DNA from: a virus
Taxonomy: Duplodnaviria > Heunggongvirae > Uroviricota > Caudoviricetes
Reading direction: 5' to 3' (one strand)
DNA: 23,939 nt
Virus record (IMG/VR): IMGVR_UViG_2823670853_000004
Coordinates: 1-23,939 of that record
The notes under the pieces were generated by a model. The model was given only the letters and a program-made list of their open reading frames with translations. It did no database searches and was not told the origin of the DNA. This document shows positions 1 through 23,939 of this stretch, one piece after another (positions within the stretch are counted from its first letter, which is position 1; each line of letters begins with the position of its first letter). The position numbers were made by a program, and so were the translations under genes.

Positions 1-1173
1 CAGTTCCGGGTATTCTTCAGCAGAAAATGCCGCACCGTTGCATTTCAGCCAGCCTGTTGGCGGTGTGGCTGAAGGCCATGGAACAGGCACACCAACAGGT
101 AATGCAGAGCCTTCTCCCAAACCAAGGTATGTGAGAAGACCAGCTACATCCTTTCCACTCAAATTGGTAAGCGTATTGTCCAGCGGTTGTTTACCTGCCA
201 GCGCATTAAGCATTGTCGTGGCAAAGTTCGGATCATTCCCCAGTGCCGCTGCCAGTTCGTTCAGCGTATCCAGTGCCGCAGGTGCAGAACCCACCATTGC
301 TGCAATTGCCGATTTCACAAAAGCGGTAGTGGCAATCTGTGTATTGTTGACCGACTGCGCCGCCGTGGGAGCTGTTGGCGTTCCGGTGAGTGCCGGACTC
401 GACAGCGGCGCTTTTTGTGCCAGTGCATTGTTAATGGTGGTACTGAATTTCGGATCATTGTTAATGGCTGCGGCTATTTCTTTCAGCGTGTCCAGCGTGG
501 CTGGCGCACCATTAATAAGAGCCGTCAGAGCCGCCTGAACAAACGCGGTGGTCGCAATCTGCGTGGTGTTATTCCCTGCTGCTGGCGTTTGCGCTTTGGG
601 TGTCCCGGTAAACGTCGGACTTTCTTTGGGTGCATACTGTGAATGCGGGTCCGGTGCGGCAAGATGTTTTGCCATCTGATCATCCGCGTACACCTTCAGC
701 TCCAGTACCTTATCATCCACATACTTGCGGGTTGCCAGCACGACGGCAGGGTCGATTTTCAGGGTGATATTGTCCGTGCTGCTGGTAATCAGCACCATGC
801 GCACGGTCTGGGTACGCCCGCTGCCTTCAGCCAGTTGCGGCTTATAGCTTTCCGGGCAGTTTCCCACGGCAATCAATGCCCCGGACTCATCAAACAGGCC
901 CACTTCACGTATCCACCAACCGCCCTCGTTTTCAGGGATCACCTGTTCAGCAATAATCTGGCTGCTATTCTGCGGGTCGATATAAAGCATATTCAGCGCA
1001 GCCCGGCGTTTCTCATTTACCAGTGCCGTCTGCTTTGCGTCCGGCGTTGGCAATACTCCGCCGCCATCGCCCACCGCCATATGGGTAATTTTTAGCGGCA
1101 CACCGAGCGCGGCGGCGCTGGCAAGTTTCGCCGCGCCAATATCCGTCAGCAGGGTATAAAATTTTGTGCTCAT
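1..1173 (-). CDS. H: Tail fibre protein, partial: N-terminus at 1173, C-terminal part runs off the window start
   Basis: Reverse frame open from 1173 to base 1 (391 codons, no stop, hence absent from ORF track). Starts MSTKFYTLLTDIGAAKLA. Contains repeated tail-fibre motifs I translated by hand (TQIATTAFVKSAIAAMVG near 290-340, NTTQIATTAFVQAALTALINGAPATLDTLKEIAAAIN near 480-600) and ends in window with TGWLKCNGAAFSAEEYPEL. ATGA start/stop overlap with upstream gene I. Plus-strand ORFs 38..538, 187..642, 643..1095 are shadows. Confidence 0.8.
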   Translation of the reverse strand, partial: MSTKFYTLLTDIGAAKLASAAALGVPLKITHMAVGDGGGVLPTPDAKQTALVNEKRRAALNMLYIDPQNSSQIIAEQVIPENEGGWWIREVGLFDESGALIAVGNCPESYKPQLAEGSGRTQTVRMVLITSSTDNITLKIDPAVVLATRKYVDDKVLELKVYADDQMAKHLAAPDPHSQYAPKESPTFTGTPKAQTPAAGNNTTQIATTAFVQAALTALINGAPATLDTLKEIAAAINNDPKFSTTINNALAQKAPLSSPALTGTPTAPTAAQSVNNTQIATTAFVKSAIAAMVGSAPAALDTLNELAAALGNDPNFATTMLNALAGKQPLDNTLTNLSGKDVAGLLTYLGLGEGSALPVGVPVPWPSATPPTGWLKCNGAAFSAEEYPEL

Positions 1174-1775
1174 GGATTCACTCTCATTGTGTCAATAACA
1201 TGGACCGCCCCGCCTTCATGCACGGTGCCACCGGAAATAATCGTTTCGTTGATATACGGATAGATCGTGATTTCTTCGCCAAGATAGCTGGCGGCTCCCA
1301 CCCAATGCGGGCCGCTGGTCTGCAGATTGATGGACATGCCGATCATGTGGCGGCTACATGGTTTGGCATCGCTTATCAGTCGCTCAAGTTCCAGATAGGT
1401 ATCTTCAGTGATGCCATGGTCCTGCACGCCGATATCCAGGCGAAACGTGCCCGGTGCCTCTCCGGTCTGCCACCACTCAATAATGCGGATCAGAAAGCCG
1501 AACGGCTCCACCACCCGCCGCACGGCACTGGTGGTCCCTTTATGCTGATGAATATAAAAAGCATCCTTCACCACCTGGCGCTTGACGCTTTCTGTCCAGC
1601 CCTTGTCCCAGCGATCCACAGAGAACGCCCAGGCGAGATAAGGCAGGAAACTGACCGGACAGGTTACCGGATTCCACAAGTCACGAAGCGGCACCTGCAG
1701 ATCAGAAATCCCGCTGCAGGTTTGCGCCAGTCGGCGCTCCAGTGGTGTTGAATCCGGTGGCAGCAGACTATTCAT
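1170..1775 (-). CDS. I: Baseplate assembly protein (gpI-like)
   Basis: 201-aa ORF in the P2 position between J and H; overlaps J stop and H start. Confidence 0.7.
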   Translation of the reverse strand: MNSLLPPDSTPLERRLAQTCSGISDLQVPLRDLWNPVTCPVSFLPYLAWAFSVDRWDKGWTESVKRQVVKDAFYIHQHKGTTSAVRRVVEPFGFLIRIIEWWQTGEAPGTFRLDIGVQDHGITEDTYLELERLISDAKPCSRHMIGMSINLQTSGPHWVGAASYLGEEITIYPYINETIISGGTVHEGGAVHVIDTMRVNP

Positions 1776-2676
1776 CCGTTCCTCCGTTGGTTACGCTCCA
1801 CTGCGTACACGATGCCGCCTGTGTTTTGTTCAGGACCACATCCGCCAGAGGAGAAGCCAGCTCCACACGCTGCACACCCTCAACATGCAGGGCGGCAAAG
1901 ATGGCGCTACGGCGAATATCCCGACCAAGACGCGTCTGACTGGCGATGTACTTCTGCAGGCTGGCTTTTGCCGCTGCCATTACCGGCTCTGCTTCCGGTC
2001 CAGGATAGAGAAAAATGGTGGCTTCCACGCGATACGGGATGATTTCTGCGCTGCGAACCGTAAGACGGTCAGCCACCGGGCGGACGTTCTCACTGTTCAG
2101 AGCTTTTTCCACCACGTCCAGCAGGTCTTTTTCTGCAGTTCCATCGCCTTCGCGGCTAAGGACAGTCAGCACCACCTCTGCAGGTGCCGGGCTGGTTGCA
2201 CTGGCATCCGCCACCCGACCGTCGGCGCTTCGGGCATGAAATTCATAAGCTGCAGTTGGCCCCGCAACTGAAAGCCCTTCAAAGGCTGCAGGCACACGCA
2301 GGCGTAACGCTTCATCGCTTTCCATCACAGCTGCAACGGGCGGCACAGCGTCATTATTAGCAGGCGTCACCGTCAGGCGTTTCACGTTGTAGTTGGCAGC
2401 GAGCTGGTCAAGATCGCTGCCCATCGCGTAAGCCACCATCACAGCCTGCGCGGCTTCGTTAATGCGCTGGCGCAGAAGCAACTCACGGTAAGCGTTCTCC
2501 TGCAGCAATTTGGTGACGGGTTCAGATTCCAGTTCCAGCGTGCGGATCACTGCTTCCTGCTCATCTTTCGGATGAAGCGCCACAAATTCTGCCTTGCGTT
2601 CGGCAAGCAGCGTCTCAAAGTCCGGCACATCCACAATCTGCGGCGCAGGCAACTGCGAAAGGTCAATCACTGCCAT
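1768..2676 (-). CDS. J: Baseplate protein (gpJ-like)
   Basis: ORF 1768..2715 trimmed to the ATG at 2676 (MAVIDLSQLPAPQ...), which has an AGGAG Shine-Dalgarno 6 nt upstream and leaves a 10-nt gap after W. Conserved J-like motifs such as RLGRDIRRSAIFAALHVEGVQRVEL. Confidence 0.8.
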   Translation of the reverse strand: MAVIDLSQLPAPQIVDVPDFETLLAERKAEFVALHPKDEQEAVIRTLELESEPVTKLLQENAYRELLLRQRINEAAQAVMVAYAMGSDLDQLAANYNVKRLTVTPANNDAVPPVAAVMESDEALRLRVPAAFEGLSVAGPTAAYEFHARSADGRVADASATSPAPAEVVLTVLSREGDGTAEKDLLDVVEKALNSENVRPVADRLTVRSAEIIPYRVEATIFLYPGPEAEPVMAAAKASLQKYIASQTRLGRDIRRSAIFAALHVEGVQRVELASPLADVVLNKTQAASCTQWSVTNGGTDE

Positions 2677-3022
2677 TCTCTGCTCCTGTTGATACGGAAA
2701 GGGAAACAGGCACACCGTTATTACGCCGCCCGGTCAGCTCCACCACCATTGAACCGTCAAAATTGCTGTTGATGGTGATGGAATCCAGCGTCAGCCGTGG
2801 CTCCCAGCGACTCAGCGCCACATACACTGCCGACATGACCTGCAGGCGTAATGCCGGATTTTGTGGCTGGTCTATCAGTGTCGACAGCAGGGAACCATAT
2901 TCACGACGGGCAATGCGGCTACCCTGCGGTGTCAGTAGAATGTCCCGCACCGACTGACGCAGATGGTCAATATCAGTAATGGCTTTACCGCTGGTATTGT
3001 TCATCCCGATATAAAGCGTCAT
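2663..3022 (-). CDS. W: Baseplate wedge protein (gpW-like)
   Basis: 119 aa, P2 gpW-like (RREYGSLLSTLIDQPQNPAL); ATGA overlap with V stop. Confidence 0.8.
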   Translation of the reverse strand: MTLYIGMNNTSGKAITDIDHLRQSVRDILLTPQGSRIARREYGSLLSTLIDQPQNPALRLQVMSAVYVALSRWEPRLTLDSITINSNFDGSMVVELTGRRNNGVPVSLSVSTGAENGSD

Positions 3023-3597
3023 ACCGGGCCTCCGGTTGTATCGCCGCCTTTCAGGACGCCAGTATGCTGATGCGCATCAACCACGATCCCGTTAGAACCC
3101 ATCGCTCCGCCGCCCTGGGTAACGCCACCATTGATCACCACTTCACTGTTAATGCGCGTGCGGTCAGCCTCCAGTACAAACTCACTGGTTTTCATGGTGA
3201 TGTTGTCAGCGGCCTCAATGACCATTGATTTGATGCCCCTGACATGCCAGCGTCCGGTGGCGGGTTCGTATTCAAACCAGCCACCGTCAGGATGTTCTGT
3301 CACGCAGGCGTCCGCCGACGTCGACGGTGGCGCGAACTGATTCGAATAGATGGCGGGTAACGCAAAGGCGGTTTCCAGATTGCCGCCCAGACTCAGCAGC
3401 ACCACCTGCTCACCTTCCGATGGTCGCCACCATGTGCGGGCATTCCCGGCACGCAGCGTCAGCCAGCTGATCCAGTTAGTTTCAAGCTCGCCCGTTTTCA
3501 CCCGGCAAAGCCAGTTTTCCCGGTCCACTTCGGTGACTACACCTGTGCGGATCAGGTTGGTGATAAGGCGCATGATTTCGGTTAATTGTGCGTTCAT
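3019..3597 (-). CDS. V: Baseplate spike/assembly protein (gpV-like)
   Basis: 192 aa; Gly-rich C-terminus (VINGGVTQGGGAMGSNGIVVDAHQHTGVLKGGDTTGGPV) typical of gpV spike proteins; first gene of a late operon. Confidence 0.8.
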   Translation of the reverse strand: MNAQLTEIMRLITNLIRTGVVTEVDRENWLCRVKTGELETNWISWLTLRAGNARTWWRPSEGEQVVLLSLGGNLETAFALPAIYSNQFAPPSTSADACVTEHPDGGWFEYEPATGRWHVRGIKSMVIEAADNITMKTSEFVLEADRTRINSEVVINGGVTQGGGAMGSNGIVVDAHQHTGVLKGGDTTGGPV

Positions 3598-3643
3598 AGG
3601 GAAAGGTTGCCATCAGGGGAAGAAAGGCGGCAGTGCTGCAACT

Positions 3644-3661
3644 TGTATCAGTGCTGGTACA
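3644..3661. promoter_or_regulatory. TGT-N12-ACA dyad in the S-V intergenic region, candidate Ogr/B-type late-activator site
   Basis: Exact TGT(atcagtgctggt)ACA, centre 55.5 bp upstream of the V start codon; same geometry as the dyad upstream of P. Confidence 0.4.
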
Positions 3662-3665
3662 AAAA

Positions 3666-4112
3666 TCACCCCGCCAACCATTGCAGAATCATGTCGCGGG
3701 TCATTGCCTCAACATCATCATTTACGCCCAGAAGGCGACGCTCTGCGTAACGGACCTCCGGTCCTTTGCGGCTGACGCGATCACGCAGGCCATAATGGTG
3801 AACGCGGGCAATGCGCTGCACCTTACCTTCAAACTGCACGCTGGCAGAATCCTCGCTGGCGGCGGTTTTCAGGTATTTTGTAGTGCGAAGTTTTGTAAAC
3901 ATCTGCCGTTTGATACGGCCTTTTTTACTGCGTGCTGTTACTCGCCTCGGTTCATAGCTGCTGCCATCAGGATTGAGTTGCATCCTGATGTTCTGCTGCT
4001 GTGTCCGGCGCAGTTCCTGCGCCAGCTGGCGCATCATGCGGCTTCTGGCGGCTGGTTCCAGATTCGCCAGCAAGGCACTCAGCCAGTCGTCCACTTTCTG
4101 CAGTTCAGCCAC
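3666..4112 (-). CDS. S: Tail completion protein (gpS-like)
   Basis: 148-aa ORF in the P2 S position; overlaps R by 8 nt. Confidence 0.75.
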   Translation of the reverse strand: MAELQKVDDWLSALLANLEPAARSRMMRQLAQELRRTQQQNIRMQLNPDGSSYEPRRVTARSKKGRIKRQMFTKLRTTKYLKTAASEDSASVQFEGKVQRIARVHHYGLRDRVSRKGPEVRYAERRLLGVNDDVEAMTRDMILQWLAG

Positions 4113-4557
4113 GTTTCACCGTCCACATTTCTTCAGGTTCATCAGGTTCCACTATAGCTTCAACGCTCGACACACTACCGTCAGTGCTGACCAGCACACG
4201 CTCCGTCAGTTGCATGTTCAGGCTGATATCACAGACATCGTTGCGCAGAATATCCACCTCAAAGGTGAATAGTTTTTCCCGTAACGCCGGGTTATTGATG
4301 GCATCGGGCTGGTTATCCCTCAGCCACAGCAAAACCGGGGCCATCAGCAGATTCTGGTCGCCGCTGAAATCCTCAATCACCGCGTTCAGGGTGTAACGGT
4401 ACTCCCACGACATGGAGCTGGCCCCCGTGGCAACCAGCGAACCGTTATCCACAAACAGATGCAGTTTGTCCGGATTATTGCGGACATAAGGCACCGCTTT
4501 ATTGAGGGCGTGGCGCAGGGATTGTGGTTTGTTCACTGTTTCGCTCCTGACACGCAA
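4105..4557 (-). CDS. R: Tail completion protein (gpR-like)
   Basis: 150-aa ORF in the P2 R position downstream of the lysis genes. Confidence 0.75.
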   Translation of the reverse strand: MRVRSETVNKPQSLRHALNKAVPYVRNNPDKLHLFVDNGSLVATGASSMSWEYRYTLNAVIEDFSGDQNLLMAPVLLWLRDNQPDAINNPALREKLFTFEVDILRNDVCDISLNMQLTERVLVSTDGSVSSVEAIVEPDEPEEMWTVKRG

Positions 4558-4789
4558 TAATCATGTCCACTTTGTCTGCACAGACCGCCCAGGCGGCCTC
4601 CGTTTCATCCAGCAACGCGTTCAGATCACCGTTAGTGCGCGGCGCTGCCTGATCCAGCCGACACGGCGTCACTCGCGGACAACCACTGACGGTAAGCTGC
4701 ACCTCCGGTGAGCGTCGGACGTTCCCGCAGCCGGATAATGTCAGCAGGCAAAGGAGTATCAGCCCAGCGGCGTAAATCCTCGTTCTCAC
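4499..4789 (-). CDS. lysC: Rz1-like outer-membrane lipoprotein (LysC-like), out of frame and overlapping the 3' end of lysB
   Basis: 96-aa ORF with signal peptide plus lipobox (LLCLLTLSGC), Pro-rich mature part; begins inside the lysB reading frame in another frame, as for Rz/Rz1 and P2 lysB/lysC. Confidence 0.5.
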   Translation of the reverse strand: MRTRIYAAGLILLCLLTLSGCGNVRRSPEVQLTVSGCPRVTPCRLDQAAPRTNGDLNALLDETEAAWAVCADKVDMIIACQERNSEQTTIPAPRPQ

Positions 4790-5060
4790 GTTTCAGTTCC
4801 TCGATCCGGTGTTGTCGTTGTCTCAGCAGCGCGCTGGTCTGTTCTGCTTCGGCATAGAGCCGCGCCTGCTCCCGGTTATTGGTTTCAGTCAGAATGGACA
4901 GGCTGATAAGCTGGCTGTTGCTCTTTGCCAGTGCCTGGCTTTTGCTCTGCAGCTCGTCTGCCTGCGTGCTGATGGTCTGGCTGGCATCAGCCAGCCGCCA
5001 CGTCTGCCAGCCCAGTGCCGCCAGTAATAACGCCAGCACAACCAGCAGCAACCGGTTCAT
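4632..5060 (-). CDS. lysB: Rz-like spanin, inner-membrane component (LysB-like)
   Basis: 142 aa; N-terminal TM segment (LLLVVLALLLAALGW) then coiled-coil-like, charged periplasmic region; ATGA overlap with lysA stop. Confidence 0.7.
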   Translation of the reverse strand: MNRLLLVVLALLLAALGWQTWRLADASQTISTQADELQSKSQALAKSNSQLISLSILTETNNREQARLYAEAEQTSALLRQRQHRIEELKRENEDLRRWADTPLPADIIRLRERPTLTGGAAYRQWLSASDAVSAGSGSAAH

Positions 5061-5434
5061 GCTGCTACCTGTTGCGCCATCTGATTACGGGTGATCCAGA
5101 AGGCAATAACGGTCAGTAGATAAAAGACCAGGGTAATAGCCCACCCCGTCCAGGCGAGACTGACGACAATCAGCAATCGCATCATCCAACTGATAAATAC
5201 GTTTTCTTTTCGGGTAATTGTCTTCAGCAAAGATGCCCTCAACTCCTGCCAGAGCGGGCCGTTCTTAATTAACGCAGCCAGTGATACCGGAATTACTGCC
5301 CATGTCAGCAGACAGGCTACCCAGACACCAGATGCTGCCAGTACCGGAAAAATCCCCTGCGGATACACCATTGCGGCGATTAACAGCGCTATCCATAACA
5401 TCAGAAACAGCCCGCTGATTACTTTCTTTTTCAT
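5057..5434 (-). CDS. lysA: Lysis-timing membrane protein (LysA-like)
   Basis: ORF 5057..5506 trimmed to ATG at 5434 (MKKKVISGLFLML...), GGAG 9 nt upstream, 1 nt after K stop; several hydrophobic TM segments. Confidence 0.65.
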   Translation of the reverse strand: MKKKVISGLFLMLWIALLIAAMVYPQGIFPVLAASGVWVACLLTWAVIPVSLAALIKNGPLWQELRASLLKTITRKENVFISWMMRLLIVVSLAWTGWAITLVFYLLTVIAFWITRNQMAQQVAA

Positions 5435-5435
5435 T

Positions 5436-5948
5436 TCAGTTTGCTCCCTGTAAGCACCAGGCCATCTCCCGCGCACGGCGGTTATCCAGCCCCTGATTAA
5501 ACACACCTTTTACATACACCCAGCGCGGCAACTGTCGGCACGCATCCGCCCAGCGCCGCTGATTGAGCAATTTCACCAGCGTGGAACTGCAGGCATTGCC
5601 CGTACCCACGTTGAAGGCAAACGACACCGCAGCGTCATACACCTTCTGCGGCGGCTGTTGCTTCACACACCTTTCCAGCGCCCGCTCCACACGCAGCACG
5701 TTGGAGATCAGCCCTTCTGCTGCCTGTCGCTCCGTAATGGTTTTGCCGGGAATGACGCCCGACGTATTACCAATGCCGTCGGTCCAGACACCCGCGCTGC
5801 ACTGATACGGCTGCAGACGACAACCTTCGTAATCGGCAATCAGTTTCAGCCCTTCCACGGAGGTGTGAAGCTGCTGAAAACCCGGCAGCGTGGCAGCAAT
5901 AGCCAGCACGGCCCCGACAAGGCAGCGTTTAACGATTGATGGATTCAT
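5436..5948 (-). CDS. K: Endolysin, lysozyme family, with N-terminal signal-anchor-release (SAR)-like hydrophobic segment
   Basis: 170 aa; N-terminal CLVGAVLAIAATLPGF, then lysozyme catalytic region GLKLIADYEGCRLQPYQCSAGVWTDGIGNT. Confidence 0.8.
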   Translation of the reverse strand: MNPSIVKRCLVGAVLAIAATLPGFQQLHTSVEGLKLIADYEGCRLQPYQCSAGVWTDGIGNTSGVIPGKTITERQAAEGLISNVLRVERALERCVKQQPPQKVYDAAVSFAFNVGTGNACSSTLVKLLNQRRWADACRQLPRWVYVKGVFNQGLDNRRAREMAWCLQGAN

Positions 5949-6144
5949 AGTCCTCCCGCGAGATCTGCCCGTCGCGCAGAAGCTGGTAGGCTTTGTGTTT
6001 GTAGTACCAGTTGATAGCCAGCATCAGCACACCAATCATCAGGCCGCCCAGCGTTGAGGCATCCTTGATGGACAAATCGCCCAGCCAGGCCAGCACAACG
6101 GCGATGCAGTACGTGATAAAGGCGCTGATTCGCTCAAGCGTCAT
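5929..6144 (-). CDS. Y: Holin (likely pinholin-type, two TM helices)
   Basis: 71 aa, two hydrophobic helices and charged C-terminus, directly upstream of the endolysin. Confidence 0.7.
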   Translation of the reverse strand: MTLERISAFITYCIAVVLAWLGDLSIKDASTLGGLMIGVLMLAINWYYKHKAYQLLRDGQISREDYESINR

Positions 6145-6147
6145 AAT

Positions 6148-6351
6148 TCAGTCCCATAGCTGGACGGTCTGCACGGTGGTGGTGGTCGGAATGTCCGGCA
6201 GCTCCACCTGCAGCCCGTGAGGTAAAAAGGGGCCATATTCGGCAAGCCCCGGATTTGCCTTCAGTACCTGCTCCGTGACACCCTGCGTGCGCCCGTAATG
6301 ACGCCAGCAAAGCGCGTCCACCGTGTCATACTGATGCGCACGCACTTTCAT
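6148..6351 (-). CDS. X: Tail protein X (gpX-like)
   Basis: 67 aa, same length and position as P2 gpX between L and the holin. Confidence 0.7.
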   Translation of the reverse strand: MKVRAHQYDTVDALCWRHYGRTQGVTEQVLKANPGLAEYGPFLPHGLQVELPDIPTTTTVQTVQLWD

Positions 6352-6878
6352 CAGATAAGCTCCACTGTGCAGTGCGGCGCATCCTGCACCCGGCTGATGG
6401 CCCAGCGGGCGTCACGCCACAAATCACCGCTGGATTCCGCCAGTTCCTCGCCTCGCTTCACACCGGATGCCGTGGCGTCATAGTCCTGGTATCGTTCGTT
6501 GAGCATGGCGCGTGCCCAGCAGTAAACCGCGTTGAAATAGTGCTGAATGCGCTCACTTTTGCCGTCCAGCTGTTCCGCCGGAACCTCAGCCAGCGACACA
6601 TACCCCAGCATCTGCTGACGTCTGCGAAACTCATACAGCTCTGCGTTGACCTCCGAAATTGCCGACAGCGCAACCTGCTTTAAACGCGGCTGCGTCACCG
6701 TGCCGTCAGTGCGCATGACACTGCGAAATTCCGACAGGTCCACATCAGGCCAGAACGGCGTGTTTCTGATGATTTCCGCCTGTTCCGGTGCCTGTTCTGG
6801 CGCAACAAACTTCATGCTGCTTTCTCCTGAAATAGAGGGCGGTGGACGGGGTTTTGATGTGGCAGTGCCTTTCGCCAC
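6351..6878 (-). CDS. L: Head completion/stabilisation protein (gpL-like)
   Basis: 175 aa, P2 L position downstream of M. Confidence 0.75.
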   Translation of the reverse strand: MAKGTATSKPRPPPSISGESSMKFVAPEQAPEQAEIIRNTPFWPDVDLSEFRSVMRTDGTVTQPRLKQVALSAISEVNAELYEFRRRQQMLGYVSLAEVPAEQLDGKSERIQHYFNAVYCWARAMLNERYQDYDATASGVKRGEELAESSGDLWRDARWAISRVQDAPHCTVELI

Positions 6879-6910
6879 CCCGTGCCGCCCGTGCGCGGGG
6901 GCACGTTCTG

Positions 6911-7561
6911 TCAGCGGCTGTCATTGCGCAGTCTGCGCTCCAGCTGCTGTTTGTCTTTTTTCACGCCACAGCGGGGATCGAGCTGTAACGCATGGTTGAG
7001 ATGATTAAGGGCGGAAGCCGGGTTGCTTTCACTCAGGACAGCGCCAATCGCTTTATGCAGACGCGCCCGTGACTGGTCCGGCATATCCAGACCGTCTGTC
7101 AGCTCCAGCGTCTGCAGCAACAGATCGGCATCAAAGCCGGTGGCGGCAAGCATTGCGCTCTGCGCCGCGTCTGCCATTTCCTCTGCCAGCACGGTCTGCA
7201 CGTTGCGGTTACCCAGCGGCATCACCCAGCCATGACGCAGGGCATGACGCCCGATCTCCAGCGCCCCGGCATAATCTCCGGCATCAATGCGCCACAGCAT
7301 CACGTACATCAGCACGTCATCCTGTTGAGCGCCTCCGGCAGCCAGAACGCCCTCCGCCCAGGCGGTATATTTCGGCAGCAGCTCCACCTTGATTTCCGCT
7401 TTTTTGACCGTGGACTGAACGCCCTTGAGACGGCGGCGGTCTTCCGCCAGTTGCAGCAGCATCAGGTCATAGCCCGATGCGTGGCGAACACTGCCGCCCT
7501 CGCGGGCGGCCTGTTCAGCCTGAACGCGCAGGCGATGCTGCCGTGCGGGACTCAGGCTCAT
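6911..7561 (-). CDS. M: Terminase small (endonuclease) subunit (gpM-like)
   Basis: 216 aa, Ala/Leu-rich, P2 M position after the capsid gene. Confidence 0.8.
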   Translation of the reverse strand: MSLSPARQHRLRVQAEQAAREGGSVRHASGYDLMLLQLAEDRRRLKGVQSTVKKAEIKVELLPKYTAWAEGVLAAGGAQQDDVLMYVMLWRIDAGDYAGALEIGRHALRHGWVMPLGNRNVQTVLAEEMADAAQSAMLAATGFDADLLLQTLELTDGLDMPDQSRARLHKAIGAVLSESNPASALNHLNHALQLDPRCGVKKDKQQLERRLRNDSR

Positions 7562-7564
7562 GGA

Positions 7565-8623
7565 TTACGCTCCGGTTTCGGCTGCGGCGGCGCTGAAATC
7601 ACCAATCTGGATGTTTTCCACCAGTGCGGCGCAGCGGTAGTCCTCAACCACATAGGCTTCATTAACGGATTCAAAGTTTTCAATCCGGTCACGTTTCGGG
7701 TTGTCGATAACTGAACGGCGGCGGGTGTCTTCCTGCCAGTAGATGGACAGGTTATCCAGACGGGTGATCAGCAGTGCATTCGGCGGGAAGAACGGCGCAC
7801 GCACGGCCTGCAGGCCACCCATGCGTTTCTGACTGATGATCATATCGGCAGCGAGTTTTTCACTGTTTTCCTGCTCTTTGTTGACCAGCGGGAAATACTT
7901 GTCAGACAGCAGTTCACGACCGCAAATCACCACCAGATCGTCATCGTCCTGGTAGACCACGTCGATAAGCTCATTAACGGCATCCATCACCACGGCGTCC
8001 AGGTTGGCATATTCGCCACCTTTACCGACTTTCACCGCGCCCGGTGTGGTTTCACCGCCCGTGGTGGTGCTGCCCATGACGTGATCCGGTGCATCCTCAC
8101 GGATTTTCTGCAGCCAGCCTTTGTTCACATCCTGTAGCAGCGGGTTTTCACTACGGTTGGAGGTTTTCGCACGCTTCACGCCGTTAAAGCCGATCATGAT
8201 GCGGTCCAGTGCCTGACGTTTCACGATGGCGTCACGGATACGCACCTGGAAATCCTGAAACTTCGCCCACAGGTCCAGCTTCGCGTAGGTCAGCACCGTG
8301 TCAAAGTTGGTCTGCTCGCATTTATATTCCACATCGACCATCAGCGTCGGATCGACAGGTTCACGCTCTTTCGCGGTGGTGTCAGTGGTTCCGGCAATGG
8401 TGCTGCCAACACCCAGCCCCAGCAGCTGACCGGACTGCTCAGTCACTGGCGTGACGTTAATCAGCGTCAGGAAAGCGGCGGACTGCTGGATCTGGTCTTC
8501 CAGCGTCTGCTGCACAGACGGCTCCACAGTGAATTTGCTGGACAGTTCTTCAACTGCCACACCGTTCAGACGCGCCAGCTGCTGCAGGTAAGCGTTAAAA
8601 GCAAAGCGGGTATTCTTCTTCAT
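7565..8623 (-). CDS. N: Major capsid protein precursor (gpN-like)
   Basis: 352 aa, P2 gpN-like length and position after scaffold gene O. Confidence 0.9.
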   Translation of the reverse strand: MKKNTRFAFNAYLQQLARLNGVAVEELSSKFTVEPSVQQTLEDQIQQSAAFLTLINVTPVTEQSGQLLGLGVGSTIAGTTDTTAKEREPVDPTLMVDVEYKCEQTNFDTVLTYAKLDLWAKFQDFQVRIRDAIVKRQALDRIMIGFNGVKRAKTSNRSENPLLQDVNKGWLQKIREDAPDHVMGSTTTGGETTPGAVKVGKGGEYANLDAVVMDAVNELIDVVYQDDDDLVVICGRELLSDKYFPLVNKEQENSEKLAADMIISQKRMGGLQAVRAPFFPPNALLITRLDNLSIYWQEDTRRRSVIDNPKRDRIENFESVNEAYVVEDYRCAALVENIQIGDFSAAAAETGA

Positions 8624-8639
8624 CGGGTTTTGTGCTCCA

Positions 8640-9473
8640 TCAGCAATTGGTCAGAGTGTCAGCGGGGGCGTTACCGCCTGTTGCACGCTGGCGGTAGTCC
8701 TGGCGGCTGTCTTCATGACTCAGCTTGTCCACCAGTTCGTTAAAGGCGGTTTGCTGTGCCTGCAGGGCAGTCTCCAGCTCAGACAGGCGTTCTTCCTGCT
8801 CAGACAGGGATTTTTCGGTGCGTGCGTTCAGGTTCTGCTGCTCAGTGGCGACCAGCTCCACGGCCTTATGCACATCAGAGAACCGGGCGTCATCGGACTG
8901 CTCTTTTTTGGTAAACAGCGCCGTGACGCGGGCAAACAGGGATGGTTTGTCGTCCTGGATTTCTTCCAGTTCGATCACCGTTTCCTCTGCAGCGGTAAAG
9001 AGATTGGCAGGATTCTGCTTGCGGTTTGCCAGCGGGTTATGGGCTGCACTGGCGCTGAATGTCAGCATTTCCGTACCCAGACTGGCAGGGTCATCAGTGG
9101 CAGCCAGGCCGACCAGGTAGGCTTTGCCCGTATCAGCGAACTTCGGGCTGACTTCCATAGAGGTGAATAATTTCTGGCCTTTTTTCACCAGTTCCACCAG
9201 GGACTCCGTTGGCTCAACGTCGGCATACAGCGCCATCTTGCCCGCCAGCGGACCTTCCGTGATTTCTTCAGCAAACAGCGCCGTCACCTTGCCGTAGCGG
9301 TTAAAGGTGCTGTCCGGCAGATAAGACTTGATGTGCTCAAGGTTAATCAGCGCGGTATACACCGCCGGGTTGTAGCTGGCTGCCATCTGTTCCAGCCATT
9401 CACGCTGGATTTCGCGTCCGTCGGTGGTGGCACCTTCCACCCCGATGCGAAAACGCTTTGCTTTCACTGTCAT
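8640..9473 (-). CDS. O: Capsid scaffolding protein (gpO-like)
   Basis: 277 aa; N-terminal FRIGVEGATTDGREI and YLVGLAATDDPASLGTE, acidic coiled-coil C-terminus; divergent from P. Confidence 0.85.
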   Translation of the reverse strand: MTVKAKRFRIGVEGATTDGREIQREWLEQMAASYNPAVYTALINLEHIKSYLPDSTFNRYGKVTALFAEEITEGPLAGKMALYADVEPTESLVELVKKGQKLFTSMEVSPKFADTGKAYLVGLAATDDPASLGTEMLTFSASAAHNPLANRKQNPANLFTAAEETVIELEEIQDDKPSLFARVTALFTKKEQSDDARFSDVHKAVELVATEQQNLNARTEKSLSEQEERLSELETALQAQQTAFNELVDKLSHEDSRQDYRQRATGGNAPADTLTNC

Positions 9474-9551
9474 GAGCCGTGCTCCGTTAGAAAAAACTTA
9501 CTGGAGCCTTATGGTTGCGGTGATGGGGGCAGTGAAACAATGCGCGGTATT

Positions 9552-9569
9552 TGTACCGACAACCACACA
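9552..9569. promoter_or_regulatory. TGT-N12-ACA dyad in the divergent O/P promoter region, candidate late-activator site
   Basis: Exact TGT(accgacaaccac)ACA; centre 55.5 bp upstream of P ATG and 87.5 bp upstream of O ATG. Which promoter it serves cannot be decided from sequence. Confidence 0.4.
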
Positions 9570-9615
9570 AACCGCAGGCGGGGAAAGCCTTCATTCAAGG
9601 CTGTAGGTTTGTGCC

Positions 9616-11382
9616 ATGAACACCACACTGACACCCGCAGATCTCGATCCCCGTCGGCAGGCCATGCTGCTGTACTTTCAGGGATACCGCGTAGCCCGCA
9701 TTGCTGAAATGCTGGGCGAGAAAGTTGCAACCGTTCACAGCTGGAAAAAACGCGACAAGTGGGGTGACTATGGGCCGCTGGATCAGATGCAGCTCACCAC
9801 CGCCGCACGCTACTGCCAGCTCATTATGAAGGAGCACAAAGAAGGGAAAGATTTCAAAGAGATTGACCTGCTGGCGCGCCAGTCGGAGCGCCATGCGCGG
9901 ATCGGCAAGTTTAACAATGGCGGCAACGAAGCCGACTTAAACCCTAACGTCGCCAACCGCAACAAAGGCCCGCGCCGTCAGCCGGAAAAGAACGTTTTCA
10001 CCGATGAACAGATTGAGAAGCTGGAAGAAATTTTCCATTCCTCCATGTTCAACTACCAGCGCCACTGGTGGGAAGCCGGAAAAACCAACCGCATCCGCAA
10101 CCTGCTGAAGTCACGCCAGATCGGCGCGACCTTTTACTTTGCCCGTGAAGCCCTGATTGACGCCCTGCTTACCGGACGTAACCAGATTTTCCTTTCTGCC
10201 AGTAAGGCACAGGCTCACGTCTTTAAGCAGTACATCATCGACTTCGCCAAAGAAGTGGAGGTGGAGCTGAAAGGCGATCCGATGGTGCTTCCTAACGGGG
10301 CCACGCTTTACTTCCTCGGCACCAATGCCCGCACGGCCCAGAGTTACCACGGCAACCTGTATCTGGATGAATATTTCTGGATACCAAAATTTCAGGAGCT
10401 GCGCAAAGTGGCTTCCGGTATGGCTATTCACAAGAAATGGCGGCAGACCTATTTTTCCACACCATCCAGCCTGACCCACAGTGCTTATCCGTTCTGGTCC
10501 GGTGCGCTGTTCAACCGTGGGCGCAACAAAGCTGACAAGGTGGACATCGACCTGTCCCACAGCAATCTGGCCCCCGGCCTGCTGTGCGCAGACGGGCAAT
10601 ACCGCCAGATAGTCACCGTGGAAGATGCGGTGCGCGGCGGCTGTAACCTGTTCGACCTCGACCAGCTACGCATGGAGTACAGCCCAGACGAATACCAGAA
10701 CCTGCTGATGTGCGAGTTCGTGGACGATCTCGCGTCCGTGTTCCCGCTCAGCGAACTGCAGGCGTGCATGGTGGACAGTTGGGAAGTCTGGACCGACTTT
10801 CATGCACTGGCCCTGCGCCCGTTTGGCTGGCGCGAGGTGTGGATCGGTTATGACCCGGCAAAAGGTACGCAGAACGGCGACAGTGCCGGATGCGTGGTGG
10901 TGGCTCCGCCAGCCGTGCCGGGCGGTAAGTTCCGCATTCTTGAGCGTCACCAGTGGCGCGGGATGGACTTCCGTGCCCAGGCGGACGCCATCAAAAAACT
11001 GACTGAACAGTACAACGTGACCTATATCGGTATCGACTCGACAGGTGTCGGTCACGGGGTTTATGAGAACGTGAAAGCGTTCTTTCCTGCCGTCCGGGAG
11101 TTTGTCTACAACCCCAACGTTAAAAACGCCCTGGTACTCAAGGCCTACGACATTATCAGCCACCGCCGTCTGGAGTTTGACGCCGGACACACCGACATAG
11201 CGCAGTCCTTTATGGCAATCCGTCGCGCCACCACCGCCAGTGGCAACCGCCCGACCTATGAAGCCAGCCGCAGCGAAGAAGCCAGCCACGCCGATCTGGC
11301 CTGGGCAACGATGCACGCACTGTTTAACGAACCGCTGCAGGGCGAATCCGCCAATACCAGCAATATTGTGGAGATTTTTTGA
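9616..11382 (+). CDS. P: Terminase large (ATPase) subunit (gpP-like)
   Basis: 588 aa; N-terminus MNTTLTPADLDPRRQAMLLYFQGYRVARIAEMLGEKVATVHSWKKRDKW is P2 gpP-like; stop overlaps Q start. Confidence 0.9.
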   Translation: MNTTLTPADLDPRRQAMLLYFQGYRVARIAEMLGEKVATVHSWKKRDKWGDYGPLDQMQLTTAARYCQLIMKEHKEGKDFKEIDLLARQSERHARIGKFNNGGNEADLNPNVANRNKGPRRQPEKNVFTDEQIEKLEEIFHSSMFNYQRHWWEAGKTNRIRNLLKSRQIGATFYFAREALIDALLTGRNQIFLSASKAQAHVFKQYIIDFAKEVEVELKGDPMVLPNGATLYFLGTNARTAQSYHGNLYLDEYFWIPKFQELRKVASGMAIHKKWRQTYFSTPSSLTHSAYPFWSGALFNRGRNKADKVDIDLSHSNLAPGLLCADGQYRQIVTVEDAVRGGCNLFDLDQLRMEYSPDEYQNLLMCEFVDDLASVFPLSELQACMVDSWEVWTDFHALALRPFGWREVWIGYDPAKGTQNGDSAGCVVVAPPAVPGGKFRILERHQWRGMDFRAQADAIKKLTEQYNVTYIGIDSTGVGHGVYENVKAFFPAVREFVYNPNVKNALVLKAYDIISHRRLEFDAGHTDIAQSFMAIRRATTASGNRPTYEASRSEEASHADLAWATMHALFNEPLQGESANTSNIVEIF

Positions 11383-12413
11383 TGGGAAAGAGTAAGAAGA
11401 ACCGAGCTGCGGCGACGAAACAGCTCAAGCATAAAAGCCAAACTTCAGCCGAAGCATTCAGCTTTGGCGATCCCGTTCCTGTTCTGGACCGCCGCGAACT
11501 GCTGGACTATGTGGAATGCGTACAGACAGATCGCTGGTATGAGCCACCAGTAAGCTTTGACGGACTGGCGCGCACCTTCCGCGCTGCCGTGCATCACAGT
11601 TCACCAATTGCGGTGAAATGCAACATTCTGACCAGTACCTACATCCCTCACCCGCTGCTCAGCCAGCAGGCTTTTTCACGTTTTGTGCAGGACTATCTGG
11701 TATTTGGTAACGCCTACCTGGAGAAACGCACGAACCGCTTCGGTGAAGTTATCGCCCTTGATCCTGCTCTGGCAAAATACACCCGACGCGGGTTAGACCT
11801 GGATACCTACTGGTTTGTGCAATACGGTATGACAACCCAGCCGTATCAGTTCACGAAAGGCAGCATTTTTCATCTGATGGAACCGGATATTAATCAGGAG
11901 ATCTACGGCCTGCCCGGCTATCTTTCTGCCATCCCATCCGCTTTGCTCAACGAGTCCGCCACGCTGTTCCGCCGGAAGTATTACATTAACGGTAGTCATG
12001 CAGGCTTCATCATGTACATGACCGATGCCGCGCAGAACCAGGAGGATGTGAACAACCTCCGCAATGCGATGAAAAGCGCCAAAGGCCCTGGCAACTTCCG
12101 CAATCTGTTTATGTACTCGCCTAACGGCAAAAAGGACGGACTTCAGATTATCCCGTTGTCAGAAGTCGCAGCGAAGGATGAGTTTCTGAATATCAAAAAC
12201 GTGAGCCGTGATGACATGATGGCTGCGCACCGCGTGCCGCCACAAATGATGGGGATAATGCCTAGTAATGTCGGGGGGTTTGGGGATGTGGAGAAGGCCG
12301 CGAAGGTTTTTGTAAAAAATGAATTGAAACCACTTCAGCAAAGGCTAATCGAAATTAATAACTGGCTATGTGAGGATGTTATTCTATTCCAAAAATATTC
12401 GTTCAAAGAATAA
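11379..12413 (+). CDS. Q: Portal (capsid vertex) protein (gpQ-like)
   Basis: 344 aa, same length as P2 gpQ; translationally coupled to P. Confidence 0.9.
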   Translation: MMGKSKKNRAAATKQLKHKSQTSAEAFSFGDPVPVLDRRELLDYVECVQTDRWYEPPVSFDGLARTFRAAVHHSSPIAVKCNILTSTYIPHPLLSQQAFSRFVQDYLVFGNAYLEKRTNRFGEVIALDPALAKYTRRGLDLDTYWFVQYGMTTQPYQFTKGSIFHLMEPDINQEIYGLPGYLSAIPSALLNESATLFRRKYYINGSHAGFIMYMTDAAQNQEDVNNLRNAMKSAKGPGNFRNLFMYSPNGKKDGLQIIPLSEVAAKDEFLNIKNVSRDDMMAAHRVPPQMMGIMPSNVGGFGDVEKAAKVFVKNELKPLQQRLIEINNWLCEDVILFQKYSFKE

Positions 12414-12429
12414 CATCCCTCACGTGCAA

Positions 12430-12464
12430 TATAACAAACAAAAAAATTTTGTTTGTTATATTTT
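12430..12464. terminator. Bidirectional hairpin between convergent Q and the GmrSD-like gene; T-run on plus strand
   Basis: Perfect inverted repeat TATAACAAACAAAA (12430-12443), loop AAA, TTTTGTTTGTTATA (12447-12460), followed by TTTT (12461-12464). Stem is AT-rich, so strength is uncertain. The minus-strand stop codon of the GmrSD-like gene (12456-12458) lies inside the right arm. Confidence 0.5.
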
Positions 12465-14039
12465 ACCTGTCATAGCTTTTAAAGCAAGTTCATTTAAATC
12501 CTCTTCGCGCTGGTTTATAAAATCACCATAAGCACTCTTTCCATTCCGTAGATTCGGATGAATCACCGCAGCATCAAAGATCATATCCCTCTCAGCCTCA
12601 TGCACTGTTGGAAAGTACACATCAGGATTCGAATCTGAAATTTGATTATTATCCTGAGCAGTTAAAAATGCAATATTAGCTATTATATTTGACTCATGAA
12701 ATGGAATTCCTTGCCTAGCCAGGTATGCCTTCGGATATATGTGGTGGAATTGTCTTGAATTATATGCTGACAAAGATGTATCAAGGTCAACCACCTTGCC
12801 TGTAATAAAACTCCGTGGAGACAACTGAGCTAACAAGCAAATAGATGCTTTTGCTGCTGAGGAATTAATTCTCCAAGTTTTTCTAAAAAACCCGGTTTCA
12901 ATTTTAGGTACTGGTTGAATATAATCATCTGGAGTACTTATAACGCTATCCATGGCGATAACATCCTCCATAACATAGGTGTTTGTTCCTGCTTTATATC
13001 TTTGCGAAAATGCACAACACCAAAACCATCTTTTAATTGAACTATATTGATAACCCGTTGGGCGAGAGACCTTTGAGAAAAAATAGGTTATAGGTACTAA
13101 CATTATTGGGAATGGTAAAAAAATTGAATTTTTTATTTTTAGATCATTAGCTAAAAAATCAACGGCATTGCGGATACCTCTTTTTAAATCCTCCATTGCG
13201 GATAGAAGAGTTGTTGGATCAATGTCAATCAAAGTATCAGAATCAATCTTCTTATTGATTATTGCCGTCAAACAACGCATCAAAAGAATTTCATCAATCT
13301 GCTCATATCCAACTGACGCAAGATATTCTTTTAATGAATCCATTTCTGTGCGCAAATCAAATTTTTCTGACCATGTCCAAGCCGTTAGCAACTCAATTGT
13401 ACTTAAACTTGTACCAGATGAGTTAATTCTCTGGAATATTCTACAAACTTCTTGATTACTTCTTTCTTTAATCGTAACAATAGGGAACTCATAATCTTTA
13501 AATTTATCAACTAAATTTGCGATTCTATCTTGCTCATCTGCCGGGAATCGTCTTAATTCAGGCAGTAGTTTTGAGGTATCAAGAATACTGCTTAATGCAA
13601 CACTATTTTTTCCTTTTGGTATATCGACAACATTGCAAAAACTATCCGTAGCAGGAATATAATGTATATTAAATCTAGATGCCAAATCACTGTTTTCTGT
13701 TTTCCTGTGGGCATTGAATACTCCAAATAAAGTTGTTAACCGCTGCTGCCCATCCAAAACATAATTAACAGGATAATCTTCTTTCACGTCAGGAAGATGA
13801 AAACCTCCTACATTTCTTTCAAACTTTAACGGTGTCTTTGTTGACCATAATAACAACGAGCCAACAGGGTAACCACTATAAATGGAGTCAATCAAACCTA
13901 ATATCTGCTCATCCGTCCATACGAAATCACGTTGAAACGCAGGAATTTTAATATTTCCACGGGTAACATCATCCAATAAAGATGCTAATCTTTGGTTACC
14001 TGAATCAATCTTTTTCTTAGAGTTTACATTATTTTCCAT
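12456..14039 (-). CDS. DUF262/DUF1524 (GmrSD-family) putative type IV modification-dependent restriction nuclease
   Basis: 527 aa. N-terminal DUF262 motifs IPAFQRDFVW and VLDGQQRLTTLFG; C-terminal DUF1524-type His-Me finger motifs FHHIYPKA and NIAFLTAQDNNQISDSNP. AGGA ribosome-binding site 6 nt upstream. Gene is AT-rich by eye. Confidence 0.8.
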   Translation of the reverse strand: MENNVNSKKKIDSGNQRLASLLDDVTRGNIKIPAFQRDFVWTDEQILGLIDSIYSGYPVGSLLLWSTKTPLKFERNVGGFHLPDVKEDYPVNYVLDGQQRLTTLFGVFNAHRKTENSDLASRFNIHYIPATDSFCNVVDIPKGKNSVALSSILDTSKLLPELRRFPADEQDRIANLVDKFKDYEFPIVTIKERSNQEVCRIFQRINSSGTSLSTIELLTAWTWSEKFDLRTEMDSLKEYLASVGYEQIDEILLMRCLTAIINKKIDSDTLIDIDPTTLLSAMEDLKRGIRNAVDFLANDLKIKNSIFLPFPIMLVPITYFFSKVSRPTGYQYSSIKRWFWCCAFSQRYKAGTNTYVMEDVIAMDSVISTPDDYIQPVPKIETGFFRKTWRINSSAAKASICLLAQLSPRSFITGKVVDLDTSLSAYNSRQFHHIYPKAYLARQGIPFHESNIIANIAFLTAQDNNQISDSNPDVYFPTVHEAERDMIFDAAVIHPNLRNGKSAYGDFINQREEDLNELALKAMTGKI

Positions 14040-14131
14040 TGATATTCCTCACAGGGGTAAATCTATAATAGAATTTCATAAAATCATAACGTTTTCAATT
14101 GCAACATTACAGTTAAACATCCTTGCGCGCG

Positions 14132-14150
14132 CTCGTATCCCCGCCACGCC
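14132..14150 (-). other. Candidate cos cohesive-end site
   Basis: Minus strand reads GGCGTGGCGGGGATACGAG; first 13 nt match the 186/P2 cohesive end as I recall it (GGCG[T/A]GGCGGGGAAAGCA[T/C]). Lies in a short GC-rich segment between two AT-rich cargo genes. Recalled consensus, not verified. Confidence 0.3.
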
Positions 14151-14195
14151 TGCCCGCTTTATGTAGCAGTTTTCATGCACCTGCATGATCTACGC

Positions 14196-14219
14196 AAAAG
14201 CCCGCCAGAACTGGCGGGC
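14196..14219 (-). terminator. Rho-independent terminator for minus-strand transcription from the A-side cargo genes
   Basis: GC-rich inverted repeat GCCCGCCAG/CTGGCGGGC (14200-14219) followed on the minus strand by TTTTG (complement of 14196-14199). Confidence 0.5.
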
Positions 14220-14323
14220 CTTAACACAAAAGATCCTCAAACGATCATGCGATCTCATGCAGCATAGACATGCGCGTTTATGCAGAATGTGCAAAATCGT
14301 AACATACTCAGTAAGCGTGAAAC

Positions 14324-15001
14324 CTAGAACGTGACAGCCTTGTCAAAGCCAGAAATAATTGTATAAGAAATAGACGAGTTATCAGCCTTGTTCACTTTGA
14401 ACTTGGCACCTTTGTAAGCGATAACGTCACTTCCCTTAGAATCTACAGAAAAATCTGTTGTAAATGCTGCACGAGCCATATCGTTTGCAAATTCACGATA
14501 GGTGAACTTCATTACACCGCCTGCATTTCCATTGTATTCGATAGTCTTAACCAATGAGTTACTAACTCGACACAGCCCATCAGGAACACGTTTGATAGAA
14601 ATTTCTGATGCAGTATAAGAAGTACCATTTGGCGGTGATATCTCATTTTTTGCAGCATCGTAACTAACATAATCAACATAGTTACCGATTTGCCCATAGA
14701 GATTTTTTAACGCAACAGCTTGAGGGTTATGATAATTGCGGTAAATTCCATTCCCCTCACTGCAATATGTACCAGCAGCGATAGAAGACAATGCACCATT
14801 AGCCGCACCAAGTTCTAGTACGTCCGTTTTAAATCCAGTAGCAGATGTGATAATGGGATCGCCCATGTAGGCGGTAGCACTTTGCCCAATAGCAGGCTTC
14901 ACCACTTCAATAGCAGTGATATTTCGGTTAGAAGCATGTGGCACGCAACCAGTTAGGATTACAGCAAGAGATATTGGTAACGCTACATTATTAATTTTCA
15001 T
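14324..15001 (-). CDS. Putative lipoprotein of unknown function (about 225 aa precursor)
   Basis: ORF 14324..15055 trimmed to ATG at 15001: MKINNVALPISLAVILTGC has a signal peptide and lipobox (LTGC). Mature part is Ser/Thr/Asn/Gly/Tyr-rich with alternating-hydrophobic beta-strand character, ends in Phe, two Cys. AT-rich. No family recognised. Confidence 0.6.
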   Translation of the reverse strand: MKINNVALPISLAVILTGCVPHASNRNITAIEVVKPAIGQSATAYMGDPIITSATGFKTDVLELGAANGALSSIAAGTYCSEGNGIYRNYHNPQAVALKNLYGQIGNYVDYVSYDAAKNEISPPNGTSYTASEISIKRVPDGLCRVSNSLVKTIEYNGNAGGVMKFTYREFANDMARAAFTTDFSVDSKGSDVIAYKGAKFKVNKADNSSISYTIISGFDKAVTF

Positions 15002-15025
15002 TTTTAGCCTATTATTCTTTTCTTG

Positions 15026-15060
15026 ACAAAAAACAAGGCGATATCTGATTGACATCGCCT
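15026..15060 (-). terminator. Possible weak terminator between the DinI-like gene and the lipoprotein gene
   Basis: Inverted repeat AGGCGAT/ATCGCCT (15036-15060) with an 11-nt loop, followed on the minus strand by TTGTTTTTTG. Loop is long, so weak. Confidence 0.3.
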
Positions 15061-15114
15061 CTCACTCATATGTAACCCTTTTTGATTAGTAAAAACAAGC
15101 GTCTATTGACAAAA

Positions 15115-15348
15115 TCAATGCAGCCAGCTGTCGTCTTCCCACACCTTCTGCATAATTTTCATCACTTGTTTTCTTTCTTCGTACAGTTGCAGTCCGGTCA
15201 GTTCCACACCGTTAGAGCTACCTTTACGGATACGGATTACCGTTTTGGGATACAGGGGGCGCAGATTGCGGTAAAGCTCGGATTCAAGGGCGTCCAGGGT
15301 AGACTGGCTAATCTTCTGCTCTTTATCGATCATTATTTCAATGCGCAT
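15115..15348 (-). CDS. DinI-family protein (77 aa)
   Basis: ORF-track entry 15115..15420 trimmed to ATG at 15348 (MRIEIMIDKEQ...), GAGGTGA Shine-Dalgarno 5 nt upstream. Aligns by eye with E. coli DinI (MRIE start, LDAL..EL, YP, C-terminal WEDDSWL versus WESADDW). Confidence 0.75.
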   Translation of the reverse strand: MRIEIMIDKEQKISQSTLDALESELYRNLRPLYPKTVIRIRKGSSNGVELTGLQLYEERKQVMKIMQKVWEDDSWLH

Positions 15349-15358
15349 AAAAGTCACC

Positions 15359-15547
15359 TCAGCTGATGACATCCATTGAGCGGTTGTATTCGTGGCTTCT
15401 GATTTTTGCCATGAGTTCATCAGTCAATTCAGAAACCCACTGCAGAGCCAGCCCCTTCTCTTCATCACTACACTCACTAGCCGCTACAAGCTTAAGAAAA
15501 AAATCAATGCGCTGGAGCTTCAAAGACTCCAAAAAATAGTCCTGCAT
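15359..15547 (-). CDS. Small acidic protein (62 aa), first gene of the LexA-controlled operon; possible antirepressor-like (Tum N-terminal-like) protein
   Basis: Strong AGGAGGA ribosome-binding site 4 nt before the ATG; LexA box at the promoter; stop TGA lies 10 nt before the DinI-like ATG. The antirepressor assignment is by analogy with 186 tum, not sequence recognition. Confidence 0.55.
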   Translation of the reverse strand: MQDYFLESLKLQRIDFFLKLVAASECSDEEKGLALQWVSELTDELMAKIRSHEYNRSMDVIS

Positions 15548-15589
15548 CTTTCCTCCTATGACACCACACGCAATGCTGTATGCATAACC

Positions 15590-15608
15590 ACTGTTTATAT
15601 TTACAGTA
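15590..15608. promoter_or_regulatory. LexA (SOS) box overlapping the promoter of the 62-aa/DinI-like operon
   Basis: ACTGTTTATATTTACAGTA, i.e. CTGT-N8-ACAG with an AT-rich spacer, about 45 bp upstream of the 62-aa ORF start; flanked by -35-like TTTACA and -10-like TATACT on the minus strand. Confidence 0.7.
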
Positions 15609-15701
15609 TATAATAATCTTACTGATGTAAAACGTTTTTTTTACGCTTATCAGCCTGATATGCCTGGTATTATTAAGAGCACGAATTGTTAACCAGCGTA
15701 A

Positions 15702-18143
15702 TTAATACAGGTTCCGCCACTTATCATCTTCCTGCAAACGCTGGTTCCGATAGAAGATACGCAGGCCTGCTCCTGACGGAATACTGCCGCCGCGAAGGAG
15801 TAAATCGACCTCTTTCTCGCTGCCATCAAATCCTCTGGATTTCAGTTCATAGACGAGATGCTGTCGTTGATGGTCTGTAATTCGCTGTTTGTAGTCTCTA
15901 CGCCGTTTCGGTTTCACCAGACGTAACCTTGCAGCCAGTTCCCGGCGCTCCTTTTTGTTCATACTGTGCAGGTAATCGTGCAACACCTTGTCATCCATGC
16001 GGGTAATGTCCGTTCTGGGGTCCCCATCAGCTGATTTATCTTTCTCCTGTTGGTTCAAATTTTCAGCAAGGGGACAGTTATTGCCACGAGTCCAAGGGGC
16101 GCAAGCGCCCTGGTCGGCTGCCGCCTCCTGAACGTCAACGGCCTTACGAACCATTTTCCACTTCACCGCATGAGTGCAGATCTTGCCCTCTGCAATGGGT
16201 GACCAGATGCCATAAATACGAATACCGTGATCGCCATATGCGGTCGGTTCTTCGTTGATTTCATAAGCAGTTCTGATGAGGTGATATTTGCGGGGAACCA
16301 GTACGCCGCCCTGCTTCATGATGTAGGTGGCAAAACAACCAGCATCAGCAGCAGCCAGGATTGCATCAAGGCGCGGGTTATCCAGTACCGGCGCACCTGC
16401 TTTTTTGTCCCCCTGTTGCCTTGCCGACTGACCAGCCAGCAATCGCAGTTCACGGTAAGCCTGACGCCCCGGAATGCCAAAGAAGCGGAATTGCTGAACA
16501 CGATGCAGAGACGCCCAGGCATTAACGTATTCAGCGTTATCACGCAGGGATTTACCCGTTTCCTTGCTGATCTCGCCAGCCAGACCACGCCCGTCAATGT
16601 TCTTACTGATGTATTTCGCGATGTAGCTTGTTGGCGTACCTTTGCGCGGGTTTATCAGCTCAGACTTAAAGCGTGGTCCCGTGTTATTACCCAGCTCCTC
16701 GCGGTCTTCACGAATGGCAAACTTACGCAACAAAGCAGTAATGGTGCGGCGATCTTTTTTGCGCATAAAACACAACAGGTGCCAGTGAACTGTACCGTCA
16801 TGATGCGGCTCAGCCACCCGCACGCCATACCAGCGCAATCCGGCTTTGTGCATCGCCTTACGAAATGCAGCAAACATGCCGACCAGATAATCACTGCTTT
16901 GTATTACCGTCGTATTTGTCCAGGTCGGGTTGGGCCTGCCGTTATTTAGCGTGGAATGGAAACGTGACGGACAGGTGATGGTGTAGAAAACGGCGCAGTC
17001 ACCGCGCATTTCCGCGATAAGCTCCAGACCTTTAACACAGGCCATCATCTCATTGCGGCGATGCGCAGGGTTGCTGCTGCTGGCGTTTACCACATCCTCC
17101 ATGTCCAGCGTGTCGCCGTCTTCGTTCACCAGTTCATGAGAACGGAAAAACTCCAGCGACTTACGGCGCTGCTCACGTTTATGCATCACGGCTTCATAGC
17201 TGACATAGGGAGATGCTTTTTTGCTGACCAGGCAAACAGCACGCAACTGCTCTTCCCGCCATTCGCAACGCATCTTCCATAATTTCCGGTACCACCAATC
17301 GGCGCACAACATACGCGCCAGCGAACCCGGAATGAGTTCATAGGGCACGGGTTTACGGCGGTTTCTTTTCCGGCGGAGTTGCTCAAACGCAGGCGGTATG
17401 ACATCTAGTCGCAGGGTTTCTGCTGCCACCTTTTCCCATGTCTTGCGGATTTCTTCTGGCTTAACGTCATCGGTGGCATACAAATCGCCACAAGCTGCAT
17501 CAAGGCACATGCTCATATGCGCAGCAACAAGGGTGGACAGGCGTTTCACCTGATCCTGACTCATTTCAGGCAGAATCAGCAGGCCGTCCAGCCCTTCATG
17601 GCTTGCCATAAAGCGAAAAGAAGTGGATAGCTGACTGTCGCGTACATGCTCCAGTCGTTCCAGACATGGCTTAATCGTCTCACGTAAATAGCGGGAATAA
17701 GCCTTTGGCCTGCCCAGGCTGCTGAAGTATTCAATACGTTGCATCAGCGGCTTGCTGATATGGGAGGGCTGGGCGCTGACGTCTGCCAGAATGACCATGT
17801 CCGGGTTAAAACGCTGCTGCTCATGCGCCAACTTTGCCCGGCTAATGAGCTTATCCTGCTCCATTTCGCGCTGGACAGGATCACGGGATTCATTAAAGAA
17901 ATAACGCTCCCAGACCTGATCACTCAGTGCCTCGCGGCGCAGTTGTTCCTGCTCGTTATCGGTAGCGTACAGAGTGATCAGGTTTGAAAGCGCAGAAACC
18001 GGCGCAACTTCCGCCGGGTCCAGATAAGGGTTAATGGCTTTCTTAGGTAAATTCCACGAATAACCCCCGGCAGAATTCTCAATGCTACCGGAAGTTACAC
18101 TGACAAATGGATCGGCAAGACGGCCTGTGCTGATCTCTGTCAC
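15702..18143 (-). CDS. A: Replication initiation protein / rolling-circle endonuclease (gpA-like)
   Basis: 813 aa in the P2 A position, last gene of the early operon; contains a [12 protein letters not shown]-type Rep motif; start overlaps the upstream stop (ATGA). Confidence 0.9.
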
Positions 18144-19150
18144 TCACAGACTCCTGCATATACACTGCTGCACACCGCTTTATCATTCATGCCTGCCAGC
18201 AGGTCAAACTGCATACCGCCCCGAGTCGTTAAGGCCCAGTCCCGATAAGTTTCAATGCCATAAGCATCAACAGTTATGACTTCGATCCGTTTTTCAGCAC
18301 GGCGCGGATCATGCGTGGATGGAAAGAACGTTGAATTGCCACGTCTTGAACATTCCGCAACCAGTCTTTCCCACTCAGCCACTCGGCGGATTTCTTCTGG
18401 CCAGCGTTGGAAAATCTCTCCAAGTTCTGACTTGCGAGCATGAATGCATGGCATACAACCGACACGACTGCATCCCTGCATATAAAGGGGGTTAGGCTTA
18501 ATGCCATGACGTTTGGCAATAGCAAACACATCCTCATGCAGCCAATTAAGGATCGGACGATAAACATGCAGCCCCAGAGTATTGTCTGCATCGTCCTCCC
18601 ACTCAGGCAACAATGCACGTTCCGGTGATTCCTGCCCCCGGACTCCTTGCCAACTGATTACCTCATCGTATTCATCCAGAGCTGGATCGATTACCTGTGT
18701 ACGTATTGGTTCATGTTTCAGTTCAAAAGTGCAGAAACGAGCTTTTGTTGAAGGGAAGCGACCTTTCCACATGCACAAATCAAGAAACGGAACGCCGGTT
18801 GGTTTAAGGATTTCCAGTGCCCGGTAAATACGTTCCTCAGCCTCATCTGTCGACATACCACATTCCTCAACGAGAGAAATGGGCCACTTTTCCGCAATGA
18901 ATTTACGTTTCCCTTCTATCTGGCGTGTGAAATCCGCTTTGACGCGAATAATCTTGCCCAGCTTTGATTCCAGATAATCCAGATATTCTATTGTCTGTGG
19001 ATGTTCATGACCCGTATCGGCAAATACAGAAATATGCGGAACATCGTTTTCAATGGCTCTTAGCCATTGAGCGAGACTATCTTTGCCACCAGAAGTAGTG
19101 ATGACGTTAATGGTGCCTGAGGCAAAGCAACGCGGATCGATAGCATTCAT
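18140..19150 (-). CDS. PAPS-reductase-family (PP-loop ATP pyrophosphatase, DndC-like) protein
   Basis: 336 aa; N-terminal PP-loop TTSGGKDS; C-terminal Cys cluster ([11 protein letters not shown]); ATGA coupling to Dam upstream and A downstream. Confidence 0.8.
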
Positions 19151-19995
19151 GCGCGTACCTCAACGGTACGGTCAGAGCCGCTGGCAAAATCGACACCAAA
19201 CCACCCAGCTGATTTGGTGGCAATGATTTCTGTTGCAGATTTACTCTCGCCAGCTGACACGCCAATGCTGCGTTTTGTCTTGATGTAGTGGTGAGTGAAA
19301 TTGCGATACAGCGAGCGGATCAGGGATGTGTCACTGTTAGAAACAATGATCGGATGTCCTTCTGATGACCGATGTTCAAGAACGGATGCCAGGTGATACT
19401 GGTCATCTTCAGTGAAGCCGGCAGTGTGATAACCGGAAAACGTACCGTCATAAGGCGGATCGCAATACACAACATCCCCCGCGTGCAACATTGCCAGCGT
19501 TTCATCGAAGCTGGCGCAGATAAATGTTGCCCGCTGGGCTTTTTCTGCAAATGCACGAATTTCTTTTTCAGGGAAATACGGATTTTTATAATTACCGTAG
19601 GGAATGTTGAAATGCCCGCTCTTGTTATAGCGACATAAACCACGGTAACCGTGACGATTGAGATACAGGAAATATACTGCTTTCATGAAATCAGTAATTT
19701 CAGTTGAGTAATTAAACTCCTGCCTTATGTTGTAATAAGCCATCTCCCTGTTTGCGTTCTCAAATAAAACTCTGGCGCGAGATATAAACGATTCACAATC
19801 AGCGGCAACCTTTTTATAGAGGTTGATTAAATCAGGATTAATATCCGCAACCAGATAGCTGGGGTAATCCGTCTCCATCATCACTGCACAGGAACCCGCG
19901 AAAGGTTCAACCAGTCGCGGGCCAGCAGGAAGGTATTTTTTCAGTTCTGCCATAATGGCCGTTTTATTTCCCGCCCATTTCAAGATGGTGCTCAT
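19147..19995 (-). CDS. dam: DNA adenine methyltransferase (Dam family, probable GATC N6-adenine MTase)
   Basis: ORF 19147..20055 trimmed to ATG at 19995 ([11 protein letters not shown], the Dam N-terminal signature); catalytic DPPY motif ([10 protein letters not shown]); AdoMet-binding EPFAGSCAV. Start overlaps the zinc-finger gene stop (ATGA). Confidence 0.85.
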
Positions 19996-20219
19996 ACAGC
20001 ACCTCCGTTGTAATGTTTGCCTTTCAGTTCTGCGATTTCCTGACAGGTAATGCAAAGCTGCACTCCCGGAATGGCGCGGCGTCGTGCTGGCGGAATTGGC
20101 GCTTCACATTCAATGCAAAGTACGCGTGACACGCCCGGTGTTTTGGCACGGGCAGCACGGATATGGCGCTGGCGTTCTTCTTCAACGCGCTGCTGTACGA
20201 GATCCATTGCATCAGCCAT
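19992..20219 (-). CDS. TraR/DksA-family C4 zinc-finger protein
   Basis: 75 aa with CIECEAPIP...CITCQ (Cys-X2-Cys ... Cys-X2-Cys); position corresponds to the small zinc-finger ORF between B and A in P2-family phages. Confidence 0.7.
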   Translation of the reverse strand: MADAMDLVQQRVEEERQRHIRAARAKTPGVSRVLCIECEAPIPPARRRAIPGVQLCITCQEIAELKGKHYNGGAV

Positions 20220-20458
20220 TAGTGGCTCTCCTGCGCTTCGTTCTGGATTGCTTCAGCAGTCACACGCAGCAGTTCTGCCGCTTCGACGTGGTTTAGCTGG
20301 CGGGATGTAATATGACACGCCAGACTATCAAGGCGAGCTGCCATTGCTTCAGCCCTTGCCCGGCGTTCTTCCAGACGAGCCTCTGTCAGTAAAATATTAA
20401 GCCCTGCGTCATCCGGTCCGGTTTTAGTCGTGAGGGTTTCAATATTACGCATAATCAA
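20219..20458 (-). CDS. Hypothetical early-operon protein (79 aa)
   Basis: ORF in operon context, coupled to the downstream zinc-finger gene; no motif recognised. Confidence 0.5.
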   Translation of the reverse strand: MIMRNIETLTTKTGPDDAGLNILLTEARLEERRARAEAMAARLDSLACHITSRQLNHVEAAELLRVTAEAIQNEAQESH

Positions 20459-20519
20459 TTCTCCTGAATTTAGATAAAGGGATGCCCGGCGGGTTTACGC
20501 CATTAATTTCATTAGTTGG

Positions 20520-20861
20520 TTAATTCGGCATGGTTAACCGTCTGGGAAATAAGCTCACCACTGCACGAAAATGATTCATTGCTTTAATCAACTCCCGCTT
20601 TTCGTCAGTGGTCAGCTCATTAATGCTGATGCTATGACGTTCAGCTGGAATTTTTGCCATAAAGAATATGGCAGCCAGTGCCCGTTTATTTTGTTCACTA
20701 TTAATATCCCGTGGATCACGCATATCTTTAATAAACCGCTCAAGCTCTGACTCAATATTAAGACCAAAAACTTTCGCCCTTAACTCCGCAATATGATTAA
20801 GTCCATTCAGGCGTTCACCGGGGCTTAATGGAACAGTCGCCGCAGCGCCTTCAATAGCCAT
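20520..20861 (-). CDS. Hypothetical early-operon protein (113 aa), possibly a 186 dhr-position gene
   Basis: ORF with GGGGGA-type ribosome-binding site; positional analogy only. Confidence 0.45.
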   Translation of the reverse strand: MAIEGAAATVPLSPGERLNGLNHIAELRAKVFGLNIESELERFIKDMRDPRDINSEQNKRALAAIFFMAKIPAERHSISINELTTDEKRELIKAMNHFRAVVSLFPRRLTMPN

Positions 20862-21025
20862 TTGTTCCCCCGTTTTTTCGTAGATAGTTCTGCCAGCAAT
20901 TCATCTTGTGAACGGCACGGATGCCAGCGTTTACCATCCTCACCCATGATCCAGCCGTGACCGTAGTGCATTGCCGGGCTTTGTTTAACCAGCAGCGATG
21001 CAAATGATGGTTCTTTCGTAAGCAT
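20825..21025 (-). CDS. Hypothetical small early protein (about 66 aa), possibly a 186 fil-position gene
   Basis: ORF 20825..21058 trimmed to the internal Met (MLTKEPSF...) so it does not overlap the CII-like stop; start choice uncertain. Overlapping ORF 20851..21036 judged spurious. Confidence 0.4.
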   Translation of the reverse strand: MLTKEPSFASLLVKQSPAMHYGHGWIMGEDGKRWHPCRSQDELLAELSTKKRGNKWLLKALRRLFH

Positions 21026-21032
21026 AAGCACC

Positions 21033-21548
21033 TCACAGCAAACCGAATGAAGCACCAAGGCCAGTCATGGTATCAACTGCACTCGCCATCGCCGGGTTAG
21101 CCTGTAAACGGGCCTGCAATGAAACAGCAGCCAGCGCCATCAGTCGTGTTACAGAGTTAATGCTGCTGATAGCATCACGACGACCTGCACTGGTTTTTAC
21201 ATCGCCAGATACCGCACCTGCAGCAACACGCCCGATCTCTGCGGTTGCACTCATGACGTAATGCGGCAGTTTCTCTTTTGCTACCTCATTAATCGGTACA
21301 CATGGCAGACAATGAATCTGTGCCAGAAAACCATCTACCAGCGTTGAATCTTCAGTCAGATCGGTAAGCAGCCAGATTTCTGGTGCGGTTAATAGATGAG
21401 GCTGAGCTGGGTTCAGCTTGTTCCGCAGAATCTGCACATTCATGCCTGCACGTTCTGCCAGTTGCACCAGATTGTGGCGCAGTGCAAATGCACGACAGGC
21501 TTCATCAAAATGTGGATGTTTGGAAACTTGGTAATCAAACATGGTCAA
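21033..21548 (-). CDS. cII: CII-like lysogeny-establishment transcriptional activator (186 CII type)
   Basis: 171 aa; first gene after the Apl/Cox-like gene in the early operon; N-terminus [22 protein letters not shown] and length match my recollection of 186 CII (169 aa). Confidence 0.65.
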
Positions 21549-21574
21549 TGCCTCTGATGTATTTCAGAATCGAA

Positions 21575-21796
21575 CTAATTAAGGTTTAGATTGCATTCTG
21601 AAAGCGCATCAACGGTCATGGCTGCTATGTTGATCATCACTTTTTCGCGTTTTTTATCTTTGCGCAAACGGTGACGGATAAGGCGTCCGTCAGCCAACAT
21701 GTCATTGATGGTATCGATGGACAGCCCTGTCAGCTCGCTATAGCGCTCAATAGTCACATGAGGCGTGGTAAGAGTGATTGAAATGTTAGGTCTCAT
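21575..21796 (-). CDS. Apl/Cox-like small DNA-binding excisionase/switch regulator
   Basis: 73-aa basic protein, first gene of the early operon, divergent from the repressor gene. Confidence 0.6.
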
Positions 21797-21915
21797 GATG
21801 CAACATTCCTCGTTTAATGATGATTAATCAGGACGAATACGGATCGTTTGTATTTTGTGAACACCATAAACATACGATCGCACAATGAAATCGTCAAGAT
21901 AAAAGTTCACTTGGA
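21797..21915. promoter_or_regulatory. Lysis/lysogeny switch region between divergent Apl/Cox-like and CI-like genes
   Basis: 119-bp AT-rich intergenic region with an imperfect inverted repeat GATCGTTTGTATTTTGTG ... CACCATAAACATACGATCG (about 21848-21886) that could be repressor operators. Promoters not mapped. Confidence 0.4.
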
Positions 21916-22491
21916 GTGACCATGAATTTGGAGAAAGGCGGACGAGGCGCTATAGAGCGCATGGTAGAAGCTTATGGATTCAAAACCCGACAGGCGTTGT
22001 GCGATCATTTAGGAATCTCTAAAAGTACACTCGCCACACGCTACATGCGTGACTCATTCCCAGCAGAATGGGTAATCCAGTGCGCCCTTGAAACGGGCAC
22101 CTCGCTTAATTGGCTCACAACCGGACATGGTTCAAAGCAAACTTCAGGTAATACAAATACTATGGAAGTTGCTAAATATGTATTATCTGATGGTGCCTTG
22201 CGTGAAGACGGTTTTTATATTTTTGATAAGGGATTTCTACCCTCTACGTTTAAAAAACCTTTTGTCATCACAGATAACAATTCTGAATTTATTTGTGATA
22301 AAGAATTTGATGATATACGTGATGGTAAATGGGTAATAAGTATTGATGGCGAAGTAACGATCCGTGACATTACTCGTTTACCCGGTGGAAGAATCTTCGT
22401 CGAGGGTGGAAACAGAGCCTTCGAATGTAAGATAGAAGACATTGAAATAATTGGTAAAATTATAAGTTTAACAGTCAAGTATGTTAAATAG
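21916..22491 (+). CDS. cI: Immunity repressor, 186 CI type
   Basis: 191 aa; GGAG ribosome-binding site 5 nt upstream; N-terminal helix-turn-helix region (EAYGF...CALETGTSLNWLTTGHG) and C-terminal LPGGRIFVEGGNRAFECKIEDIE resemble 186 CI as I recall it; far longer than the 99-aa P2 C repressor. Confidence 0.8.
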   Translation: MTMNLEKGGRGAIERMVEAYGFKTRQALCDHLGISKSTLATRYMRDSFPAEWVIQCALETGTSLNWLTTGHGSKQTSGNTNTMEVAKYVLSDGALREDGFYIFDKGFLPSTFKKPFVITDNNSEFICDKEFDDIRDGKWVISIDGEVTIRDITRLPGGRIFVEGGNRAFECKIEDIEIIGKIISLTVKYVK

Positions 22492-22506
22492 TACCGGGAG
22501 GAAACT

Positions 22507-22698
22507 ATGCTTGGTAAGGTATTTTTTGTGGTTTTGTCATGTTCTTTGTTATTAAACCCACTAACTACCTATGCTAGAAATTATCCCTGCTCAGGGAAAA
22601 AGGGAGGTGTTTCTCACTGTACCTCAGATGGCAAATTCGTTTGCAATGATGGAACTATTAGTAAATCCAAAAAAATCTGTACTAAAAACTCACGATAA
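22507..22698 (+). CDS. Small secreted Cys-rich protein (63-aa precursor), unknown function
   Basis: GGAGG ribosome-binding site 7 nt upstream; hydrophobic signal peptide ([19 protein letters not shown]); about 40-aa Lys/Gly/Ser/Thr-rich mature peptide with four Cys; AT-rich; sits between cI and int. Confidence 0.5.
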
Positions 22699-22886
22699 CT
22701 TTTGCTTTTATATCTGCGTCTAAAATAAAAATGAGCCGCAGGTTAACCGCAAAAGTTACATGCTCACATAGCAAAAAGAATAGCCAACTTCATTATGGCT
22801 TCAGTGAGATGTATGGTCGTAGGATTTCATACATTGACACTGGTTATACATACAGTAAAAATGCTCTCTACTGGAGGGCATTTTTT

Positions 22887-23939
22887 ATGGCAGTACGAAA
22901 ACTCACCACAGGGAAATGGCTTTGCGAATGTTACCCCGCCGGACGAAGTGGGCGTCGTGTGCGTAAACAATTCGCCACCAAAGGCGAAGCTCTGGCTTTT
23001 GAGCGTCACACTATGGAAGAAACCGAATCAAAGCCATGGCTGGGCGAATCAGTGGATCGTCGAACCCTGAAAGACGTGGTTGAGCTATGGTTCAAACTAC
23101 ATGGTAAATCTCTGACTGCTGGGCAGCATGTCTATGACAAATTGCTGCTGATGGTTGACGCTCTGGGCAATCCTCTTGCAACCGATCTCACCTCTAAAAT
23201 GTTTGCCCACTATCGAGATAAACGCCTGACAGGCGAGATCTACTTCAGCGAGAAATGGAAGAAAGGAGCAAGCCCGGTCACCATTAACCTGGAGCAAAGC
23301 TATCTAAGTAGTGTTTTTAGCGAACTATCCCGTCTGGGCGAATGGTCGTATCCGAACCCACTGGAGAACATGCGAAAATTCACCATCGCAGAAAAAGAGA
23401 TGGCATGGCTTACCCATGAGCAGATTGTTGAATTACTGGCTGATTGCAAACGTCAGGACCCAATTCTAGCACTGGTAGTTAAGATATGCTTAAGCACAGG
23501 CGCACGCTGGCGAGAAGCCGTAAATCTTACTCGTTCACAGGTGACCAAATACCGAATTACCTTTGTAAGAACGAAGGGGAAGAAAAACAGAAGCATCCCT
23601 ATCAGTAAAGAGCTTTACGAAGAGATCATGGCGCTTGATGGGTTCAATTTCTTCACAGACTGCTATTTTCAATTTTTATCCGTGATGGAAAAAACGTCTA
23701 TCGTGCTCCCTCGCGGTCAACTCACACACGTTCTGCGCCATACGTTTGCGGCGCACTTCATGATGTCGGGTGGAAACATTCTGGCCTTACAAAAAATTCT
23801 CGGACACCACGATATAAAAATGACTATGCGTTACGCACATCTGGCACCGGATCATCTGGAAACGGCGCTCCGTTTCAATCCTCTGGCAACGCTGCCAAGT
23901 GGCGACAAAGTGGCGGCAGCGGTTGGCATTACCCCGTAA
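22887..23939 (+). CDS. int: Tyrosine site-specific integrase (P2/186 Int family)
   Basis: ORF 22731..23939 trimmed to ATG at 22887 (MAVRKLTTGKW..., GGAGGG 7 nt upstream). Catalytic-domain motifs LSTGARWREA and HVLRHTFAAHFMMSGGNILALQKILGHHDIKMTMRYAHLAPDHL. Stop codon is the last three bases of the window. Confidence 0.85.
   Translation: MAVRKLTTGKWLCECYPAGRSGRRVRKQFATKGEALAFERHTMEETESKPWLGESVDRRTLKDVVELWFKLHGKSLTAGQHVYDKLLLMVDALGNPLATDLTSKMFAHYRDKRLTGEIYFSEKWKKGASPVTINLEQSYLSSVFSELSRLGEWSYPNPLENMRKFTIAEKEMAWLTHEQIVELLADCKRQDPILALVVKICLSTGARWREAVNLTRSQVTKYRITFVRTKGKKNRSIPISKELYEEIMALDGFNFFTDCYFQFLSVMEKTSIVLPRGQLTHVLRHTFAAHFMMSGGNILALQKILGHHDIKMTMRYAHLAPDHLETALRFNPLATLPSGDKVAAAVGITP

Follow-up and report, generated by a model that had tools for sequence, protein, structure and literature searches.

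Four modules of different turnover between portal gene Q and replication gene A in a 186/Fels-2-type prophage of the P2 family

Introduction

P2-like prophages of Escherichia coli carry a cos-proximal defense hotspot between gpA and gpQ, which was defined by Rousset et al. in 2022 (PMC9122126). In Table S5A of that study, a lipoprotein (WP_000700647), TumA (WP_001154431), and DinI are already included, besides several DUF262 or DUF262/DUF1524 occupants; the DUF262 protein described here (WP_089640884) was not found in the part of its tables that was searched. In PSP3 and Fels-2, tum is split into two genes, and the upstream half encodes a LexA-controlled, prophage-inducing antirepressor (PMC3121763). 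The GmrSD family is distinguished by an (I/V)DGQQR NTP-binding motif, the residue pair QR, and the motif FxxxN (Machnicka 2015, PMC4619093).

Here we describe the region between Q and A in a window of 23,939 nucleotides of viral DNA (IMGVR_UViG_2823670853_000004), which is the whole stretch that was analyzed. A preliminary description had read this region as a cargo island of a P2/186-like prophage, split into two arms and without any gene needed for the phage life cycle. Module boundaries were defined by blastn against 14 relatives, and prevalence was counted in 5,426 complete E. coli genomes. Our proposal is that Q and A enclose here the accessory DNA around cos of an SOS-inducible 186/Fels-2-type prophage of the P2 family, made up of four modules with very different turnover rates, and we judge this explanation, taken jointly with its functional proposals, to be fairly likely.

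Results

The features described earlier were all found at the coordinates given for them. The arrangement of Q, cos, and A identifies the region as the accessory stretch around cos in a P2/186-like prophage, and the 3,288 bp between the two anchor genes (12414 to 15701) agree with the ~3.3 kb given in the preliminary description (Table 1). Q ends at 12413, cos lies at 14132 to 14150, and A ends at 15702, which is the position of the known hotspot. GC content, which had been suggested as a check, was 38.4% in the interval versus 50 to 57% in the flanks and 50.9% in the whole window. A separate hairpin terminator serves every transcription unit, as had been claimed for the cargo units, and three hairpins of the interval were far more stable on folding than shuffled sequence (z, -4.6 to -8.2). 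The AT richness ascribed to the cargo is found in the DUF262 arm (GC, 34.7%; GC3, 27%) and the lipoprotein cassette (GC, 39.6%; GC3, 31%) but not in the tum genes, whose GC3 of 52 to 58% is similar to that of A and Q. Comparison with the 14 relatives resolved the interval into four modules: the Q-to-cos slot, the cos module, the lipoprotein cassette, and the tum operon.

TABLE 1 Features of the Q-A interval and its anchor genes
Feature	Position	Strand	Remarks
Portal gene Q	11379..12413	+	Left anchor; Pfam Phage_portal
Hypervariable Q-to-cos slot	12414-14124		Occupant, a single 527-aa GmrSD/BrxU-family protein
AT-rich bidirectional hairpin	12421..12469	.	Inverted repeat I1, between convergent Q and DUF262 genes
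GmrSD/BrxU-family protein, 527 aa	12456..14039	-	Pfam GmrSD_N; stand-alone gene
Conserved cos module, ~150 bp	14117..14273	.	GC, 54%
19-nt cohesive-end sequence	14132-14150	-	GGCGTGGCGGGGATACGAG; match to 186 cos
Terminator hairpin 3' of lipoprotein gene	14197..14222	-	Inverted repeat I5, inside cos module
Lipoprotein cassette (discrete moron)	14274 to ~15114-15116		Payload, lipoprotein gene
Lipoprotein, 225 aa	14324..15001	-	Lipobox LTG-C
Intrinsic terminator between tumB and lipoprotein gene	15035..15061	-	11-bp stem, then T run
tumB, 77-aa DinI-family protein	15115..15348	-	Pfam DinI, E 1e-21
tumA, 62-aa putative LexA-controlled antirepressor of 186-type CI	15359..15547	-	phrog_698, E 6e-38
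LexA box	15589-15608		TACTGTAAATATAAACAGTG; overlaps -10 of p95-like promoter (-10 is first 6 nt of box)
p95-like SOS promoter	15589..15631	-	-35 TTTACA (15626-15631), 17-nt spacer, -10 TACTGT (15603-15608)
Replication gene A	15702..18143	-	Right anchor; Pfam Phage_GPA, E 8e-126

The right end of the variable slot fell at 14114 to 14125 in 14 of 14 relatives, among which there were 13 different cassettes with right flanks 97 to 99% identical; on the left, the alignments stop in the 3' end of Q (~12298 to 12403), a diffuse recombination boundary. At least 10 different defense-type cassettes occupy the slot in relatives with these near-identical flanks, and the occupants include AbiU (E 2.7e-112), HEC-06, an NsnA/PD-T4-2-like protein plus HEPN, AIPR, retron St85, ThsB-TIR, PIN_12, and SEFIR/TIR. 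The hairpin next to Q, which folds at -16.7 kcal/mol on one strand (z, -8.2) and at -18.9 kcal/mol on the other (z, -6.0), belongs to the variable cassette. The Q-to-cos slot is a fast-turnover defense slot, swapped as a cassette between near-identical phages. The Q-side arm is a hotspot of defense genes, in line with the expectation that an anti-phage function is most likely to sit in the region; the hotspot is already known (PMC9122126), and the locus here adds another member to it.

Alignment to relatives, which had been recommended for defining insertion boundaries, delimited the slot and the lipoprotein cassette, whereas the cos module between them proved to be conserved. As had been stated, cos divides the region into two arms: the cohesive-end sequence has 15 of its 19 positions in common with that of 186, including an unbroken run over the first 13, and the flanks align as well. 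The module, kept in 14 of 14 relatives with homology beginning at the same base in each, includes 7 shared nt (14125 to 14131) toward Q and ~120 nt toward A, and block 14121 to 14273 is retained even in phages without the lipoprotein. The hairpin inside it (-21.8 kcal/mol; z, -4.6) can be aligned to 186 DNA upstream of cos and corresponds in position to t95b of that phage. Every relative would need this module for packaging.

Upstream of tumA, the LexA box agrees with the 20-nt LexA consensus at 17 positions, and its CTGT-N8-ACAG core (15591 to 15606) is the sole occurrence of this pattern in the whole window. TumB is 40% identical to residues 71 to 145 of 186 Tum, i.e., the C-terminal half, and the annotation of its Fels-2 ortholog notes a similarity to PsP3 TumB. 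For TumA, identity to Fels-2 STM2728 is 96.8%, and no similarity between it and the N-terminal half of 186 Tum could be detected. The SOS control assumed for a "DinI-like pair" accords with the LexA box, but only one of the two genes (tumB) is DinI-like; the pair is a split tum operon of the Fels-2/PSP3 type, a prophage induction switch. A 186-type CI (21916 to 22491; PF07022 and PF16452) is encoded in the window, as is CII (PF06892). By analogy with PSP3 and Fels-2 (PMC3121763), TumA is a putative antirepressor: DNA damage would remove LexA and derepress tumA-tumB, TumA would inactivate the 186-type CI repressor and induce the prophage, and TumB may act as a DinI-like modulator of RecA.

The tumA-tumB genes were present in 1,125 of the 5,426 E. 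coli genomes at 95 to 99% identity. Because of this prevalence and the backbone composition, we regard the tum operon as conserved life-cycle content, and the claim that no gene here is needed for the life cycle fails for this induction switch. For the tum part, this is the finding (conserved core content in relatives) that had been named as speaking against a cargo island. One might still regard the whole 3.3 kb as one dispensable island equivalent to P2 tin/old, with the nuclease, the lipoprotein, and the DinI pair all nonessential morons and candidate exclusion functions, since the region is AT-rich overall, lies within the gpA-gpQ hotspot (PMC9122126), and has no structural gene. This is highly improbable, given the composition and prevalence of tumA-tumB, their documented role as the induction switch of this phage group, a conserved and GC-rich cos module, and variation that is confined to 12414 to 14124 among close relatives; judged from sequence, conservation has already largely refuted it. 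The true cargo is the rare GmrSD-like restriction gene together with the lipoprotein gene; the "DinI pair" serves the phage itself as its switch for SOS induction.

The GmrSD-like gene that had been noted on the Q side of cos does encode, by its sequence, a member of the GmrSD/BrxU family. Pfam PF03235 (GmrSD_N) matched residues 19 to 221 (E 2.8e-35; cutoff, 33.2 bits), and PADLOC matches were PDC-M55C (1.6e-64) and HEC-05 (2e-34). PDC-M55C has candidate status in PADLOC, where it is named as one gene of a multigene candidate. The N-terminal DUF262 NTPase-like domain has the DGQQR motif, within VLDGQQRLTTL, together with FQRDF and FQRIN, and D96, G97, Q98, Q99, R100, Q36, R37, F202, and N206 show no variation among 36 homologs or in a set that extends down to 22% identity. 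The C-terminal domain is a putative, divergent His-Me (HNH) domain with the motif FHHIYPK...N...N, in which H432, H433, N455, and N464 are invariant in homologs down to 22% identity. The only significant PDB fold match was BrxU (7p9k; Foldseek, full length, E 5.5e-9), and profile A3 aligned residues 424 to 521 to the BrxU DUF1524 region 468 to 580, containing the DHIYP HNH domain (i-E 0.0092). Pfam PF07510 (GmrSD_C) gave no match in the protein at E values up to 10, and a sub-threshold match (E 0.029) in a 22%-identical homolog. With one HEC-06 protein, hhalign aligned the N-terminal domain alone, and the AF2 model is poor in that domain (pLDDT, 30 to 55).

The gene was found in 1 of the 5,426 complete E. 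coli genomes, and homologous genes stand alone in Pseudomonas, Serratia, and a Kosakonia P2-like prophage. No sigma-70-like promoter was found for it. We infer that the protein would be expressed in the lysogen, where its DUF262 domain may bind and hydrolyze NTP and its putative His-Me finger may cut incoming phage DNA; DNA with modified bases is the most likely target, and both host and prophage would be protected.

In the motif F-H432-H433-I-Y-P-K, the acidic residue of the catalytic D-H dyad is replaced by His (H-H); in Eco94GmrSD, this acidic residue (D507) is essential. The change, together with the failure of Pfam GmrSD_C, marks a separate subfamily, and the protein might then be another kind of DUF262-nuclease sensor and not a modification-dependent type IV restriction enzyme. 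Such a sensor could be SspE-like, nicking DNA when triggered by a DNA feature or nucleotide depletion, or an abortive-infection nuclease that, once activated, attacks host and phage DNA alike. Weak PADLOC and PDB matches to SspE and other DUF262 proteins of unknown mechanism point the same way, as do the slot cassettes of relatives, which are mostly of the Abi type (AbiU, AIPR, retron, TIR, and PIN). However, the nearest relative solved over the full length, BrxU, is a genuine type IV enzyme, and no partner gene (dnd/ssp or methylase) adjoined the gene in any context examined. We consider a sensor unlikely and favor a modification-dependent restriction enzyme.

The start of the lipoprotein gene, previously placed at 15055, was corrected to 15001. 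The signal peptide, MKINNVALPISLAVILTG followed by C, ends in a lipobox matching L-(A/S/T)-(G/A)-C; all of 22 homologs have G18 and C19, and the +2 residue is Val or Ala, not Asp. The protein here, with Val at +2, two invariant Cys residues, and an all-beta composition, is probably located in the outer membrane. Among the 14 relatives, the cassette was present, absent (83-nt gap), or replaced (blastn). Besides Fels-2 and Klebsiella phages, 50 of the 5,426 E. coli genomes have the cassette, with the protein 99 to 100% identical throughout, and other phages and islands carry distant homologs as morons. Its GC3 marks the gene as foreign, and it is cargo only on a longer time scale. No fold match was obtained, and the protein resembles neither Bor nor TraT nor any other lipoprotein known from virulence. 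It is not homologous to 186 Orf97 (BLASTP E 4.5), which has an N-terminal transmembrane segment in place of the lipobox.

The intrinsic terminator that separates tumB from the lipoprotein gene (-16.6 kcal/mol; z, -4.9) is the positional equivalent of the 186 partial terminator t95a. The lipoprotein gene may be transcribed by read-through of this terminator, in which case its expression would rise with SOS. The terminator itself looks strong, which counts against read-through. In Fels-2, the mutagen MX induced all of the orthologs STM2726-2727-2728, from 14.8-fold down to 2.6-fold (p ~0.01 or less; PMC2225428). Such induction could also stem from prophage replication instead of read-through. 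According to a GenBank note on 186, plasmid-expressed orf97 blocks 186 infection, and the lipoprotein gene occupies the position of orf97. Position and co-induction suggest that the lipoprotein might be an envelope factor for superinfection exclusion or receptor masking.

It is conceivable, if somewhat doubtful, that the lipoprotein instead serves host fitness or virulence, for example through serum resistance or a modified envelope as with lambda Bor or TraT, and that this moron has a promoter of its own, is expressed in the lysogen, and is unrelated to phage exclusion or SOS. A separate upstream terminator and a weak promoter-like site (TTGTCA-18-AAAAAT, 15029 to 15000) would suit such a gene, and so would homologs in nonphage islands and near a plasmid mobilization (MobA) gene and the near-identity of the protein across Salmonella, Klebsiella, and E. 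coli lysogens. By contrast, joint induction of the Fels-2 ortholog and the tum genes by an agent that damages DNA (PMC2225428), the position shared with infection-blocking orf97, and the dissimilarity to Bor, TraT, and known virulence lipoproteins speak against this reading, and we tentatively prefer an exclusion factor.

Discussion

The occupant of the Q-to-cos slot resembles BrxU and Eco94GmrSD in its DUF262 domain with QR, L(F/I)DS, DGQQR, and FxxxN motifs and in being a single gene on a mobile element; its putative C-terminal His-Me finger aligns to the BrxU DHIYP region. It differs from BrxU in sequence (identity, ~18%), in length (527 versus 587 aa), and in the H-H dyad, which is accompanied by a 2-residue deletion relative to BrxU.

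Like P2 old and tin, which are nonessential exclusion genes, the lipoprotein gene lies between A and cos of a P2-family phage. The genes are, however, nonhomologous and transcribed in the opposite direction, and none of the four proteins of the interval matched OLD (AAA ATPase plus TOPRIM) or Tin in Pfam or PADLOC. The proposed correspondence to the tin/old site applies to the lipoprotein slot on the A side of cos, where old and tin lie, and not to the GmrSD slot.

The right arm follows the 186 SOS operon (p95, tum, t95a, orf97, t95b, and cos) in the same order and orientation between A and cos. As at the annotated p95 and LexA site of 186, LexA box and -10 element overlap, and a DinI-like moiety, a terminator, an envelope-protein gene (225 to 243 aa), a second terminator, and cos come in succession. 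Unlike in 186, tum is split here, as in Fels-2 and PSP3, and orf97 is a positional, nonhomologous analogue of the lipoprotein gene. Salmonella phage Fels-2 (STM2723.1-STM2728) is closer: its right-arm DNA is 96% identical from cos to A with an identical layout, its lipoprotein is 99% identical, and its TumA is 97% identical, whereas it has AbiU in the Q-cos slot and lacks the PAPS-reductase-like gene that adjoins A here.

With the hotspot of Rousset et al., the present interval shares the locus, the flanking genes, and the logic of variable defense cassettes beside cos. Whereas A to Q was handled there as one locus, we distinguish here two slots of differing turnover, a cos module that stays fixed, and a tum operon that belongs to the core.

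Phage type and layout of the Q-A interval

The window holds the right-hand half of a P2-family prophage, in reversed orientation relative to the standard P2 map. Beyond replication gene A lie a PAPS-reductase-like gene, a Dam methylase gene, and a gene for a DksA-like protein, followed by genes for CII, a 186-type CI repressor, and an integrase that continues past the window end (region 21033-23939). Given these genes, the element is an SOS-inducible P2-family member of the 186/Fels-2 type rather than the P2 type. A GC trough at about 22000 to 22800 (35%) spans cI and the cI-int spacer.

Features of the Q-A interval and its surroundings
Feature	Positions	Strand	Remarks
Terminase gene P	9616-11382	+	Gene call
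Portal gene Q	11379-12413	+	Gene call
AT-rich bidirectional hairpin	12421-12469	both
DUF262 gene	12456-14039	-	527 aa
cos 19-mer	14132-14150		Reads GGCGTGGCGGGGATACGAG on the minus strand
GC-rich hairpin and T run	14197-14222
Lipoprotein gene	14324-15001	-	225-codon start, as in RefSeq
Canonical intrinsic terminator	15035-15061
tumB (DinI-family gene)	15115-15348		77 aa
tumA	15359-15547		62 aa
tum promoter			-35 TTTACA, 17-nt spacer, -10 TACTGT; -10 is first half of LexA box
Replication gene A	15702-18143	-	Gene call
CII gene	21033-21548		Part of 186-type lysogeny switch
CI repressor gene	21916-22491		186-type; PF07022 and PF16452

The PAPS-reductase-like gene (Pfam PAPS_reduct, E value of 5.7e-34; region 18140-19150), located between A and the Dam methylase gene (19147-20055), is carried by phage 186 (orf84) and a Kosakonia prophage and is missing from Fels-2 and from the otherwise 98.6%-identical prophage of E. 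coli MEI4O1-23. Its site is thus a third presence/absence spot of the same phage. Linkage between this gene and the DUF262 gene was rejected, since MEI4O1-23 has an identical DUF262 gene without it.

Four modules between Q and A

The interval between Q and A (12414-15701; 3,288 bp) has a GC content of 38.4%, against 50.9% for the whole window and 50 to 57% for P, Q, and A, so that the low-GC stretch of about 3.3 kb noticed in the preliminary description is real and far beyond chance. That description took the entire interval as one dispensable cargo island. Alignment with 14 relatives (Fels-2, SopEPhi, a Klebsiella phage, a Yersinia phage, an E. coli phage, a Kosakonia prophage, and eight E. 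coli prophages) resolved it into four modules instead, of which two, the DUF262 slot and the lipoprotein cassette, fit the cargo description.

The first module, which runs from breakpoints within the 3' end of Q (12298 to 12403) to position 14124, is different in every relative, whereas the DNA to its right is 97 to 99% identical. Its occupants in the relatives include AbiU (Fels-2), an AIPR protein, a retron St85 system, ThsB-TIR with a partner, PIN_12, SEFIR/TIR, a canonical GmrSD (HEC-06), an NsnA/PD-T4-2-like DUF262 protein with HEPN, and several sets of hypothetical proteins. The second module (14125-14273), with cos and a terminator, is common to all relatives, including those free of the lipoprotein. 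The third (14274-15114) is the lipoprotein cassette, which is present in the Fels-2 group and absent from phages 813R9 and MLG42, where only an 83-nt gap is found at the site; its position is taken by two other genes in SopEPhi and by orf97 in 186. All sequence from the tumB stop codon on is backbone.

This division agrees with codon composition, as GC3 is 27% for the DUF262 gene and 31% for the lipoprotein gene, compared with 52% for tumA, 58% for tumB, 56% for A, and 59% for Q. It also agrees with gene counts among 5,426 complete E. coli genomes: the tum operon (tumA and tumB) occurs in 1,125, the lipoprotein gene in 50, and this DUF262 gene in a single one (strain MEI4O1-23, 100% identical). 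Thus, the fast-swapping defense slot is confined to 12414-14124, and the lipoprotein is a slower-moving moron. The proposed likeness to the P2 tin/old site applies to the lipoprotein slot only, because P2 has these two genes between cos and A and they do not correspond to the GmrSD slot on the Q side.

All three hairpins in the interval were far more stable on folding than shuffled controls (z of -4.6 to -8.2), and an Rfam search of 12000-16000 returned no RNA family.

A fixed boundary at cos

The cos 19-mer agrees with the 186 cohesive end at 15 of 19 positions, including all of the first 13, and its context is conserved. Across the 14 relatives, which carry 13 different cassettes, Q-side homology starts at one identical base, with GCGCGCG followed by the 19-nt cohesive end (14125-14150). 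Only 7 nt are therefore shared beyond cos toward Q; 186 and P2 read GCGCGCA there. The opposite breakpoint is diffuse and falls within the 3' end of Q, where identity is 88 to 93% versus 97 to 99% on the A side. This combination of a fixed start at cos and a diffuse breakpoint in Q suggests that cassette exchange is anchored at cos and that terminase recognition requires almost nothing on the Q side. Cassettes may be swapped by end joining of heterologous left arms through cos and a crossover in Q, and such an exchange would explain why homology begins at the same base in all relatives.

The tum operon as a putative induction switch

The preliminary description counted an SOS-controlled DinI-like pair among the cargo. 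The downstream gene, tumB, is indeed DinI-like, its product being 40% identical to residues 71 to 145 of 186 Tum, and the promoter is LexA controlled, but the upstream 62-aa gene, tumA, is the ortholog of Fels-2 STM2728 (97% identity). TumA was also compared with the N-terminal half of 186 Tum, and homology was rejected. The LexA box agrees with the consensus at 17 of its 20 positions and is the sole CTGT-N8-ACAG in the window; its overlap with the promoter reproduces the arrangement annotated for p95 in phage 186. A promoter scan of the sequence found no excess of sites over shuffled sequence and missed this p95-like promoter with its TACTGT -10 element. Lemire et al. (2011; PMC3121763), with reference to Bunny et al. 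(2002), describe tum as split by a stop codon in Fels-2 and PSP3. This split, the LexA control of a promoter resembling p95, and the presence of a 186-type CI elsewhere in the window mark tumA-tumB as the SOS-induction switch of the prophage. With such a life-cycle function, and with its conservation in relatives, the pair is not cargo, and the tum genes are best kept out of "cargo" constructs for that reason.

A GmrSD/BrxU-like protein in the Q-cos slot

The DUF262 protein matched Pfam GmrSD_N (E value of 2.8e-35) and, over its full length, the PADLOC candidate model PDC-M55C (1.6e-64); HEC-05 also matched. A literature search for "PDC-M55" found no mention. The protein is one of a large proteobacterial family whose members measure about 523 residues, with 55 to 58% identity across Pseudomonas, Variovorax, and Serratia and a range reaching Enterobacterales. 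Homologs stand alone in every context inspected (the edge of a P. aeruginosa Pf prophage, a Serratia chromosomal island, and Kosakonia), and in a Kosakonia P2-like prophage the homolog occupies the same Q-cos slot. No PDC-M55 partner genes were found beside the homologs in Serratia and Pseudomonas, and we therefore regard the gene as stand-alone. The 57%-identical P. aeruginosa homolog (loci L004 to L007, 6001-7575) is a lone gene adjoining a Pf-type filamentous prophage with Zot and coat B genes; the defense-like gene thus travels on, or beside, a phage of quite another kind.

The motifs defining the DUF262 family (QR, LIDS, DGQQR, and FxxxN) are all invariant. The isolated C-terminal half gave no match to Pfam GmrSD_C, and hhalign against one HEC-06 protein aligned the N-terminal domain alone; the BrxU nuclease domain was reached only with a wider profile including distant homologs. 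With that profile, residues 424 to 521 aligned to the DUF1524 HNH domain and DHIYP motif of BrxU (i-E value of 0.0092; whole-protein E value of 2.2e-27). The motif FHHIYPK...N455...N464 was invariant down to 22% identity. BrxU was also the sole significant PDB fold match of the AlphaFold model (me216d5e30d21; E value of 5.5e-9), in which the C-terminal two-thirds are confident and the N-terminal domain is poor (pLDDT of 30 to 55 at residues 1 to 100 and 186 to 230), the underlying alignment being low in diversity (36 sequences, 54 to 87% identity). The poorly modeled domain is the best-conserved part of the sequence.

From these sequence and fold matches, we take the protein for a stand-alone nuclease of the GmrSD/BrxU type; most probably, it is a restriction enzyme that depends on DNA modification, with a substrate that we infer. 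A His replaces the acidic residue of the D-H dyad, and the protein therefore represents a distinct GmrSD-like subfamily; a single plaque assay on this H-H subfamily would annotate thousands of genes.

The lipoprotein as a candidate envelope factor

The lipoprotein has a lipobox (LTG|C) with Val at +2 and two invariant cysteines; a longer, 243-codon reading frame extends into the upstream terminator. Its sole family match was phrog_1353, to which no function is assigned, and searches gave no Pfam family and no fold match. Closer homologs (53 to 61% identity) lie in non-P2 islands, adjoining AbiC-like, OLD-like, or MobA genes, and distant ones (24 to 27%) are morons in tail modules of unrelated siphophages, namely, Acinetobacter phage Ab1656-2 (L033, 2962-3642) and Moraxella phage Mcat28 (L034, 2974-3651). 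The Acinetobacter homolog lies shortly upstream of the tape-measure gene and adjoins a DUF4258/HTH toxin-antitoxin-like pair.

In 186, the lipoprotein position is filled by orf97, which has tum and the partial terminator t95a ahead of it and t95b and cos behind it. Its product is a 243-aa membrane protein that is not homologous to the lipoprotein, homology having been rejected on sequence comparison. A note in the 186 GenBank record states that plasmid-expressed orf97 blocks 186 infection. Besides, the three Fels-2 orthologs, STM2726 (lipoprotein), STM2727 (tumB), and STM2728 (tumA), all showed significant induction by the mutagen MX in a microarray of a Salmonella Fels-2 lysogen, from 14.8-fold down to 2.6-fold (PMC2225428); STM2727 ranked among the most significantly induced genes of that study's LexA regulon table, with the lowest P value and 14.8-fold induction at the top MX dose (PMC2225428, Tables 2 to 4). 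The orf97 position and this induction lead us to favor, with low confidence, a role in envelope exclusion or receptor masking, SOS co-induced by read-through, with a function as a host-fitness moron instead being a serious rival. In that role, the lipoprotein would arise from transcripts reading through from the tum promoter as the prophage is induced, and it would spare progeny phage from loss on the induced cell, either by blocking superinfection or by masking the receptor. The joint picture of an SOS-co-induced exclusion lipoprotein and, as a linked reading, of Q-cos cassettes exchanged through cos is rather unlikely as a whole. If the favored role is true, the lipoprotein would be a new kind of envelope factor, analogous in function to 186 Orf97 and to T5 Llp but unrelated in fold. 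This orphan family is found on prophages of clinical relevance in Salmonella, Klebsiella, and E. coli; the Fels-2 member appears to be damage induced.

Comparison with the known hotspot

Overall, the preliminary observation was confirmed, and its interpretation was supported in part, holding for the defense slot and failing for tum as cargo. Passages of Rousset et al. (2022; PMC9122126) define the gpA-gpQ cos-proximal region as a defense hotspot with 1,650 arrangements in E. coli, and entries in its Table S5A already cover the accessions of this lipoprotein, of TumA, and of DinI, as well as several DUF262 occupants. None of our findings overturns the current understanding. What they add is the split of the gpA-gpQ locus into two slots of unlike turnover, with cos as a fixed module and tum as a core operon; a rare Q-cos occupant from the H-H subfamily of GmrSD-like proteins; the tie between the lipoprotein and the orf97 position of 186; and the finding that, in every relative, cassette homology sets in at one and the same base lying 7 nt beyond the cohesive end. 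Thus, the known defense hotspot gains an anatomy at base-pair resolution, which shows the experimenter which parts to clone.

Follow-up and report, generated by a model that had tools for sequence, protein, structure and literature searches.

The window, by which we mean the whole 23,939-nt stretch of DNA that was analyzed, is an IMG/VR record whose open reading frame (ORF) map and Pfam matches identify it as a P2-family (Peduoviridae) prophage, lying in the orientation opposite to that of the standard P2 map (Table 1). For M, P, Q, O, and A, both the ORF and its Pfam match are full-length; on its terminase matches, the product of gene P is the enzyme expected to nick cos. In the O/P region, identity is 100% with Escherichia phages Cartapus (Elveevirus) and 500465-1 and ∼90% with Fels-2, SopEPhi, RE-2010, and SEN8. 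Positions 12300 to 14400 are 100% identical to chromosomal sequence of the soil isolate E. coli MEI4O1-23. On the A side, a 243-aa ORF (14324-15055, minus strand) gave no Pfam or PADLOC match; its equal length and position had made it a candidate homolog of 186 Orf97, which we rejected (BLASTP E = 4.5). RefSeq places a 225-aa hypothetical protein and then a DinI-like gene in this region. Two short segments of the window resemble the cohesive ends of P2-family phages: site 1, which lies between Q and the A side as the sequence-only reading had stated, and site 2, in the O/P intergenic region.

Table 1. Coordinates of the genes, the cos module (site 1), and the O/P promoter elements (site 2) in the window
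Feature	Position	Strand	Remarks
Gene M, terminase small subunit	6911-7561	-	Pfam Phage_term_smal 2.3e-40; expected cos-recognition subunit
Gene N	7565-8623	-	ORF map/Pfam
Gene O, scaffold	8640-9473	-	ORF map/Pfam
O/P divergent intergenic region	9474-9615		Contains site 2
TGT-N12-ACA dyad TGTACCGACAACCACACA	9552-9569	+	Ogr/B-type late-activator site, divergent O and P promoters
Cos-like 13-mer AGGCGGGGAAAGC (site 2)	9576-9588	+	-40 to -28 of the predicted late P promoter
-10 hexamer TAGGTT of P promoter, predicted	9604-9609	+	Aligns with P2 TAGCCT
Gene P, terminase large subunit	9616-11382	+	Terminase_6N 3e-65, Terminase_6C 1.7e-49, Terminase_5 3.3e-27
Gene Q, portal	11379-12413	+	Pfam Phage_portal 2.9e-16; RefSeq "phage portal protein"
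527-aa DUF262/GmrSD-like cargo gene	12456-14039	-	Pfam GmrSD_N 2.8e-35; PADLOC PDC-M55C 1.6e-64
Whole conserved cos module (site 1)	14125-14275	-	Offsets -125 to +26; 115 unique IMG/VR flanks
55-bp cos core: box 4, 19-mer, and CGCGCGC flank	14125-14179	-	Columns -29 to +26
Q-side flank CGCGCGC	14125-14131	-	Last conserved module bases; 6/7 to P2 and 186, 7/7 to P4
Cohesive-end 19-mer GGCGTGGCGGGGATACGAG	14132-14150	-	Predicted 5' overhang, nicks at both borders by homology
A-side flank AAGCGGGCA	14151-14159	-	Directly 5' of the predicted top-strand nick; near-invariant in the anchored alignment
YGCAT box 4, TGCAT	14175-14179	-	Offset -29
G+C-rich hairpin and T tract GGCCCGCCAGTTCTGGCGGGCTTTT	14196-14220	-	Between boxes 3 and 4
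Distal YGCAT box, CGCAT	14247-14251	-	Offset -101
Distal YGCAT box, TGCAT	14257-14261	-	Offset -111
Distal YGCAT box, CGCAT	14270-14274	-	Offset -124
Replication gene A	15702-18143	-	Pfam

Site 1 had been proposed as a probable cos from its resemblance to the 186/P2 cohesive end, and the annotated records confirm the resemblance: the 13-mer GGCGTGGCGGGGA with which the minus strand begins here (14138-14150) equals the 186 cohesive end, GGCGTGGCGGGGAAAGCAT (NC_001317), over its first 13 nt. The P2 cohesive end, annotated as cosL/cosR, is GGCGAGGCGGGGAAAGCAC (NC_001895). The 13-mer occurs once in the window, where ∼0.0009 occurrences are expected analytically under a first-order Markov model, and its W-degenerate pattern with up to one mismatch has a mean of 0.07 in shuffled sequences. 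Extended to the full GGCGTGGCGGGGATACGAG, the site aligns in an ungapped register with the annotated cohesive ends, with 15/19 positions identical to 186 and 14/19 to P2. Overhang positions 14, 16, 17, and 19 differ, giving ATACGAG here versus AAAGCAT or AAAGCAC in P2/186. As the last six overhang bases are TACGAG and those of 186 are AAGCAT, site 1 represents a Fels-2-type variant and not the 186 sequence itself.

This variant is well represented elsewhere. The identical 19-mer is found in SEN8, Fels-2, Cartapus, and Klebsiella Gega-, Gege-, and Dagavirus phages, all Fels-2-like and spanning five genera, as well as in at least 119 IMG/VR contigs. The resemblance goes beyond the 19-mer: SEN8, Fels-2, RE-2010, and Cartapus (Felsduovirus, Elveevirus) also have the same flanks (AAAGCGGGCA and CGCGCGC), boxes, hairpin, and position, and the window differs from them by a few substitutions in non-conserved module columns. 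The SEN8 record opens with GGCGTGGCGGGGATACGAG, labeled "putative cos site," and the SEN8 genome announcement reports it as the predicted cos (PMC5427200); the same region of the Cartapus record reads "putative cos site, homologous to the cos of P2 phage." Both annotations are worded as putative and are themselves homology based. Kindred variants with the ...ACGAG tail are described for SEN4/SEN5 and Stenotrophomonas phage Smp131 (PMC5261728, PMC3931495). In a degenerate scan of IMG/VR (two scans pooled, the first of which selected this variant), the commonest tail was ...ATACGAG followed by CGCGCG, and the second main tail was ...AAAGCA[C/T] followed by TGCGCG, with ATAGCAT, CTACGAG, and ATACGAT as intermediates. 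Since ...ATACGAG is among the main tails, the variant in the window is a common one and not unusual. Site 1 is, then, an ordinary feature, already annotated by homology in sister phages.

We defined the extent of the module from 115 unique IMG/VR flanks, which, like the sequences of 10 phages, were anchored on the first G of the 19-mer. In this register, the window needs no gap against the reconstructed cos junctions of P2, 186, and the satellite P4, nor against Fels-2, SEN8, Cartapus, and the Klebsiella Gega-, Gege-, and Dagavirus phages. Conservation forms a single block from -125 to +26, and across the 115 unique IMG/VR flanks the information content falls to zero immediately beyond both edges. 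All 68 of the module columns conserved at 95% or more are matched by the window. A profile of the 151 columns, drawn mostly from close relatives of the window, was then scored along the 23.9 kb, and site 1 was the sole positive match at +233.5 bits, with the next best at -171.5. The height of the site 1 score is partly circular because the profile was built largely from relatives; the absence of a second match is not. By the module profile, there is a single cos site within the 23.9-kb window, which bears out the expectation that, of the two candidate sites, only one could be real.

Within the module, P2, 186, P4, and the Fels-2-like clade share a conserved core in columns -29 to +26. Running from box 4 to +26, this core is exactly 55 bp long, the same size as the "55-bp core sequence" of P2-related cos attributed to Ziermann and Calendar (1990) in two later papers (PMC5694545, PMC3931495). 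On the A side, 26 to 30 of the 39 positions from -39 to -1 are identical to P2, 186, and P4, the figure for P2 and 186 being 28 to 30. The two flanks are quasi-symmetric, in that GCGCGCG, the reverse complement of CGCGCGC, mirrors the A-side GCGGGCA, and such a quasi-twofold frame would fit what is expected around two staggered nicks. Site 1 has in common with P2, 186, and P4 the GCGGGCR and YGCGCGC flanks, the offsets of four YGCAT boxes, the position between Q and the A/old side, and a terminase of the gpM/gpP type.

The four boxes are likely terminase recognition elements. GCAT at offset -28, within box 4, is present in 99 to 100% of relatives across all cos variants and also in P2, 186, and P4, and the distal boxes are occupied in 93 to 97% of Fels-2-type sequences and in 48 to 80% of the other variants. 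Box offsets are equal in P2, 186, P4, and the Fels-2-like phages, yet the spacer from -94 to -40 is unrelated, with 11/55 positions identical to P2. P4 has only its cos in common with P2 (PMC9122126). Because the phase of the boxes is conserved and because P4, which shares nothing but cos, is packaged by the P2 terminase, the boxes are the most plausible elements for terminase recognition.

The same spacer contains a hairpin (14196-14220) with a minimum free energy of -21.9 kcal/mol (z = -4.0). It occupies the position of the annotated terminator t95b of 186; both 186 and P4 have hairpins of other sequence at the equal offset, whereas the P2 spacer has none. A simple terminator scan of the window did not call the hairpin, which is explained by its tract of only 4 T. 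Its folding energy and the annotated 186 counterpart lead us to describe it as terminator-like for a minus-strand transcript of the A side.

Altogether, the 151-bp module, ungapped against P2, 186, and P4 and enclosing the 19-mer that SEN8 carries as its putative cos, agrees with the proposal made for site 1, and on the sequence we consider it very probable that 14125-14275 is the functional-type cos of a Peduoviridae prophage of the Fels-2/Elveevirus-like kind and that it is cut in the manner of P2 and 186. The terminase, composed of gpM and gpP, would recognize the module and nick each strand once, at opposite borders of GGCGTGGCGGGGATACGAG, with a stagger of 19 bp. Virion DNA would then have 5' cohesive ends of 19 nt; one end would adjoin the Q-side cargo and Q, and the other would adjoin the A side. 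We infer the cleavage positions, as well as the 5' polarity and length of the overhang, by homology with the P2, 186, and P4 cos sites, for which 19-nt 5' cohesive ends have been defined experimentally.

Two other readings of site 1 accept the homology and depart from this on function. It could be a true cos homolog that is now an unused relic of a defective prophage. The sequence is that of a prophage, and remnants do exist among the relatives, namely, a deletion remnant (L065) and a partial module (L022). However, the window fits the highly conserved module columns without exception, its M, P, Q, O, and A genes are full-length with full-length Pfam matches, and its O/P region is identical throughout to that of Cartapus, which was deposited as a phage genome. 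We therefore regard a relic as quite improbable. Alternatively, the cut geometry could be unlike that of P2 and 186, through displacement of a nick or an overhang length other than 19 nt. Four of the last six overhang bases differ from P2/186, and identical nick positions are therefore assumed here. Overhang positions 14 to 19 and the first flank base are where the differences lie, positions 13 to 19 vary among natural variants, and the last overhang base changes together with the first base of the flank, which shows that the junction evolves. Yet there are no indels relative to P2, 186, and P4 anywhere from -125 to +26, and both quasi-symmetric flanks are kept at equal spacing. P2 and 186 themselves have different 19-mers and the same cut geometry, which also counts against an altered geometry here. 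On balance, we think that such a change is unlikely and continue with a cos cut in the P2/186 manner.

Among loci L021 to L222, the last overhang base and the first Q-side flank base co-vary as G|C or Y|T, with ...CGAG|CGCGCG on the one hand and ...GCA[T/C]|TGCGCG and ...CGAT|TGCGCG on the other. This suggests a constraint that acts across the bottom-strand nick. In the sequence records and literature, including those for ELPhiS/RE-2010 and Fels-2, we found no experimental end mapping of an ATACGAG-type 19-mer, and of the two records considered for physical evidence from their termini, P37 and Midge, neither has the Fels-2-type 19-mer. The P37 record has a P2-type cohesive end at its terminus. 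The linear record of Escherichia phage Midge (PV287706.1; L019/L020) ends with ...GGCGTGGCG and starts with GGGAAAGCAT...; it is broken inside a 186-type 19-mer, and its termini are therefore not physical cohesive ends.

How does this site compare with cos in other phages? The cos of lambda (cosQ-cosN-cosB) offers a similar overall plan, with staggered nicks, partial twofold symmetry, flanking repeats, a two-subunit terminase, and 5' ends. The differences are substantial: there is no sequence homology, the lambda overhang is 12 nt versus 19 nt, and lambda has R sites and an IHF site, not YGCAT boxes. Site 1 is not a member of the lambda cos family. P2, for its part, packages from monomeric circles.

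On the Q side, the module ends abruptly. At 7 bp from the 19-mer, conservation gives way to variable cargo, and the cargo gene at 12456-14039 marks this boundary in the window, which becomes homologous to other E. coli prophages again only from position 14114. A cos-adjacent hotspot between Q and A is known in P2-like phages (PMC9122126, PMC5694545). Of the 120 IMG/VR sites compared, 82 had a Q match, and in 81 of these the gap from cos to Q ranged from 151 to 3538 bp; in the remaining one, a locus with two inverted copies, Q lies on the other side. What occupies the gap beyond +26 differs from phage to phage: GmrSD-like cargo in the window, an HNH endonuclease and a hypothetical protein in SEN8, a 565-aa hypothetical protein in Fels-2, and a DUF4145 protein in Cartapus. 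The GmrSD-like cargo was found at this place in 1 of 5,426 complete E. coli genomes, and none of the 120 IMG/VR cos sites compared has a homolog of it. The 527-aa protein is probably an anti-phage nuclease, and its N-terminus is HEC-05- and SspE-like.

At site 2, the sequence-only reading had pointed to a 13-nt stretch of the P2-family cohesive end in the O/P region; the stretch is present and corresponds to P2 cos positions 5 to 17, but it lies at 9576-9588, not at 9577-9589. AGGCGGGGAAAGC occurs once on the plus strand. The match to the 186 cohesive end is limited to positions 6 to 17 (12 nt), as position 5 of 186 is T. Counting both strands of the whole window, exact identities of at least 13 nt with any part of the P2 or 186 19-mers have an expected number of 0.0125, so that a coincidence of this kind is uncommon but not extreme. 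This exact match, and the conservation of the segment within the clade, are what could be cited for a real or second functional cos.

The surroundings of site 2 say otherwise. The segment agrees with the phage's own cos at 9/13 positions, and the hypothetical 19-mer that could be drawn here (CCGCAGGCGGGGAAAGCCT) agrees with P2 at 13/19. The cos-module profile scores -276.4 at site 2, which is background (rank 2334), and the flank columns score -261.5. Compared with the P2, 186, and P4 cos sites, to which site 1 aligns without gaps, site 2 has no cos flanks: its neighboring sequences CAACCACACAAA and TCATTCAAGG are unrelated to them, and around it there is no GCGGGCR, no YGCGCGC, and no YGCAT box at -29. 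At this place, P2 and 186 lack the 13-mer and have a different sequence. Fels-2, SEN8, and the Gega-, Gege-, and Dagavirus phages read AGCCGGGGAAAG, and another subclade reads AGTCAGGGAAAG; because these other genera differ, the 13-nt identity with cos is lineage specific. Furthermore, two cos sites 4.5 kb apart would leave a cos phage with genome pieces that cannot be packaged. We thus give almost no credence to a second cos, in agreement with the earlier suspicion that a cos would be out of place here.

What lies at site 2 is better explained by the late P promoter, since the segment is placed between the activator site and the -10 of that promoter. The perfect TGT-N12-ACA dyad at 9552-9569 aligns with the P2 feature annotated as "activator binding site; pO, pP promoters" and with the B-protein site of 186. 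As in the Ogr/B/Delta-activated P2 P_P/P_O and 186 p12/pV pairs, the activator site is shared by divergent promoters, and a TAnnnT -10 stands at the aligned position; in P2, the corresponding TAGCCT spans -12 to -7 relative to the annotated start of P transcription. The distance of 55.5 nt from the dyad center to that start in P2 reaches, in the window, the A of the P ATG at 9616, which would place the 13-mer at -40 to -28. The -35 region is CAGGCGGGGAAAG here versus CACCTTAGCGAATC in P2 and 186. From this alignment we infer that site 2, which is not a cos, is a -35-region segment of the activator-dependent late P promoter. Across the clade, the element has the consensus CAG[C/G/T]C[G/A]GGGAAAG, fixed 6 nt after the activator site, and a C-to-G change confined to the sub-lineage of the window has lengthened to 13 nt an identity with P2 cos that otherwise spans 9 nt (CGGGGAAAG) and is due to chance. 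The resemblance to cos is one of chance.

The same alignment bears on the P transcript. The 23-nt leader of P2 and 186 is missing throughout the Fels-2-like clade, and the P mRNA is therefore predicted to be leaderless, its presumptive start being the A of the ATG at 9616. An in-frame TAG (9604-9606) rules out an upstream P start codon.

A further possibility is that the promoter element at 9576-9588 doubles as a regulatory decoy, bound by the terminase or another packaging protein with feedback on P expression. In at least five genera, the GGGAAAG core is conserved amid variable intergenic bases, its spacing from the activator site being constant, and it partially resembles the cos core. However, whichever cos variant is taken, the conserved core has only 7 to 9 nt in common with it, and chance alone would yield ∼3.8 9-mers per window. 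The clade's own cos reads GGGGATAC, not GGGGAAAG, and promoter function at -35 is sufficient to explain the conservation. A decoy is therefore very unlikely. The GGGAAAG element would correspondingly be a long shot as a binding site for the terminase small subunit or a packaging protein that couples P expression to packaging status; if this were true, packaging-protein binding together with a leaderless P mRNA would constitute an unrecognized regulatory layer in Fels-2-like phages.

With site 2 assigned to the P promoter, a false second cos is removed. Assigning site 1 matters little beyond the right annotation, in that it fixes the predicted packaging site and virion ends of the prophage, and it marks the border of the cos-adjacent cargo/defense hotspot, 7 bp beyond the cohesive end. 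The limits of the module, the four phased YGCAT boxes, and the landscape of 19-mer variants may aid the engineering of P2-family cosmids and satellites. These comparative by-products extend known biology and do not change it.

Several of the IMG/VR loci have an unusual arrangement. Among loci with a Fels-2-type cos, there was no clear P4-like satellite, the only ones of note being L022 and L065. In L022 (19-mer at 9352-9370, minus strand), the module is partial, extending only from -75 to +26, with the three distal boxes missing and one flank mismatch. It adjoins a gene for a 554-aa P-loop protein that may be KAP-NTPase-like (by an N-terminal motif only), and the other genes do not seem P2-like and include, by eye, an apparent different terminase pair. 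The cos fragment of L022 may have traveled with a defense cassette. L094 has inverted copies of the 19-mer at 3447-3465 (minus strand) and 6704-6722 (plus strand), 3.2 kb apart, which flank a 406-aa ORF with the appearance of a transposase; outward of the plus-strand copy are cargo and then a confirmed Q homolog. This locus could represent head-to-head prophages, an IS-mediated rearrangement, or a misassembly. In L065 (19-mer at 5000-5018, minus strand), the order is A, cos, two cargo genes, and U-D, with no Q through T morphogenetic genes, and a deletion seems to have reduced a P2-like prophage to this remnant, whose cos module is intact.

What the first reader, a model, noticed from the sequence alone, without database searches (positions are those of the whole stretch)
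14324..15001. Unrecognised AT-rich lipoprotein gene at the tin/old position
A roughly 225-aa predicted lipoprotein (lipobox LTGC) with a Ser/Thr/Asn/Tyr-rich, beta-strand-like mature region ending in Phe occupies the slot where P2-like phages carry defence or exclusion genes. I recognise no family for it. Short envelope lipoproteins in prophages are often superinfection-exclusion or receptor-masking factors (Cor, Llp, Bor-like), but this one is much larger than those. It is the best candidate here for an undescribed function.
Basis: partly seen in the sequence, partly recalled or inferred. Interest (0 to 1): 0.6.

Follow-up and report, generated by a model that had tools for sequence, protein, structure and literature searches.

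The report
Orphan prophage outer-membrane lipoprotein cassette
A P2-like prophage carries, as the last gene before its DNA-packaging site, a strongly conserved gene for an outer-membrane lipoprotein from a large, unstudied family that several kinds of temperate phage and phage-plasmid also carry; it probably changes the host's cell envelope, perhaps to keep other phages out, but this has never been tested.

Summary
Window 14324-15001 (- strand) encodes a 225-aa prolipoprotein (lipobox LTG|C19). It is a real gene: dN/dS is 0.05 between alleles, and the same protein occurs in E. coli, Klebsiella and Salmonella P2-like phages.

The gene sits on a discrete 843-bp low-GC cassette (14274-15116) between an SOS-controlled tum/DinI-like operon and the cos site, which I located at 14132-14150. 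This is P2's tin/old slot, and the gene is the last one on the virion chromosome. The neighbouring DUF262 nuclease lies across cos in a separate slot. That slot holds 25 different cargoes, or none, in 50 lipoprotein-carrying loci, so the lipoprotein works alone.

Family members have an even number of mature cysteines and never Asp at +2. This points to an oxidised, outer-membrane-sorted protein.

The function is inferred only. The most likely role is envelope-level exclusion of other phages (about 0.35-0.4); a host-fitness role is the main rival.

The parts
14324..15001 (-). Prolipoprotein CDS: 225 aa, ATG at 15001-14999, TAG stop at 14326-14324. The mature protein is 206 aa, 21.9 kDa, and predicted all-beta.
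   Evidence: dN/dS is 0.05. Full-length match to phrog_1353, E 3e-105. The protein is identical to WP_000700647.1.
14945..15001 (-). Signal peptide (residues 1-18) plus the lipidated Cys19. The lipobox L16-T17-G18-C19 is at 14956-14945. The +2 residue is Val (no Asp).
   Evidence: Sequence. Cys19 and Gly18 are invariant in alignments A1 and A2. 190 of 196 family members have a lipobox, and none of those 190 has Asp at +2.
14274..15116 (-). The 843-bp low-GC (39.6%) lipoprotein cassette. It is a discrete insertion/deletion relative to P2-like phages that lack the gene.
   Evidence: In Escherichia phage 500465-1, homology to the window runs 14123-14273 and resumes at 15117, with only 83 bp in between. 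In Salmonella phage SEN8 the same slot holds a different gene. GC.
15035..15061 (-). Terminator-like hairpin (11-bp stem, then U6) between the DinI-like gene and the lipoprotein start codon.
   Evidence: centroid -16.6 kcal/mol, z -4.1. The stem is kept through compensatory changes in an 83%-identical allele.
14132..14150 (-). cos cohesive-end sequence. The - strand reads GGCGTGGCGGGGATACGAG.
   Evidence: It aligns with the annotated cosL of P2 and cos of 186. The SEN8 genome record ends exactly at window 14151.
14123..14273 (.). Conserved cos region shared with P2-like phages that lack the lipoprotein. It contains a strong hairpin at about 14222-14197 (- strand, followed by UUUU) that may also terminate lipoprotein transcription.
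   Evidence: 94% identity to phage 500465-1; centroid -25 kcal/mol, z -5.6.
15115..15348 (-). DinI-like gene, the conserved upstream flank of the cassette.
   Evidence: Pfam DinI, E 1e-21. Annotated in the identical E. coli record.
15359..15547 (-). 62-aa ORF that heads the operon containing the DinI-like gene. Its position matches that of the 186 tum antirepressor; this comparison rests on my own knowledge and was not tested.
15591..15606 (+). Perfect LexA-box core, CTGTTTATATTTACAG, upstream of the 62-aa ORF. It marks an SOS-controlled promoter region.
   Evidence: It is the only match in the window (0.29 expected by chance).
12456..14039 (-). Neighbouring DUF262/GmrSD_N protein (527 aa) in the separate cos-gpQ slot. 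It is a candidate defence nuclease and is not a partner of the lipoprotein.
   Evidence: Pfam GmrSD_N, E 2.8e-35. PADLOC PDC-M55C, E 1.6e-64. This slot holds 25 different cargo types in 50 lipoprotein-carrying loci.

Best explanation
The feature is an autonomous accessory ('moron') cassette of a 186/Fels-2-type P2-like prophage.

Shown by the sequence:
- It encodes a prolipoprotein with a signal peptide and the lipobox LTG|C19.
- There is no Asp at +2, so under the E. coli Lol sorting rule the protein should be anchored in the outer membrane.
- The mature protein is a 22-kDa all-beta protein. It has a variable N-terminal half and a C-terminal domain of about 85 aa that is conserved across phyla (motifs Y-R-E-F...A-R and Y-K-G-A). 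In this subgroup one Cys pair (C80/C144) is conserved and is read as a disulfide.
- The cassette occupies the DinI-cos slot. This is P2's tin/old slot, and the gene is the last one at the right end of the packaged chromosome.
- It is inherited independently of the defence gene on the other side of cos.

Inferred:
- The lipoprotein is made in the lysogen, or in the SOS-induced cell.
- Its conserved C-terminal domain binds a conserved envelope component.
- Through this it blocks adsorption or DNA entry of other phages, that is, superinfection exclusion in the manner of Cor, Llp or TraT.

I rate the anatomy at about 0.9 and the exclusion mechanism itself at about 0.35-0.4.
For: Real, selected gene:
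- dN/dS is 0.02-0.06.
- The protein is identical or 99% identical across E. coli, Klebsiella and Salmonella phages.

Envelope location:
- The lipobox and Cys are invariant.
- 190 of 196 relatives have a lipobox, and none of those 190 has Asp at +2.
- 181 of those 190 have an even number of mature cysteines. Cys pairs appear and disappear together in the alignment, which points to disulfides and hence a periplasmic or outer-membrane location.
- No hydrophobic segment occurs after the signal peptide.

Discrete cassette in a known exclusion/defence slot:
- cos is mapped by alignment to the P2 and 186 cos sites and by the end of the SEN8 record.
- The cassette is an 843-bp indel relative to phage 500465-1.
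- It has low GC and is flanked by hairpins.
- P2 carries tin and old at this locus, and the gpA-gpQ region is a validated anti-phage hotspot (PMC9122126).

Autonomy:
- 50 loci keep the order DinI-lipoprotein-cos, while the cos-portal slot holds 25 distinct cargoes and is empty in 4 loci.
- Seven or more different neighbours were seen in annotated genomes.

Recurrent carriage by unrelated temperate elements:
- P2-like myophages.
- Acinetobacter, Moraxella and Pseudocitrobacter siphoprophages, where the gene lies just upstream of the tape-measure gene.
- SSU5-like phage-plasmids.
- A Klebsiella integrative element that also carries an AbiC-like gene.
- 177 IMG/VR contigs in total.

Long-term retention: 75-83% alleles sit in the same slot in phages whose gpA is only 70-72% identical.
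Against: - No experiment on any family member was found.
- No homology to any known exclusion protein was found.
- No defence model matches (PADLOC).
- The family also has chromosomal members outside any recognisable phage, in Methylotuvimicrobium and Oceanicoccus, and it reaches Geobacter, Flavobacterium, Nitrospirota and a Pirellulales MAG. A family with a general cellular role can look like this.
- Both halves of the protein are under uniform purifying selection, with no sign of an arms race.
- P2-type phages adsorb to LPS (my own knowledge), which a lipoprotein cannot easily mask, so self-exclusion is not the obvious reading.
- No convincing sigma-70 promoter lies between the upstream hairpin and the ATG in this allele, so expression in the lysogen is not established.
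- The only expression hint is that the Fels-2 orthologue (STM2726) is listed in a predicted operon with the DinI-like and STM2728 genes in a study of cells treated with the mutagen MX (PMC2225428). That would fit expression during induction rather than lysogeny.
Confidence: 0.4

Rival explanations
1. It is a lysogenic-conversion factor that benefits the bacterial host directly rather than blocking phages. Examples would be serum or complement resistance, envelope-stress tolerance or adhesion, as with lambda Bor or plasmid TraT's serum-resistance role.
For: It is an outer-membrane lipoprotein moron with low GC. It is widespread in clinical Klebsiella, E. coli and Salmonella prophages. Selection is uniformly purifying, which suggests a conserved target. 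The family also exists in bacterial chromosomes, so a cellular function exists.
Against: There is no similarity to Bor or TraT beyond the signal peptide. Many family members come from environmental and marine bacteria and from non-pathogens, so a host-animal-specific role cannot be general. The cassette sits in a slot where tested cargo has mostly proved to be anti-phage (PMC9122126).
Confidence: 0.25
2. It works for the phage during the lytic cycle. It would be made after SOS induction or with the late tail genes, and it would keep progeny virions from adsorbing to or ejecting into debris and already-infected cells (the T5 Llp logic), or it would assist envelope disruption.
For: It lies directly downstream of a LexA-box-controlled operon. 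The Fels-2 orthologue is listed in one predicted operon with that operon's genes in MX-treated cells. In the siphoviral relatives the gene lies within tail-gene clusters: just upstream of the tape-measure gene in annotated prophages, and just upstream of a same-strand ORF of at least 900 aa in 13 of 23 distant viral loci.
Against: A strong terminator-like hairpin separates it from the SOS operon. In a Klebsiella element and on the phage-plasmids it is a stand-alone unit, with a promoter-like site or a flanking bidirectional terminator of its own. The chromosomal members have no phage cycle to serve.
Confidence: 0.15
3. It is a protective binder or inhibitor of periplasm-acting enzymes or toxins, such as lysozymes, tail-associated peptidoglycan hydrolases, T6SS effectors or bacteriocins. 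This would be an 'orphan immunity' lipoprotein.
For: The conserved polar patch in the C-terminal domain (invariant Y156, Y168-R169-E170, R177 and Y196-K197) suggests a binding site kept across phyla. Known inhibitors of this kind (MliC, PliG, many T6SS immunity proteins) are small beta-rich periplasmic lipoproteins; this comparison is from my own knowledge. The family is widely distributed in chromosomes.
Against: No fold or sequence match to any such inhibitor was found. No toxin or effector gene recurs next to family members.
Confidence: 0.1
4. It is one component of a two-gene defence system together with the adjacent DUF262 nuclease.
For: The two genes are adjacent, on the same strand and both low in GC.
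Against: cos lies between them, so they sit at opposite ends of the packaged genome. Hairpins lie between them. In 50 lipoprotein-carrying loci the partner slot holds 25 unrelated cargoes and is empty in 4. DUF262 cargo also occurs in hotspot arrangements that do not list this lipoprotein accession (supplement of PMC9122126).
Confidence: 0.03

Closest known systems
Cor (phi80/N15/HK022) and Llp (T5) superinfection-exclusion lipoproteins
   Same: All are phage-encoded, Sec/SPase II-type outer-membrane lipoproteins carried as accessory genes. They are stand-alone and act, or are proposed to act, at the envelope against incoming phages. This description of Cor and Llp is from my own knowledge.
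   Different: Cor and Llp are only about 60-80 aa when mature and are specific for FhuA. This protein is 206 aa with two beta domains. It matched only phrog_1353 and two PHROGs of unknown function at E up to 1, so it matched no PHROG with an assigned function. No fold match was found. Its family extends far beyond hosts that have FhuA.
TraT (F-plasmid surface-exclusion and serum-resistance lipoprotein, Pfam PF05818)
   Same: Similar size (243-aa precursor against 225 aa). Both are outer-membrane lipoproteins carried by a mobile element. TraT's roles in exclusion and resistance are from my own knowledge.
   Different: There is no homology: hhalign probability is 2.5% and only the lipobox region aligns. 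There is no Pfam hit. This gene is phage-borne and not part of a tra operon.
Lambda Bor / Iss (Pfam PF06291)
   Same: Both are prophage moron lipoproteins with their own transcription signals.
   Different: Bor is 97 aa. Only the 26-residue signal peptide aligns.
P2 tin and old
   Same: They occupy the same genomic slot, between the replication/DinI-side genes and cos at the right end of the genome.
   Different: From my own knowledge, Tin and Old are cytoplasmic proteins: Tin poisons T-even replication and Old is an ATPase-TOPRIM nuclease. This protein is exported and lipidated, and it matched no PADLOC defence model.
Ltp of Streptococcus thermophilus phage TP-J34
   Same: From my own knowledge, Ltp is a prophage lipoprotein that blocks DNA injection by acting on the incoming tape-measure protein. 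It is of interest because more than half of the distant viral homologues here sit directly upstream of a tape-measure-sized gene.
   Different: Ltp comes from a Gram-positive host and is helical. No similarity was detected. The link to the tape measure here is purely positional.

Membership tests
Bacterial lipoproteins (SPase II / Lgt substrates) | N-terminal signal peptide with a positive n-region, a hydrophobic core and a lipobox [LVI][ASTVI][GAS]C | tested here: met
   The sequence MK-INNVALPISLAVI-LTG-C19. Gly18 and Cys19 are invariant in A1 and A2. 190 of 196 relatives have a lipobox.
Bacterial lipoproteins (SPase II / Lgt substrates) | Actual lipidation and cleavage; outer-membrane sorting | not testable with these tools
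   Only indirect evidence is available: no Asp at +2 in any of the 190 relatives with a lipobox, and an even Cys count in 181 of those 190.
phrog_1353 (PHROGs v4, function unknown) | Full-length match to the family profile | tested here: met
   E 3.1e-105 over residues 1-223 of the protein and positions 1-230 of the 230-position profile. The Acinetobacter, Moraxella, phage-plasmid and Klebsiella homologues match the same PHROG.
P2 gpA-gpQ cos-proximal hotspot cargo (Rousset et al. 2022) | Located between gpA and gpQ next to cos; variably present among related prophages | tested here: met
   cos is at 14132-14150. The gene is present in 50 of 5426 E. coli genomes, against 1281 genomes that match the surrounding query. 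It is listed in the paper's hotspot table as 'hypothetical'.
P2 gpA-gpQ cos-proximal hotspot cargo (Rousset et al. 2022) | Confers anti-phage activity | not testable with these tools
   No PADLOC model matches. The main texts of the two hotspot papers do not contain the word 'lipoprotein', so I found no sign that it was tested.
Moron (Juhala/Hendrix sense) | Discrete extra gene between genes that are adjacent in related phages, with deviant base composition | tested here: met
   An 843-bp indel against 83 bp in phage 500465-1. GC is 39.6% against about 51% for the window.
Moron (Juhala/Hendrix sense) | Own promoter and terminator | tested here: inconclusive
   Strong hairpins flank the gene. 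No convincing sigma-70 promoter lies upstream of the ATG in this allele. Diverged alleles and the Klebsiella homologue have promoter-like sites.
Cor / Llp exclusion lipoproteins | Sequence or fold homology to Cor or Llp | tested here: not met
TraT (PF05818) | Homology of the mature protein | tested here: not met
   hhalign probability 2.5%, with 20 aligned columns in the signal peptide. No Pfam hit.
Lambda Bor/Iss (PF06291) | Homology of the mature protein | tested here: not met
   Only residues 1-28 (the signal peptide) align. No Pfam hit.
Integral outer-membrane beta-barrel proteins | Transmembrane barrel fold with a C-terminal Phe beta-signal | tested here: not met

The most novel reading that the evidence does not exclude
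phrog_1353 is a previously unrecognised family of outer-membrane lipoproteins with no detectable fold relative. Temperate phages of several morphotypes, and phage-plasmids, use it to block phage DNA entry. It would do so by binding a conserved envelope component or the ejected tape-measure/ejection proteins through the conserved C-terminal domain, with the variable N-terminal half setting specificity. Chromosomal copies would be domesticated or ancestral versions.
Probability: 0.3. Interest if true: 0.7.

Novelty: new variant of a known kind. Interest (0 to 1): 0.5.

Why it matters
Hotspot surveys of P2-like phages have concentrated on cytoplasmic defence systems. This gene has been carried along in their tables as an unnamed 'hypothetical'.

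It is one of the most stably kept accessory genes of the Fels-2/186-type lineage, and it is present in clinical Klebsiella, E. coli and Salmonella. It represents a family of at least 2,400 sequence clusters with no Pfam entry and no known fold relative, and at least four unrelated kinds of temperate element have acquired that family.

If it excludes phages at the envelope, three things follow. It would add a new, widespread class of entry-blocking protein. It would matter for phage-therapy host-range prediction in Klebsiella and Acinetobacter. It would also show that the gpA-gpQ 'hotspot' is really two slots with very different turnover. If it instead serves host fitness, it is a new lysogenic-conversion factor in major pathogens.

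Tried and rejected
- Curated family searches with the protein (Pfam, NCBIfam, PADLOC) and with divergent or longer relatives (Pfam only) found nothing meaningful.
- PDB sequence searches with the single protein and with a profile found nothing.
- The AFDB50 library was not available, so annotated AlphaFold relatives could not be checked.
- The two-gene system with DUF262 is rejected on the cos position and on cargo turnover.
- The 243-aa annotation used in Fels-2 is rejected. The extension overlaps the hairpin and is not conserved.
- The promoter-like site TTGTCA-18-AAAAAT at 15029-15000 is rejected. Its -10 element overlaps the start codon, so it cannot serve this ORF.
- The 186 cos sequence searched with up to 3 mismatches found nothing. 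Alignment then showed that the first 13 nt are identical and the rest diverged.
- Neighbour clustering over 60 genome loci found no conserved partner gene. Only integrases and siphophage tail genes recur.
- Literature searches by locus tag, accession and PHROG number, and by exclusion-lipoprotein terms, found no study of the protein. The hotspot papers do not discuss it.
- A domain-wise dN/dS scan looked for arms-race signal and found none.
Full report
**1. The observation**

The - strand carries an ORF from 15055 to 14324. It has a Lys-containing n-region, a hydrophobic core and the lipobox L-T-G-C19.

The 18-codon extension used in the Fels-2 annotation (243 aa) overlaps a strong hairpin. 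It is absent from diverged homologues, which begin at MK. NCBI's pipeline annotates the 678-nt form.

The mature protein is 206 aa, 21.9 kDa, pI 7.8 and 31% S+T+N+Y. It has no hydrophobic segment after the signal peptide and ends in Phe. The gene has 40.7% GC and GC3 of 31%, against 52.6% and 56% for gpA.

It is under strong purifying selection. Against a 94% allele there are 35 synonymous and 7 non-synonymous differences (dN/dS 0.05). Against 76-83% alleles, dN/dS is 0.02-0.06 in both halves of the protein.

**2. Anatomy of the locus**

The window is a 186/Fels-2-type P2-like prophage. It carries a CI repressor, CII, an integrase, a Dam methylase, gpA, the terminase ATPase and the portal.

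On the - strand, window 14150-14132 reads GGCGTGGCGGGGATACGAG. This aligns with the annotated cohesive ends of P2 (GGCGAGGCGGGGAAAGCAC) and 186 (GGCGTGGCGGGGAAAGCAT), and the alignment continues into the following GCGCGC block. The genome record of Salmonella phage SEN8 ends exactly at window 14151. So cos lies between the lipoprotein gene and the DUF262 gene.

In the packaged chromosome the lipoprotein gene is therefore the last gene at the right end. This is the place of tin and old in P2 (P2 map from my own knowledge). The DUF262 gene lies at the left end, between cos and the portal gene Q, where P2 and 186 have nothing.

Comparison with Escherichia phage 500465-1 defines the cassette sharply. 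Homology covers 14123-14273 (the cos region, 94% identity) and resumes at 15117 (the DinI-like gene, 97.5% identity), with only 83 bp between them in that phage. The cassette is therefore 14274-15116, 843 bp, 39.6% GC. SEN8 carries a different gene, on the other strand, in the same slot.

**3. Independence from the neighbouring defence gene**

In annotated genomes the gene between the lipoprotein and the portal varies. It is DUF262 here, AIPR, PIN, a TIR-containing set, a STAS-like set, or different hypothetical proteins in E. coli HS and in Fels-2.

I compared 49 IMG/VR P2-like contigs plus the window. The order DinI-lipoprotein-cos is fixed, with the lipoprotein stop 50 nt from the cos block. 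The cos-portal interval falls into 25 unrelated sequence types, and in four contigs it is only 167-244 bp, that is, empty.

Alleles that are only 75-83% identical in nucleotide sequence occupy the same slot in phages whose gpA is 70-72% identical. The lipoprotein is therefore a long-kept resident of one lineage, not a recent or fast-cycling cargo.

It is still accessory. Fifty of 5426 complete E. coli genomes carry it, against 1281 that match parts of the surrounding 3.7-kb query, which spans the portal end, the DinI-like gene and the neighbouring ORF. The gpA-gpQ 'hotspot' of the literature (PMC9122126) thus consists here of two slots with very different turnover.

**4. The protein**

AlphaFold2 with a 22-sequence alignment gives a confident all-beta model. 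Mean pLDDT is 80, about 90 for residues 30-220; pTM is 0.60; there are 17 strands.

Invariant residues across the enterobacterial group include C19, C80 and C144. In more distant members the C80/C144 pair is lost and another pair appears, and some members have both pairs.

Across 196 relatives, 190 have a lipobox. Of those 190, 181 have an even number of mature cysteines (152 have two, 23 have four), and none has Asp at +2. Together these features indicate an oxidised, extracytoplasmic protein that the Lol system would send to the outer membrane. The Lol +2 rule is established knowledge; the sorting itself is inferred.

Conservation across the whole family is concentrated in two places. One is a short N-terminal motif (P..G....Y.GD). 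The other is the C-terminal domain of about 85 residues (IEYNG...FTYREF...MAR.AF..D...D......YKGA...V..A.N..I.Y.V...F).

**5. The family**

The protein is a full-length member of phrog_1353, function unknown (E 3e-105). So are the Acinetobacter, Moraxella, phage-plasmid and Klebsiella-element homologues.

A profile search of the 90%-clustered collection scored 1558 clusters, a number capped by the candidate limit. An exhaustive HMMER search of 1.84 billion 50%-identity representatives found 2434 at E <= 1e-3 and 1256 at E <= 1e-10. Almost all are 205-245 aa. The few longer ones (314-381 aa) only have a larger N-terminal part and no Pfam domain. All names given by sources are 'hypothetical protein' or 'lipoprotein'.

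Contexts found:
- P2-like myophages.
- Acinetobacter, Moraxella and Pseudocitrobacter siphoprophages, where the gene sits immediately upstream of the tape-measure gene. In 13 of 23 distant IMG/VR loci, a same-strand ORF of at least 900 aa starts 17-2456 nt downstream. I take these ORFs to be tape-measure genes from their size and by analogy; I did not verify this.
- SSU5-like IncFIB phage-plasmids of E. coli, Shigella, Citrobacter and Klebsiella, where it is a stand-alone gene next to replication genes, and Edwardsiella plasmids.
- A Klebsiella integrative element with serine recombinases and an AbiC-like gene.
- Ordinary chromosomal surroundings in Methylotuvimicrobium and Oceanicoccus.

The species-level genome scan returned 60 loci from Gamma-, Beta- and Alphaproteobacteria, Geobacter, Flavobacterium, a Nitrospirota MAG and a Pirellulales MAG. 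Nearly all have a lipobox. There is no conserved neighbour; only integrases (7 loci) and siphophage tail genes recur.

**6. Searches for a known relative**

- Pfam and PADLOC gave no hits. NCBIfam gave only a 13.9-bit match against a cut-off of 366.
- PDB sequence searches with the single protein and with a profile gave nothing relevant.
- Foldseek against the PDB and BFVD gave no hit at E <= 1e-3.
- AFDB50 could not be searched.
- Profile comparison with F-plasmid TraT and lambda Bor aligned only the signal peptides.

As far as these libraries show, the fold has no characterised relative.

**7. Expression clues**

A perfect LexA-box core (CTGTTTATATTTACAG, 15591-15606) precedes a 62-aa ORF and the DinI-like gene. 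From my own knowledge, this resembles the SOS-controlled tum region of 186.

An 11-bp hairpin with a U6 tail follows the DinI-like gene and lies 34 nt upstream of the lipoprotein ATG. Its stem is kept through compensatory changes in an 83% allele. The only promoter-like match between this hairpin and the ATG has a -10 element that overlaps the start codon, so it cannot serve this ORF.

More diverged alleles have a promoter-like TTGATG-17-TATGAT in place of the hairpin. The Klebsiella homologue has an extended -10 promoter-like site. The phage-plasmid copy is followed by a bidirectional terminator.

Downstream of the window gene, a strong hairpin followed by UUUU lies inside the conserved cos region.

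The only published trace of expression is weak. STM2726-STM2727-STM2728 is listed as one predicted operon in a study of Salmonella treated with the mutagen MX (PMC2225428). It remains open whether the gene is expressed in the lysogen, on induction, or both.

**8. Mechanism**

Shown:
- A selected, autonomous cassette.
- It encodes an exported, lipidation-competent, disulfide-containing beta protein with outer-membrane sorting features.
- It sits in a slot that holds exclusion genes in P2.
- Homologues are carried by at least four unrelated kinds of temperate element.

Inferred: it acts at the envelope on something conserved. The conserved C-terminal domain and the uniform purifying selection support this. 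The benefit that best explains repeated capture by temperate phages is exclusion of competing phages at adsorption or DNA entry. I put this at about 0.35-0.4.

Rivals:
- A direct host-fitness factor of the Bor/TraT serum-resistance kind (0.25).
- A role in the phage's own lytic cycle, such as protecting progeny from debris as T5 Llp does (0.15).
- An inhibitor or 'immunity' protein against periplasm-acting enzymes or toxins (0.1).
- Partnership with DUF262 (0.03, effectively refuted).

The frequent placement beside the tape-measure gene in siphoviruses is unexplained. It could be only a permissive insertion site. It could also hint at a link to the DNA-ejection machinery, as with Ltp of TP-J34 (my own knowledge).

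**9. Comparison with known systems, and novelty**

The protein would work like Cor, Llp or TraT if the leading model is right. It is a member of none of them; every homology test failed. It meets the positional and compositional definition of a moron and of P2 hotspot cargo. Its only family assignment is phrog_1353.

The gene is already present in databases and in the supplementary hotspot table of Rousset et al. as 'hypothetical', so its existence is not new. The following appear not to have been described in the papers I could search:
- the cos-split two-slot anatomy;
- the gene's autonomy and long-term retention;
- the size and reach of the family;
- the lack of any detectable fold relative;
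- its recurrence in different temperate elements.

I rate it a new variant of a known kind (phage accessory envelope lipoproteins), with interest 0.5. It is a good, cheap experimental target, but no surprising mechanism is demonstrated.

Noticed in passing
window 14132-14150 (and the conserved block 14123-14273): The prophage's cos site lies between the two low-GC accessory genes. The literature's single gpA-gpQ hotspot is therefore two slots here. The DinI-cos slot changes slowly. The cos-gpQ slot changes fast, with 25 cargo types in 50 loci.
   Followed up: yes
window 12456-14039 (- strand): A 527-aa DUF262/GmrSD_N protein with a C-terminal HHIYPK motif. Its best PADLOC match is the candidate system PDC-M55C (E 1.6e-64), with weaker matches to HEC-05 and SspE models. 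It is probably a stand-alone defence nuclease in the cos-gpQ slot. Only one complete E. coli genome matched the whole 3.7-kb query that contains it.
   Followed up: partly
window 15591-15606, upstream of ORF 15547-15359 and the DinI-like gene 15348-15115: A perfect LexA-box core precedes a 62-aa ORF plus a DinI-like gene. This looks like an SOS-controlled, 186 tum-like induction operon.
   Followed up: partly
window 18140-19150 (- strand): A 336-aa protein with a PAPS-reductase domain (Pfam, E 5.7e-34) sits between gpA and the Dam methylase. Fels-2 has no such annotated gene between its Dam-like methylase and its gpA-like gene. This may be another accessory insertion.
   Followed up: no
loci L005, L006, L016-L018, L057, and L147-L166 (IMG/VR): In siphoviral prophages of Acinetobacter, Moraxella and Pseudocitrobacter, and in 13 of 23 distant viral contigs, the family member lies directly upstream of the tape-measure gene or of a same-strand ORF of at least 900 aa. 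In Ab1656-2 it follows a DUF4258/HTH pair. The reason for this preferred position is unknown.
   Followed up: partly
loci L085 and L086 (plasmids NZ_OP242218.1 and NZ_CP081792.1): Homologues about 37% identical occur on non-mobilizable IncFIB plasmids of about 95-120 kb that carry phage tail-fibre, DnaB-like helicase, primase and ligase genes (SSU5-like phage-plasmids). Each is a stand-alone gene transcribed divergently from the replication genes.
   Followed up: partly
protein collection, cluster of the query protein: The 90%-identity cluster that holds this exact lipoprotein has a 308-aa branched-chain amino-acid aminotransferase as its representative, and it mixes the two unrelated proteins. 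This is a clustering artefact. It probably explains why the first homology search did not list an identical full-length hit.
   Followed up: no
window 15035-15061 versus loci L124, L126, L128 (alignment A4): The region upstream of the lipoprotein gene exists in two forms. One is a hairpin-plus-U-tract form (this allele and the 83-94% alleles, with compensatory stem changes). The other is a form with a sigma-70-like promoter (the 75-76% alleles). This suggests different modes of expression control in sister lineages.
   Followed up: partly

Follow-up and report, generated by a model that had tools for sequence, protein, structure and literature searches.

The window analyzed here is a stretch of 23,939 nucleotides, and 2 small genes lie next to each other on its minus strand: tumA (15359-15547), which encodes a 62-aa acidic two-helix protein that we predict to be an antirepressor of the prophage repressor CI, and tumB (15115-15348), which encodes a 77-aa protein of the DinI family. 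The tumA gene is located directly downstream of replication gene A (813 aa, P2 gpA/186 A type; 15702-18143, minus strand), the neighbor that fixes the position of the module; gene A is annotated as a replication endonuclease or as P2 gpA-like in Fels-2 and related records, and 186, PSP3, and Fels-2 share this gene order. Beyond this module, the window consists of a Fels-2/186-type prophage, whose genes include those for an integrase, a CI of the 186 type, and a CII (Phage_CP76), besides gene A. The presumed target of TumA is encoded by cI (21916-22491, plus strand), which was identified with Pfam: the protein matches Phage_CI_repr (E 2.8e-33) and Phage_CI_C (E 5.4e-29), while Peptidase_S24 reached 16.9 bits, under its cut-off of 23.3. 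The repressor is therefore of the 186 type, without a significant match to the autocleaving S24 repressors. A 721-bp block that holds the module has 96-98% identity with Fels-2, RE-2010, and numerous P2-like phages of Klebsiella and E. coli. It is 100% identical to one E. coli chromosome, and it is present in 1125 of the 5426 complete E. coli genomes. The module would govern whether very common P2/186-like prophages, found in about one fifth of complete E. coli genomes, wake after DNA damage, including the damage caused by antibiotics such as quinolones.

Upstream of tumA, we read a promoter from the sequence that consists of a -35 hexamer TTTACA (15631-15626, minus strand; the equivalent of that of 186 p95), a 17-nt spacer, and TACTGT (15608-15603). 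The latter 6 bases double as the -10 region and as the first half of a predicted LexA box (SOS box 1, TACTGTAAATATAAACAGTG, 15589-15608, minus strand). This 20-mer agrees with the LexA consensus TACTGTATATATATACAGTA at 17 of 20 positions, a score that was equalled in none of 100 shuffles, and the pattern CTGT-N8-ACAG (15591-15606) has its single match in the whole window here. Both by alignment and by eye, the layout is that of the annotated p95 promoter of 186, in which the LexA box likewise overlaps the promoter and provides its -10 region. The SOS promoter was assigned by this analogy; a generic sigma-70 scanner did not call it, because TACTGT matches just 3 of the 6 positions of the -10 consensus. 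The layout is retained among relatives: 35 of 37 related loci keep this box in front of tumA, and a -35 hexamer with at least 4 of 6 matches is found 16-18 nt 5' of TACTGT in 29 of 32. The sequence-only reading, which had proposed a near-consensus SOS box overlapping a promoter, was therefore accurate on this point. A second box (SOS box 2, GTGGTTATGCATACAG, 15576-15591, minus strand) follows immediately, the cores of the two (15606-15591 and 15591-15576) sharing 1 nt, which makes the pair a colicin-type double SOS operator at the level of sequence. At the other end of the module, 3' of tumB, a strong intrinsic-terminator-like hairpin with a T run (15025-15061, minus strand) has a stem of 11 bp, 5 of them G-C pairs, and then GTTTTTTGTC; it is the positional analogue of t95a in 186.

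The tumA reading frame starts behind a strong Shine-Dalgarno sequence (AGGAGG, 15557-15552) and ends at a TGA (15361-15359). Its product has a pI of 4.6, in agreement with its earlier description as an acidic protein with a strong ribosome-binding site. We collected 33 genomic loci with a Fels-2-type TumA, from Escherichia, Citrobacter, Klebsiella, Enterobacter, Serratia, Pantoea, Erwinia, Tatumella, and other genera. Across more than 15 genera, the gene encodes 62 aa and ends at the same stop position in 33 of 37 copies. Median pairwise dN/dS is approximately 0.07, versus 1.3 and 1.9 in the 2 alternative frames, with synonymous sites saturated; tumA is under strong purifying selection. An AlphaFold2 model (pLDDT 88) folds the protein into a two-helix hairpin (helices 2-23 and 28-61), with which Foldseek retrieved generic helical hairpins only (E > 0.8), and solved structures searched with a profile of the TumA family gave no match. 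Pfam, NCBIfam, and PADLOC returned nothing significant for the 62-aa protein, all PHROG families that it matches are labelled 'unknown function', and RefSeq labels the gene 'hypothetical protein'. It can now be annotated as a Tum-type antirepressor.

The second gene, tumB, begins with an ATG at 15348, 10 nt after the tumA stop and in the +1 frame relative to tumA, and has its own Shine-Dalgarno sequence (GAGGTGA, 15360-15354), which overlaps the tumA stop. A mechanically called 101-aa ORF starting at 15420 was considered as the true start and rejected: it lacks a Shine-Dalgarno sequence and arises only because the frame happens to be open. TumB matches the Pfam family DinI (PF06183) over the entire profile (1-63 of 63), with an E-value of 5.4e-22 and 78.3 bits, well above the curated cut-off of 24.2; it also matches PHROG 189 (1.6e-28) and the structure of E. 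coli DinI (1GHH; E 4.2e-6, residues 1-75). The likeness includes the acidic C-terminal helix, where ...QKVWEDDSW of TumB aligns with ...QETWESADDW of DinI, and where WEDDSW is the conserved motif. From its family membership, TumB would be expected to bind RecA filaments and modulate their activities. The earlier description of a separate DinI-family gene, set off by 10 nt, in another frame and with its own ribosome-binding site, therefore stands. TumB is also 40% identical to residues 71-145 of 186 Tum, in line with the statement, in the sequence-only reading, that the C-terminal half of Tum is DinI-like.

For the 62-aa protein, the relationship to Tum becomes visible with more sensitive methods. 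BLASTP gave no alignment of TumA with either 186 Tum or PSP3 TumA. We compared profiles with hhalign, using a 28-sequence alignment of TumA homologs from an exhaustive HMMER search on one side and an alignment of 186-type N-terminal halves together with PSP3-type TumA on the other; residues 7-43 aligned with residues 7-43, in register, with a probability of 91.9% and an E-value of 7e-7. Reciprocal searches of the PHROGs agree: TumA matches families 698 (6e-38), 8554 (1e-8), and 1993 (0.002), the N-terminal half of 186 Tum matches the same families in the opposite order (1993, 1.5e-23; 8554, 3e-12; 698, 5.9e-6), and PSP3 TumA matches 1993 (3e-32), all sharing one register. TumA and the Tum N-terminal half both show a helix, a turn with a conserved Cys, and a helix of the form (A/L)AL..(I/V)(S/A)E(L/I). 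While these are profile methods applied to very short proteins, the signals point consistently to the 62-aa protein being a remote homolog of the N-terminal half of 186 Tum. The alignment to Tum that the sequence-only reading had proposed as a check succeeded at the profile level.

The genetic setting agrees with this assignment. In the 186 record, promoter p95, a LexA site, tum (146 aa), the partial terminator t95a, and orf97 come directly after gene A, so that Tum does sit at the equivalent position, as had been suggested. As in the window, the first half of the SOS box in 186 serves as the -10 region of a LexA-repressed promoter, an antirepressor part is accompanied by a DinI-like part, a terminator comes after the coding sequence, and the target is a 186-type CI. 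In contrast to the window, 186 Tum is a single polypeptide, from which annotated internal in-frame starts also give a DinI-only 'truncated Tum'; there is a single SOS box, and 186 orf97 is unrelated to the downstream ORF of the window (a 243-aa ORF of equal length gave no similarity to Orf97, E 4.5). In PSP3, as in the window, tum is split into 2 genes, downstream of gene A and behind a LexA box in a promoter laid out as in 186 p95. The PSP3 record describes tumA as 'similar to 5' end 186 tum; UV induction of prophage' and tumB as 'similar to dinI and 3' end of 186 tum', and its TumB is 76.6% identical to that of the window. However, its TumA is of another sequence type, related to that of the window at the profile level alone; its 2 genes are in the same frame with a stop codon and 3 nt between them, rather than in the +1 frame 10 nt apart; only one SOS box is present; and its CI is of a different type.

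Fels-2 carries the same module as the window. Over 721 bp, the DNA is 96.7% identical, with 96.8% identity for TumA (STM2728) and 98.7% for TumB (STM2727, STM2726.1), and the promoter, the double SOS box, the 10-nt gap, and the frame relation all agree. The Fels-2 record refers its DinI gene to TumB of PSP3. The two prophages differ in CI and in cargo: their CIs are approximately 72% identical in the N-terminal domain and approximately 25% in the C-terminal domain, and the cargo 3' of tumB is a 527-aa protein with a GmrSD_N domain in the window (12456-14039) and a different hypothetical protein (STM2723.1) in Fels-2. In microarray data, expression of STM2727 rises 5.5- to 14.8-fold upon treatment with the mutagen MX, and STM2726-2727-2728 are listed as one MX-responding operon (PMC2225428, Table 4 for the induction values).

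The split has been recognized before. Lemire et al. (2011, PMC3121763) noted that Tum resembles an antirepressor fused to DinI, and that in Fels-2 and PSP3 tum is split in two, with an upstream antirepressor gene (tumA in PSP3) and a DinI-like gene (tumB); for the functional assignment in PSP3, they refer to a personal communication of G. E. Christie, and they also cite Bunny et al. 2002. The same paper describes dinI-gfoA and dinI-gftA of Gifsy-1 and Gifsy-2, LexA-repressed operons of a DinI homolog and a small antirepressor that acts on a non-cleavable repressor (PMC3121763). Those operons differ from the window in having dinI first, in their unrelated repressor and antirepressor families, and in their lambdoid backbone. 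Our own literature search on TumA/TumB returned unrelated papers only. The split tumA/tumB arrangement is thus already described for Fels-2 and PSP3, and the module is real, intact, and ordinary; as the arrangement is textbook-level for these phages, nothing fundamental is added here. The increments are modest, namely the profile-level homology of TumA and Tum, the facultative nature of dinI, the co-variation with the CI N-terminal domain, and the colicin-type double SOS box. They are useful for annotation and will hold little surprise for specialists.

Taken as a whole, we consider it very probable that the locus is the SOS operon of a Fels-2/186-type (Peduoviridae) prophage, composed of a LexA-repressed antirepressor gene, tumA, and tumB. 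With homology in both halves and a location after gene A, the central proposal of the sequence-only reading, a split Tum-type antirepressor under LexA-box control at the position of 186 tum, is upheld. The anatomy, the homologies, the purifying selection, the independence of the 2 ORFs, and the CI co-variation established here would fit together as follows, with the binding steps (LexA to the operator, TumA to CI, and TumB to RecA) supplied by inference or from the literature. In an undamaged cell, LexA would sit on the operator, over the -10 region and the transcription start, and keep tumA-tumB silent. DNA damage would activate RecA, LexA would cleave itself, and the operon would be transcribed up to the terminator behind tumB. 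TumA would then bind the non-cleavable 186-type CI and block its binding to its operators, upon which the lytic promoter would fire and the prophage would be induced. TumB would be translated independently from its own ribosome-binding site and would most likely bind RecA filaments, adjusting how strong the SOS signal is or how long it lasts. In this operon it would be an accessory, with antirepression proceeding without any need for TumB.

Across prophages, TumA is 71-98% conserved, while their CIs are only 30-60% identical to that of the window, which is unexpected for a strictly immunity-specific partner. Compared with the CIs in phage records, that of the window reaches no more than 38-56% identity (50% for Klebsiella phage Kp4860-7), even where TumA is 96-98% identical. 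Such a pattern, together with the 'unknown function' labels of every PHROG family matched, would fit a protein that is SOS-induced but acts on some conserved target other than CI, such as RecA, LexA, or a replication or late-gene factor, with the prophage being induced in another way. We regard this as improbable, given the in-register homology to the antirepressor half of 186 Tum and the co-variation of Tum and CI types. For the latter, we added 80 loci each with 186-type Tum and PSP3-type TumA to the comparison set, and compared CI, CII, and A. Between the 186-type and PSP3-type loci, the median identity is 92% for CII and 88% for A, but 33% for the N-terminal and 25% for the C-terminal domain of CI, and the Tum types differ as well. 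Tum type and CI type therefore switch together in a near-isogenic background, with the similarity inside the 186-type and PSP3-type samples partly reflecting shared descent of close relatives, and with linkage also contributing. The Fels-2-type TumA, for its part, goes with a distinct clade of CI N-terminal domains. The median identity of this domain is 54% within the Fels-2 type versus 35-37% between types, compared with 33% and 29-30% for the C-terminal domain. Likewise, 26 of the 27 Fels-2-type N-terminal domains resemble the median member of their group more than they resemble any domain of the 186 or PSP3 type, as opposed to 7 of 27 for the C-terminal domain; the exception (L027) has a Fels-2-type TumA beside a 186/PSP3-like CI N-terminal domain. 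A 2002 study by Bunny et al. is reported to have found that lexA null mutations are lethal in Salmonella on account of the Fels-2 tum homolog, which would also count against a target other than CI.

Returning to TumA as an antirepressor of CI, the co-variation suggests that it recognizes the N-terminal DNA-binding domain of the repressor, which we infer to be the likely contact. This would fit the reported action of Tum, in which the repressor is bound and operator binding is prevented (PMC3121763), and a contact surface on the CI N-terminal domain is a directly testable gain. Going further, Fels-2-type TumA could be a broad-specificity antirepressor instead of one matched to a single phage and its repressor, acting on a conserved face of the CI N-terminal domain that is common to many Fels-2-like immunity types of Enterobacterales; we put this forward tentatively, and think it somewhat doubtful at present. 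If true, a single SOS-induced TumA could cross-induce co-resident heteroimmune P2-like prophages, the double SOS box would represent a high, bacteriocin-like damage threshold without counterpart in 186 and PSP3, and the DinI gene would be an optional add-on.

The out-of-frame arrangement of tumA and tumB had been taken to allow 3 readings: a natural two-protein variant, a frameshifted tum, or a site of programmed frameshifting. Only the first of these agrees with the comparison across relatives. There, dinI follows 8-13 nt after tumA in frame 0, +1, or +2, always with its own Shine-Dalgarno sequence and ATG, and no dinI is found within 10 kb of tumA in 13 of the 33 genomic loci. What stays constant is tumA, from which the DinI gene can be separated as an accessory. 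As dinI varies in frame and is often absent, both a pseudogene and programmed frameshifting are in effect ruled out. For recoding, in which programmed +1 frameshifting or stop-codon readthrough would give a full-length Tum-like fusion as the active antirepressor, some features could be cited: the +1 frame is open from approximately 15425 up to the tumB ATG, an A5 run (GCA AAA AUC, 15407) would let Lys-tRNA re-pair in the +1 frame, and 186 has both halves in one polypeptide. However, the variable frame of dinI means that no single conserved recoding event can serve all relatives, and a tumB that invariably has its own start signals, or is missing altogether, does not fit a fusion either. No slippery heptamer in the window leads into the dinI frame; the sole site resembling X XXY YYZ shifts to -1, where the frame is closed by a stop. 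In addition, an exhaustive HMMER search for TumA homologs yielded 67 representative clusters only, nearly all of 50-75 aa, and none of the 67 has the size or layout of a fusion. A hairpin at the junction (15370-15353, spanning the tumA stop and the tumB Shine-Dalgarno sequence), which we also considered as a means of translational coupling and rejected, has a z-score of -0.91 and a sequence that is unconserved in relatives. We thus give a fusion product very little credence. Least credible of all is a tum broken by a frameshift in a defective prophage, with the 62-aa ORF as a non-functional remnant: the 2 halves are out of frame in the window, and isolated decayed copies do exist (tumA is frameshifted in locus L036 and runs into a dinI remnant in L032), but the low dN/dS at saturated synonymous divergence, the retention of length, stop, Shine-Dalgarno sequence, promoter, and LexA box across more than 15 genera, and the presence of the module in 1125 complete E. 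coli genomes and in the viable phages Fels-2, RE-2010, and SopEPhi all speak against decay.

The double operator is a feature that sets the Fels-2-type modules apart from those of 186 and PSP3. SOS box 2 is found at the same offset in 26 of 35 Fels-2-type loci, and in none of the 81 186-type or the 80 PSP3-type loci. By analogy with colicin promoters, 2 LexA dimers may bind the double operator of the window cooperatively, and Fels-2-type prophages would keep tumA under tighter, later-firing SOS control than 186 does. The colicin-type double box thus suggests that the SOS threshold of Fels-2-type prophages is set higher than that of 186. The likeness to bacteriocin operators is close: the 40-nt Fels-2 operator matches 1187 plasmid records, and on pCKO3 and pAp the match lies approximately 43 nt 5' of a colicin-like bacteriocin gene with immunity and lysis genes. 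The operator of the window (TACTGTAAATATAAACAGTGGTTATGCATACAG) aligns at almost every base with the double box upstream of the pCKO3 colicin-like gene, the difference being that the double SOS promoters of colicins and cloacins drive bacteriocins, whereas the one in the window drives a prophage antirepressor.

The CI repressor of the prophage (21916-22491, + strand) represents a rare immunity type. Among the phage-collection records, no CI exceeds 56% identity to it, and the nearest relative that was found, at 89%, is encoded in the genome of an Escherichia sp. (L006). The phage backbone, unlike CI, is approximately 96% identical to Klebsiella phages, and the immunity region of the window is a mosaic replacement. 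Among the loci compared, there was a single exception to the association between TumA type and the N-terminal domain of CI. This is L027, from Pantoea stewartii ATCC 8199 (CI at about 3204-3725), in which a Fels-2-type TumA (84% identical) accompanies a CI whose N-terminal domain is nearest to the 186 and PSP3 types (67%), and which may be a mismatched recombinant.

The tumA operator consists of 2 overlapping SOS boxes (15574-15608, - strand), a double box that was found in 26 of the 35 Fels-2-type loci, versus none of the 161 loci of 186 or PSP3 type. A nearly identical double box lies upstream of the colicin/cloacin-type bacteriocin genes carried on Col plasmids. At other related loci, tumA itself has decayed, or stands without its DinI-family partner. 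In L036 (Siccibacter turicensis; tumA at 10001), a frameshift interrupts the gene after 20 codons, and the search for a LexA box at this locus found none; in L032 ([Erwinia] mediterraneensis; tumA likewise at 10001), the usual stop is absent and a 72-aa reading frame enters a truncated dinI start. No DinI gene was found within 10 kb of tumA in L010, L012, L021, L024, L029-L031, L033-L035, and L038, where the solitary tumA is preceded by a LexA box and other genes take the place of dinI downstream. For the fused tum of phage 186 (1291-1731 in L004), the RefSeq record annotates 4 nested in-frame products, one of which is a 76-aa DinI-only form with a GTG start, labelled “truncated Tum - modulates SOS induction”. 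Thus, even when fused, tum may supply a separate DinI-like protein, which would functionally mirror the split tumA/tumB arrangement.

Directly downstream of the tumB terminator lies a lipoprotein-like ORF (14324-15001, - strand; ORF listed to 15055), with a signal ending in AVILTGC, a match to PHROG 1353 (unknown function), and its own promoter-like site (15029-15000). Its position is equivalent to that of 186 orf97, which equals the mechanical ORF in length (243 aa), but no sequence similarity between the two was found. The interval that separates the SOS operon from the portal and terminase genes encodes a protein of 527 aa (12456-14039, - strand) that carries a GmrSD_N (DUF262-type) domain; its best match in PADLOC is PDC-M55C, a candidate defence protein (E = 1.6e-64). 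Different genes occupy this cargo position in Fels-2 and RE-2010, that of RE-2010 being an “abortive infection protein”. Finally, a 63-aa ORF lies between cI and int (22507-22698, + strand). Its N-terminus resembles a signal peptide, it contains several cysteines, and it may be a cargo gene for a small secreted protein or lipoprotein.

Follow-up and report, generated by a model that had tools for sequence, protein, structure and literature searches.

Organization of the locus

The locus is the early lytic operon of a 186/Fels-2-like prophage of the P2 family in Escherichia coli, and lies in a stretch of 23,939 nucleotides (the window) that was analysed as a whole. On the minus strand, a TraR/DksA gene, the gene of a Dam-family methylase, the gene of a PAPS_reduct protein (referred to as PAPS-like) and replication gene A follow each other in this order, with 4-nt overlaps throughout. 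Both the Dam and the PAPS-like gene have already been annotated, and their ORFs and motifs were confirmed at the positions given in the earlier note. The genes, junctions and putative ribosome-binding sites are:

19992-20219, minus strand: TraR/DksA-type C4 zinc-finger gene, 75 aa (PF01258, 3.1e-11; TIGR02419, 65.8 bits, cut-off 59.7; PHROG 54)
20002-20006, minus strand: GGAGG, Shine-Dalgarno-like site within the TraR gene, 6 nt 5' of the Dam ATG
19992-19995, minus strand: TraR/Dam junction, TraR stop overlapping the Dam start in ATGA, read from the sequence
19147-19995, minus strand: Dam-family, D12-class N6-adenine DNA methyltransferase, 282 aa from ATG (PF02086, TIGR00571)
19158-19161, minus strand: GAGG, 7 nt 5' of the PAPS-like start
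19147-19150, minus strand: Dam/PAPS-like junction, Dam stop overlapping the PAPS-like start in ATGA, read from the sequence
18140-19150, minus strand: stand-alone PP-loop protein of the PAPS_reduct superfamily, 336 aa (PF01507, 5.7e-34)
18151-18155, minus strand: AGGAG, 7 nt 5' of the putative GTG of gene A
18140-18143, minus strand: PAPS-like/A junction, PAPS-like stop overlapping the putative GTG start of A in GTGA
15702-18143, minus strand: replication initiator gene A, rolling-circle endonuclease of the P2 GpA family, 813 aa from GTG (PF05840, 7.9e-126)

A Shine-Dalgarno-like GAGG, GGAGG or AGGAG thus sits inside the preceding gene, 6-7 nt 5' of every start. The ATGA overlaps described earlier are found between Dam and the PAPS-like gene, whereas the junction with A reads GTGA; at the same junction, phage 186 has a clear ATGA. 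In an E. coli locus that is 99.5% identical, PGAP lets A begin 60 nt further downstream, at an ATT, so that the overlap of the PAPS-like gene with A depends on the start call. The coupling with A is no evidence of a link to replication, as it is shared by any gene placed upstream of A.

The Dam-family methyltransferase

The assignment of the first cassette gene as a Dam methylase is borne out by the match to PF02086 (2.9e-75; 253.7 bits, cut-off 22) and by 318.8 bits against TIGR00571, for which the cut-off is 114.85. The N-terminal AdoMet-binding motif and the catalytic DPPY are both present:

19963-19986, minus strand: ILKWAGNK, residues 4-11
19891-19908, minus strand: EPFAGS, residues 30-35
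19450-19461, minus strand: catalytic DPPY, residues 179-182

Among solved structures, E. coli Dam (2g1p; 246.9 bits, residues 4-263) is the nearest relative, and the full-length similarity to this enzyme makes GATC specificity likely. The protein was also considered as the Dam of the E. coli host; at 285.1 bits it remains under the cut-off of 441 of the host equivalog PRK10904, and it is a phage paralogue instead. At the nucleotide level, the gene shares 95-96% identity with dam of the P2-like phages Cartapus, KP12 and RE2010. In phages of this type dam overlaps A directly, whereas in the prophage the PAPS-like gene is inserted between the two.

Sequence and fold of the PAPS-like protein

The motifs of the PAPS-like protein are distributed over its entire length:

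19076-19093, minus strand: PP-loop, SGGKDS
19001-19021, minus strand: ADTGHEH
18716-18739, minus strand: RFCTFELK, which holds C140
18626-18652, minus strand: WQGVRGQES
18482-18493, minus strand: NPLY
18446-18466, minus strand: RVGCMPC, which holds C232 and C235
18143-18175, minus strand: disordered C-terminal tail, which holds C327 and C335

In an alignment of 40 representatives of the wider family (35-53% identity), SGGKDS, DT..E, RFC..ELK, G.R..ES, NPLY, RVGC.PC and C327 are invariant or nearly so, as are the last two residues, C335-E336; the tail consensus is C.S.YGLCE-COOH. Among the ten cysteines (residues 8, 97, 126, 140, 227, 232, 235, 267, 327 and 335), only five are conserved across the wider family: C140, C232 and C335 are invariant, C235 and C327 are retained in at least 90%. 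The gene is under strong purifying selection, with dN/dS values of 0.053 and 0.034 in the comparisons with unsaturated dS. Together with the invariant motifs at 35-53% identity, these values suggest that the protein is probably an active enzyme.

An AF2 model of the protein (pLDDT 90.3) falls below 50 in the tail, residues 315-336. The disorder of this segment resembles the catalytic tail of CysH. Foldseek ranks CysH and APS reductase first (E 1e-7, TMt 0.58-0.61) and CysD, TtuA and YcfA next; the PAPS-reductase fold is matched in 6vpu, 1sur, 2oq2 and 2o8v (E 1e-7 to 4e-6, TMt 0.51-0.59). The RVGCmPC stretch with C232 and C235 aligns to SIGCePC/SIGCaPC of the APS reductases 2goy and 7lhr. C140 presumably occupies the position of the 'CC' motif of APS reductase, the second cysteine being replaced by T141. 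The description of the protein as similar to DndC and PAPS reductases stands as regards the PAPS-reductase superfamily; the likeness to DndC is weak (17.2 bits against the DndC equivalog TIGR03183, cut-off 290.4).

Genomic context of the two genes

The closest relative is orf84 of phage 186 (CP84; NP_052288), which is 81% identical over residues 4-336. As proposed earlier, synteny with 186-like phages was compared: orf84, too, directly precedes A, which it overlaps by 4 nt, and the early operon is the same (DUF2732, TraR/DksA ... A). By its similarity along the full length and its place before A, the prophage protein is a member of the orf84 family (PHROG 424/15238; 6.7e-82 and 1.8e-85, respectively). 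In contrast to the prophage, 186 carries an exonuclease (orf82) and DUF5405 (orf83) at the place of Dam, its orf84/A junction is ATGA rather than GTGA, and its A protein is only ~36% identical to that of the prophage. The literature searched yielded no report of a modification of 186-type DNA.

The slot between A and the TraR-like gene is variable, and Dam and the PAPS-like gene occupy it as separable cassettes; the TraR-like gene, which is conserved in the early operon, forms its upstream border. Of 5426 E. coli genomes, just 24 carry both genes. The PAPS-like gene is found without Dam in phage 186 and in 14 E. coli genomes, and a dam/A backbone without a PAPS-like gene detectable by megablast is found in Cartapus, RE2010 and up to ~1200 E. 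coli genomes. The upstream neighbour of close PAPS-like alleles may be Dam, TraR, DUF5405, an exonuclease or a ParB-HTH protein. In 34 of 80 IMG/VR loci it is a Dam, from either of two lineages (65-99% and 37-43% identical to the prophage Dam); TraR lies directly upstream in 17 loci. The dedicated module suggested in the earlier note is not upheld, given that each gene occurs alone, as in 186 without Dam and in Cartapus-type phages without the PAPS-like gene.

Across diverse phages, the PAPS-like family is enriched beside DNA methyltransferases. Among the genes at positions +-1/+-2 in 53 diverse viral loci, at least 20 of 204 encode DNA methyltransferases (D12, C5, N4/N6, MT-A70), as compared to at least 3 of 150 at positions +-3/+-4 (Fisher p = 0.004), counts that are lower bounds from the top 25 families and rest on crude ORF calling. 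In Agrobacterium phage Rivra the PAPS-like gene lies between two methyltransferase genes with 4-nt overlaps. Other neighbours of the family are Mom and replication or recombination genes. ParB-HTH (DndB-like) proteins precede some close alleles (82-85% identical) in lambdoid-type viral contigs, and such neighbours are confined to some lambdoid contexts. Genes for DndD/E, SspB/C, BrxC or a cysteine desulfurase were found neither in the window nor among the 354 neighbouring genes of the 53 loci; likewise, sspA, sspB and sspC neighbours are absent from the window and the surveyed loci, and the operon partners DndA and DndB from the window.

Proposed function and alternatives

The best explanation, which we adopt tentatively and with slightly less than even confidence, is that the PAPS-like protein is a stand-alone nucleotide-dependent sulfur-transfer enzyme for counter-defence, encoded beside an independent Dam cassette. 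It could operate in the following manner: Ribosomes would read both cassettes along the early transcript by stop-start coupling. The PAPS-like protein may bind ATP or a sulfonucleotide at its PP-loop; as judged from sequence, APS or PAPS may take the place of ATP, given that the SGAED P-loop of APS reductase differs little from SGGKD. The protein would activate an oxygen by adenylation, and sulfur may be delivered via the tail cysteine or an iron-sulfur-type cluster (C140, C232, C235); analogous chemistry on the DNA phosphate is thought to be performed by DndC, SspD and BrxP. Counter-defence may then consist in nucleic-acid modification or in interference with phosphorothioate-based immunity (Dnd, Ssp). 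For this purpose the protein would use IscS and possibly further partners of the host, and Dam would independently protect GATC sites. Dam and the PAPS-like protein would provide separately the types of domain that the anti-Dnd cassette protein of a Vibrio phage combines in one chain (see below).

A DNA-modification or anti-restriction role, as put forward in the earlier note, is the best-supported reading, in view of the methyltransferase enrichment, the ParB-HTH neighbours and the Vibrio cassette. Several observations count against the explanation: partner ATPase/DNA-binding genes and a desulfurase are missing; 186, in which orf84 is annotated as non-essential, grows on hosts without Dnd; and the papers searched mention no modification of DNA of the 186 type.

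The substrate may be other than DNA. The protein would then resemble TtuA, TtcA and YcfA in thiolating or otherwise adenylating an RNA (tRNA), a small molecule or a free nucleotide, by which translation, nucleotide pools or immune signalling would be tuned. Many acceptors are compatible with a PP-loop, a three-cysteine cluster and Foldseek matches that include TtuA, YcfA (6-thioguanine pathway), GMP synthase and FAD synthase, and neither a DNA-binding domain nor a DNA-scanning partner is encoded. The matches of the TtuA/YcfA type (E 1e-4 to 1e-3, TMt 0.3-0.4) are, however, much weaker than those of CysH and APS reductase, and the genes nearby are DNA methylases, Mom, ParB-HTH and replication/recombination genes rather than RNA-modification genes, which renders this possibility unlikely, if still worth considering.

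A more far-reaching version, which we consider unlikely, is that members of the 186-orf84 family modify DNA with sulfur as minimal, single-protein enzymes: they would act on replicating phage DNA and introduce a phosphorothioate or a thio-base, either without partners of the DndD/E or SspB/C type or by borrowing the adjacent methyltransferase or ParB-like protein for targeting. If so, sulfur-modified DNA would be common among temperate phages and the widespread annotation 'viral cysH AMG' would be wrong.

This annotation is the usual one for phage 'cysH' genes, and homologues have been called sulfur auxiliary metabolic genes (AMGs) in several papers. The PAPS-like protein would accordingly be a true thioredoxin-dependent PAPS/APS reductase that raises the supply of sulfite and cysteine during infection. 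CysH and APS reductases are indeed its closest structures and share its nucleotide-binding motifs; DT..P.T, G.R..(E/Q)S..R, PL(Y/W)..G, CxxC and a cysteine in a flexible C-terminal tail are common to sulfonucleotide reductases, the CxxC aligning with the cluster ligands of APS reductase. Yet every curated cut-off is missed: the scores are 63.5 bits against PRK02090 (cut-off 154), 36.7 against TIGR00434 (165.1), 36.4 against TIGR02057 (254.2) and 47.8 against the APS-reductase model TIGR02055 (235.3), and the CysH models match only residues ~155-250. The C-terminus retains the tail cysteine but lacks the catalytic ECG(L/I)H of CysH, in place of which stands ..C.S.YGLCE-COOH; the PP-loop is the canonical SGGKDS where that of CysH is degenerate; one cysteine rather than two (C140-T141) is found at the 'CC' of APS reductase; and a ~55-residue helical insert and a ~100-residue C-terminal region (subdomain) are added. 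The gene belongs to an early replication operon, its neighbours in the loci surveyed are methylases or ParB-like genes and never other cys genes, and the E. coli host normally carries its own cysH. Canonical CysH was rejected on the missed cut-offs and the absent ECG(L/I)H. The earlier remark that sulfate metabolism is not at issue thus holds for a canonical sulfate-assimilation enzyme, which is ruled out by HMM scores of 36-64 bits against cut-offs of 154-254. A role as an AMG is quite improbable, and the protein more probably serves counter-defence or DNA modification than sulfate metabolism.

Just as improbable is a non-catalytic inhibitor or decoy that mimics DndC or SspD of the host and poisons the phosphorothioation-restriction complex by binding its partners. 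The matches to SspD, BrxP and DndC models, the anti-Dnd phenotype of the Vibrio cassette and the absence of partners of its own would fit such a protein. The PP-loop, the Asp, Glu, Arg and Lys residues and five cysteines are nevertheless (near-)invariant at 35-53% identity, and dN/dS is ~0.03-0.05, typical of an enzyme.

Dam and the PAPS-like protein might also constitute an obligate two-enzyme system that jointly makes one new hypermodified base or backbone mark at the same site. The ATGA overlap of the two genes, the two distinct Dam lineages upstream of close alleles in the 34 IMG/VR loci, the PAPS-Dam fusion of a Vibrio phage and the methyltransferases that flank the Rivra gene point in this direction. 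Such a system is very doubtful, however: within one and the same phage family, either gene is often found alone, TraR directly precedes the PAPS-like gene in the 17 loci mentioned, and the partner methyltransferases elsewhere belong to unrelated classes (C5, N4/N6, MT-A70).

That the ORF matters solely as a translated leader bringing ribosomes to gene A is highly improbable: any gene upstream of A overlaps its start and the RefSeq note on 186 orf84 reads 'not essential; translation to end of orf84 appears necessary for translation of A', but the protein is under strong purifying selection and the family, its invariant residues unchanged, is also present in phages that lack an A gene, lambdoid and Mu-like ones among them.

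Comparison with phosphorothioation systems and the Vibrio anti-Dnd cassette

Every characterised phosphorothioation system needs ATPase/DNA-binding partners and a cysteine desulfurase. With the defence families of PADLOC, the PAPS-like protein matches SspD best (PDLC02782, a model that has no curated cut-off; 4.9e-23, 80 bits, in two stretches, the best covering residues 126-264 of 336), followed by BrxP (43 bits) and DndC (at most 24 bits). A PAPS_reduct fold, a PP-loop and conserved cysteines are common to DndC, SspD, BrxP and the PAPS-like protein; the former are encoded in defence islands, whereas the latter is encoded by a phage without partner genes nearby.

Pairs of a ParB-like and a PAPS-reductase-like protein are formed by DndB-DndC and by IbrB-IbrA of E. 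coli, and the ParB-HTH genes before 82-85% identical alleles recall this arrangement. In contrast to IbrB-IbrA, no ParB-like gene is present in the window, and the protein scores 22 bits against the IbrA-type model PRK06850 (cut-off 536).

In the Vibrio crassostreae podophage 44E38.1, the protein p0018 consists of an N-terminal PAPS-reductase domain fused to a Dam domain, and the two-gene cassette of this fusion and an unknown gene enables escape from DndFGH restriction; the phenotype was mapped to the two genes jointly, not to the PAPS domain alone (Piel et al. 2022; preprint 10.1101/2021.05.05.442762). The cassette is catalogued as anti-Dnd p0020. That the fusion architecture differs and that the phenotype was mapped to two genes counts against a direct transfer of the anti-Dnd role to the prophage protein. 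p0018 is a single polypeptide, whereas the prophage genes are separate and joined by an ATGA overlap; the invariant free Cys-Glu C-terminus excludes a C-terminal fusion for the PAPS-like family. Compared by description, p0018 has a domain of 'Dam' type according to the paper, and the prophage a D12-class Dam. Common to both is a phage-encoded domain of the PAPS_reduct superfamily combined with an adenine methylase, and p0018 is the sole phage member of this superfamily known to have a genetic phenotype, namely the escape from DndFGH restriction.

Gene order of the prophage

The window comes from E. coli and is a prophage of the P2 family whose regulatory genes are of 186 type (CI-type repressor, CII/CP76, DinI-like Tum-type protein, integrase), and the 2.7-kb stretch around its Dam and PAPS-like genes is 99.5% identical to a prophage of E. 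coli OkiPb01677. The G+C content of both accessory genes is 0.46 and 0.48, that of the flanks is higher (0.53-0.55), and the genes run toward replication gene A in the following order:

Genes leading into replication gene A
20219-20458, minus strand: DUF2732 gene, first in order toward A
19992-20219, minus strand: TraR/DksA zinc finger gene, upstream of Dam
19147-19995, minus strand: Dam gene, between the TraR/DksA and PAPS-like genes
18140-19150, minus strand: gene of the PAPS_reduct (PAPS-like) protein, between Dam and gene A
15702-18143, minus strand: replication gene A, downstream of the PAPS-like gene

The DinI-like protein (15115-15420, minus strand; Pfam 1e-21) occupies the position of the 186 Tum antirepressor, which suggests that the prophage is SOS-inducible like 186. 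A 527-aa GmrSD_N/DUF262 protein (12456-14039, minus strand; Pfam 2.8e-35), matched in PADLOC by PDC-M55C (1.6e-64), HEC-05 and, weakly, the SspE N-domain, may be a modification-dependent (type IV) nuclease; its gene lies between the portal gene and A, in the old/tin-type hotspot of P2. The adjoining 243-aa ORF (14324-15055, minus strand) has no family match. Between the CI-type repressor and integrase, a cysteine-rich 63-aa ORF with a signal-peptide-like N-terminus (22507-22698, plus strand) and no Pfam match may be a moron.

The PAPS-like protein

In tblastn searches, the PAPS-like protein is 81% identical over residues 4-336 to matches in phage 186 (orf84, its close relative there), Yersinia phage P37 and one P2-like record, and 40-46% identical to proteins of Pseudomonas, Serratia, Acidovorax, Stenotrophomonas, Burkholderia and Agrobacterium phages. 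The family is large, comprising 6234 of 8000 scored candidates at E<=1e-5 and 342 clusters (50% identity) at E<=1e-30, and almost every member stands alone as a protein of 300-380 aa. Ten long representatives inspected for fusions contained PAPS_reduct alone, plus one weak N-terminal methyltransferase match below the Pfam cut-off.

Across 40 representatives at 35-53% identity, the invariant or near-invariant residues are the PP-loop SGGKDS, D45-T46..E49, D124 and F132; C140 and K145 in RFC..ELK; G169, R171 and E174; N220, L222 and Y223 (NPLY); R229, V230, C232 and C235 in RVGC.PC; E261; T308-G311-G312; C327; and C335-E336, the final two residues. Conservation of C8, C97, C227 and C267 is confined to the Enterobacterales. 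In alignment, the CxxC falls on the residues that ligate the iron-sulfur cluster in APS reductases (SIGCePC in 2goy, SIGCaPC in 7lhr). AlphaFold2 with 26 close homologues left the C-terminal third unresolved (pLDDT 72.5), and the model from 40 diverse sequences (pLDDT 90.3, pTM 0.88; last 22 residues disordered) was used instead. Structurally this model comes closest to CysH and APS reductases (E ~1e-7, TMt 0.58-0.61), then to CysD, TtuA, FAD synthase, GMP synthase and YcfA; a BFVD search returned other phage 'PAPS reductases' and QueC, nothing else. The dN/dS ratio is 0.053 and 0.034 against two alleles with unsaturated dS. Taken together, the conserved residues, the CxxC alignment, the modelled fold and the dN/dS values point to an active enzyme, which would hold a nucleotide at the PP-loop and employ a mobile C-terminal cysteine; it probably carries an iron-sulfur cluster, and from the same features we infer ATP use and sulfur transfer.

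Among defence-system models, SspD scores best (80 bits), followed by BrxP (43) and DndC (24). A QueC/7-deazaguanine pathway was considered and rejected: the match to QueC and Cap9 is confined to the PP-loop region, and no TGT/DpdA gene was found among the scanned window ORFs (those outside the structural genes below 12 kb). There is also a weak profile match to PDB chain 21fy_C, 'PptA', for which neither the literature nor a fragment search yielded an identification. A 265-aa relative in Vibrio phage 1.047.O (compared locus L152, 344-3280), which represents a phage subfamily of shorter proteins with the same motifs, has the PP-loop, RHCTDELK and RVGCFPC and ends in ..CRVCEI; three genes upstream of it lies a CP83/DUF5405 gene of the 186 orf83 family. 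DUF5405 may be a recurrent companion of PAPS-like genes.

Gene neighbourhood and possible functions

In 53 viral loci with a PAPS-like protein 41-67% identical to that of the window, ORFs were called and the neighbours scanned against Pfam. The 204 genes at positions +-1/+-2 include at least 20 DNA methyltransferases (seven D12, seven C5, four N4/N6, two MT-A70) and a Mom homologue, and the 150 genes at +-3/+-4 at least three methyltransferases and one Mom (Fisher's exact p = 0.004 for methyltransferases near versus further away); both counts are lower bounds, and the ORF calling is crude. The rest of the neighbours are genes for replication, recombination, terminase and integrase; no DndD/E, SspB/C, ABC/ORC-type ATPase, cysteine desulfurase or cys gene was among the matches listed for these loci. 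In Agrobacterium phage Rivra (L153, 1050-4212), methyltransferase genes flank the PAPS-like gene, which overlaps each of the two by 4 nt. ParB-HTH proteins of 260-300 aa are encoded one or two genes upstream of PAPS-like alleles (81-85% identical to that of the window) in lambdoid-type viral contigs:

Compared loci with ParB-HTH and PAPS-like genes
L054, 3075-3968
L058, 2983-3813
L065, 2686-3471
L069, 3093-3998
L070, 3105-4004

This pairing is reminiscent of DndB-DndC or IbrB-IbrA; a literature search on ParB/IbrA and 186 orf84 gave nothing useful, and the PAPS-like gene receives no mention in the Eganvirus paper.

The suggestion of the earlier note, a role in DNA modification or anti-restriction and not in sulfate metabolism, is the best-supported reading. 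More specifically, the PAPS-like protein may be a nucleic-acid-directed sulfur-transfer counter-defence enzyme, to which we assign slightly less than an even chance; against it stand the dispensability of orf84 in 186 in the laboratory and the P-loop of APS reductases, so close to the SGGKD of the PAPS-like protein that, judged by sequence, a sulfonucleotide is a possible substrate. That the enzyme acts on a substrate other than DNA is rather unlikely beside a neighbourhood so rich in methyltransferases. A true sulfite-forming AMG is improbable. The curated sulfonucleotide-reductase and DndC models were all missed by wide margins; by these profiles, the protein is not CysH. Set beside the signature of an active enzyme, a decoy likewise has a low probability.

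Dam and PAPS-like genes as independent accessory genes

The earlier note had read the pairing of Dam and the PAPS-like protein as a module. That the two genes are a dedicated pair is contradicted by phage 186, whose slot holds an exonuclease, DUF5405 and orf84 without dam, by Cartapus, in which dam overlaps A directly without a PAPS gene, and by the variability of the upstream genes; the 'pair' is mosaic, its two members being accessory genes that occupy a variable slot independently of each other. Among 80 IMG/VR contigs whose PAPS-like alleles are 77-100% identical to that of the window, 34 have Dam upstream (some of a second Dam lineage, no more than 37-43% identical to window Dam), 17 have TraR directly upstream and 9 have DUF5405, the remainder being a Rv2179c-like exonuclease, DUF3850/ASCH, ParB-HTH (lambdoid-type contigs) and others. 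Part of the 2.7-kb region is matched by 1259 of 5426 complete E. coli genomes, the whole dam-PAPS-A arrangement by only 24. Megablast found the PAPS gene in only 38 of the 5426 genomes, a lower bound for divergent alleles; 24 have the window allele, always adjoining dam, and 14 a 73%-identical 186-type allele adjoining A. An obligate two-enzyme modification by Dam and the PAPS-like protein is quite improbable.

The Dam protein passes the Dam family model TIGR00571 (318.8 bits vs 114.85) and fails the E. coli Dam equivalog (285 vs 441). Among proteins of solved structure, E. coli Dam matches it best (246.9 bits over residues 4-263), which makes GATC specificity likely. The dam genes of Cartapus, KP12, RE2010 and many Klebsiella P2-like phages are 95-96% identical in nucleotide sequence to that of the window.

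Junctions and the start of gene A

The TraR/Dam and Dam/PAPS overlaps are ATGA and the PAPS/A overlap is GTGA, and GAGG, GGAGG or AGGAG lies 6-7 nt upstream of every coupled start. Both genes described in the earlier note are thus real, its motifs sit at the expected codons and the ATGA between them holds; the overlap with A, which it had also given as ATGA, uses a GTG start as read from the sequence. PGAP instead begins A at an ATT, 60 nt downstream from the GTG lying across the PAPS-like stop (window 18081-18143, minus strand; 6982-7044 in the compared locus L154). Because the GTG has a good Shine-Dalgarno sequence (AGGAG 7 nt upstream) and the same junction in 186 is ATGA, we infer that the overlapping start is right and that the database start is probably wrong.

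As in the window, 186 orf84 lies directly upstream of A, and its RefSeq note states that its function is unassigned, that it is not essential and that translation to its end appears necessary for translation of A; the PAPS-like gene and its coupling to A are therefore already on record for 186. The coupling says nothing on a role in replication, because whichever gene precedes A overlaps its start. That the PAPS-like ORF is a mere translated leader, as the RefSeq note might suggest, is most improbable beside its conserved residues.

From the repressor region to A, the minus strand shows a single promoter-like site, the pR-like one at 21897-21869, which is consistent with one early transcript; sites in this promoter/terminator scan are no more frequent than in shuffles. 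A 10-bp hairpin with a T-rich run, also of a kind not above shuffles in frequency, lies inside the 3' end of dam (19194-19219, minus strand), ~45 nt before the PAPS-like start. The RefSeq record of 186 describes translation-dependent terminators in its operon.

Significance

RefSeq already has annotations for both genes, and in 186 the PAPS-like gene is decades old. The main yield is a sharper hypothesis, fit to be tested, for a phage gene family that is very common and probably mis-annotated: a large stand-alone family with the signature of a nucleotide-dependent iron-sulfur/cysteine sulfur-transfer enzyme, whose neighbours are DNA methylases and ParB-like proteins, not cys genes. Phage 186 is among the best-developed genetic systems, and through so close a relative the role of phage PAPS reductases is open to simple testing. 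Few genes are counted as viral auxiliary sulfur-metabolism genes more often than PAPS reductase/cysH, and surveys rank it as the top 'cysH' sulfur AMG. One survey contains 627 phage 'PAPS reductase/cysH' genes and, in the same data set, 380 'anti-Dnd p0020' hits that are not described further; assuming that the p0020 model derives from the Piel 2022 cassette, the superfamily is probably annotated in two conflicting ways.

Comparison with known systems

Just one phage member of the PAPS superfamily has been studied by experiment, a PAPS-domain-Dam fusion encoded by one gene of a two-gene cassette in Vibrio crassostreae podophages; the cassette turns a Dnd-sensitive phage Dnd-resistant (Piel 2022), and later papers cite or catalogue it as anti-Dnd. 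The fusion, known from the description in that paper, differs in architecture from the PAPS-like protein of the window, and the phenotype is not assigned to its PAPS domain alone. A tblastn search with the short-type Vibrio phage homologue matched 27 Vibrio records, with no methylase fusion among the matches listed. JSS1_004, a kinase/shutoff protein and the other anti-Dnd protein known, is unrelated to the PAPS-like protein. According to a comparative study, DndH is proposed to carry an inactive Dam domain to counter invader methylases, which would make sense of a phage pitting both Dam and a PAPS-like enzyme against one defence. All characterised phosphorothioation systems require, in addition to the PAPS-like protein, an NTPase and a DNA-binding partner, and the window encodes none; this weighs against the counter-defence reading, as do the differences from the Vibrio fusion. 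The logic suggested for the PAPS-like protein, with a nucleotide at the PP-loop, a cluster and a mobile tail cysteine, matches that of CysH and APS reductases, and likewise that of ATP-dependent sulfur insertion of the DndC/SspD/TtuA type.

What the first reader, a model, noticed from the sequence alone, without database searches (positions are those of the whole stretch)
22507..22698. Small signal-peptide-bearing, four-cysteine peptide gene between the repressor and integrase
A 63-aa ORF with a strong ribosome-binding site, a clear signal peptide and a Lys-rich mature peptide of about 40 aa with four Cys lies in an AT-rich stretch between cI and int, a typical lysogenic-conversion slot expressed in the lysogen. 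It could be a secreted or periplasmic factor (exclusion, toxin or microcin-like, or envelope modulator).
Basis: partly seen in the sequence, partly recalled or inferred. Interest (0 to 1): 0.4.

Follow-up and report, generated by a model that had tools for sequence, protein, structure and literature searches.

The report
Prophage-borne YdcA-family periplasmic mini-protein
The small gene is real: it sits just after the repressor gene of a P2/186-like E. coli prophage and encodes an exported, disulfide-knotted 40-residue protein of the already catalogued YdcA family, whose function nobody has yet established.

Summary
ORF 22507-22698 (+) has a GGGAGG ribosome-binding site, a Sec signal peptide cut after Ala23, and a 40-aa basic mature peptide with four Cys. 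It lies 15 nt after cI and 188 nt before int, in a 35-37% GC stretch.

It is not an orphan. The same position in RefSeq carries a 63-aa "YdcA family protein" (WP_000900883.1). It matches Pfam PF27300, NCBIfam NF007463 (above cut-off) and PHROG 6000. The core is under strong purifying selection.

Relatives sit downstream of the repressor in 186-like prophages of several enterobacterial genera, in prophages of Beta- and Gammaproteobacteria with XRE-type regulators, and unannotated in Haemophilus phages HP2/S2 (absent from HP1). They also occur in other phages, in plasmids and as chromosomal genes such as E. coli ydcA.

Two leads to function came out:
- The domain is homologous to the lobes of Dis2, an outer-membrane-facing part of the Legionella Dot/Icm secretion machine.
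- It is fused to three unrelated nuclease folds.

My best guess is a lysogen-expressed periplasmic protein that binds DNA or another polyanion, perhaps acting on incoming DNA. This is inference only. Toxin or microcin readings are not supported. The gene is known; its function is open. Interest is moderate to low.

The parts
21916..22491 (+). cI repressor gene (186-type CI), first gene of the lysogenic operon; context for the finding
   Evidence: Pfam Phage_CI_repr 2.8e-33 and Phage_CI_C 5.4e-29. RefSeq annotates 'phage repressor protein CI'.
22496..22501 (+). Shine-Dalgarno GGGAGG, 5 nt upstream of the ATG
   Evidence: Read directly from the sequence.
22507..22698 (+). YdcA-family gene: 63-aa precursor plus stop codon
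   Evidence: ORF list. NF007463 115.8 bits against cut-off 93. phrog_6000. Precomputed PF27300 'YdcA' on homologues. RefSeq WP_000900883.1 'YdcA family protein' at the same position. Purifying selection.
22507..22575 (+). Sec signal peptide (aa 1-23), predicted cleavage TYA|RN
   Evidence: The signal region is variable but always hydrophobic, and Ala23 is nearly invariant across the family. AF2 models it as a helix at residues 4-15 with pLDDT about 64-65 over residues 1-20. The cleavage site is inferred, not measured.
22576..22695 (+). Mature 40-aa basic peptide; YdcA domain core C28-x9-C38-x7-C46-x11-C58
   Evidence: Four Cys conserved (C38 and C46 invariant, C28 and C58 at least 90%), with invariant K32, F44, G49, S52, S54, K55. 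The spacing C-x9-C-x6/7-C-x11-C recurs in 209 domains. pLDDT 84-91 for residues 31-60. Top PDB fold and sequence hit is Dis2.
22699..22886 (+). AT-rich, strongly structured spacer between the YdcA gene and int
   Evidence: RNA fold of 22690-22900: -64.1 kcal/mol, z = -6.05 against shuffles. No Rfam family reached its gathering score.
22857..22885 (+). 13-bp hairpin followed by a U-run, containing the int Shine-Dalgarno (GGAGGG, 22873-22878), directly before the int ATG
   Evidence: Centroid and MFE structure and the sequence. A role as terminator or RBS-sequestering element is inference.
22887..23939 (+). Integrase (P2/186-type tyrosine recombinase); last gene of the operon, at the end of the window
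   Evidence: Pfam Int_N 3.2e-32 and Phage_integrase 7.2e-22. phrog_1 8e-75.

Best explanation
The ORF is an accessory ('moron') gene of a 186-like, P2-family prophage.

Shown:
- It encodes a member of the YdcA family (PF27300).
- The core is under strong purifying selection.
- YdcA genes recur directly or closely downstream of prophage repressor genes.
- The domain is homologous to the lobes of Legionella Dis2.
- In other bacteria the domain is fused to three unrelated nuclease folds.

Inferred:
- It is transcribed with cI from the lysogenic promoter, so it is made continuously in the lysogen.
- The precursor is exported by Sec and cut after Ala23.
- DsbA-type oxidation gives a 40-aa, two-disulfide, basic periplasmic mini-protein.

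Most likely mechanism (inference): the domain is an extracytoplasmic binding module for nucleic acid or another polyanion. The free-standing prophage copy would sit in the periplasm of the lysogen and bind DNA that crosses or enters it, for example from superinfecting phage, conjugation or uptake. That would give an envelope-level exclusion or DNA-handling phenotype, not killing of other cells.
For: Identity:
- NF007463 above cut-off, phrog_6000, PF27300, RefSeq name.
- Coding and constrained: pS 0.56-1.0 against pN 0.02-0.28. The signal region varies while the core is near-invariant.

Lysogen expression:
- 15-nt gap after cI, with no + strand terminator predicted between them.
- In HP2 the homologue's ATG overlaps the cI stop, downstream of the annotated pL promoter.

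Recurrent position after the repressor:
- cI-YdcA-KAP NTPase-int in E. coli, Citrobacter and Klebsiella.
- cI-orf143-YdcA-int in Hafnia.
- 7 of 80 species-level loci are 186-like.
- Prophages of Beta- and Gammaproteobacteria with XRE-type HTH regulators.
- HP2 and S2 have it, while HP1, which shares 94.7% identical cI DNA, diverges exactly at the cI stop.

Link to nucleic acid:
- The only enzyme domains found fused to the YdcA domain are nucleases: Endonuclease_NS, SNase and PLDc_2. Nine of the best 120 hits carry PF01223.
- Nuclease neighbours: a GIY-YIG nuclease and an SNase.
- The core is positively charged, mean +3.4, with invariant Lys.
- Tandem repeats occur, joined by basic linkers or followed by Lys-rich tails.

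Periplasmic disulfide fold: Dis2 lobes carry disulfides in the solved structure (PMC8486379). Homology is supported.
Against: No experiment shows DNA binding for any family member.

Dis2, the only member with a solved structure, sits on the outer-membrane-facing surface of the Dot/Icm cap. It contacts the proteins DotK, DotC and DotD, not DNA or the channel (PMC12716638).

The domains fused to nucleases are only weakly basic (+1 to +3).

Nuclease fusions are a minority (5 of 149 representatives). They could reflect a shared location rather than a shared substrate.

The very high conservation between phage and chromosomal copies argues against an arms-race exclusion factor aimed at particular phages.

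Chromosomal ydcA has been linked to acid and 3-hydroxypropionate tolerance, not to DNA (PMC7642389).

Expression in the lysogen was not measured.
Confidence: 0.4

Rival explanations
1. Envelope adaptor or tether. The YdcA domain would be a protein- or outer-membrane-binding module, as Dis2 is in the Dot/Icm cap. The prophage copy would dock onto outer-membrane lipoproteins or envelope-spanning machines of the host. It would thereby alter receptor availability, secretion or conjugation machines, or envelope stability. The nuclease fusions would then simply anchor those enzymes near the outer membrane.
For: - Homology to Dis2.
- Dis2 faces the outer membrane and buries 350-840 square angstroms with each of DotK, DotC and DotD (PMC12716638).
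- YdcA-domain proteins occur inside a T6SS cluster and fused to a VasL domain.
- A YdcA gene sits next to traD and mobA on 3.9-4.1 kb mobilizable plasmids.
Against: - Every enzyme domain found fused to it is a nuclease. No protease, glycosidase or other periplasmic enzyme appeared, which a generic anchor would predict.
- E. coli lacks DotK, DotC and DotD, so any partner would have to be different.
- Loss of Dis2 has almost no phenotype (PMC12716638).
Confidence: 0.25
2. Host-fitness conversion factor. The prophage would supply a second, constitutively expressed copy of a housekeeping-type periplasmic stress protein. It would do the same job as chromosomal YdcA (envelope, acid or organic-acid tolerance), with no role against incoming DNA.
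For: - Chromosomal orthologue-like copies sit among core genes: cybB-ydcA-trg in E. coli, rplS-linked in Atlantibacter and Citrobacter, and hom/cysS-linked elsewhere.
- Phage and chromosomal cores are nearly identical.
- Deleting ydcA sensitised E. coli W to 3-hydroxypropionate. That paper also describes ydcA as acid-induced under YdcI control (PMC7642389).
Against: - The molecular activity of chromosomal YdcA is itself unknown (bioRxiv 10.1101/2024.02.12.579971; PMC13541209).
- This reading does not explain the nuclease fusions or the repeated capture by phages and plasmids.
Confidence: 0.2
3. Secreted antibacterial peptide (microcin-, defensin- or toxin-like), or a small protease inhibitor resembling plant Pin-II inhibitors.
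For: - It is a small, cationic, disulfide-rich peptide with a leader.
- There are weak, non-significant matches to Pin-II proteinase inhibitors, E 0.11-1.8.
Against: - The leader is a Sec signal, not a double-glycine leader.
- No exporter, immunity or modification gene lies next to it.
- The Cys pattern does not match Pin-II, and the residues aligned with the Pin-II reactive loop (TKNS) are not conserved in the family.
- The domain is fused internally to enzymes and repeated in tandem.
Confidence: 0.05

Closest known systems
E. coli K-12 YdcA and the YdcA family (Pfam PF27300; NCBIfam NF007462/NF007463, PRK10040; PHROG 6000)
   Same: It has the same architecture: a signal peptide followed by a roughly 35-aa core, PCSGKKGG(V/I)SHC...KF(V/I)CNDG(T/S)xSxSKKxC, with four Cys. 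It scores above the curated NF007463 cut-off. RefSeq gives it this name.
   Different: This copy is prophage-borne and lies in the cI-int operon. It is not the chromosomal cybB-ydcA-trg locus, whose copies are about 57% identical over residues 10-59. The function of the whole family is unknown (bioRxiv 10.1101/2024.02.12.579971; PMC13541209).
[quoted passage not shown]
   Same: It shares the CSK-GG-x-x-C...VCN(D/N)G-x-x-S motif and is exported.
- It is the top PDB hit by sequence (E 3e-5 to 8e-6).
- It is the top PDB hit by fold (Foldseek probability 0.95, 38% identity).
- hhalign gives 97.4% probability.
- Two-lobed YdcA proteins with a 'KMGGI...CNNG' motif bridge the two groups.
   Different: - Dis2 is a tandem of two lobes with five disulfides and extra Cys, built into a 13-fold secretion-machine cap (PMC8486379).
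- The phage protein is a single free lobe in a host that has no Dot/Icm system.
- The two Dis2 papers I read describe it as specific to Legionella or Legionellales, and neither mentions YdcA.
Ltp of Streptococcus phage TP-J34 and Sie2009 of lactococcal phages: superinfection-exclusion genes between int and the repressor (recalled from my own knowledge, not tested here)
   Same: These are small, signal-peptide-bearing extracytoplasmic proteins. They are encoded in the lysogeny module between integrase and repressor and are expressed in the lysogen.
   Different: - There is no sequence or fold relationship.
- Those are Gram-positive lipoproteins or membrane proteins that block DNA injection by particular phages.
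- No exclusion phenotype is known for any YdcA protein.
- The high conservation of YdcA is unlike typical exclusion proteins.
Lambda rexAB-type arrangement: an accessory gene co-transcribed with the repressor (established knowledge)
   Same: It is an accessory gene placed in the repressor transcript, so it would be expressed in the prophage state.
   Different: Rex is a cytoplasmic and membrane abortive-infection system. Here the product is a periplasmic mini-protein.

Membership tests
YdcA family (PF27300 / NF007463) | Scores above the curated family threshold | tested here: met
   NF007463 gives 115.8 bits against a cut-off of 93, E 5.3e-34, covering profile positions 1-58 of 58. PF27300 is precomputed on 98%-identical P0001 and on 58 of the 64 hits. 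PF27300 is absent from the local Pfam copy, so it could not be scored directly.
YdcA family (PF27300 / NF007463) | N-terminal Sec signal peptide with an A-x-A-type cleavage site before the domain | tested here: met
   A hydrophobic h-region is present, and Ala23 is conserved in at least 90% of 38 homologues. No SignalP tool was available, so this was judged from sequence and alignment.
YdcA family (PF27300 / NF007463) | Four conserved Cys with spacing C-x9-C-x6/7-C-x11-C, plus the GKKGG and SxSKK motifs | tested here: met
   C28, C38, C46 and C58 are present. Invariant K32, F44, G49, S52, S54 and K55 are present. The same spacing occurs in 209 domains.
YdcA family (PF27300 / NF007463) | Periplasmic location and disulfide bonds in the mature protein | not testable with these tools
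   This is inferred from the signal peptide and from the disulfides seen in the homologue Dis2 (PMC8486379).
Dis2-like components of the type IVB secretion outer-membrane cap | Homologous lobe fold and sequence | tested here: met
   phmmer/hmmsearch E 3e-5, 4.5e-5 and 8e-6. Foldseek rank 1, probability 0.95, 38% identity. hhalign 97.4%. Part of the HMMER score comes from aligned signal peptides.
Dis2-like components of the type IVB secretion outer-membrane cap | Two-lobe architecture and association with Dot/Icm (DotC/DotD/DotK) genes | tested here: not met
   The protein has a single lobe of 63 aa. It is encoded in a P2/186-like prophage with no type IV secretion genes in the window.
Class II microcins / secreted bacteriocins | Double-glycine leader, with a dedicated ABC exporter and an immunity gene adjacent | tested here: not met
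   The leader is Sec-type and ends in TYA|R. The neighbours are cI and int only.
Prophage superinfection-exclusion proteins (functional class, e.g. Ltp, Sie2009, Cor) | Encoded in the lysogeny module and expressed from the prophage | tested here: inconclusive
   The position is met: 15 nt after cI, on the same strand, with no predicted terminator between. Expression was not measured.
Prophage superinfection-exclusion proteins (functional class, e.g. Ltp, Sie2009, Cor) | Blocks infection or DNA entry by other phages | not testable with these tools
   This needs plating and DNA-injection assays with a deletion lysogen. There is no PADLOC model hit.

The most novel reading that the evidence does not exclude
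The YdcA domain would be a previously unrecognised, disulfide-stabilised, extracytoplasmic nucleic-acid-binding module. Free periplasmic proteins, periplasmic or secreted nucleases of three folds, and the Dis2 subunit of the Dot/Icm machine would all share it. Temperate phages of several proteobacterial classes would place a free copy in their repressor operon so that lysogens intercept foreign DNA in the periplasm. This would act against phage superinfection, conjugation or natural transformation.
Probability: 0.2. Interest if true: 0.7.

Novelty: already known. Interest (0 to 1): 0.3.

Why it matters
The gene itself is already catalogued, so the finding does not reveal a new kind of element.

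Its value is as an entry point to an uncharacterised but widespread mini-protein family, with 455 clusters at 50% identity. That family links a conserved lysogen-expressed prophage gene, the orphan E. coli gene ydcA, periplasmic nucleases, and Dis2. The two Dis2 papers I read describe Dis2 as specific to Legionella or Legionellales and of unknown function.

If the domain binds DNA or a conserved envelope component, that would explain a recurrent cargo of P2-like prophages. It would also give a testable function to ydcA and Dis2.

A practical by-product is an unannotated 60-aa gene in the reference genome of Haemophilus phage HP2.

Tried and rejected
- **Local Pfam scan.** It gave only a sub-threshold hit, GULLO2-like_3rd at E 0.075. 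PF27300 is newer than the local copy.
- **Pin-II proteinase inhibitor similarity.** E was 0.11-1.8 and the Cys pattern and reactive-loop residues are not conserved, so I rejected it.
- **Lipoprotein reading.** Cys12 in a 'VLSC' context is not conserved in relatives, so I rejected it.
- **Rfam over the whole window.** Nothing reached a gathering score, so the structured spacer is not a known RNA family.
- **PADLOC.** There was no model for the peptide.
- **The gene named 'ydcA' in the gonococcal genetic island.** It turned up in the literature search. I judged the name coincidental from my memory of how that island's genes were named, and did not follow it.
- **The UniRef name 'Conjugal transfer protein' on cluster members.** I did not rely on it. 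The only conjugation link seen is adjacency to traD and mobA on small Acinetobacter plasmids.
- **Search for a conserved partner gene across 80 species-level loci.** Apart from prophage repressor modules and lineage-specific chromosomal neighbours, there was none.
- **Viral-contig scan.** The 80 loci returned were all 98-100% identical at protein level, apparently the same prophage type, and added no diversity.
- **Literature.** No paper in the library assigns a function to YdcA.

Full report
**1. Observation**

A GGGAGG Shine-Dalgarno lies at 22496-22501, 5 nt before the ATG. The cI stop codon TAG is at 22489-22491, which leaves a 15-nt intergenic gap.

The protein reads [23 protein letters not shown]|[40 protein letters not shown]. 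The predicted mature part is 40 aa with 7 Lys, 2 Arg, 2 Asp and 4 Cys, pI 9.7. GC content is 0.35-0.37 from about 22100 to 22900, against about 0.45-0.52 in most flanking windows.

The surrounding genes confirm a 186-like lysogeny switch of the Peduoviridae:
- CI (Phage_CI_repr plus Phage_CI_C) at 21916-22491 (+).
- A Cox/Apl-like gene at 21575-21796 (-).
- CII (Phage_CP76) at 21033-21548 (-).
- Integrase at 22887-23939 (+).

In complete E. coli genomes the prophage sits next to rcdA.

**2. It is a real gene of a named family**

- The peptide scores 115.8 bits (E 5e-34) against NCBIfam NF007463, whose cut-off is 93.
- It scores E 2e-34 against PHROG 6000, a family of unknown function.
- RefSeq annotates the same position as the 63-aa 'YdcA family protein' WP_000900883.1.
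- Homologues carry the precomputed Pfam family PF27300, named YdcA.

An alignment of 38 homologues shows a freely varying signal region. It is followed by a nearly invariant Ala at the cleavage site and a nearly invariant core, [34 protein letters not shown], with all four Cys conserved. The fifth Cys, in the signal peptide, is not conserved, so a lipoprotein reading is rejected.

In the 28 core codons, synonymous sites are saturated (pS 0.56-1.0) while pN is 0.02-0.28. Window versus the E. coli/Citrobacter variant L087, for example, shows 18 synonymous and 2 non-synonymous differences. The ORF is conserved as coding.

**3. Distribution and context**

The 21800-23000 segment is at least 80% covered in 591 of 5426 complete E. 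coli genomes. A profile search of 1.84 billion cluster representatives finds 455 family members at E of 1e-3 or better. A scan of one genome per species finds 185 loci, of which 80 were returned. They come from Alpha-, Beta- and Gammaproteobacteria, plus a few metagenome bins labelled otherwise.

The gene recurs downstream of prophage repressors:

| Arrangement | Host |
|---|---|
| cI-YdcA-int | this window, E. coli |
| cI-YdcA-KAP NTPase-int | E. coli, Citrobacter, Klebsiella |
| cI-orf143-YdcA-int | Hafnia |
| 186-like loci of other enterobacteria | Buttiauxella, Yersinia, Atlantibacter |
| XRE-type HTH regulator, 0-2 small genes, then YdcA, in several loci next to P2-like tail genes | Iodobacter, Comamonas, Aquabacterium, Oceanisphaera |

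The KAP NTPase matches the PADLOC candidate defence gene PDC-S20 at E 1e-171.

In Haemophilus phage HP2 (NC_003315) and phage S2, an unannotated 60-aa homologue starts with an ATG that overlaps the cI stop codon. It lies downstream of the annotated pL promoter. HP1 shares 94.7% identical cI DNA but diverges exactly at the end of cI and lacks the gene. Klebsiella phage 4LV2017 has a closely similar int 5' end (95% over the 172 nt compared) but different cargo in the slot.

So the slot between the repressor and int is a cargo hotspot, and YdcA is one of its recurrent occupants.

Elsewhere the gene appears in several settings:
- In the structural-gene regions of Moraxella and Acinetobacter phages.
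- On large Acinetobacter and Rhizobium plasmids.
- Between traD and a 243-aa ORF on 3.9-4.1 kb MOBQ plasmids.
- Inside a T6SS cluster, next to a GIY-YIG nuclease.
- As a chromosomal gene among core genes. E. coli has cybB-ydcA-trg. Atlantibacter and Citrobacter have an rplS-linked copy. Other taxa have a hom/cysS-linked copy.

No universal partner gene exists.

**4. Leads to function**

(a) *Homology to Dis2.* The only PDB relative is chain AN of 7MUC/7MUD. This is Dis2 (Lpg0823) of the Legionella Dot/Icm outer-membrane cap.
- phmmer gives E 3e-5.
- Family profiles give 4.5e-5 and 8e-6.
- Foldseek of the AlphaFold model ranks it first, with probability 0.95 and 38% identity, although E is only 0.16. 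The model has pLDDT 84-91 over residues 31-60.
- hhalign of the Dis2 N-lobe against the family profile gives 97.4% probability.
- Two-lobed YdcA proteins with 'KMGGI...CNNG' motifs bridge the two groups.

Dis2 consists of two similar lobes pinned by five disulfides (PMC8486379). [quoted passage not shown] It is dispensable and is described as specific to Legionella or Legionellales. That paper does not mention YdcA (PMC12716638). Part of the HMMER score comes from aligned signal peptides, so I put the homology at about 0.8, not at certainty.

(b) *Domain fusions.* Longer family members carry the signal peptide and YdcA domain in front of:
- Endonuclease_NS (E 8e-33 and 6e-24),
- SNase (5e-24),
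- a single-HKD PLD-like domain of the Nuc type (5e-19).

Among 149 representatives, every enzyme fusion is a nuclease. The non-enzyme partners are DUF4124, PBCV basic adaptor, VasL and TerY_C. Among the best 120 hits of a second database search, nine carry PF27300 plus PF01223. One tandem-repeat member also matches DUF3761 (PF12587) in the precomputed Pfam list.

Three unrelated nuclease folds share only their substrate and their compartment. The domain therefore relates to one of those two. Because no other class of periplasmic enzyme is found fused, I favour the substrate.

The core is positively charged (mean +3.4) with invariant Lys. Some members are tandem repeats joined by Ser/Lys linkers or followed by Lys-rich tails.

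**5. Mechanism**

Shown: family membership, selective constraint, position in repressor operons, homology to Dis2, and the nuclease fusions.

Inferred: co-transcription with cI, Sec export with cleavage after Ala23, and two disulfides.

Proposed: the free-standing periplasmic domain binds nucleic acid or another polyanion. In a lysogen it would act on DNA in the periplasm, giving exclusion or DNA handling. I give this about 0.4.

The main rival, at 0.25, takes Dis2 at face value. It reads the domain as an outer-membrane-proximal protein adaptor, with the nuclease fusions serving only as anchoring.

A third reading, at 0.2, is a fitness factor equivalent to chromosomal YdcA. Deleting ydcA sensitised E. 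coli W to 3-hydroxypropionate, and the gene is reported as acid-induced (PMC7642389). Its molecular role is still unknown in 2024-2026 papers (bioRxiv 10.1101/2024.02.12.579971; PMC13541209).

Toxin, microcin or protease-inhibitor readings get about 0.05. The leader is Sec-type, and no exporter or immunity gene is present. The Pin-II similarity is at chance level and its key residues are not conserved.

The very high sequence conservation between phage, plasmid and chromosomal copies suggests a conserved ligand rather than a fast-evolving phage target. That tempers the exclusion idea.

**6. Comparison with what is known, and novelty**

The protein is a member of the YdcA family, and every defining feature I could test is met. 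It is homologous to Dis2 lobes but is not a Dis2-type machine subunit, because it has a single lobe and no type IV secretion context.

By position it resembles accessory genes of lysogeny modules such as Ltp, Sie2009 and rexAB. I recall these from my own knowledge and did not test them. It has no sequence relationship to them.

The gene and its family are already in the databases, so I rate novelty as 'already known'.

Three things appear not to have been described in the papers I could read:
- the link between the family and Dis2,
- the nuclease fusions,
- the conserved placement after the repressor, including the unannotated HP2 gene.

**7. Verdict**

The gene is ordinary as a catalogued feature, but it is a reasonable handle on an uncharacterised family.

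Noticed in passing
window 22857-22885 (within spacer 22699-22886): A 13-bp hairpin followed by a U-run encloses the int Shine-Dalgarno (GGAGGG, 22873-22878) and ends one base before the int ATG (22887). The whole spacer folds far better than shuffles (z = -6.05). A TTGACA-17-AAAAAT promoter-like site lies at 22834-22862. This may be a terminator, or an RBS-sequestering element that keeps int expression low in the lysogen.
   Followed up: partly
window 22487-22459 (- strand): A near-consensus sigma-70 promoter-like site (TTAACA-17-TATAAT, 11 of 12 matches) lies inside the 3' end of cI and points antisense to cI. It could be a chance match in AT-rich DNA.
   Followed up: no
[not shown]
   Followed up: yes
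L087 5198-6529, L091 4198-5529: Related 186-like prophages of E. coli, Citrobacter and Klebsiella carry a 443-aa KAP-family NTPase between the YdcA gene and int. It matches the PADLOC candidate defence gene PDC-S20 at E 1e-171. The cI-int slot is therefore a hotspot for defence genes and other cargo.
   Followed up: partly
window 12456-14039 (-): A 527-aa protein with a GmrSD_N (DUF262) domain (E 2.8e-35) matches PADLOC PDC-M55C (E 1.6e-64). It lies between the portal gene and the replication gene A region, together with an unassigned 243-aa ORF at 14324-15055 (-). It is likely anti-phage cargo of the prophage.
   Followed up: partly
window 18140-19150 (-) and 19147-20055 (-): A PAPS-reductase-domain protein (weak PADLOC hits to SspD, BrxP and DndC) sits directly next to a Dam-type methyltransferase ORF and downstream of replication gene A. 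I did not score the window's methyltransferase ORF itself. The equivalent genes in relatives L087 and L093 carry MethyltransfD12.
   Followed up: no
proteins P0212, P0172, P0122, P0216; L182 4926-6727: The YdcA domain is fused N-terminally to Endonuclease_NS, SNase and PLD-type nuclease domains. In a Citrobacter plasmid T6SS cluster, a 133-aa YdcA-domain protein sits directly upstream of a GIY-YIG nuclease.
   Followed up: partly
PDB 7MUC/7MUD chain AN (Dis2, Lpg0823): The two papers I read describe Dis2 as specific to Legionella or Legionellales and of unknown function. It appears to be a tandem duplication of the widespread YdcA domain (hhalign 97.4%).
   Followed up: partly
L002 and L003 (Acinetobacter plasmids pApiMCR53a, 3.9 kb, and pGFJ6, 4.1 kb): These tiny MOBQ mobilizable plasmids have only five or six genes. 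One of them is a YdcA-family gene, placed between traD and a 243-aa ORF that gave no significant Pfam match.
   Followed up: partly
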